This document shows positions 1-32,000 of a stretch of 32,000 bases of DNA, piece after piece (positions within the stretch are counted from its first letter, which is position 1; each line of letters begins with the position of its first letter). The DNA is taken from positions 240,001 through 272,000 of the forward strand of contig JASBSB010000003.1 in NCBI GenBank assembly GCA_030149205.1, given 5' to 3'. The notes under the pieces were generated by a model. It did no database searches. It was not told the origin of the DNA and saw only the letters and a program-made list of their open reading frames with translations. A program made the translations under genes and the position numbers. This DNA is from Candidatus Heimdallarchaeota archaeon (GTDB lineage Archaea > Asgardarchaeota > Heimdallarchaeia > Heimdallarchaeales > Kariarchaeaceae).

Positions 1-433
1 TATCATCGGAAGAAGTAAATTCCCTGCTGAGTTCAGATAGAGGATGTCCCTTTACTTTTATCATAAAACCCTTATACCATCCAAATGGAGCTCGAATTAC
101 ATTTTTATATTTATTAGTTTTGTTTAGCCCATCCTCAACCTCCCTTAGTACTTTAAGCGCATAATCAGGTCTACCTGGAGATGAAGTGAGATGAACCCAA
201 GGGTAGCATACCACATTTTGAACCTTCAGTTCGTTTGCGACCTTATTCACTTCCTCTATTGTTCGCTTCACAGTGGCTTCTGGGTTTTCTTCATCTGACT
301 TTTCAACCGCCATCATGACAACAAGTGCGTTATCAATCTTAACTGGCTTTTTGTCAACCTCTTCTGCTGAACTAATTGCTTTTTTCTTAACTTCGTATGC
401 AAATTCATCTGAATGGAGCAAGAGAATTTTCAA
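1..433 (-). CDS. thrS: Threonyl-tRNA synthetase, archaeal type, N-terminal editing (DTD-like) domain; 3' part runs off the window edge
   Basis: Not in the ORF track. Manual minus-strand translation from TTG at 433, preceded by a GGTGAT RBS, gives LKILLLHSDEFAYEVKKKA...VEKSDEENP...YPWVHLT...RAPFGWYKGFMIKVKGHPLSELSREF. This matches the archaeal ThrRS editing-domain motifs (LLIHSD, YPxxHL, APFGxYK, KGHPLxELSR). Open to position 1. Confidence 0.93.
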   Translation of the reverse strand, partial: MKILLLHSDEFAYEVKKKAISSAEEVDKKPVKIDNALVVMMAVEKSDEENPEATVKRTIEEVNKVANELKVQNVVCYPWVHLTSSPGRPDYALKVLREVEDGLNKTNKYKNVIRAPFGWYKGFMIKVKGHPLSELSREFTSSDD

Positions 434-538
434 TATATCACCAAATTATAATTTGTATTGAGTAGTCCTACATTAAACCTTTTTGAAACATTAGTAAGAA
501 TATAATCTATTTAGTTAGGGATACAATTCTGCGTTGTT

Positions 539-1549
539 TTATTTTTTCTTTATTTGGTTTGTAAACAGGAGACACTTAACAAAATGTCCCGGGACAAGTT
601 CAATGGTATCAGGAATTATTTCTGAACATTCTGGCATAGCTTCAGAACATCTTGGATGGAATCTACAACCCGTGGGGGGATTAATTAAATTCGGAATTGT
701 TCCTGGAATTGAATATAACTCATCATCCCTTCTAGCGTTTGCATCAGGTATTGATTTCAGTAAAGCTTTAGTATATGGATGTTTAGGCTCTTTGAAAATT
801 GTTACAACATCTCCGATCTCAACTATATTTCCTGCATACATCACAGCAACTCGGTCACACATTTCAGCTATGACTCCTATATCATGGGTAATTAAAATGA
901 TAGAAGTCTGAAACCTATTTTTTAGGTCTCTCATTAGGTCTAATACTTGGGCTTGAATTGTAACATCAAGTGCTGTAGTTGGTTCATCTGCTATTAATAA
1001 GTCAGGATTACATGATAAGGCTAGAGCAATCATGACTCTCTGCCTCATTCCTCCTGAAAACTGCCAAGGATAATCTTTCAATCTTTTTCCTGCGTCAGGG
1101 ATCCCAACTAAATCAAGTAAAGTTCGGGTTTTTTCAGTTGCTTCATCTTTGGTTACCTGTTGATGAAGCATTATAGCCTCATTAATCTGATCCTCTATCG
1201 TCAAAACAGGGTTGAGTGAAGTTAGAGGATCTTGAAATACAACTGCAATTTGATTCCCTCGGATTGATCTCATACCAGATTCTGGAACCTCTAAAATTGA
1301 TTTCCCTTTCCAGAGAACATCACCACTAATGATTTTTCCTGGAGGTTGTGGAATTAGTCGAAGAATGGACATTGCTGTTACAGATTTTCCAGAGCCTGAC
1401 TCTCCAACTAATCCAAGAACTTCACCTCTTTGAACATCGAATGTAACTCCATCCACAGCTTTTACCACACCATCTTCAGTAAAAAAATAGGTATGAAGGT
1501 CATCAACTTTTAAAATAATATTTTCATCAAAGGTCTCTTCTTTTGACAT
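539..1549 (-). CDS. oppD: Oligopeptide/dipeptide ABC transporter ATP-binding subunit (OppD/DppD family)
   Basis: Walker A GESGSGKS, signature FSGGMRQR, Walker B LLIADEPTTALD, H-loop ITHD, C-terminal HPYT...GCRFHPRC oligopeptide-ABC tail. Confidence 0.93.
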   Translation of the reverse strand: MSKEETFDENIILKVDDLHTYFFTEDGVVKAVDGVTFDVQRGEVLGLVGESGSGKSVTAMSILRLIPQPPGKIISGDVLWKGKSILEVPESGMRSIRGNQIAVVFQDPLTSLNPVLTIEDQINEAIMLHQQVTKDEATEKTRTLLDLVGIPDAGKRLKDYPWQFSGGMRQRVMIALALSCNPDLLIADEPTTALDVTIQAQVLDLMRDLKNRFQTSIILITHDIGVIAEMCDRVAVMYAGNIVEIGDVVTIFKEPKHPYTKALLKSIPDANARRDDELYSIPGTIPNLINPPTGCRFHPRCSEAMPECSEIIPDTIELVPGHFVKCLLFTNQIKKK

Positions 1550-1674
1550 AAAGTTAGTACTCCGTTACATGCTTAATCCTTTGGACTGTTTTAAATGTGC
1601 TTAGTTTGACACATATTTAATGTGGCATTCTTTAATTCTAAATATTTGCATTTAGGAAGTATGAGCTAAGAATT

Positions 1675-2331
1675 TCAGCTTGATAGCTTTTTTTCAGAGA
1701 CCCCAATTTTTGGACAGAAGTTTGTCAAAACACAATTTTGACAATCAGGATTTCTTGCTTGACAAATCGCCCGTCCATGAGAAATGATTAAATGAGTGAT
1801 TTCAACCCAATGGTCTTTAGGTACAATTTTCAAAAGCTGTTCCTCAATCTTTAGAGCATTTTTGCCAGTTACCATGCCTAACCTATTGAACACACGTATC
1901 ATATGAGTGTCTACTGTTATACCAGAATCCTTTATCCCAAACCCGTTTCCAAGTACAACATTTGCAGTCTTACGTCCCACACCTGGAAGTTGAATTAATT
2001 CACTCATTGAATTTGGGATCTTCCCATTAAATTCACGAACCACGATATTTGCCATATTTTTAAGGTTAGTCGCCTTGGTGTTATACAAACCAATTGATTT
2101 TATCACTTTCTTTAATTGACCCAAGTCTGCTTCGGCAAGGGAATTGATATTAGGATATTTATTGAACAAAACCTTAGTTACTTTGTTTACTGCATTATCA
2201 GTAGTTTGTGCAGAAAGCATTGTTCCAACCAATAACTCATATACATTTGTAAAATCTAAAGAAATCTTAGCCTCAGGGTATTCTTCCTCCAACAATCTAA
2301 TAATCATTTCTATGGGTTTAGGTTTGGTCAA
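1675..2331 (-). CDS. nth: Endonuclease III (HhH-GPD DNA glycosylase/AP lyase)
   Basis: LSAQTTD, HhH LPGVGRKTAN (catalytic Lys), VDTH (catalytic Asp), [4Fe-4S] motif CQARNPDCQNCVLTNFC (C-x6-C-x2-C-x5-C). TTG start 2 nt after the upstream gene's stop. Confidence 0.96.
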   Translation of the reverse strand: MTKPKPIEMIIRLLEEEYPEAKISLDFTNVYELLVGTMLSAQTTDNAVNKVTKVLFNKYPNINSLAEADLGQLKKVIKSIGLYNTKATNLKNMANIVVREFNGKIPNSMSELIQLPGVGRKTANVVLGNGFGIKDSGITVDTHMIRVFNRLGMVTGKNALKIEEQLLKIVPKDHWVEITHLIISHGRAICQARNPDCQNCVLTNFCPKIGVSEKKLSS

Positions 2332-2333
2332 AT

Positions 2334-4112
2334 TTAAATCGACCTCGGAGTTAGAAGTTTTTGGACCGCTAGCTCTTTTCTTTTAATTTCGTTAGTTAGT
2401 TTGTCAATGTTTGAGGAGTACACACGTTGTTTACTTTTAAGAGCCCTTAATTCGTTGTTCAATGATTGCCATCGTTTGTCGAATTTCTGTTTCTCAATTC
2501 TTTTTTGTTTTATATCGTTCTCAATTTGAAAATGTTTTGATCCATCATCTTTTACTAATCTCTTAGTTTGTAATTTAATGGCAAGAACAATTGTCTTTCT
2601 ATCAGAGTTTAAAGAAGAGAGTTTCTGTTCATATGAAAGGATAGTATCTGAAATTTGCTTCATCTTTCTTCTCTCTTCCTTTAATTTTGCATCTATCCTT
2701 CTAATTTTGGCCTTAACCTCCGTTACCTGTTGAATGTCAGAATTAAGGCGGTTAAAATATCTTATTAAGAAATTGGAGGATGAGGACTTTTTACGGGTTC
2801 CAATATTTCGATTATTCAGAAAAGCTAAACGTTCTTTCAAGTCACCAACATAAATTATAGATGTCCCGTTTATTTCTGTAAATGATTCTGGAACACTGGT
2901 AACAATTAGTGATTCAATCCTTTTACACTGGTGTTTCTCTCGAATAAAATTTTCTTTTATAGGGATCTTCTCTATTGCCTGTTGGTAATATTTCTTACGA
3001 ACAGGAATATTTTTCCCAAATATCCATCCCCTCCAGTAGCTAAAATCCTTTACCTCGCAATGGATCCAAGTGTCTTGATCTTTGAGAGATTGTGCAATGA
3101 TGTCAATTTCAGTAACAGTCTCCCCTTCTGTGTCAAAAACTTCTTTGTTAGTCTCGATAACTTTCCAAAATCCAGTTGATTCTATCACTTCCTTAACAGC
3201 TTTTTCTGCACGCGCTGATTTTTCATCCAACTTTTCCTTTTGGAATCCTTTGAGAAACATAACAAACATGGTTAAAGCTCCTAATCCAATTTCAAGTTCA
3301 GCCTTTCCACCATCCTCACCTAATTTAATGTGTGGGACAAAATGTGGACGTGAATCTGTCGATTTGGAGACATCCAACTGATTGAGGGCTTTGAACACCT
3401 TAGACTTTGTTGGAAGTCTAATTTTCAGTGACCCATTTCTCCGATGCTTTTTATCATTTAGAAGAATATTCCCGTGAAATTCAATAATTAGTCTGACAGA
3501 GAATTGAGATAACTTATTCAAAGAACGATAAAAAGTTAATGGAGTTCGTAATAACATTAGAATACTATTTTCCCAATACAATTTTCTAAGAGACAATGAT
3601 TGATAGAGTGGATCCAGATGCCGTTGTTGTTTATTTAACCTCGAATGCATAGAATTCTTTTTTGCTACCTCTAACCTGTTTCCAGTAATATCAACATTGA
3701 AGGAATTAACAGTTTCAAAATGGTGGATACCAATTTCTGTCTCTTCAATTGAGTTAGATTCTTCATTAAACTTTAACAAACCATATCTTATTGATTCTCT
3801 CACAGCGTGGATCACCATTAACTCAGAACCAATGATACCAATTCGAGAAGATACTTCTTCGATTGACATTAGAGATTTTTCAGGTGTCCAAGACCAACGA
3901 TAAATTGTGTGGATTGCAACATCAAATCCTGTTAGATGAGTGATTTCACTTAAATTAGGATCATTTGTGTAATTTTCTCTTTCTCGTAGAAGTTGAAGTA
4001 TCAGTTTGTCTTTTGGCTGTGATTTAGCTAGCTTGTACATTTGAGATTTTAATTCCTTCCATCTGCTTTCTAGCACTGTTGGGAAAGGAATCACATTTGT
4101 GGCTTCTATCAT
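2334..4112 (-). CDS. Hypothetical protein with central PD-(D/E)xK nuclease-like domain and C-terminal coiled coil
   Basis: 592 aa ORF. ARAEKAV helix, then EIDIIA...IHCEVK (3110-3048), the restriction-endonuclease-fold pattern. The last ~140 aa are Lys/Glu/Gln-rich heptad-like sequence. Confidence 0.6.
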   Translation of the reverse strand: MIEATNVIPFPTVLESRWKELKSQMYKLAKSQPKDKLILQLLRERENYTNDPNLSEITHLTGFDVAIHTIYRWSWTPEKSLMSIEEVSSRIGIIGSELMVIHAVRESIRYGLLKFNEESNSIEETEIGIHHFETVNSFNVDITGNRLEVAKKNSMHSRLNKQQRHLDPLYQSLSLRKLYWENSILMLLRTPLTFYRSLNKLSQFSVRLIIEFHGNILLNDKKHRRNGSLKIRLPTKSKVFKALNQLDVSKSTDSRPHFVPHIKLGEDGGKAELEIGLGALTMFVMFLKGFQKEKLDEKSARAEKAVKEVIESTGFWKVIETNKEVFDTEGETVTEIDIIAQSLKDQDTWIHCEVKDFSYWRGWIFGKNIPVRKKYYQQAIEKIPIKENFIREKHQCKRIESLIVTSVPESFTEINGTSIIYVGDLKERLAFLNNRNIGTRKKSSSSNFLIRYFNRLNSDIQQVTEVKAKIRRIDAKLKEERRKMKQISDTILSYEQKLSSLNSDRKTIVLAIKLQTKRLVKDDGSKHFQIENDIKQKRIEKQKFDKRWQSLNNELRALKSKQRVYSSNIDKLTNEIKRKELAVQKLLTPRSI

Positions 4113-4422
4113 ACAATCTCATCCTATGTTTATGCTAGAGCCATTATGACAGACTTACAAAAATTCTGAGACTCAAAATTGGATTTATTATTCTCATCTG
4201 TAGCCTGAAAATTTGAATTAATGGGCACAATGTGGAAATCTGAAGTTGTCACAGTCTGAGAGTAGATTTCAAGAAAATCCACAGACCTAAATGGTTTATC
4301 GATTGTAGAATTAATCTCAAAATTATAATTTATTACGAGTTTTGTTATATTAAACATAATTTAATTAGCTTAAAATCCTTAATAGATGTTTCTTTATTAA
4401 TCGTGTGTGTTGTAAGTAAAAA

Positions 4423-4932
4423 TTAATCTGCCAGTATAACGATAGATTCCCCAGTTGGATATGGAGCAGTAACTTTCTTATGTTTTCTCCCCTTGGATTC
4501 AAAGAATATTTCTGCAAAGCGTTGTACCTTTTTTAATAGGGCTTTTGAAGCTTCAAGATCAACATGTTGTCTTGCATTAGAGGCGTCTCTCATAATCTCC
4601 CAAACTAGATCATTTAACTCTGGAAATTGTTCTAAATGTTTAGGTTTAAAATAATCACCCCAAATTACTCGAACTTCATGTTTTAAAGATTCTCCATGTT
4701 TTTCTTTGACGTCAACATATCTAGTATAGGTTTGAAGATACTCAGCACTGTTCTTATCCAAATTTTGCATCAGCATAACCATTCTAATTATTGTGTGAGC
4801 ATCCACCTGAGCTTGGTGTGGATCATAGATTCCACAGGGGACATCACAATGGGCGTAAACTCTCCCAGAGGAAAATCTCTTAAGAAGCTTTTTTAATGGT
4901 TTATTAGTCATGTTCATAATATTCAACTCCAT
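4423..4932 (-). CDS. sodN: Nickel-containing superoxide dismutase precursor
   Basis: Ni-hook HCDVPCGIYDP (His1 codon 4851-4849) after a basic leader ending in ..RVYA. Downstream helices carry KEKHGE and VIWGDYFK. Alternative starts at 4917 and 4911. Confidence 0.95.
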   Translation of the reverse strand: MELNIMNMTNKPLKKLLKRFSSGRVYAHCDVPCGIYDPHQAQVDAHTIIRMVMLMQNLDKNSAEYLQTYTRYVDVKEKHGESLKHEVRVIWGDYFKPKHLEQFPELNDLVWEIMRDASNARQHVDLEASKALLKKVQRFAEIFFESKGRKHKKVTAPYPTGESIVILAD

Positions 4933-5032
4933 TGAGTAACTACAAATTCATTTACTGCATTAAAGTTTAATGAAATAGGAATAAATATTGAGAAAAAATA
5001 CTTAGATTCAGTTACTAAATAGTGAATTCAAG

Positions 5033-5338
5033 CTAAATTTTCCGCCACATCCTCCCAACAACCTTACTCGATTTAATAAATCCAAATTTTCTACTGTCTG
5101 TGCTTTTTGTGGGATTATCTCCTAATACATAATACTCATTATTTTCTATTTTTGAAACACGCTTGATGTATAAGTCATTGTTTTGATGTTTAAATACTAT
5201 CACATCTCCAGTTTGTATTTCCTTAGGTTTTCGCAAAAGTATAAGGTCACCCTCCTTTAATGTGGGCTCCATACTCGAGCCAGACACGGTATAAACTTTA
5301 ATCCAAATCAGCGTGTAGAGGATCCTTAATATTCCCAT
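5033..5338 (-). CDS. sodX: NiSOD maturation protease (S26 signal-peptidase family)
   Basis: VSGSSMEPTL (Ser nucleophile), IKRV (Lys base), VLGDN...STDSRKFG. Short (101 aa) and directly upstream of sodN on the same strand. Confidence 0.88.
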   Translation of the reverse strand: MGILRILYTLIWIKVYTVSGSSMEPTLKEGDLILLRKPKEIQTGDVIVFKHQNNDLYIKRVSKIENNEYYVLGDNPTKSTDSRKFGFIKSSKVVGRMWRKI

Positions 5339-5410
5339 AAATAGAATATTCTATCAAACTATTTAGATTTTTCACTTTTAATTAGGAGTCTCTTTTTTTA
5401 ATAAGCTTAA

Positions 5411-5800
5411 ATGATACTCTATCTTGTGGCGCTCTCAAGTATCAACACGAAAACTACACAATTAAAATTCTCATATTTCGATTTCGTTCTGTTTTCAGTA
5501 GGTATTCCTGATGTTCCGGTTACAATCGAAGAAGGGTTTTTTACATTCAAATACCTGATTGCAAATTTGAAAACTGTAATTCCTAATTTCAATCTAACAA
5601 AAGAAAATTACATCAAGTTTCTCTACAAGCTTGAAAAGAGAGGTTTGATTCAGTTCCAAAAGATTACAGAAAATAAACCCACGTTATTTCTTATGCTCAC
5701 AGAAATTGGAAAGTCCACGTATGAATTCACTATAAAATCAAACGCGGATCCAAAATTTTTCAATTTAGAAAAAGAACTCTCAGATGTATATTGGTCCTAG
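5411..5800 (+). CDS. Hypothetical protein, possible winged-helix DNA-binding protein
   Basis: 129 aa. YIKFLYKLEKRGLIQF...LMLTEIGKSTYE resembles a wHTH recognition helix, wing and LTxxG motif. Divergent from sodX. Confidence 0.5.
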   Translation: MILYLVALSSINTKTTQLKFSYFDFVLFSVGIPDVPVTIEEGFFTFKYLIANLKTVIPNFNLTKENYIKFLYKLEKRGLIQFQKITENKPTLFLMLTEIGKSTYEFTIKSNADPKFFNLEKELSDVYWS

Positions 5801-6562
5801 TTAATTTTGTAAGATTTGCTCTATTAATGCAATTATCTTTTCAATCTTAGATATATTGTCACGTGCGTCAGCTTTCCTTTTTTCGTAAACTTCATCGATA
5901 ATCTCCCCGGTTTGTGATTTAATGTATAACAACTCTATCTGTCTTCTTGATTCTTCCAATTGATCATGAAGTTCTTTCTGCCAAGACCTAAGATATCCAT
6001 CAACAGTGCTTTTTTGATCTTCAAGTAATTTTATATTATCTAAATATTGTTTTTTTGCTTCTGTAAGAGTTTGCTTTGATACTGATTTATCATTCTTCAT
6101 TTGACTCAGTTTATGATATCTTTCACGTGCTGAATCTAGCTCATCAACAAGAACTTCAACAGGAAGGACATCAGGGAGATTTCCAAATTTTGATTCTCTC
6201 TCATTTAATTGCCTTACCTCTTCTTTTAATTTTTTAATTTTAGGTGCTATATATTCACGACTTACAATTCCAGACTTTAATTGTTCAAGCAATGAATCTA
6301 TCTCCTCAATGAGTTCAGACTTTTGTTTTACAATTTCTTTTCTTTCGCTTCTTGAGGTCAGAATTTTCATGTACAAGTCCTTATCAAACTCAACCTGTTT
6401 CTTGGGAAGAGCTGATTCGAATTCAGAGTCATCTTCCAAGGAAACCTTTTCTGTATCAACATTGACTCGAGCTGCAGGAGTGGTGTATTCTAATTTAGAA
6501 CCACAAAACCTACAATACTTCCAGTTTGAGGCAATTTCTTGTTCACAGGATGGGCATTTCAT
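5801..6562 (-). CDS. Zinc-ribbon + coiled-coil protein (C-terminus CdvA-like)
   Basis: N-terminal CPSC...CRFC ribbon, acidic linker, then long amphipathic helices with LKSGIVSREY, KSVSKQT and SQTGEIIDEVY turn motifs. Confidence 0.65.
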   Translation of the reverse strand: MKCPSCEQEIASNWKYCRFCGSKLEYTTPAARVNVDTEKVSLEDDSEFESALPKKQVEFDKDLYMKILTSRSERKEIVKQKSELIEEIDSLLEQLKSGIVSREYIAPKIKKLKEEVRQLNERESKFGNLPDVLPVEVLVDELDSARERYHKLSQMKNDKSVSKQTLTEAKKQYLDNIKLLEDQKSTVDGYLRSWQKELHDQLEESRRQIELLYIKSQTGEIIDEVYEKRKADARDNISKIEKIIALIEQILQN

Positions 6563-6640
6563 CTATATTTAAGTTTGACTGAACAATATAATAAAGGTTA
6601 CAGAACTTCAAGTTAGATATGCTTTTTATTAAGGACTAGT

Positions 6641-7606
6641 TCATTCCCCAATTAACTTTTCATCCTCAAGGTATCTTCCAGCATCTATAGCAGCCTTGCA
6701 ACCTTCCCCTGCAGCGGTTATAGCTTGTCGATAACGAATGTCAACAACATCCCCTGCAGCAAACACTCCTGGAACATTAGTCATTGTATGATCAAAATGT
6801 TTAATATATCCAACTTTGTCCATTTCTATCTGATCTTGGAAGATTTTTGTATTTGGGGTATGACCTATGGCAATAAACAACCCTGCAACTGATAGGTTTC
6901 TAGTACTATGTGTATTTACATTTTCAAGGACAACAGCATTAACTTTTTCGATAAAACCCTCTTTAAGACTTAAAACATCTTTTACAACGCTATCCCAGAT
7001 TACTTCGATTTTAGAATGTTCAAGAACTCTGTCCTGCATGATCTTAGATGCACGAAACTCATTTCTTCTATGGATGACATAAACCTTGGATGCATATTTA
7101 GTCAGAAACAAAGCCTCTTCCATTGCTGTGTCACCTCCACCAACAATAGCAACCTCCATACCCTTGTAGAAAGCACCATCACAAGTTGCACAGGAGGATA
7201 CTCCAGAACCAATCAACTTTTGTTCAGATTCTAAACCTAACCACTTCGCACTGGCACCGGTTGTAATTACAACAGAGTTTGTTTTGTACTCTTCATCATA
7301 GGTCTTTACCGTAAATGGTCTATGTTTGAAATCAACCTCTACCACATCTGTGTTAATTATTTCAGCACCGAATCTTTCAGCTTGTCTTCGCATTGATTCC
7401 ATTAAATCTGGACCTTGAATTCCCTCTTGAAACCCAGGAAAATTTTCAACTTCGGTTGTTAGCATAAGTTGGCCACCTGCCTGATAACCTGCAAGGACAA
7501 GGGGTTTTAATTCTGCTCTCCCTAAATAAATCCCTGCGGTATATCCAGAGGGGCCTCCACCAATTACAATTACATTTCGAACTTTTGAGTTCTCTTGTTC
7601 TGACAT
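6641..7606 (-). CDS. trxB: Thioredoxin-disulfide reductase
   Basis: GGGPSG FAD site, redox CATC, GGGDTA NADPH site, HRR, GVFAAGD. Confidence 0.97.
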   Translation of the reverse strand: MSEQENSKVRNVIVIGGGPSGYTAGIYLGRAELKPLVLAGYQAGGQLMLTTEVENFPGFQEGIQGPDLMESMRRQAERFGAEIINTDVVEVDFKHRPFTVKTYDEEYKTNSVVITTGASAKWLGLESEQKLIGSGVSSCATCDGAFYKGMEVAIVGGGDTAMEEALFLTKYASKVYVIHRRNEFRASKIMQDRVLEHSKIEVIWDSVVKDVLSLKEGFIEKVNAVVLENVNTHSTRNLSVAGLFIAIGHTPNTKIFQDQIEMDKVGYIKHFDHTMTNVPGVFAAGDVVDIRYRQAITAAGEGCKAAIDAGRYLEDEKLIGE

Positions 7607-7667
7607 ACATTAAATCTATGTTCAATCTTTAAAATAATTTAGGTTAGATTTATGATACTAGGCACAA

Positions 7668-8453
7668 TTAATTTTCATCTGGGAACTTGACTTTTGATAC
7701 CTTTGGCTTACTGTATGACTCTTTTATCGGAGTGACCACTGGTTTGACCAATTCATCATTTAAGGATGAAGCCTCTTTAAATTCTTTTTCTGCTTCTTCC
7801 ATATCTTCCTCAGTTGTAAACTTCCAACCTTTGAGTTCCATTGAAAAATATACATCATCCTTCCCTGGGCAACTCACACGAATTGTCAATTGGTTTTCAT
7901 TATGATCAATTATCTCTGGATGTAGACATTCTTCTTTCAATTTTTCAAATAGAAATTCCACATAAGCCCTGGAAATAATTTCTGTGTTACTGCTTAAAAT
8001 CTGTTTCCCAATAGATCCAAGTTCGTAATGAACCTTTCTACCTACTTTGGTTGCCTGAACTAGTCCAGTTTTTTCGAGTCGAGAAATGTGATGCCTTATA
8101 GTATCATGATGGAATTCAAGATCTTCTGATATTTGTGTTTGATAACATCCCGGATTGTTTATGACGTATTCAAAGATTTTTTGTGTTAGGTCATTTCGTA
8201 ATACAACAAATGCTTTTTCAATTTCTGAATTTCTTAACGCAGTTGAAAAAAAAACACGTTTTCCAGCAAATCTCATAGTTTTAACTAATCCCGCATCAGC
8301 TAATTTCTTTAAATGCCATGAAACTGTTCCGTGAGGAAGCTCTAACTCAGATGCAATCTCAAAAAAATATGAACCTGGTGATTCTGAGATAATCTGATAA
8401 ATTTTCCTTCTCAGAGGATGCATCAACAATACAGCACGCTTTTCTTTTCCCAT
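7668..8453 (-). CDS. Tandem winged-helix (ArsR-like) transcriptional regulator with extra C-terminal domain
   Basis: Two repeats: RRKIYQIISESPG..EIASEL..GTVSWHLKKLADAGLV and QKIFEYVINNPG..QISEDL..TIRHHISRLEKTGLV. Confidence 0.8.
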   Translation of the reverse strand: MGKEKRAVLLMHPLRRKIYQIISESPGSYFFEIASELELPHGTVSWHLKKLADAGLVKTMRFAGKRVFFSTALRNSEIEKAFVVLRNDLTQKIFEYVINNPGCYQTQISEDLEFHHDTIRHHISRLEKTGLVQATKVGRKVHYELGSIGKQILSSNTEIISRAYVEFLFEKLKEECLHPEIIDHNENQLTIRVSCPGKDDVYFSMELKGWKFTTEEDMEEAEKEFKEASSLNDELVKPVVTPIKESYSKPKVSKVKFPDEN

Positions 8454-8690
8454 CAGACTATTCTCCTAAATAAAAGAAACAAGAGTTTCTAAATAAAATT
8501 ACACCTAATTCTTTTTAAGGTTTCATAATATTCTGTAAACTAAATATAAATTGAAAATTTTTAATAAATTTTTAAATTAACTAAATATTAGATTAACTTT
8601 TGATTAAGGATAATTCTGTTCTGACGGAAATTCAATAATAGATTTGAAAATCGATGAGTTTATAGGGATTTAATTTATTTATATTATGAA

Positions 8691-9719
8691 ATGGTGTCGA
8701 GTTTAAACGAGTTGTTAAGTCTCCTTCTGTTTGGGTCAGTAGCACTTTTGTTAGCCGTTATTCTAATTTTCTTTTTATCACTCATGATTAGACGTACATT
8801 TCTAACTAAAATGATCAGGAATAATTTGATTTGGGTTCTCATTATAATTTTTATATCTCATGGGACTATTGCGTTTCTTGAAGTTTCAAATATTCTAACT
8901 GGAAATATCGTCTATTTTATAGAACCGATTACAATATTTGTTCTGATTACTTTAAAACTCTTAATTTTCTCAGATTTAAAAATTTTTAATGAAAGTCTTG
9001 TGAATATTATAGAAACTCAAGATGCGATTCTAAATAATAACTATGGAGCATCGAATTGGAAGAACATCCTCTACCAGGGTGAGTTAAAGTTAATCAAAGA
9101 AAATCTTAGTCTTATTTCAAATAAAATAAGGGAATCACGTGTCGATGAAAGTTTTTTTATTGAAAGGTTTACTCAGTTGGTAGGAACTTTTTCTAACGAG
9201 CTAAAAGAATTGTTAAACGAGTACAATTATATTTCAGAGTCTATAATTGAGTTAGAAACTATCCGAAGTTCAAATCGAACCTTTTGGGAACAAATTAATG
9301 AAACCTTAAAACATCAACAGGGAGTAATTTTGTCCTCTTTAAACCAAATGGAAAATGCGAGCTCATTAGTAAATACCTTAACAGACCAAATAAGTTTGGT
9401 TTCGATCAACGCATCGATTGAATCAGCAAAGGTAGGAGAACTGGGAGAGGGGTTCAACTTAGTTGCGGAAAATATTCGAGACTTATCTGTGAGGTCCAGA
9501 GATTCATCTGAAGACCTCAACTCTCGGGTGAAAGACCTAACTTCAGAACTTTTAATTGATCAGAAAGAAATATTTGACAAGGTGAAGAAGATTAACGTGT
9601 TTTTTGAAAGAATGGATGAGATATTGACATCAATAGGTAACCTGACAACACTTATTGGTTCATTTGTAATGCAATTAGATGATTATCAAATTCGCTCTGA
9701 GAAACTCCAAAGTATTTGA
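8691..9719 (+). CDS. Membrane-anchored methyl-accepting chemotaxis-like protein (divergent)
   Basis: Three N-terminal hydrophobic segments. QISLVSINASIESAKVGELGEGFNLVAENIRDLSVRS (9387-9497) aligns to the MCP signalling hairpin consensus QTNLLALNAAIEAARAGExGRGFAVVAxEVRxLAxRS. Confidence 0.75.
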   Translation: MVSSLNELLSLLLFGSVALLLAVILIFFLSLMIRRTFLTKMIRNNLIWVLIIIFISHGTIAFLEVSNILTGNIVYFIEPITIFVLITLKLLIFSDLKIFNESLVNIIETQDAILNNNYGASNWKNILYQGELKLIKENLSLISNKIRESRVDESFFIERFTQLVGTFSNELKELLNEYNYISESIIELETIRSSNRTFWEQINETLKHQQGVILSSLNQMENASSLVNTLTDQISLVSINASIESAKVGELGEGFNLVAENIRDLSVRSRDSSEDLNSRVKDLTSELLIDQKEIFDKVKKINVFFERMDEILTSIGNLTTLIGSFVMQLDDYQIRSEKLQSI

Positions 9720-9808
9720 TAAATTAGAAAATTAATATTAAAACCTACCAACTAAAATAATTCTACCTATAAAAAACATTTAATGAACTGTAAATTTGAT
9801 TAATATTG

Positions 9809-10915
9809 ATGAGAATCATTAGAAGATTAGATCCTTTTCAGACCTATCTGAATAATGAGAATATCCTAGTTGGGATAGAGACCTATTTTTCATCTAATCG
9901 AGATAAGAGGCCAAGGGAATTCACTCAATCAAAAAATCAGTACTCACCCAAAAGCCCTCCACCCTCATCTTCAGAAATGGCTGTTGAGAGTGTCTTATAT
10001 AAGGTTTTTATTGGAGAGGAAAAGGGGGTTTTTGTAAGTGATGATCAAGAGTTTTTTGGAAACCCGTTCAAGAACAAAGCGCCAACAATCATTTCGCATA
10101 AAAACAGAAAAGCTTTGACTTTTCTAAACAAGTATTCCGTCTTTGATCCACTTTCGAACAATGAAAACAAAGGTGTGATGTTAGTTTCTGTTCAATTTCA
10201 ACCAGTTATTTATCCTAGAGAGGCATCGGGTAACCTTAAATGGTTGCTTCTTTCAATGAAAAATGCTATAATAGGAATCTTAGAAGATTCTAAAGACAAA
10301 TTTGATGTGCTTAATTTTTTAAATGTCGGACCAAAAAGTGGTTCAAGTGTTAAATTTTTACATTCTCAGACCTATATCTTTCAACAGAAACCCAGAACAA
10401 GGGGACATTTCAGAAATGCCTTTTATCAGGCCTTCAATCAAAATCCAAAATGTGTTGCTTGTACAATTGTTGATCAGAGGAAAATTGAAACTATTTATGG
10501 AGAATCTGTTAATTACGAAACGTTAATTTTGAATGAGACGTCTAACTTTATCTCATATTTTGCATACTGCCCATTAAGACTGGGACAGATAAGAATAATC
10601 CCAAAACATCACTTAAAAAATGTGACAGAGATATCAAATGAAATGTTTCTAGAATTAGGTTTGCTAATTGAGGAGAGTGATTTAACAATTCATAATTTTG
10701 GCATGAAATTAGGATTTCGCTTGAAAGACAGATCAATAGTTTTTCGAGAATCATACAGTGAGAATCAAGATTTTCATCTTTTGGTTGATGTTCTACCTTT
10801 TTGGCCTTTGGGGAGTGTTGAACTACTTGACTCCATTAATTCCTATTCTATAACCCCTGAACATATTAAACTGTTTTTAAGAGAACATAAGTTGTCAATG
10901 AAGCGAAATGACTGA
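9809..10915 (+). CDS. Galactose-1-phosphate uridylyltransferase-like (GalT/HIT superfamily) nucleotidyltransferase
   Basis: N-terminal RLDP...SNRDKRP, active-site-like NVGPKSGSSVKFLHSQ, CVAC, C-terminal FHLLVDVLP. ATG at 9809 follows the TTG at 9806. Confidence 0.7.
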   Translation: MRIIRRLDPFQTYLNNENILVGIETYFSSNRDKRPREFTQSKNQYSPKSPPPSSSEMAVESVLYKVFIGEEKGVFVSDDQEFFGNPFKNKAPTIISHKNRKALTFLNKYSVFDPLSNNENKGVMLVSVQFQPVIYPREASGNLKWLLLSMKNAIIGILEDSKDKFDVLNFLNVGPKSGSSVKFLHSQTYIFQQKPRTRGHFRNAFYQAFNQNPKCVACTIVDQRKIETIYGESVNYETLILNETSNFISYFAYCPLRLGQIRIIPKHHLKNVTEISNEMFLELGLLIEESDLTIHNFGMKLGFRLKDRSIVFRESYSENQDFHLLVDVLPFWPLGSVELLDSINSYSITPEHIKLFLREHKLSMKRND

Positions 10916-10947
10916 AAAGACTTTATCCTATCCCTAGTACTCAGTCA

Positions 10948-10956
10948 TTTTTAAGT
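10948..10956 (+). promoter_or_regulatory. Putative TATA box for psmB-psmA
   Basis: TTTTTAAGT about 28-36 nt upstream of the psmB ATG (10984), the spacing expected for a leaderless or short-leader archaeal transcript. Confidence 0.35.
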
Positions 10957-10983
10957 AAGATACAAAGATAAATTAGGTCAAAG

Positions 10984-11670
10984 ATGAATAACGTTAAACC
11001 TACTAACAAGTTCCCGGATTATCTCAATCCCTCTGAACCAATCCATGGAACTACTACTGTTTCCTTACGATACAAGGATGGTGTCCTCATTGCAGCGGAT
11101 AACCGTGCTTCTGCAGGATACATGGTTGCTTCACCTCGTGCTAAGAAACTTCATGTATTAGCAAAGAGTACAGCTATGTCAATTGCAGGAATGGTATCAG
11201 ATGCCCAATACTTAGTTCAATTATTGAGAGCTGAAATTAATCTGTTTGAGTTAAACAGAAACAGACCTATGCCAACAAAAATGATTGGTAACCTGCTTGC
11301 ATCAGTGATGTATGGTCAATACAGAAGTTTTATGCCATATTACGTGGGACCTATTTTAGCTGGTGTTGATGAAGAGGGTAAATATGTATTTAGTATGGAC
11401 CCATCAGGTTCAATTACGAATGAACCATTTACCTCAACTGGATCTGGCTCTCCATTTGCTCTTGGTGTATTAGAAGCCATGTTCGAGGAAAACATGACTG
11501 AAAAACAGGCAAAGAAAGTGATTTTGCTCGCTCTAAGGTCTGCAATTAAGAAAGACATCGCAACTGGTGATGGAATTGACTTATTAGTCATAACATTAGA
11601 TGGTATTAAGAAAGTAAACCTTGATGAAATCAAGACCATCTTAGGGGATAAATACCCATTCCCACAATAG
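10984..11670 (+). CDS. psmB: 20S proteasome beta subunit (catalytically intact)
   Basis: 22-aa propeptide then G|TTTV (Thr1 codon 11050). Asp17 (AADNRAS), Lys33, TGSGS and KDIATGDG are all present. Confidence 0.96.
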   Translation: MNNVKPTNKFPDYLNPSEPIHGTTTVSLRYKDGVLIAADNRASAGYMVASPRAKKLHVLAKSTAMSIAGMVSDAQYLVQLLRAEINLFELNRNRPMPTKMIGNLLASVMYGQYRSFMPYYVGPILAGVDEEGKYVFSMDPSGSITNEPFTSTGSGSPFALGVLEAMFEENMTEKQAKKVILLALRSAIKKDIATGDGIDLLVITLDGIKKVNLDEIKTILGDKYPFPQ

Positions 11671-11686
11671 GAGTTGAAAAAGTTAT

Positions 11687-12373
11687 ATGTTACCTACAGG
11701 CGCATCAATGGGATACGATAGAAGTTCCACTATGTACTCCCCAGACGGGAGAATCATTCAAACTGAATATGCAAGAAATGCCATGCGAAGAGGATCAATT
11801 AGCATTGCTCTCAAATCAAAAGCTGGAGTTGTACTAGCTGGAGAAATGAGGGTGACTGATTTCGACATTCCAAATCATAAGATATCAAAAGTTGATGAAC
11901 ATTTCTCTGCAATTTTCGCAGGATTTGCCGCAGATGGTAGATTGCTTATAAACAGGGCTAGAGTTGAGGCTCAGATCCATAAAATGACTTATGGGACTCC
12001 AGCTGATATTGGTTATATTGCGACAAAATTAGCAGATTATGCTCATATGTACACACAGCAAGGTGGTTTAAGGCCTCTTGGAATTGGACTACTACTAGGT
12101 GGACTTGATTATAATGGTCAACCTACCATCTATTACGTATATCCTGGTGGTGGATTAACAGAAACTAATGCAAAAGCAATTGGCTCAAATGATTCTGCTG
12201 CGATGGAGTACCTCAAAAGCAATTATAAAGAGGATTTAACTCTTGAAGAGCTCATTGAACTTGCAAAAAACACCATTAAAAATTCATCAGAAGGGATTAC
12301 CGATGAATTGATTGAAGTTTGGTCTATCGAAGCCTCTGAAAGCAATATCCCAACTGTTGAACAAGTATACTAA
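11687..12373 (+). CDS. psmA: 20S proteasome alpha subunit (divergent)
   Basis: GYDRSSTMYSPDGRIIQTEYA gate motif, AGFAADGR, RARVEAQ, RPLGIGLL, AKAIG. Starts 16 nt after psmB with a GGAG RBS-like spacer. Confidence 0.93.
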   Translation: MLPTGASMGYDRSSTMYSPDGRIIQTEYARNAMRRGSISIALKSKAGVVLAGEMRVTDFDIPNHKISKVDEHFSAIFAGFAADGRLLINRARVEAQIHKMTYGTPADIGYIATKLADYAHMYTQQGGLRPLGIGLLLGGLDYNGQPTIYYVYPGGGLTETNAKAIGSNDSAAMEYLKSNYKEDLTLEELIELAKNTIKNSSEGITDELIEVWSIEASESNIPTVEQVY

Positions 12374-12523
12374 ATTTATTTTGAAAAGATCGAAGTTAAC
12401 TCTTGTAAATTTCTTTGATATTATATATGTATAGGGTTATAACAAACAACATTATTAAATATGTTTAAACTAAAATTGGAACAGAGGTTCCATAAATTGT
12501 CTTCATTCGAAAGCATAAAAGTA

Positions 12524-13639
12524 ATGTCTCAAACAGATGTTGAGAAAATAGAAAAACCAACAACAGATCCAAAAGATATTGCTCCTGACGTTCAACTAAA
12601 GGTTGTAAACCTTAGAAAATACTTCCCAATTGAGGGTGGATTTTTATGGAAAAAGAAAATTGCAGATATCAAAGCTGTGGATGGTGTAACCTTCGAAGTT
12701 AAAAATGGAGAAACATTAGGATTAGTGGGAGAATCTGGATGTGGTAAATCAACCATTGCGAAAACACTTACCTTTTTACACAAACCCACTTCTGGTGAGG
12801 TTTGGTTTAGAACAGGTAGAGATGAAGAAATGATAGACCTGAGGGTACTTTCACCTAAGGCGCTCAGGGGAGTTGCAAAAGATTTGACAATGGTTTTTCA
12901 AGACCCAGCTGCTTCCCTTGACCCAAGGTATACTGTAATGCAGTCGGTCTTGGAACCCCTAGAAATTCATAACCAAGTGGATGATTCTGACAAATATGCT
13001 GTTGTGAGGTCAATTCTCCTTCAAGTTGGTTTATCTCCACATCATGCTTACAGATATCCCCATGAACTTTCAGGGGGTCAACAACAAAGAGTTGGAATAG
13101 CAAGAGCATTAACTTTACAACCGAGGCTGATCATTCTTGATGAACCTGTAAGTGCCCTTGATGTCTCCGTTAGAGCATCTATCATCAATCTATTAATAAA
13201 ATTACAAGATGAGTTAGGTTTCGCATATATTTTTATTGCCCATGACCTTTCAGTAGTACGAAAAATCTCACATAGAGTAGCTGTGATGTATCTTGGTAAA
13301 TTAATGGAGTTTGGTACTGTAGATGATGTTTATGATGATCCAATGCACCCATATACTCAGGCTTTAATGTCAGCCATACCCGTTGCAGATCCAACTGTGA
13401 AAAAAGAAAGAATTTTCCTGAAAGGTGAAGTTCCTACCCCAATTGATCCTCCAGTAGGTTGTAGATTTTGTACAAGATGCAGATATGTAAGGCAAAAATG
13501 TTATCTTGAAGAACCTGAACTGAAAGAGTATGACAACCACAAATTAGTAGCTTGCCATTTTGCAAGTGAAATTAAGGCGGGAACTCACGTCCTAGCCGAT
13601 GAATTGATTGATGCAGAAGAGTCAGTTGATGCATCTTAA
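12524..13639 (+). CDS. oppF: Oligopeptide/dipeptide ABC transporter ATP-binding subunit (OppF/AppF family)
   Basis: GESGCGKS, LSGGQQQR, LDEPVSALDVS, IAHDL, HPYT...GCRFCTRC. Probable start is ATG 12524; the ORF track extends to 12461. Confidence 0.92.
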   Translation: MSQTDVEKIEKPTTDPKDIAPDVQLKVVNLRKYFPIEGGFLWKKKIADIKAVDGVTFEVKNGETLGLVGESGCGKSTIAKTLTFLHKPTSGEVWFRTGRDEEMIDLRVLSPKALRGVAKDLTMVFQDPAASLDPRYTVMQSVLEPLEIHNQVDDSDKYAVVRSILLQVGLSPHHAYRYPHELSGGQQQRVGIARALTLQPRLIILDEPVSALDVSVRASIINLLIKLQDELGFAYIFIAHDLSVVRKISHRVAVMYLGKLMEFGTVDDVYDDPMHPYTQALMSAIPVADPTVKKERIFLKGEVPTPIDPPVGCRFCTRCRYVRQKCYLEEPELKEYDNHKLVACHFASEIKAGTHVLADELIDAEESVDAS

Positions 13640-13774
13640 GTTATGCCTACATATTTAATAACTCAGAATTTGAGAAATTTATGTGGATTTTACTTTGTAA
13701 AAAAATAATGAGCAATAAGAATTGACGCGAGGTGTAACATAAAGGCTTAAAGAATAATGAAAGCTTGAACTTTT

Positions 13775-15853
13775 ATGAATAGGATTGAGTCTCCAATTCA
13801 AGTTTTCACAAATTTGATCTCAATCCACACTGGGAAATATTTGCAGCAAAGAGATGAAGGATCAATTATCGATCTTGAGTATTGGGACAATTATAAAAGT
13901 CAAGTTTTTGAGGGAATTATTGGTCTTCTCAATTTCTCTCTCCAAATTTGGGAAAAAGAACTAGCGTTATTTACTGAGATTAAAGACCAAGGGAAAAAAA
14001 GTGAACTTCCTTTAAAATATATCAACAGAACGATTACAGACCTATTAGTTTTAGCATTGGTTTATAGCAACCTATTAGACGAAGATCCAGAGACACTTGA
14101 TTCAAAAGAGCAACTTACTAGGTATTTGTTGGTCGATAAACTAAATCAAATTTCTCAAAATTATTTTAACCCAATAATCCCACAGGAAGTCTTTTCTGAA
14201 ACGTACGAGCAAATCGGGGCTTTAAATAAAATCGTAAACTTGATAAATCTGCAATTTTTTTCAAATAACACTAAAGTACAACCCGAAACGATAACTCGAA
14301 ATCAAACTGCAGAACTAAGTAACTTTTTCACCAACATACTTATACCTTCAATTGAGAGAATTTCTAATCTGTGGTGGTGGGATGACCATTTAGCGAAATA
14401 CCACTTGTACTCATTAGCCAATCGGAAATTGCTTAGTGTATTTGAACTTCATCAGCAACCAGGAGACCTTGAAGGGACTAAGAACAAAATTCAATTTAAG
14501 TCTGAGGTGTACCCACTCTTAAACACACGGATGTATTATTCGTTAAGTCTCCACACATTAAACACATCCATCAAATTCATTACAAAGGGTAAATTTGAAA
14601 AAGGGTTGAGATTACTCCAAGACTCTGAAGACTTTTGTAGAATTATTCTTCATAATATTGTCGAGCAACCACCCCATAAAATCGAGGATTTGTTAAGCTA
14701 TAAATTATTATTTAATAGGATAAAATTTCTTATCTATCTTGGGAATTCATCTGTAATCCTCTCAAAAATTTTCCATTCATTAGATGATAGAATGAAAATT
14801 AAAGAACTTTTACAAGAACTTAAGGCATTAGAAAACGAACATTCTGTATATTCATATCTTGGAATGGTGATTGAAAACTCCTTTATTAGCACCGCTAAAT
14901 TACTTGAAGTTAGAATTGAAAAGAATCAAAAAGTGAGGATTAGGTTTAATGAGATTACTTTTCCAATAAATGGGTTATCTAATTCTATATATGAAAAACT
15001 TCACCAATATATAGAAATCATGAGAACAATCAGTTTTGATGACATTGCTTCTGTTAAAATATTATTTCAAATTCAAAAGGAGCTAATAGAATTAGATGAG
15101 GTAATTTGCTTCTTACCATCTGAACTTGATAAAAGAAATGTACTAATAACCTCGGCAAAGGGGTTACTCCATGTCATTAATTCGTTGGTTGAATATTCTC
15201 GAGCTTTAAATCAGACCTCATATTTAGATTCTTTCTTATATCAGCTCAAAGCAACTGGATTATTGAATCAAATTCAAGAAAACTCACTAACACATCTTGA
15301 AGATATAACACAAATAAACACAGCTATTATTACTAAAACCAAACTAAGTGAAATAATTTTAATCAGGGACTTAGCGATTTACAAGTTTCAACATCAAACA
15401 ATACGTGAGTGGAACTCTGTTTGCAACCTCCTATCTAACATAGAGCTGAGTAAATTAACATTTATAGATAACCTGAAAAAATCTCAAGTTGAGTTTTTTA
15501 ACTTGTTACAGATGATTAATCAAGAGGAATTAAATGAACCAAAAAAGGAGGAAATTCCAAATATTATCATGAGGATATATGATTTAGCTACCCAGTTTTT
15601 AATAATTACAAAACTCGAAGTTCCAAGACAAAACTTGAAATCTAAGCTTAAAGTCGTTGAAAATAATGTATTTCAACTCAGCCAGGAATTAGAAAATCAA
15701 CCAATTGAATTTTCTCAAATCAGAGAACATGTATATAAATTTGGAATTGAACTCCAGGAGATTTCGAATAATCCCTCCAGAATAGATCTATTATCTTTAG
15801 AGTTCTTTATAGGTGTTATTGAAGCTATTTTATCATTGCTTGATCTGTTGTAA
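13775..15853 (+). CDS. Large hypothetical all-alpha-helical protein
   Basis: 692 aa uninterrupted ORF, Leu/Ile/Glu/Lys-rich amphipathic helices, no recognisable catalytic motif. Confidence 0.6.
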   Translation: MNRIESPIQVFTNLISIHTGKYLQQRDEGSIIDLEYWDNYKSQVFEGIIGLLNFSLQIWEKELALFTEIKDQGKKSELPLKYINRTITDLLVLALVYSNLLDEDPETLDSKEQLTRYLLVDKLNQISQNYFNPIIPQEVFSETYEQIGALNKIVNLINLQFFSNNTKVQPETITRNQTAELSNFFTNILIPSIERISNLWWWDDHLAKYHLYSLANRKLLSVFELHQQPGDLEGTKNKIQFKSEVYPLLNTRMYYSLSLHTLNTSIKFITKGKFEKGLRLLQDSEDFCRIILHNIVEQPPHKIEDLLSYKLLFNRIKFLIYLGNSSVILSKIFHSLDDRMKIKELLQELKALENEHSVYSYLGMVIENSFISTAKLLEVRIEKNQKVRIRFNEITFPINGLSNSIYEKLHQYIEIMRTISFDDIASVKILFQIQKELIELDEVICFLPSELDKRNVLITSAKGLLHVINSLVEYSRALNQTSYLDSFLYQLKATGLLNQIQENSLTHLEDITQINTAIITKTKLSEIILIRDLAIYKFQHQTIREWNSVCNLLSNIELSKLTFIDNLKKSQVEFFNLLQMINQEELNEPKKEEIPNIIMRIYDLATQFLIITKLEVPRQNLKSKLKVVENNVFQLSQELENQPIEFSQIREHVYKFGIELQEISNNPSRIDLLSLEFFIGVIEAILSLLDLL

Positions 15854-15925
15854 GCCATAGGCGAGACTCGAACTCGCGACATTCAGATTACGAATCTGAC
15901 GCTCTACCAGCTGAGCTACTATGGC
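15853..15925 (-). tRNA. tRNA-Thr(CGT), intronless, CCA not encoded
   Basis: Reverse complement GCCATAGTAGCTCAGCTGGTAGAGCGTCAGATTCGTAATCTGAATGTCGCGAGTTCGAGTCTCGCCTATGGC(T). Perfect 7-bp acceptor stem, anticodon stem TCAGA/TCTGA with loop TTCGTAA, T-loop GTTCGAG, discriminator U. Confidence 0.97.
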
Positions 15926-15980
15926 ACAAGATAAATCTATATACCACAAATATAATTGTATTCTTACTAACAAGTTCTTG

Positions 15981-16736
15981 TTAGCCTTCTAGGTAAATTT
16001 TATCAGAAATATTCGTTTGATTTTGAAGGGATTGGGATAATTTTATTGGGTCAATCTCTTCTATGTTGCCTTCAACCAATCTATAAATCCTATCTGCTCT
16101 CTGTGCCACACTCATATCGTGGGTGACCACAATTAATGTTGTGTTATTGGTTCTGTTTATTGACTCTAATATCTCCATAATTGAACGCCCTGTTTCAGGG
16201 TCTAAACTTGCAGTAGGTTCATCTGCCAATATAATTTTTGAGTTTGCAGCAATCGCTCTTGCAATAGCCACTCTTTGCTTTTCACCACCAGATAATTCTT
16301 CCGGTTTTTGAAATGCCTTATCAGCCAACCCTAGGTCTTTCAAGATCCTTAGAATAATCGTTCCACGATTTTGACTTGGAATTTTCTTTAATAGCAAAGG
16401 GAGTTCAACGTTTTGATAGGCTGTTAGCACTTCAAGCAGGTTATGTCCTTGATAAATAGTTGATACAATATCACGTCTGTATTCCGACAAATGTTTCTCT
16501 GATATTGAGGATATTTTTTTATCATAAATTTTAACCTCTCCCGATTGAGGTTTAATTGAAGCAGACAGTAATGATAAAAGACTCGTTTTACCTGATCCAG
16601 ATTCACCAATTATACTTACAAATTCACCCTCATCTATTTTGAGGTTGACGTTCCGAAGTATCGGTTTGAGCTTTCCTCCCCTTTTATACCCAAATGATAC
16701 TTCCTCTAAAGTAATTTGTTCATTAAAGGGAGGCAC
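15981..16736 (-). CDS. ABC transporter ATP-binding protein (LolD/MacB/FtsE-like)
   Basis: GESGSGKT, LSGGEKQRVAIARA, ILADEPTASLD, VTHD. GTG start. Confidence 0.9.
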   Translation of the reverse strand: MPPFNEQITLEEVSFGYKRGGKLKPILRNVNLKIDEGEFVSIIGESGSGKTSLLSLLSASIKPQSGEVKIYDKKISSISEKHLSEYRRDIVSTIYQGHNLLEVLTAYQNVELPLLLKKIPSQNRGTIILRILKDLGLADKAFQKPEELSGGEKQRVAIARAIAANSKIILADEPTASLDPETGRSIMEILESINRTNNTTLIVVTHDMSVAQRADRIYRLVEGNIEEIDPIKLSQSLQNQTNISDKIYLEG

Positions 16737-16820
16737 CTTAATAAATTATTAATTTTTAACAGTTATAAACTATTGCAAATCTCTTCTCATAACTGATAAA
16801 TTATATTTCTGATAGGTTAA

Positions 16821-17465
16821 TTAACTTGCAGAAACTTCAATTTCAGTTGAACCAATATCTGGTGTTCTAAGCACTTTAACTTTGGAAACTTCAAGCATTT
16901 TAATATCATAATGATTTTGAAGTTCTTCAAGTACTTCAGAAATAAATTCATCATTAAGTAACTTTGTCGTAAATGCTGAAAAAGTCAGGTCATTCAAGGA
17001 TTTTAAAAGAAGTTCAGACATAATTTTTCTTAAATCCTTTTTCTCTGAAGTTCTAATCCTCTGTGGAGTAATGCAAAAAATAGTGATTCTAACTTTTGAA
17101 CCATCTTTGAAATTTATATTGTAAATCCCGTCTATACGTGACCTATGGTTTCTCACCTGAGATCTCATGAAGTCTCTGGATAACTCATATTGAAATAGAT
17201 CAGTGTGAGCAACATTTCCTTTGATTTCTTTAATCTTGAATTTCAGTAATTTAGTTGCATGCTCAAACTTATTTGAAAAAAACATTAAATCTGTTATTAC
17301 AGTTCTCCCAATGATAAATTCTTCGGAAGTTGCAGGTGTTTCTCCAATCACCTTATCATCTATGTATAAAGGAGCTTTAATCTCTGTCCAGACTTTACCC
17401 TTCCATTTGTCGGTCGAGCTTATACTCTTCTTCTTTCTTCGGGATGTCCCTCTTCTTGAACTCAT
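16821..17465 (-). CDS. rps3ae: 30S ribosomal protein eS1 (S3Ae)
   Basis: DKWKGKVW.EIKAP, IGETPA, FIIGRTV, YELSRDFMRSQVR, SRIDGI, KDG, LEVSKVKVL: the archaeal S3Ae pattern. Confidence 0.92.
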   Translation of the reverse strand: MSSRRGTSRRKKKSISSTDKWKGKVWTEIKAPLYIDDKVIGETPATSEEFIIGRTVITDLMFFSNKFEHATKLLKFKIKEIKGNVAHTDLFQYELSRDFMRSQVRNHRSRIDGIYNINFKDGSKVRITIFCITPQRIRTSEKKDLRKIMSELLLKSLNDLTFSAFTTKLLNDEFISEVLEELQNHYDIKMLEVSKVKVLRTPDIGSTEIEVSAS

Positions 17466-17627
17466 AATATTATTAAATTATTTTAGTTTATAAGGAATTT
17501 TATGGATTTGAAAACTTGTCTGATGATAGAACAAAATTTAGAACAATCACATATTAAGCGGAAAGATTCTTAATTAGTTCATCTTCTCACAGAATCAAAT
17601 ATAAACTATCAAATTAAACTATCTACA

Positions 17628-17810
17628 ATGAAAGATATAGTATCTGAACCTGAAATTGAGAATGACTTACAACCACTTTCTGTCAAAATGCCGCGTCATA
17701 TTGTTGAAAAGATTGATGAGTTAATCAGAAAAAATGAGTATCCTAATCGTTCAGAAGCAATTAGGATAGCAATTCGAGATAGGTTTAAGCAAATGAATGG
17801 AAAATACTGA
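17628..17810 (+). CDS. Ribbon-helix-helix (CopG/CdrS-like) transcriptional regulator
   Basis: LSVKMP beta ribbon, IVEKIDELI helix, EYPNRSEAIRIAIRD helix. Confidence 0.85.
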   Translation: MKDIVSEPEIENDLQPLSVKMPRHIVEKIDELIRKNEYPNRSEAIRIAIRDRFKQMNGKY

Positions 17811-17813
17811 ATA

Positions 17814-18005
17814 ATGATTGTAATACAATGTCTCAGAAGAGAATGTCAAAGGTTTTTGATGGCACAAGAAGGAACTAAAACTAGGAAATGTCCATACTGT
17901 AGATATACAAACAAAATTGAAAAATGTGAAATTAAAAAATTTTCAAATTATCCAGATGCCTTGGAGTATTTAAGGATTAGAAATCAAAACTTAGTCGATC
18001 AGTGA
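17814..18005 (+). CDS. Small zinc-ribbon protein (DUF1922-like)
   Basis: IQCLRREC...KTRKCPYC, two Cys pairs. Starts 3 nt after the RHH stop. Confidence 0.7.
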   Translation: MIVIQCLRRECQRFLMAQEGTKTRKCPYCRYTNKIEKCEIKKFSNYPDALEYLRIRNQNLVDQ

Positions 18006-18323
18006 CCGCCATAGTTCTGGATTAAATCGAGTGACCATTTTTTGGAACTCACTCTTCCATGCCTCTTCGAGGTCAACATTTGCATGAATACAGAGTTGAA
18101 GAAACAGACTAAAGGATTGAGCAATTTCAGTGGAAAGGTTGTCTCGATCTACTCCTTGATGACCTGCTCCTTTGATTTTATATTTTTCTTCATATAGAAA
18201 ATGCCTTACAACCTCACCCAACTCCTCAATCAAATGAGAAAATACTTGAGTTGCATTAAAATTCTCCCATTTTCTTTCTCTGATGAACTCCTCTTGTTTT
18301 TTCTGAATGGTATGTAAATCCAT
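17991..18323 (-). CDS. MazG-like nucleotide pyrophosphohydrolase
   Basis: HLIEELGEV acidic metal-binding helix, EIAQ (canonical EIAD), ANVDLEEA. 110 aa. Confidence 0.8.
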   Translation of the reverse strand: MDLHTIQKKQEEFIRERKWENFNATQVFSHLIEELGEVVRHFLYEEKYKIKGAGHQGVDRDNLSTEIAQSFSLFLQLCIHANVDLEEAWKSEFQKMVTRFNPELWRSLID

Positions 18324-18344
18324 ACTCTGTAATTTATATCAAAT

Positions 18345-18773
18345 TTATTTATGTTCTTTCTCTACTTCAGCAGAATAAGCTAACATTGGGAACAAACTTC
18401 CAAACATAAACCCAAGTCCAAAAACCTGAGTTTCTAAATTTTGATAAAATAGTGTAATAAACGAAACTAAGATAGTAAATACGACTAAAATCTTAAAAAA
18501 ATATGGAAACACCACATGTAGGTCCCATTCTTTGCGTAGATATGGATAAAGAAGAACCAGACTTCCAAAAAGAACCCCAACTCCAATCCCCAAACCCAAC
18601 CATAAAGTCACTGTAATTATTAGATTTCCTAAGAAAGAATGTGAGAACCTATTTACGGAATACCATCCGAACAACCAGATATATAAAGCTAAGATAAGTA
18701 GTGCCTCTATTAACCAGAACACCTTCAAGAAGTTGTTAAATTCAATCTGTTTCGATTCAATCCATCTAATCAA
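18345..18773 (-). CDS. Hypothetical membrane protein (~4 TM)
   Basis: Four hydrophobic segments. Start overlaps the upstream gene's stop by 8 nt. Confidence 0.65.
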   Translation of the reverse strand: MIRWIESKQIEFNNFLKVFWLIEALLILALYIWLFGWYSVNRFSHSFLGNLIITVTLWLGLGIGVGVLFGSLVLLYPYLRKEWDLHVVFPYFFKILVVFTILVSFITLFYQNLETQVFGLGFMFGSLFPMLAYSAEVEKEHK

Positions 18774-19935
18774 TGTGATTATTTCTCCCTTTGATTAAGT
18801 TACTAAGAAGCAAAAGAATCCAAGAAATAAGTTGGTTAATCCCAAAAATTAACCATATTGATGTTAATATAATCAAGTAAGATTGGAAACTAATAAAATC
18901 TCCACCTTTATAGAAGCTTTCCTGTATTGGTTTAAGACCCGCAAATAGGATACCAACAGTGAAAAAAGGCGTGACAAAAAGGGTTGCGTTTTCGGATATA
19001 GTTAACCAAGACAATGTGTCTCTACTTTTTCCAAGCAATTTAAATTGAACTCCAACCAAAAACAACCATGTGATCAGTGCTGAAAACAATACGATATTTC
19101 CAGGTGACTCAATAAAAATTTGACTCGAATTAAATATTAATATGTCACGCATAATCGATATTGAAGTATGGTCTAAAATATTATTAGGCAAGGGTTTAAC
19201 CCAGAGAAGAAACATTGTGCCAAGAAGTATAAATCCAAGTGTGATTAAAAAATTTCCCAATATTCTAAAGTTACGTGTTTGTGAGTTTGTAAAAGTTCTC
19301 TCCTTTCTGAAATAGATTAGCAATAATACTGAAAACAACCAAGGTATAGCGAGAAAGAGTAAATCAATGAATGGAAACTCATATCCAGATATCTTTAGAG
19401 GTACCTCTTTAAGAGGTCCTCCTATACCTACTTTAAGTCCGTGAGACCAAAATCTACCGACGGTTTGTGGATCTCTAATTATTGTTCCTAACCAAAAGCT
19501 GAAAGCAAAATAAAATGTAATAAAAATGAAAATAAATTTATTCCAAAAGGTCACAGGTTTTAACAACGTGCTTATCCATGAAACTAGAAGAATGACAATC
19601 AACAACGTCAGAAAATAAGGAATCCAGAAAGAGAATTCTACATTCGTGGAGAACTTTCTTAATCCAAGTATATAAGCCAGCGTTACTAACAACGTTGAAG
19701 CTATGTTACCTGTAAATATACTAACAAAGATCACCATACTAAGGGAAAAAGTGATAATGATTATCATGTTGGGGAACAGGCCAAAATTCTCCAATTTGAA
19801 GTAGCTGACATTAAAATAGCTTAATGAAAAAGCTAAAACCATTCCAAGAAGTGTTACAGTTAAATTCCACCTATCAGTGAAGGAAGATAAAATGTCAAAA
19901 AATTCCTTCTTTGAATGTATCTGTGAAGCTGACAT
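18766..19935 (-). CDS. Hypothetical polytopic membrane protein (~10 TM)
   Basis: 389 aa with repeated 20-aa hydrophobic stretches. Confidence 0.7.
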   Translation of the reverse strand: MSASQIHSKKEFFDILSSFTDRWNLTVTLLGMVLAFSLSYFNVSYFKLENFGLFPNMIIIITFSLSMVIFVSIFTGNIASTLLVTLAYILGLRKFSTNVEFSFWIPYFLTLLIVILLVSWISTLLKPVTFWNKFIFIFITFYFAFSFWLGTIIRDPQTVGRFWSHGLKVGIGGPLKEVPLKISGYEFPFIDLLFLAIPWLFSVLLLIYFRKERTFTNSQTRNFRILGNFLITLGFILLGTMFLLWVKPLPNNILDHTSISIMRDILIFNSSQIFIESPGNIVLFSALITWLFLVGVQFKLLGKSRDTLSWLTISENATLFVTPFFTVGILFAGLKPIQESFYKGGDFISFQSYLIILTSIWLIFGINQLISWILLLLSNLIKGRNNHID

Positions 19936-20026
19936 TAGACATAGTTTTGTATTGAATTTATTAACACTTTCTACTTAAATTAAATATTATCCAAATTTTT
20001 ATGTTCTTCTCTTGGTTTAACTTTAT

Positions 20027-21304
20027 TCATTTATTGGTGATTTCTGTGAAGGGTAAATATGGATGTAGGACCTTTGGAATTTTAACGGAACCATCTTTTT
20101 GTTGATTGTTTTCTATTAAAGCAATCATTGCCCGAGTTGTTGCTATGGCAGTTGAGTTTAGGGTATGAACAAAACCTTTTGGGGGAACACCCTCCTGTTC
20201 TCTGTATTTAATATTCATGCGTCTCGCCTGGTAATCTGTACAATTAGAACAAGATACTACCTCTCTGTAACGATTCTGTCCTGGAAACCAAGCCTCTATA
20301 TCATATTTTCTTGCTGCGACTGTACCTATGTCTCCTGTGCAAATATTTACTACACGATAAGGTAACTCCAAACCTTGGAAGATTTTTTCAGCTACACTGA
20401 TTAAGTGTTCTTGTTCATCCCATGAGGTTGAAGGTTCCACAAATTTAAACATTTCAACTTTTTTGAACTCATGGACACGAAATATTCCTTTATCATCTCG
20501 AGTTGTTGAAGAGGCTTCTGTTCTATAGCACGAAGATAATCCAGTGTACCATAAGGGTAGCTCTGGTTCTAATAATGTTTCATTCATATGTAACCCCCCT
20601 AATGTAACTTCACTTGTGCCTGTTAGGTAAAGGTCTTCATTTTCAATTTTATAAATGTCTTCCTCACTTCCTGGGAAGAAGCCTGTTCCATAAAGAACCT
20701 CTCTTCTCACCATACTTGGTGTGGTAAACATTTTGAATCCTTCCTTTGTAATTATTGAGAGGGTATAGTTTAACAAGGCTAACTCTAATAATGTGGCTTC
20801 ATTTTTAAGATAATAAAACCTAGCACCAGAGACCTTCCGGGCTCTATCTAGTTCTACGAGGTCTAAATCATGAAGAAGATCGTGTTGATCTTTTACTGGG
20901 AAACTAAATTTTGGTACCTTTCCCCAAGTTCTCATCTGAACATTATCCCCATCATCCTCTCCATATGGTACTGAGTCGTGAAGAAGATTTGGGATTAAAT
21001 CTAATGTGTGTTGCCTTTTGTTTATAATGTCAGTTAATTGTGTTTCTAAATCAGTTAACTTTAATTTAAGCTTTGCAACCTCTTGGATTTTATTCTTTTG
21101 CTCTTCTCCTTTCATTGTTGAGATCTGTTTAGCAGAGATATTTCTTTCCTTGCGCAGTTCCTCCACCTCTTTACTCAGTTCACGCCATGCCTTATCCAGC
21201 TCTAGGAAAAGATCTACTCTTTTTATTGCCTCTGGGTCTTTTCTCTTTTGTAAATTTGACTTCACTATGTCAGGGTTGTTTCGAATTAGCTTTGGATCTA
21301 ACAT
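20027..21304 (-). CDS. serS: Seryl-tRNA synthetase (standard/bacterial type)
   Basis: MLDPKLIR N-terminus, coiled-coil arm, IPNLLH, LTGTSE, motif 2 CYRTEA...GIFRVHEFKKVE, EVVSCSNCTDYQARR, motif 3 HTLNSTAIATTR. Confidence 0.97.
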   Translation of the reverse strand: MLDPKLIRNNPDIVKSNLQKRKDPEAIKRVDLFLELDKAWRELSKEVEELRKERNISAKQISTMKGEEQKNKIQEVAKLKLKLTDLETQLTDIINKRQHTLDLIPNLLHDSVPYGEDDGDNVQMRTWGKVPKFSFPVKDQHDLLHDLDLVELDRARKVSGARFYYLKNEATLLELALLNYTLSIITKEGFKMFTTPSMVRREVLYGTGFFPGSEEDIYKIENEDLYLTGTSEVTLGGLHMNETLLEPELPLWYTGLSSCYRTEASSTTRDDKGIFRVHEFKKVEMFKFVEPSTSWDEQEHLISVAEKIFQGLELPYRVVNICTGDIGTVAARKYDIEAWFPGQNRYREVVSCSNCTDYQARRMNIKYREQEGVPPKGFVHTLNSTAIATTRAMIALIENNQQKDGSVKIPKVLHPYLPFTEITNK

Positions 21305-21379
21305 CCTTATTTTCGATATACTAAATTGGGTTAAATACTTTGAGATATTCAGGTAGGATATACCTGCATGATTTTTATT

Positions 21380-21775
21380 CTATTGCTCAACTGAGTTGGC
21401 AACAACCAATCCAAGCCCAAAAACCATCATAATAGCACCTAATGCACTTAACCCAATTACAACATCAGTACCAAACTGAGTCCCTACAAGTGCATTTTTG
21501 ACAGTTGCAGGATCAAAAAACATGTAAAAAACTGTCAATCCAATAATTATCATCAGTGATGCTGTTACATAAAAAATGTATTCATTTTTGTACTTGGAGT
21601 AGGTTCTAGCCTTTCGGGTATTCAACGCTCCTAAGGCAAACCCACCAGTGAGTCCAAATAAAGGATATAGCAACAAAATCAACAGTGAATTTGTAAAAAC
21701 CCAGGTTGTATAAATTGTGAGTATTAATCCACCTATCCCCAATATAGTTCCTAATATTGTACCAAATGCACCCAT
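21380..21775 (-). CDS. Hypothetical membrane protein (~4 TM, Gly-rich)
   Basis: 131 aa with four hydrophobic Gly-containing segments. Confidence 0.65.
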   Translation of the reverse strand: MGAFGTILGTILGIGGLILTIYTTWVFTNSLLILLLYPLFGLTGGFALGALNTRKARTYSKYKNEYIFYVTASLMIIIGLTVFYMFFDPATVKNALVGTQFGTDVVIGLSALGAIMMVFGLGLVVANSVEQ

Positions 21776-21858
21776 CTACTATCTAATTTTAATAATGAGT
21801 ATTCAGGTTAAAAAGGGTTATCAATTCAAATAGTATAGAAATAGTTTTCTTCACTATT

Positions 21859-22419
21859 TTATTCTGTTCCGGTCAGATAACTAAGAAACTGTTTAATAGA
21901 TTTAGCTCTATGAGATATTCGATTTTTCTGTTCAATTGTCATTTCAGCATAGGTATGAGTTGAATCTTTTGGTACAAAAATTGGGTCATATCCGAATCCC
22001 CCTGTGCCTCTTGGAGAAAGGGTAATTTCTCCTTCAGTCTTACCCTCAAAAATTTTAATAGTATAATTTTCATCAACATATCCAACAATTGACTTGAAGG
22101 TTGCAGATCGATTTTCAACATCTTTCAACAAATTTAAAATACCTTTGAGTCCAATAGTTTTGAACACATAGGACGAATAAATGGAAGGGAAATTTTCCAA
22201 GTACTGTACTTCAATACCTGAATCTTCAACAAAAAATGGTGGTTCAATTACTGAAATCAATCCTCCAATAGAATTTATTATAACTTCGTTATGGTTTCTC
22301 CCCTGGATCTCAGGGTATTCTCTTTTCATGTGAATAATACTAATGTTATGTGTTTTGAATCCATCCCTGAATTCATTATATTTGTGATCGTTCGAACTAA
22401 CAAAAATAAGTGATTTCAT
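21859..22419 (-). CDS. rdgB: Non-canonical purine NTP pyrophosphatase (RdgB/HAM1, XTP/dITP diphosphatase)
   Basis: SSNDHK, EDSG, FGYDPIF, KNRISHRAK. Confidence 0.95.
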   Translation of the reverse strand: MKSLIFVSSNDHKYNEFRDGFKTHNISIIHMKREYPEIQGRNHNEVIINSIGGLISVIEPPFFVEDSGIEVQYLENFPSIYSSYVFKTIGLKGILNLLKDVENRSATFKSIVGYVDENYTIKIFEGKTEGEITLSPRGTGGFGYDPIFVPKDSTHTYAEMTIEQKNRISHRAKSIKQFLSYLTGTE

Positions 22420-22486
22420 AGGATTGGAGTGATTGCAATCTAATAAAAGTTAGTGAAAAATTACAATATGATTCTTAACTTCTTAT

Positions 22487-22517
22487 GTAATTACTGAAAT
22501 GTTTCCCCAGTAATTAC
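22487..22517. promoter_or_regulatory. Perfect inverted repeat GTAATTACTG-N11-CAGTAATTAC, candidate operator
   Basis: 22487-22496 is the exact reverse complement of 22508-22517. It ends 10 nt before the ATG at 22527, in the divergent rdgB/longin-gene intergenic region. Confidence 0.55.
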
Positions 22518-22526
22518 CACACATAT

Positions 22527-23231
22527 ATGTCACTAATTCTCAGTTTAGATGAGATGTCAAATATTGACGAGTATATTTATGACCTTTTTGTCATAAATGG
22601 TGAAGGTCTCTGCCTTTTCCATAAAAATTTTGGAAAAAGCACCTTCGAAGTGGATGGTGTGATCATCAGTGGATTCCTATCAGCAATTGAAACTTTTTCG
22701 CAAAGCGTCGACAAGGGTATGAGAATGCTGGTAACTAAAAATTTCCGATTTATCTATTATCGTTCTAATTCACTGATATATATCTGTAGAACACCAAAAT
22801 CAGTTGAAAACAACATAGCTTACAACACTTTGAAATTTATTAGTCTGAAGATGAATAAGATCCTTCCACCAGACTATAAATTTGATGGAAATGTGACTCA
22901 TTTTCAAATACTAAGTGACTTTATAGACGAGTATTTTAATTCAAACACAAAGGTTGTAAGTCTAAATTCTGAATTTGAGATTTCTGGAAATCGAAGTTCA
23001 ATACACAATACAACCGAATCAAAAATATATTCCTATCTTCGATTGAGGGGGCGTCAAAACCTCTCCAAAATTGTACAAATATTAAAGCTTGATGAGGATG
23101 AAGCCTTAAAAGCATCAAGAAAGTTATTAGATAAAGGGATAATTAGTATTCATGAATCATTCAGATTCCAAAGTGCTCCACAACAGACACAACTCCAAAA
23201 TATTCATGAACCTTCAAAACATAATTTCTAA
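22527..23231 (+). CDS. Longin-like domain fused to C-terminal winged helix-turn-helix
   Basis: LFVINGEGLCLFH strands, IISGFLSAIETFSQ helix, three strands, helix, DGNVTHF..LSDFI: the Asgard longin-like pattern. Then ESKIYSYLRLRGRQNLSKIVQILKLDEDEALKASRKLLDKGII (wHTH, ~23016-23150). Confidence 0.7.
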   Translation: MSLILSLDEMSNIDEYIYDLFVINGEGLCLFHKNFGKSTFEVDGVIISGFLSAIETFSQSVDKGMRMLVTKNFRFIYYRSNSLIYICRTPKSVENNIAYNTLKFISLKMNKILPPDYKFDGNVTHFQILSDFIDEYFNSNTKVVSLNSEFEISGNRSSIHNTTESKIYSYLRLRGRQNLSKIVQILKLDEDEALKASRKLLDKGIISIHESFRFQSAPQQTQLQNIHEPSKHNF

Positions 23232-23297
23232 TTCTATAATGCATATTTTAACTTCCTATGTCAAAAGATATGTATATTAGTCAGTATTGCATAACAT

Positions 23298-24239
23298 ATG
23301 CAAGAGAAGAAAGTTCTAAAAGAATATGGAGATGTTGAGATCACCTTAGGCTCGACAGAACTTAAACGTGGTTTTGCTCAAATGGTTAAACATGGGGTCG
23401 TGATGGATGTAACAAATCCGACACAGGCGGGTATTGCAGAAGATGCAGGAGCTGTTGCAGTAATGGTTCTTGACAAGCTACCTGCAGACATTAGGGCAAA
23501 AGGTGGTGTTGCAAGAATGGCAACTATTCAAGCAATCAAAGAGACAATGGAGACTGTGAGTATACCCATAATGGCTAAATGTAGGATTGGACATACACAA
23601 GAGGCACTCCTACTTCAAGAGATCGGAGTTGACATGATTGATGAATCAGAAGTCTTAACTCCAGCAAATGAAGCATCCCATGTTTGGAAATGGCCATTTA
23701 CAGTACCATTCGTTAACGGGTGCAGAGACCTTGGAGAAGCACTAAGACGTATTGAAGAGGGAAGTGCCATGATTCGAACAAAAGGTGAAGCAGGAACCGG
23801 AAATGTCGCTGAGGCAATTAGACACATGAGATTGGTCAACAAAGGGATATCTGAACTGTTATCGACAAAAGATGACCCTCAAGAGTTAATGATCAAAGCA
23901 CGAGAAATGAAGGTTTCATACGGGACCGTGCTTCAAGTTATTGATCAGGGAAGGTTGCCGGTAGTCAATTTTGCAGCAGGTGGAATTGCCACACCCGCAG
24001 ATGCCGCCATGATGATGAGGATGAAATGTGATGGTGTATTTGTTGGTTCTGGAATCTACAAGTCACAGGATCCAGAAGTTAGAGCCAGCGCAATAGTATT
24101 GGCAACTACTTATTGGGATAACCCAGAAAAAGTTCTGGAAGCCCAAGCAATGGTCAATGAAAAAAACTCAATGCCAGGAATTGATATCTCAACAATGGAT
24201 GAGGAGGATAAGCTTCAAATACGTGGAGCTAACATTTAG
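23298..24239 (+). CDS. pdxS: Pyridoxal 5'-phosphate synthase lyase subunit
   Basis: [56 protein letters not shown]. Confidence 0.97.
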
Positions 24240-24243
24240 ATTT

Positions 24244-24867
24244 ATGATAAATATTGGGATCTTAGGGTTACAAGGAGCAATTGAAGAACATAGAAAGGCC
24301 TTGAATAATGCACAATTAGGATTACCATTTGAAATCAATTTAGTCTCTGTGCAGCAGATTTCTGATACAAAAAATCTTTCAGGCATTGTATTTCCAGGTG
24401 GTGAAAGCACAGCCATGATAAAACAGGGCGAAGCTTCAGGGTTATTCAATAGATTAAGAGAATTAATTAATGATGGATTACCCGCCTTTGGTACGTGTGC
24501 AGGATTAATCTTACTATCAAAGAGAGTTAAACGAACAGAAGGCTCAGAAGAGACAAAAGGTATATTCTCTGTTTTAGATGTGTTAACCCTCCGAAATGGA
24601 TATGGAAGACAAAAAGATTCTTTTACTACGAAATTAGTTATCCCTGATCTGGGTAATAAGGAAATTGAAGGAGTGTTCATCAGAGCACCCGTAATTTCAG
24701 AGATAGGAAATAATGTAAAGGTTTTGTCCAAAACCAGGGGAAACCCTGTGTTTGTTCAACAAGGAAATATAATTGCCACAACTTTTCACCCAGAACTTTC
24801 AGGGTCACCAGAGATACATGTGTACTTTTTAACTCTAGCACAGATATATAACGATTCTAGTAAGTAG
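24244..24867 (+). CDS. pdxT: Pyridoxal 5'-phosphate synthase glutaminase subunit
   Basis: LGLQGA, PGGEST, GTCAG (Cys), RNGYGRQ, FIRAP, FHPEL (His-Glu). True start is ATG 24244, 4 nt after pdxS; the ORF track extends to 24157. Confidence 0.96.
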   Translation: MINIGILGLQGAIEEHRKALNNAQLGLPFEINLVSVQQISDTKNLSGIVFPGGESTAMIKQGEASGLFNRLRELINDGLPAFGTCAGLILLSKRVKRTEGSEETKGIFSVLDVLTLRNGYGRQKDSFTTKLVIPDLGNKEIEGVFIRAPVISEIGNNVKVLSKTRGNPVFVQQGNIIATTFHPELSGSPEIHVYFLTLAQIYNDSSK

Positions 24868-24933
24868 TCATTCATAAGGTTTTATTAATGAAAGAAGCCC
24901 TTTTAATTTAGAAGAAAACAATCGGAGAGCTCT

Positions 24934-27006
24934 ATGTCAACCAAAGCATTAGTAATAAACAAGGAACTAATAGCAAAATATTTTTCGGATAATCAAAACT
25001 TGGAGCTCGTACATGCATTAATCGGAATTCTGTCATTAAGACCAGTATGGAGTTTTAAAGAACTCTCACAAATACTTAAAATCAATCAGTTAACTCTTCA
25101 AGAATGGATTGGAAGAATATTACAGATGAATATTCTTTCTATGGAAATTCAAAAAAGCTCTGTAAAGTTAGGTCCAGGAAAAGTGATATTTGCACCTTCA
25201 GATGAGAAATTAACTATATTAGAAAAAACATATCTTGCCTATATTAAAGGGAGAATTCAATTTGATTTAAAAGAAATGGAAAGCCTTTTTGAATTAAACG
25301 AACATCAGGTATTCCTATTTCTAGGAAATTTTATAGCTAAAGGGTTTGTAGAAGTAGTTGGAGTTACAGGTAACACTTATTCAATGATCACAAAAATAAA
25401 AATCCCAAAAAAAACACTTGAAAGCCTTGAACCCCTTGATATACAAATACTAGGGTATGCAATGCTTAAGGAACAGATTACATTTAACGATTTGTCATCA
25501 GAATTGGATATTACTCTGTATAATGTTCAAACAGTGTTAATTGATCTCATTTTAAGTGAAACTATCTCAGTGAATTTTATTTATCAAAAACAGAGGTTTA
25601 AGGGAAGTCGATATTCATTTCAAGTCATACAGACTAATTTTCCATTTGTAGAGCTACCCTTCCATCAATTGAATGAAAAAGAAAGACTGCTTGTGGGCAT
25701 CACATCAATGTACCCAAATCTAAAGCTCCAAGAATTGATGAAACTTACAAAATTGCCTAAGCATCAAATACTGGATACAATTAGTAAGTTAACTGCAACA
25801 ACACAGTATAAATTTAAAATAAATAATGAAAATGTGATCTCGCTAAGTTTACCACCTGTACTGGATCAACAGGAAACTTTGACTGCATTGGAAGAAAATA
25901 GGCTGTTTAATTACCGAGAATTAGTGGGGAGAATCCAAACCACTCCAACAATTAAATTAGTAGATCTCGCAAAACATATGAACACAAATATTGACCAAAT
26001 AATCAAGGCCCTTGTGGTTCTCTATGGGAACAAAATTATAAACGGTGAGTTTCTTAATGGGGGAATCTTTAGATTAACAGGTATTCAACGTGATAACCAA
26101 ACCATGGATGAACTCTTAAATCCTGATGAAAAAAAACTCTTAGGCATGCTCATCGCTCATCAGAAAGTTTCCTGGTCAATGCTTCGGTTAACTTTAAACA
26201 AAAGTAATGAAGAGCTCAATAAACTAATATATTCGTTTATTTCTTTGGGAATCGGAAAAATTGGGGTTAAGAACAAAAAAGAGATTATGCTTATTCAAAA
26301 AATTGAGATTCCTCTTATGACCTCAATAGATGAGCTATCTGGGTTTCAAAAGGAAATCTTGGGTTATGTTAGCCTGGCCCGTAACCCAAATTTTAAAGAA
26401 TTAAGTTCAATATATAAGGTTGATAAAAACTCCCTCAAAGATGAAATTTACTTCCTTATTGGGTCTGGAATTATAGTTGGTATAATTTCAAAAAATCAAA
26501 TCCTCCCCACAAAAGTAAGGATAGAACCACCTAACGCCTCAATTGAGTCCAAGTCATTTCTTATGCAAAAAATTGCTGAACAACTCCTTACAGTTAAGAA
26601 TAGAAATAAGATTTCTATTAAATCTATAGCGAAAAGCCTTAAGGAAGACAAAAATGAGGTTTTACGTAACCTGTTTGTGCTCACATCTGAAGGGTTTATA
26701 ATTGGTACGTTAAGTGGAAACAAGCTCAAACTCACAAAGTCCTTAATTAAGTATCATAGTAAATTTACTTGTTTCTTCTGTGGAATTGAGATCAAAAGAA
26801 ACCAAGAGTTTTGTAAATCTTGTGGGAACAGGGTAATCCATTGTTCAGTTTGTAGGAGTGTGATCAGTGGTGAGGAAAGCAAACTGAAATGTCCAAGTTG
26901 TAATAACATTGCTCACGAAGAACATTTGATTGATTGGTTGCGAATTAAATCTGAGTGTCCAATTTGTAAAGTTAAGCTCAAACTCAACCAATTTGTTAAA
27001 ATATAA
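24934..27006 (+). CDS. Tandem winged-helix (PCI-like) repeat protein with C-terminal zinc ribbon and RING-like finger
   Basis: About eight ~50-aa wHTH-like units (e.g. QILGYAMLKEQITFNDLSSELDI...LIDLILSETI; EILGYVSLARNPNFKELSSIYKV...YFLIGSGIIVG). Then CFFC...CKSC (from 26770) and CSVC-x12-CPSC-x4-HEEH..DW..CPIC (26842-26967). Confidence 0.72.
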   Translation: MSTKALVINKELIAKYFSDNQNLELVHALIGILSLRPVWSFKELSQILKINQLTLQEWIGRILQMNILSMEIQKSSVKLGPGKVIFAPSDEKLTILEKTYLAYIKGRIQFDLKEMESLFELNEHQVFLFLGNFIAKGFVEVVGVTGNTYSMITKIKIPKKTLESLEPLDIQILGYAMLKEQITFNDLSSELDITLYNVQTVLIDLILSETISVNFIYQKQRFKGSRYSFQVIQTNFPFVELPFHQLNEKERLLVGITSMYPNLKLQELMKLTKLPKHQILDTISKLTATTQYKFKINNENVISLSLPPVLDQQETLTALEENRLFNYRELVGRIQTTPTIKLVDLAKHMNTNIDQIIKALVVLYGNKIINGEFLNGGIFRLTGIQRDNQTMDELLNPDEKKLLGMLIAHQKVSWSMLRLTLNKSNEELNKLIYSFISLGIGKIGVKNKKEIMLIQKIEIPLMTSIDELSGFQKEILGYVSLARNPNFKELSSIYKVDKNSLKDEIYFLIGSGIIVGIISKNQILPTKVRIEPPNASIESKSFLMQKIAEQLLTVKNRNKISIKSIAKSLKEDKNEVLRNLFVLTSEGFIIGTLSGNKLKLTKSLIKYHSKFTCFFCGIEIKRNQEFCKSCGNRVIHCSVCRSVISGEESKLKCPSCNNIAHEEHLIDWLRIKSECPICKVKLKLNQFVKI

Positions 27007-27104
27007 TATCTCTGAAAATCTCTCCATAATAAAATAAAAATATAGAATTACTTTTTAATATTCTGTTTTCAAAAACCATGTAGAAGAAAGGAATAGGTCA
27101 TTTT

Positions 27105-28973
27105 ATGAAGCGAAAATTGGTATCATTCATCCTCATATTACTCTTTTTTATGAGTTTACTTCCTGCGTTTTCAGTGCAAACAAAGGCAACATCAACGGTT
27201 CCATCACCGAATTTCTTATCCATTAAAGTTGGAAACAATGTTGTAAATAATTATGTATTCACAAATGGAACAGAAATTTCAATACAATATTCAGCAGACA
27301 GATTTGCAGTTGATGGCTTACTAATATTGGGAACGGGTAGTGGTCTAACTCTAAACAAAACACTTGCAAAACAGATGAATCATACCTTCGCAATTGACAG
27401 TGCCTTGAAGGCACTTAGGTATTTTTCCTATAAATTAAATGTCACAGGCTTTACACAATTTTATGTCTGGGCATGGTCTCAAAATATTAATAATGGAACA
27501 AGGGAAGCTATTACAAATTTTGACAGTTCTATAACAGGAAATATGGGGTACCACTCTCTTTGGATAAGTGATTCTTATAGATTCCCTGAATTCAATAACG
27601 CAAATGCTACAAGAGTACCTGGTTCCACACTCGATTATCAGGCAAAACTTGGGTCTGTTGTATCGATAATTTATAGAGTATACGATCCAAATAATAAGAC
27701 CTTCGCAGTTCTTCAATTAGCTGATAATAAAACTAATGTCTATAATACATCTACTTCCTTTATGTCTGTCAATATGACCTTTTTAAGATTTGACAGTCTA
27801 ACTAATTTTACGTATTTTGGATATAATTATACACTTACAAGATCAATTGTGTTCTTTAGTGCTTACAACAACAGAGGTTGGGAAAGAAGTCTAACAAACT
27901 CCAACACAGGATTAGTTCATACTCTTTCTGACTACTTAGGATTTAATTCAACTTTATCAACATTGAATTCTAATGCGTTTACTGATATTGATATTCCGAA
28001 GTTCAATGTAACAGCTTTCAATACAACTTCAGACGACAGCCTTTATGTAAGATACAGAACTTATACTAATTTAACAACAACAACACCATCTAATTGGACA
28101 AATGTAAAGCTAAATAATTTGACAACACCTAAATTTGTTAACACATCATTTTTAGGAAAACTTGTTGCTACTTCATTAGTAACTGTCTATGGATTTAATC
28201 TAAATTTTACACTTAATTTGTCCCAAAGAATTGAGTTTCAGCCTTATCTAAAAAACAGAAATTACACCCAATACAGTCAATCTAAGACCTTTACAATTGC
28301 TGATTCTCGGCCGACAACAACTTTCATAACTAAGAATGGATGGTTAACAAATAAATTCAATCAAACAGTTGTGTTTAAAGTAACCAACCTTAAGGGGACA
28401 GTAACAAATACGTCGTTAATCATCAAGTTGGGTGCGAACGTGACAACAATTAATGTTGCTGGTTTAAAAAATTTGAAGACAAACGCAACCGACAGTTTTC
28501 TTGTAACCAAAGAGGGAAACTATACTTTAACACTTTTTGCTAAAAATTCCTTTAACAGGACAAGAAATGTTACAGTTTATTTCATTGTTGATAAGACAGC
28601 ACCAACAGGAAACCTCACCTTGGATACAAATAAATCAAATTTAAACAATGGTAAAGTCACAATTGATGTGACCGCAAGTGATAAGGGTCTAGTTCCAAGT
28701 AATATTTCAATAATGAAAGTTAGTTGGGGTGATGGGATTGTTCAAGATGTGACCAAATTATCTTCTGTGACACATCAATATACCAGAGCTGGTGATTACA
28801 CAATTTTATTAACTGTAATAGATCGAGCAGGAAATTCATTTAACATAACTTTAAATGTTAAGGTTTCTTTACCAACTAAAACAAGTGTTAATCCAGGTCC
28901 ATTGCTTTTAATTCCAATATTTTTAGCATTCACCTCGATTTTGATCATTTTAAAGAAAAGAAAATTACAGTAA
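27105..28973 (+). CDS. Secreted/cell-surface glycoprotein with Ig-like and PKD domains and C-terminal membrane anchor
   Basis: Signal peptide MKRKLVSFILILLFFMSLLPAFS, beta-rich Thr/Asn body, VDKTAP, PKD signature VSWGDG...THQYTRAGDYTILLTV, C-terminal PGP + hydrophobic helix + KKRK. Confidence 0.8.
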   Translation: MKRKLVSFILILLFFMSLLPAFSVQTKATSTVPSPNFLSIKVGNNVVNNYVFTNGTEISIQYSADRFAVDGLLILGTGSGLTLNKTLAKQMNHTFAIDSALKALRYFSYKLNVTGFTQFYVWAWSQNINNGTREAITNFDSSITGNMGYHSLWISDSYRFPEFNNANATRVPGSTLDYQAKLGSVVSIIYRVYDPNNKTFAVLQLADNKTNVYNTSTSFMSVNMTFLRFDSLTNFTYFGYNYTLTRSIVFFSAYNNRGWERSLTNSNTGLVHTLSDYLGFNSTLSTLNSNAFTDIDIPKFNVTAFNTTSDDSLYVRYRTYTNLTTTTPSNWTNVKLNNLTTPKFVNTSFLGKLVATSLVTVYGFNLNFTLNLSQRIEFQPYLKNRNYTQYSQSKTFTIADSRPTTTFITKNGWLTNKFNQTVVFKVTNLKGTVTNTSLIIKLGANVTTINVAGLKNLKTNATDSFLVTKEGNYTLTLFAKNSFNRTRNVTVYFIVDKTAPTGNLTLDTNKSNLNNGKVTIDVTASDKGLVPSNISIMKVSWGDGIVQDVTKLSSVTHQYTRAGDYTILLTVIDRAGNSFNITLNVKVSLPTKTSVNPGPLLLIPIFLAFTSILIILKKRKLQ

Positions 28974-29017
28974 TGGTTTCCAAAATTATTATTATACTCG
29001 ATGTCTAAGTAATCATA

Positions 29018-32000
29018 ATGAGAAATTTTAAATTGGGCACAGTTCTGATAATTTTTGTTCTTATTATCTCAATTTCACCGACCACTGGAGCTACTGTACC
29101 AGTACAGGTAGATAAAGCTACAGTCTCTTCTATTTCTAGCAAGATTGACGCAAAGATACAAATTTTAGACAAAAACCATGACAAAATAGCAGATTCAATT
29201 AAACCTAACTCCCTACCTAATCAATATGTTATAGGTTTCGACAAAGGTTACTATCAGGTTGTTAAATCCAGCCTACAAGCATTAAAAGTTCAAAACAAGA
29301 TATTCATGAACGCTGGTGCAGGAGTGATTTTTGGAAATTGGCAGATGTTAAATCAGATCAACAAAATTCCTGGGGTTAAAATAATCGAACCAAATTTAAA
29401 AGCCCATTCATACCTTGCTTATTCTTCCTCTCAGATTGGAACGAACCCCTTCTTTAGAAATCAAGGATTGACAGGGGCACCATCGACATCAGTTGCAGTT
29501 CTCGACACTGGAATTGATGGGACAAATACTGCTTTTGGGAGCAGGATAATCGCTTGGAAGGATTTTATTGGGGCTTCGAAAGATATTTCAGGTGATGAAT
29601 ACAGTACACCCACTGATGTAAATGGTCATGGATCCCATGTTGCTGGGATTGTTGCTGGACAGCCCGTCCAAGACAATGGACATTTTTTCAAGGTGACTGA
29701 GGGGGTAATACCTCAAACAGGTCGTATCTCACTACAAACGGCAATCCCAAACATAGTTGCATCATCGGTAGTAAATGTAACTCTTGATTGGGGTCTCCCA
29801 GGTAAAGACAACCCAGGATCATCAATATTTTTATTCATTGCACAAAGCTCAACACCAACTACACAAACCAAACTAATTAAAACAGATACATCTGGGTTCT
29901 ATTCAACAACTTTCACACTCCCAAGTGGAAGTTATATTGCTTCAGTGGGTTATTCTTCATCATTTAGTCCAATCAACGCGACGGGGCAAAAGTTTAACCT
30001 AAAAATTAGTTTAGAGAAAGATACCTCAATCCCAACGACCTCAATTCAGGATTATAAAGGTATTGCCTATACTTCCAACTTAGTTGGATTAAAGGTATTA
30101 GACGATTCAGGAAATGGTACTCTCTCATCTGTGTTAGCCGGGGTGAACTGGGTATTGGCAAATCATAATACATATAATATCACAGTAGTAAATCTTAGTT
30201 TAGGACTTGGTACTGTTTCTGTTAACTTGGATACTGCAATAAATGATTTAGCAAACGCAGGGGTGATACCTGTAGTAGCTGCGGGTAACGATGGCCCAAA
30301 TGCACTAGGGGTGGGATCTCCTGGGTCTGCTGCATTAGCAATCACTGTTGGCGCTGTAAACCCTATGAATCAAATTACCTATTATAGCAGCAGAGGTACA
30401 AGTTCATTTAACTCTCAAGTTATGAAGCCAGATGTACTTGCACCAGGAGGCTCAGCAGCGATACCAGGGTTAGCGGACAATTCAGCATACTTACCAGGAC
30501 TTGGTGAGATAACTTCAGTTCAGTCTAATCTGCATTCAAGTCTGGGGTTATCGAAGAACAACCTACTAGACGAACAGGGTACCAGTATGGCCTCACCACA
30601 TATTGCAGGATTGGCACAGGACCTAATAGGTTACTTGATTAATAATGGCACGTATGTCAAAAGTCTTGCAACTGTAAAGTTAATCAAAAATGCTATTTTA
30701 GCTACAAGTTTTGAAGTAGCAAATATTTATGGTGGAGCTGAAAACTTAAATGGTGGACTGGCAGCTTCACCTACAATCGATAGGACAGGAAAAGATTATT
30801 ATGAGGGATGGGGAGCAGCTAATGCTATGGCAGCACTTCAATTCCTTAAAAATTCACTAAAGGTGAACTCTGCCACTTCATTTAAATTGAGTCTATTAAA
30901 TCCATTCCAACCGAAATCATATTCCGCAACCATCAATTTGATTGGAGGAACTAGTTACAATTTTACAGTAACTGTGCCCAGTGGTGCAGATGCAGATTTA
31001 TGGGTTGTTAATTCAGCTGGAAACTCGAATGGTGAACCTCAAATTTTAGCTTCAAGCACAAAAACTGGAAGTGTAAATGAATCACTGGTATTTACACCAG
31101 CACAATCAGGAGAGTATCACGTGGTGGTAAAGTTAGTTAACTCAGCAAACAGTGTGGATAATTTTGCATTATACGTTTTTGATCCTACTTATACCCCAAT
31201 TGTAGATTTCATTCAACCTTTAAATAATCATTATTATAACTCTTCCAGCCTTCAGGCTATTTTTAGCACCCCTGAAAACCTTGGTCAGATTTATTTAGAT
31301 AATGTTTTCCTTGGTTCCTCTGGTTCACCCTATCAACTACCAACTCTCACAGAAGGCGGTCATAATTTGACTGTTTGGACATCTAACCCTAGAACCGGTA
31401 AATCTGCAGGGAATACATCATTGTTCACCATCGATATTACAAAACCCACCCTTACTGGAAATCTAACGAATCTAAACACAGATAAGAATTTTATAGTGAC
31501 ATACTCGTCAACTGATAATTTTGCCATGGCAAATGTCTCACTGTATTTAGGAGGCACTTTAGCAGCCAGCTCAAATACTCCCTCTGGTAGTTTGACTGTG
31601 AATGTAGCCAGCTTTCCTCCAGGTACATACACAATGAACTTGGTCGCGATAGATAAAGCAGGAAATACAAAATCAATAACTGCAACTTTAGTATTAACAC
31701 ATGAAATTTACTTTGTTCCCAAACCAAGTGACATATTAGAATGGAGGAGTTCACCACAAACAATTACTTGGGAGGTCTACTCAAATAAACCTAAAAGTTA
31801 TAGTATATCTATTGATGGAACTAATATTATCAATAAAGTAACATGGGATGGAAAACCAATCTCATTTACTCATAACTTTACCAAGCTAGGAAACTTTGTG
31901 TTAAACCTCACAGTAACAACAACCACAGGAATTACACAGAAGATATTTACTGCTTTAACTATAAGAGACACACTTCCACCTCAGATTAGTGCAAATCTTA
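29018..32000 (+). CDS. Secreted subtilisin-like S8 serine protease with PPC-like and Ig-like C-terminal domains; runs off the window edge
   Basis: Not in the ORF track. Manual translation from ATG 29018 is open for 994 codons. Signal peptide, propeptide, VAVLDTG (Asp codon 29504), NGHGSHVAG (His 29627), AAGN, KPDVLAPG, GTSMASPH (Ser 29584+1000=30584), followed by beta-sandwich repeats (DITKP, IDKAGN, RDTLPP). Confidence 0.93.
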   Translation, partial: MRNFKLGTVLIIFVLIISISPTTGATVPVQVDKATVSSISSKIDAKIQILDKNHDKIADSIKPNSLPNQYVIGFDKGYYQVVKSSLQALKVQNKIFMNAGAGVIFGNWQMLNQINKIPGVKIIEPNLKAHSYLAYSSSQIGTNPFFRNQGLTGAPSTSVAVLDTGIDGTNTAFGSRIIAWKDFIGASKDISGDEYSTPTDVNGHGSHVAGIVAGQPVQDNGHFFKVTEGVIPQTGRISLQTAIPNIVASSVVNVTLDWGLPGKDNPGSSIFLFIAQSSTPTTQTKLIKTDTSGFYSTTFTLPSGSYIASVGYSSSFSPINATGQKFNLKISLEKDTSIPTTSIQDYKGIAYTSNLVGLKVLDDSGNGTLSSVLAGVNWVLANHNTYNITVVNLSLGLGTVSVNLDTAINDLANAGVIPVVAAGNDGPNALGVGSPGSAALAITVGAVNPMNQITYYSSRGTSSFNSQVMKPDVLAPGGSAAIPGLADNSAYLPGLGEITSVQSNLHSSLGLSKNNLLDEQGTSMASPHIAGLAQDLIGYLINNGTYVKSLATVKLIKNAILATSFEVANIYGGAENLNGGLAASPTIDRTGKDYYEGWGAANAMAALQFLKNSLKVNSATSFKLSLLNPFQPKSYSATINLIGGTSYNFTVTVPSGADADLWVVNSAGNSNGEPQILASSTKTGSVNESLVFTPAQSGEYHVVVKLVNSANSVDNFALYVFDPTYTPIVDFIQPLNNHYYNSSSLQAIFSTPENLGQIYLDNVFLGSSGSPYQLPTLTEGGHNLTVWTSNPRTGKSAGNTSLFTIDITKPTLTGNLTNLNTDKNFIVTYSSTDNFAMANVSLYLGGTLAASSNTPSGSLTVNVASFPPGTYTMNLVAIDKAGNTKSITATLVLTHEIYFVPKPSDILEWRSSPQTITWEVYSNKPKSYSISIDGTNIINKVTWDGKPISFTHNFTKLGNFVLNLTVTTTTGITQKIFTALTIRDTLPPQISANL

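What the first reader, a model, noticed from the sequence alone, without database searches (positions are those of the whole stretch)
4423..5338. Complete nickel superoxide dismutase module (sodX-sodN) in a probable Asgard archaeon
Seen: an intact Ni-hook HCDVPCGIYDP (His1, Cys2, Cys6, Tyr9) behind a cleavable leader ending in VYA, with a dedicated S26-type peptidase gene immediately upstream. Established: NiSOD needs proteolytic exposure of His1 by SodX and is best known from actinobacteria and marine cyanobacteria, whereas characterised archaeal SODs are Fe/Mn enzymes. Inference: a horizontally acquired, self-contained maturation system giving an Asgard lineage Ni-dependent superoxide defence, which bears on oxygen exposure in relatives of the eukaryotic host. 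SodN also carries a C-terminal extension (GRKHKKVTAPYPTGESIVILAD).
Basis: partly seen in the sequence, partly recalled or inferred. Interest (0 to 1): 0.78.

Follow-up and report, generated by a model that had tools for sequence, protein, structure and literature searches.

The report
Nickel superoxide dismutase pair, Heimdall archaeon
This Heimdall-group Asgard archaeon really does carry an intact nickel superoxide dismutase gene and its maturation protease, but the pair is inherited across its family, is common in many other archaea and has already been listed for Heimdall genomes in print, so it is an ordinary find.

Summary
Window 4423-4932(-) encodes SodN (TIGR02753 168.7 bits, cut-off 90) with an intact HCDVPCGIY nickel hook behind a leader ending VYA. 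Window 5033-5338(-) encodes a 101-aa S26 peptidase that passes the SodX model (69.1 vs 63.25) and keeps its Ser/Lys dyad.

The locus is native, not contamination. It lies mid-way in a 474-kb archaeal contig of a Kariarchaeaceae-like Heimdallarchaeon, has the GC of its neighbours, and shares flanking genes with relatives. Its SodN falls in a Heimdall-only clade (98/87).

The novelty claim does not hold.
- Ni-SOD in Heimdallarchaeota LC_2, LC_3 and RS678 is already tabulated (PMC10783094).
- Inter-domain transfer of sodN into archaea is published (bioRxiv 10.1101/2021.01.12.426412).
- 47 of the 80 nearest species-genome loci are archaeal, and all 43 outside the Heimdall class have sodX beside sodN.
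- The C-terminal "extension" is a subfamily-wide feature, modelled as a beta-hairpin.

The survey adds three things. Among 379 Asgard species genomes, sodN occurs only in four Heimdallarchaeia families. None of 83 Heimdallarchaeia has Fe/Mn SOD. All 17 sodN carriers also have a heme-copper oxidase, and 15 of the 17 lack the superoxide reductase found in 59 of the 83.

No earlier scan note on this locus was seen.

The parts
4423..4932 (-). sodN, nickel superoxide dismutase precursor, 169 aa (stop codon at 4423-4425)
   Evidence: TIGR02753 168.7 bits (cut-off 90) and PF09055 152.3 bits. AF2 model mean pLDDT 89.4. The top 16 Foldseek PDB hits are all Streptomyces NiSOD, TM 0.88-0.93 by target.
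4852..4932 (-). Leader peptide, residues 1-27 if the first ATG is used. In-frame ATGs at 4917 and 4911 would give 22- or 20-residue leaders. It ends V-Y-A, so -3 is Val and -1 is Ala.
   Evidence: Read directly from the sequence. Leaders of homologues are 11-37 residues long and mostly end in xYA. Low pLDDT in the model. Cleavage is inferred, not shown.
4825..4851 (-). Ni-hook HCDVPCGIY, residues 28-36 (His1, Cys2, Cys6 and Tyr9 of the mature enzyme)
   Evidence: Invariant columns H28 C29 D30 P32 C33 G34 I35 Y36 in a 28-sequence alignment. His28 aligns to residue 1 of 1T6U and 1Q0D.
4426..4491 (-). C-terminal tail, residues 148-169 (G-R-K-H-K-K-V-T-A-P-Y-P-T-G-E-S-I-V-I-L-A-D), absent from solved Streptomyces NiSOD
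   Evidence: Lies beyond the end of the PDB alignment. A P-[YFW]-P-[TSN] tail motif is present in 94 of the 117 hook-bearing top homologues. Modelled as a beta-hairpin, strands 151-155 and 163-167, with block pLDDT 95-97.
4933..5032 (-). 100-nt spacer between sodX and sodN. It holds a T6 tract (4993-4998) and a TATA-like TTTAAT (4959-4964) about 30 nt before the sodN ATG.
   Evidence: Read from the sequence. That these act as an archaeal terminator and promoter is inference only. The bacterial-consensus scan was uninformative.
5033..5338 (-). sodX, small S26-type Ser/Lys peptidase, 101 aa. Ser22 lies in G-S-S-M-E-P-T-L (codon 5273-5275), Lys59 in Y-I-K-R-V (codon 5162-5164), and the G-D-N box is at residues 73-75.
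   Evidence: TIGR02754 69.1 bits (cut-off 63.25), PF10502 82.5 bits. The boxes align to S. aureus SpsB GESMDPTL, YVKRV and GDNREVSKDSR. A sodX-like gene lies next to sodN in nearly all related loci.
2334..4112 (-). Context: 592-aa protein of unknown function directly downstream of sodN, a conserved neighbour in the family
   Evidence: Homologues at 44-54% identity lie beside the sod genes in L003, L004, L007, L011, L012, L013 and L097, which come from five genera. No Pfam family.
1675..2331 (-). Context: endonuclease III-like HhH-GPD glycosylase downstream of the 592-aa gene
   Evidence: PF00730 93.4 bits. Syntenic in L012 and L013.
6641..7606 (-). Context: thioredoxin-disulfide reductase, 1.3 kb upstream of sodX
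   Evidence: TIGR01292 394.8 bits (cut-off 343.45). A homologue at 61% identity lies beside sodN in L097.

Best explanation
This is a functional two-gene nickel superoxide dismutase module, native to the chromosome of a Kariarchaeaceae-like Heimdallarchaeon.

Mechanism, inferred from the Streptomyces and cyanobacterial systems. SodN is made as a precursor with a 20-27-residue leader. The small cytoplasmic S26 peptidase SodX cuts after V-Y-A and exposes His28 as the new N-terminus. The free amine and imidazole of His1, the Cys2 amide, and the Cys2 and Cys6 thiolates then fold into the nickel hook. The four-helix-bundle enzyme dismutates superoxide by Ni(II)/Ni(III) cycling.

History. The gene belongs to the tailed SodN subfamily that is mixed among Chloroflexota, Patescibacteria and many archaeal phyla. 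It entered Heimdallarchaeia long ago and has since been inherited vertically in at least three families.

Role in this genome. It is the only superoxide-removing enzyme detected: there is no Fe/Mn SOD, Cu/Zn SOD or superoxide reductase. It accompanies heme-copper oxidases. The peroxide it produces would be handled by peroxiredoxins through the thioredoxin system.
For: Identity: curated HMM cut-offs are passed for both genes. The hook residues are invariant. The fold matches NiSOD structures. The SodX Ser/Lys/GDN boxes are intact.

Native locus: the window is C7:240001-272000 of a 12-contig genome, 93.5% complete and 2.8% contaminated, on a contig of 473,709 nt. Neighbouring genes are archaeal. 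GC is 0.36 and 0.35 against 0.345 for the window, and GC3 is like the neighbours. A second assembly of the probable source run gives the whole 7 kb in one 203-kb contig with no differences; this is the same data, so it is not independent. The flanking 592-aa gene and nth are syntenic in five genera.

Old vertical inheritance: sodN is in 10 of 11 other same-family genomes. The SodN tree puts 8 f1, 1 f4 and 2 f6 rows in one starred clade (98/87), with f1 as a subclade (90/88).

Physiological context, in 83 Heimdallarchaeia species genomes: Fe/Mn SOD 0 of 83, SOR 59 of 83 but 0 of 12 in f1, COX1 26 of 83 including all 17 sodN carriers. The own genome has no catalase and no Cu/Zn SOD, 9 AhpC/TSA hits and one NicO-type Ni/Co transporter.
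Against: No expression, cleavage, metal or activity data exist for any archaeal NiSOD that I found.

SodX scores higher against the generic bacterial signal peptidase I model (88.4 bits) than against the SodX model (69.1 bits, only 6 bits above its cut-off). Its assignment therefore leans on its small size and its conserved adjacency to sodN.

The 100-nt spacer with a T6 tract means co-transcription of the two genes is not assured.

The donor lineage is unresolved: the Heimdall clade sits in a polytomy.

The SodX tree is too poorly resolved to show co-transfer of the pair.
Confidence: 0.9

Rival explanations
1. The locus is bacterial contamination or a chimeric join in a metagenome-assembled genome.
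For: The genome is a MAG from a sediment metagenome. SodN of this subfamily is also common in Chloroflexota and Patescibacteria.
Against: The locus is mid-contig in 474 kb, with archaeal markers on both sides. GC and GC3 match the neighbours. The same sod genes with the same flanking 592-aa and nth genes occur in relatives from five genera. SodN clusters only with other Heimdallarchaeia. An independent study's run (X2) holds fragments 95-99% alike across 27 of 30 bins of the 7-kb stretch.
Confidence: 0.01
2. A recent, lineage-specific horizontal acquisition by this genome or genus alone, which is the flavour of the first reader's 'horizontally acquired' module.
For: The own genus has a unique gene order, sodX before sodN, against sodN before sodX almost everywhere else. 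Two genomes of the same family carry a different, tail-less SodN type, so replacement does happen.
Against: The genus clade nests inside a family clade, which nests inside a Heimdall clade (90/88 and 98/87). Flanking synteny is conserved with G004, which has the usual order. Base composition is ameliorated. A local swap of two adjacent genes explains the order.
Confidence: 0.05
3. The S26 gene is a general or secretory signal peptidase rather than a dedicated SodN protease, and SodN is matured by something else or not at all.
For: The generic signal peptidase I HMM scores higher than the SodX HMM. No assay exists.
Against: The protein has only 101 residues, with about 13 residues before the catalytic domain, which is too short for a membrane anchor. 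A homologous small peptidase with Ser and Lys boxes lies next to sodN in 43 of 43 non-Heimdall archaeal loci and 30 of 33 bacterial loci. The only TIGR02754 match in the genome is this gene.
Confidence: 0.04

Closest known systems
Streptomyces coelicolor / S. seoulensis NiSOD (SodN; PDB 1T6U, 1Q0D) with its protease SodX
   Same: The Ni-hook H-C-D-x-P-C-G-x-Y-D-P, the W-x-D-Y-F-K-P helix motif, the four-helix bundle (TM 0.88-0.93 by target, 33-36% identity), a cleavable leader, and a neighbouring small S26 peptidase.
   Different: Here there is a 22-residue C-terminal beta-hairpin tail that the solved enzymes lack, a longer loop between helices 1 and 2, and an archaeal host.
Ni-SOD entries of Heimdallarchaeota LC_2 (A0A1Q9N8I5, 157 aa), LC_3 (A0A1Q9NV50, 158 aa) and RS678, tabulated in PMC10783094 (Tables S7, S8)
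   Same: The same enzyme family in the same archaeal class. LC_2 is the lineage nearest to this genome by SerRS.
   Different: That paper only lists the genes. It does not mention sodX (0 occurrences), nor the spread across the family, nor the link to oxidase and SOR.
The 'Chloroflexota clade' of SodN with nested Patescibacteria and Woesearchaeota (Sutherland et al., bioRxiv 10.1101/2021.01.12.426412)
   Same: The nearest relatives here are the same mixture of Chloroflexota, Patescibacteria and DPANN archaea. That paper already infers several bacteria-to-archaea transfers.
   Different: That survey names no Asgard lineage (0 occurrences of Asgard or Heimdall) and does not treat sodX.
Marine-type SodN of Poseidoniales (MGII) and cyanobacteria
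   Same: Another archaeal NiSOD, acquired from bacteria (PMC10783094). By my reading of its motifs, the tail-less type found in two Kariarchaeaceae genomes (L009, L010) resembles this form.
   Different: The window's SodN is of the tailed type and is separated from L009/L010 by a 100/100 branch.

Membership tests
NiSOD (SodN; TIGR02753 / PF09055) | Profile score above the curated cut-off | tested here: met
   TIGR02753 168.7 bits against 90; PF09055 152.3 bits against 25.
NiSOD (SodN; TIGR02753 / PF09055) | Ni-hook H-C-x-x-P-C-G-x-Y supplying His1, Cys2, Cys6 and Tyr9 | tested here: met
   HCDVPCGIY at residues 28-36. The columns are invariant in 28 homologues. His28 aligns to residue 1 of the mature PDB chains.
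NiSOD (SodN; TIGR02753 / PF09055) | Right-handed four-helix bundle | tested here: met
   AF2 model pLDDT 89.4 with helices 39-56, 65-94, 106-122 and 126-146. Foldseek hits 1-16 are all NiSOD.
NiSOD (SodN; TIGR02753 / PF09055) | N-terminal leader removed so that His1 carries the free amine | not testable with these tools
   A leader of 20-27 residues ending V-Y-A is present. The cleavage itself needs protein chemistry.
NiSOD (SodN; TIGR02753 / PF09055) | Ni binding, superoxide dismutation, homohexamer | not testable with these tools
SodX (TIGR02754, NiSOD maturation protease; MEROPS S26) | Profile score above the curated cut-off | tested here: met
   69.1 bits against 63.25. The margin is small, and the generic TIGR02227 model scores 88.4. 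This is the only match in the genome.
SodX (TIGR02754, NiSOD maturation protease; MEROPS S26) | Catalytic Ser/Lys dyad and GDN box of S26 peptidases | tested here: met
   Ser22 (GSSMEPTL), Lys59 (YIKRV) and G73-D74-N75 align to the S. aureus SpsB boxes.
SodX (TIGR02754, NiSOD maturation protease; MEROPS S26) | Small soluble protein encoded next to sodN | tested here: met
   101 aa, 100 nt upstream of sodN. Adjacency holds in 43 of 43 other archaeal loci and 30 of 33 bacterial loci.
SodX (TIGR02754, NiSOD maturation protease; MEROPS S26) | Cleaves the SodN leader | not testable with these tools
   Needs co-expression and N-terminal sequencing.

The most novel reading that the evidence does not exclude
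Within the Asgard archaea, NiSOD is confined to Heimdallarchaeia lineages that carry heme-copper oxidases, and it is the only SOD type there: Fe/Mn SOD is in none of 83 species genomes. In those lineages it stands in for the superoxide reductase that the oxidase-less families keep.

On this reading, a switch from SOR to NiSOD (with SodX) marks the move towards oxygen use in the archaea nearest to eukaryotes. The nickel enzyme, not the Fe/Mn SOD of eukaryotic mitochondria, was then the host-side answer to superoxide.

I found no paper in the held library that states this pattern. Only two papers mention both Heimdallarchaeia and superoxide reductase.
Probability: 0.55. Interest if true: 0.45.

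Novelty: new member of a known kind. Interest (0 to 1): 0.25.

Why it matters
On its own it matters little. It is one more correctly recognisable sodN/sodX pair, in a class where Ni-SOD is already listed.

Its use is as a marker. In this class the gene goes with terminal oxidases and against superoxide reductase, so it helps sort aerobic or aerotolerant Heimdallarchaeia (Kariarchaeaceae-like and some Hodarchaeales-like) from strictly anaerobic ones.

It also shows that nickel supply, not iron or manganese, underlies their superoxide defence.

The conserved beta-hairpin tail of this large SodN subfamily has no solved structure, and would be a modest structural target.

Tried and rejected
- Expression: the look-up of sequencing runs listed no RNA holder, so nothing can be said about expression.
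- Read laying: X1 is the probable source sample, so its perfect 203-kb contig is not independent. X2 and X3 give only short low-depth contigs that do not bridge sodX-sodN. The single X2 joint '2815->5129' rests on a 24-letter side, and I ignored it.
- Bacterial-type promoter and terminator scan: 8 sites against 7.7 expected, and 0 terminators. It is uninformative for an archaeon.
- SodX phylogeny: only 36 rows passed my first motif filter, just 3 branches were starred, and long branches met. I take from it only that the nearest SodX rows are from f1 and f4. My first two regex filters for the Ser and Lys boxes were too strict and were replaced.
- Supplements of the Asgard oxygen-metabolism preprint (10.1101/2024.07.04.601786) are not held. 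I could not check whether its tables already separate Ni-SOD from other SODs.
- Atlas look-up of the 592-aa neighbour gave only weak leads: NERD in 14% and Hjc in 16% of cluster members.
- I did not run complex prediction. A protease with its substrate leader is the kind of pair the tool advises against, and six copies exceed its limit.
- A formal test of the NiSOD/COX1/SOR association was not run. Taxonomy gives only three informative independent contrasts, too few for significance, so I present the pattern as descriptive.
- One NCBI-named 'Odinarchaeota' SodN appeared in the protein search, but no non-Heimdall Asgard species genome had the gene. I did not resolve this.

Full report
**The observation.**
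- The larger ORF passes both curated NiSOD models by a wide margin: PF09055 152.3 bits against 25, and TIGR02753 168.7 bits against 90.
- The smaller ORF is an S26/S24 peptidase. It passes the equivalog model for the NiSOD maturation protease (TIGR02754, 69.1 bits against 63.25), although the generic bacterial signal peptidase I model scores higher, at 88.4 bits.
- Each model finds exactly one match in the whole genome, and it is this locus.

**SodN anatomy.**
- Residues 28-36 read H-C-D-V-P-C-G-I-Y. In an alignment of 28 homologues these columns are invariant.
- HMMER aligns His28 to residue 1 of the mature Streptomyces chains 1T6U and 1Q0D.
- The leader ends V-Y-A, which gives the small residues at -3 and -1 that S26 enzymes prefer. 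Among the 120 nearest database proteins the leader is 11-37 residues long and usually ends xYA. Two in-frame ATGs at 4917 and 4911 would shorten this one from 27 to 22 or 20 residues, so the true start is uncertain.
- An AlphaFold2 model (mean pLDDT 89.4) gives the expected four helices. Its 16 best Foldseek matches in the PDB are all NiSOD chains, with TM-scores of 0.88-0.93 by target.

**SodX anatomy.**
- The protein aligns to S. aureus SpsB at all three boxes: G-S-S-M-E-P-T-L (Ser22), Y-I-K-R-V (Lys59) and G-D-N-x-x-x-S-x-D-S-R.
- Only about 13 residues precede the catalytic domain. That is too few for a membrane anchor, as expected for a cytoplasmic SodX. This last point is inference from the sequence.

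**The C-terminal extension.**
- It is real relative to the solved enzyme: the alignment stops at residue 147, against 115 of 117 in the PDB chain.
- It is not a peculiarity of this protein. A K-G-x-x-x-K-x-x-x-A-P-Y-P-T-G-G-E-x-V-x-P tail is present in at least 94 of the 117 top homologues that carry the canonical hook.
- The model folds it with high confidence (block pLDDT 95-97) into a beta-hairpin, strands 151-155 and 163-167.
- It therefore marks a large SodN subfamily for which no structure has been solved.

**Whose genome is it.**
- The window is positions 240,001-272,000 of contig 7 in a 3.3-Mb, 12-contig genome. The genome is 93.5% complete and 2.8% contaminated, and the contig is 473,709 nt long.
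- The window also encodes proteasome alpha and beta subunits, ribosomal protein S3Ae, SerRS, and a RING/PCI protein.
- The nearest named relatives of its SerRS are Kariarchaeaceae, Heimdallarchaeota LC_2 and Hodarchaeota. Earlier notes of this scan on other parts of the genome say the same.

**Contamination or chimera?** I find no support for either.
- GC is 0.359 for sodN and 0.353 for sodX, against 0.345 for the window. Third-position GC is like that of the neighbours (profile).
- In relatives from five genera of the same family, the sod genes sit next to homologues of the same 592-aa unknown gene and, where the contig reaches that far, the same endonuclease III gene.
- A second assembly of the probable source run covers 1500-8500 in one 203-kb contig with no differences. 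This is not independent, because it uses the same data.
- A run from another study holds fragments 95-99% alike over 27 of 30 bins of that stretch.

**Distribution and history within the class.**
- sodN is present in 10 of 11 other species genomes of the same family (f1), 2 of 3 in f4, 2 of 2 in f6 and 2 of 22 in f5. It is in none of 31 f2 genomes and none of 12 f7 genomes.
- Across 379 Asgard species genomes that are at least 70% complete, it is found in 15. All 15 belong to those four Heimdallarchaeia families, and the other families gave no match.
- I built a maximum-likelihood tree of 91 mature SodN sequences. Eight f1 rows, one f4 row and two f6 rows form one starred clade (98/87) that contains nothing else, and f1 is a subclade within it (90/88). 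This is what an old acquisition followed by vertical descent looks like.
- The two f5 rows form a separate clade in an unresolved polytomy with DPANN, Thermoplasmata, Patescibacteria and Chloroflexota.
- Two f1 genomes (G006 and G008) carry a quite different, tail-less SodN, separated by a 100/100 branch. Replacement has therefore also occurred. The donor of the main clade cannot be named.

**The pair in other archaea.**
- Of the 80 nearest loci among 185,579 species-representative genomes, 47 are archaeal: Micrarchaeota, Aenigmatarchaeota, Woesearchaeota, Nanoarchaeota, Parvarchaeota, Thermoplasmata, Thaumarchaeota, Thermoproteota, 'Methanobacteriota', Marsarchaeota and Heimdallarchaeota.
- A small peptidase gene with Ser and Lys boxes lies next to sodN in all 43 archaeal loci outside the Heimdall class. 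In 32 it is directly downstream and in 11 it is on the opposite strand. It also lies next to sodN in 30 of 33 bacterial loci.
- The usual order is sodN then sodX. The window's genus (L001, L004, L005/L012, and the truncated L007) has sodX first, while its relative G004 keeps the usual order with the same flanks. This looks like a local swap.

**What is already published.**
- Sutherland et al. (bioRxiv 10.1101/2021.01.12.426412) report sodN in 26 archaea from several phyla. They infer repeated bacteria-to-archaea transfer, including Woesearchaeota nested among Patescibacteria within a Chloroflexota clade.
- The tables of that study list Ni-SOD for Heimdallarchaeota LC_2, LC_3 and RS678.
- Asgard papers mention 'superoxide dismutase' among aerotolerance genes without naming the metal.
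- NCBI already names such proteins 'superoxide dismutase, Ni' in Heimdallarchaeota, Hodarchaeales, Odinarchaeota and Woesearchaeota records.
- The find is therefore a further member of a known kind. None of these texts mentions sodX.

**What the survey adds.** These figures come from 83 Heimdallarchaeia species genomes.
- Fe/Mn SOD (PF02777) was found in none of the 83, while the same search rang in 12 of 14 control genomes.
- Superoxide reductase (PF01880) was found in 59 of 83: 29 of 31 in f2, 11 of 12 in f7 and 17 of 22 in f5, but 0 of 12 in f1 and 0 of 2 in f6.
- Heme-copper oxidase subunit I (PF00115) was found in 26 of 83. That includes every one of the 17 sodN carriers, and none of f2, f3 or f7.
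- Only G060 and G061 have both sodN and SOR.
- Within the single genus g9, the two genomes with sodN have COX1 and no SOR, while the third has SOR and neither of the others.
- The own genome has three COX1 matches but no catalase, no Cu/Zn SOD, no Fe/Mn SOD and no SOR. It has nine AhpC/TSA-type matches and one NicO-type transporter, and no [NiFe]-hydrogenase large subunit above the cut-off. A thioredoxin reductase gene lies 1.3 kb from sodX.
- Caution: related genomes are not independent, taxonomy gives only three informative contrasts, and many of the MAGs are 63-90% complete. The pattern is descriptive, not a tested association.

**Mechanism, and what is shown versus inferred.**
- Shown here: gene identity, intact catalytic and metal-binding residues, the predicted fold, conserved pairing, native location, family-wide inheritance, and co-distribution with oxidases.
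- Inferred from the Streptomyces and cyanobacterial systems: SodX cuts after Ala27, His28 then ligates Ni with Cys29 and Cys33, and the enzyme works as a hexamer.
- Not settled: whether the two genes are co-transcribed, since a T6 tract and a TATA-like box lie in the spacer; what the tail does; who the donor was; and whether the genes are expressed.

**Verdict.** Interest is low for the module itself. The NiSOD-for-SOR pattern in oxidase-bearing Heimdallarchaeia is a modest lead worth a proper reconciliation analysis.

Noticed in passing
window 2334-4112 (-): A 592-aa protein with no Pfam family. By my reading, its middle holds a PD-(D/E)xK-like motif (E-I-D-I-I-A ... C-E-V-K-D) and its C-terminus is a long coiled coil. 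It is a conserved neighbour of the sod genes in seven Kariarchaeaceae-like genomes, usually followed by endonuclease III. The atlas gives only weak NERD and Hjc leads.
   Followed up: partly
L009:1474-1929 (G008) and L010:1495-1926 (G006): Two genomes of the window's own family carry a different, tail-less SodN type (L-I-L-W-T-D motif, 125-129 residues mature). It is separated from the family's main type by a 100/100 branch, so this is a second acquisition or a replacement.
   Followed up: partly
L094:1767-2192 (-) (G069, second copy): A second SodN-like ORF (112 bits) whose N-terminus reads ...R-E-G-F-S-I-L-D-P-H. His1, Cys2 and Cys6 are all missing and there is no start codon after the preceding stop. 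It lies just downstream of an intact sodX-like gene, and a further S26-like fragment follows. It is either a decayed copy or a hook-less paralogue.
   Followed up: partly
G000 whole genome: No [NiFe]-hydrogenase large subunit above the cut-off (best 21 bits) and no catalase. There are three heme-copper oxidase subunit I matches and nine AhpC/TSA matches. NiSOD may be one of few nickel enzymes in this genome; one NicO-type transporter lies at C4:947752-948438.
   Followed up: no
window 24934-27006 (+): A 690-aa protein with weak PCI-domain and C-terminal RING-finger matches. It is a eukaryote-signature-like combination.
   Followed up: no
window 5801-6562 (-) and 5411-5800 (+): Between sodX and the thioredoxin reductase gene lie two small genes. 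One is a zinc-ribbon protein with a below-cut-off CdvA-like coiled coil. The other is a 129-aa protein with a faint winged-helix (Hpr/MarR-like) match, transcribed divergently from sodX, so it is a possible local regulator. It was not found beside sodX in relatives.
   Followed up: partly
window 8691-9719 (+): A methyl-accepting chemotaxis signalling domain protein (PF00015, 54 bits) in this archaeon. A homologue lies next to the tail-less sodN in L009.
   Followed up: no
P0005, P0086, P0116 (database homologues): A few SodN homologues have the hook glycine replaced (H-C-D-I-P-C-S-I-Y and H-C-D-I-P-C-K-I-Y), while His1, Cys2 and Cys6 are kept.
   Followed up: no
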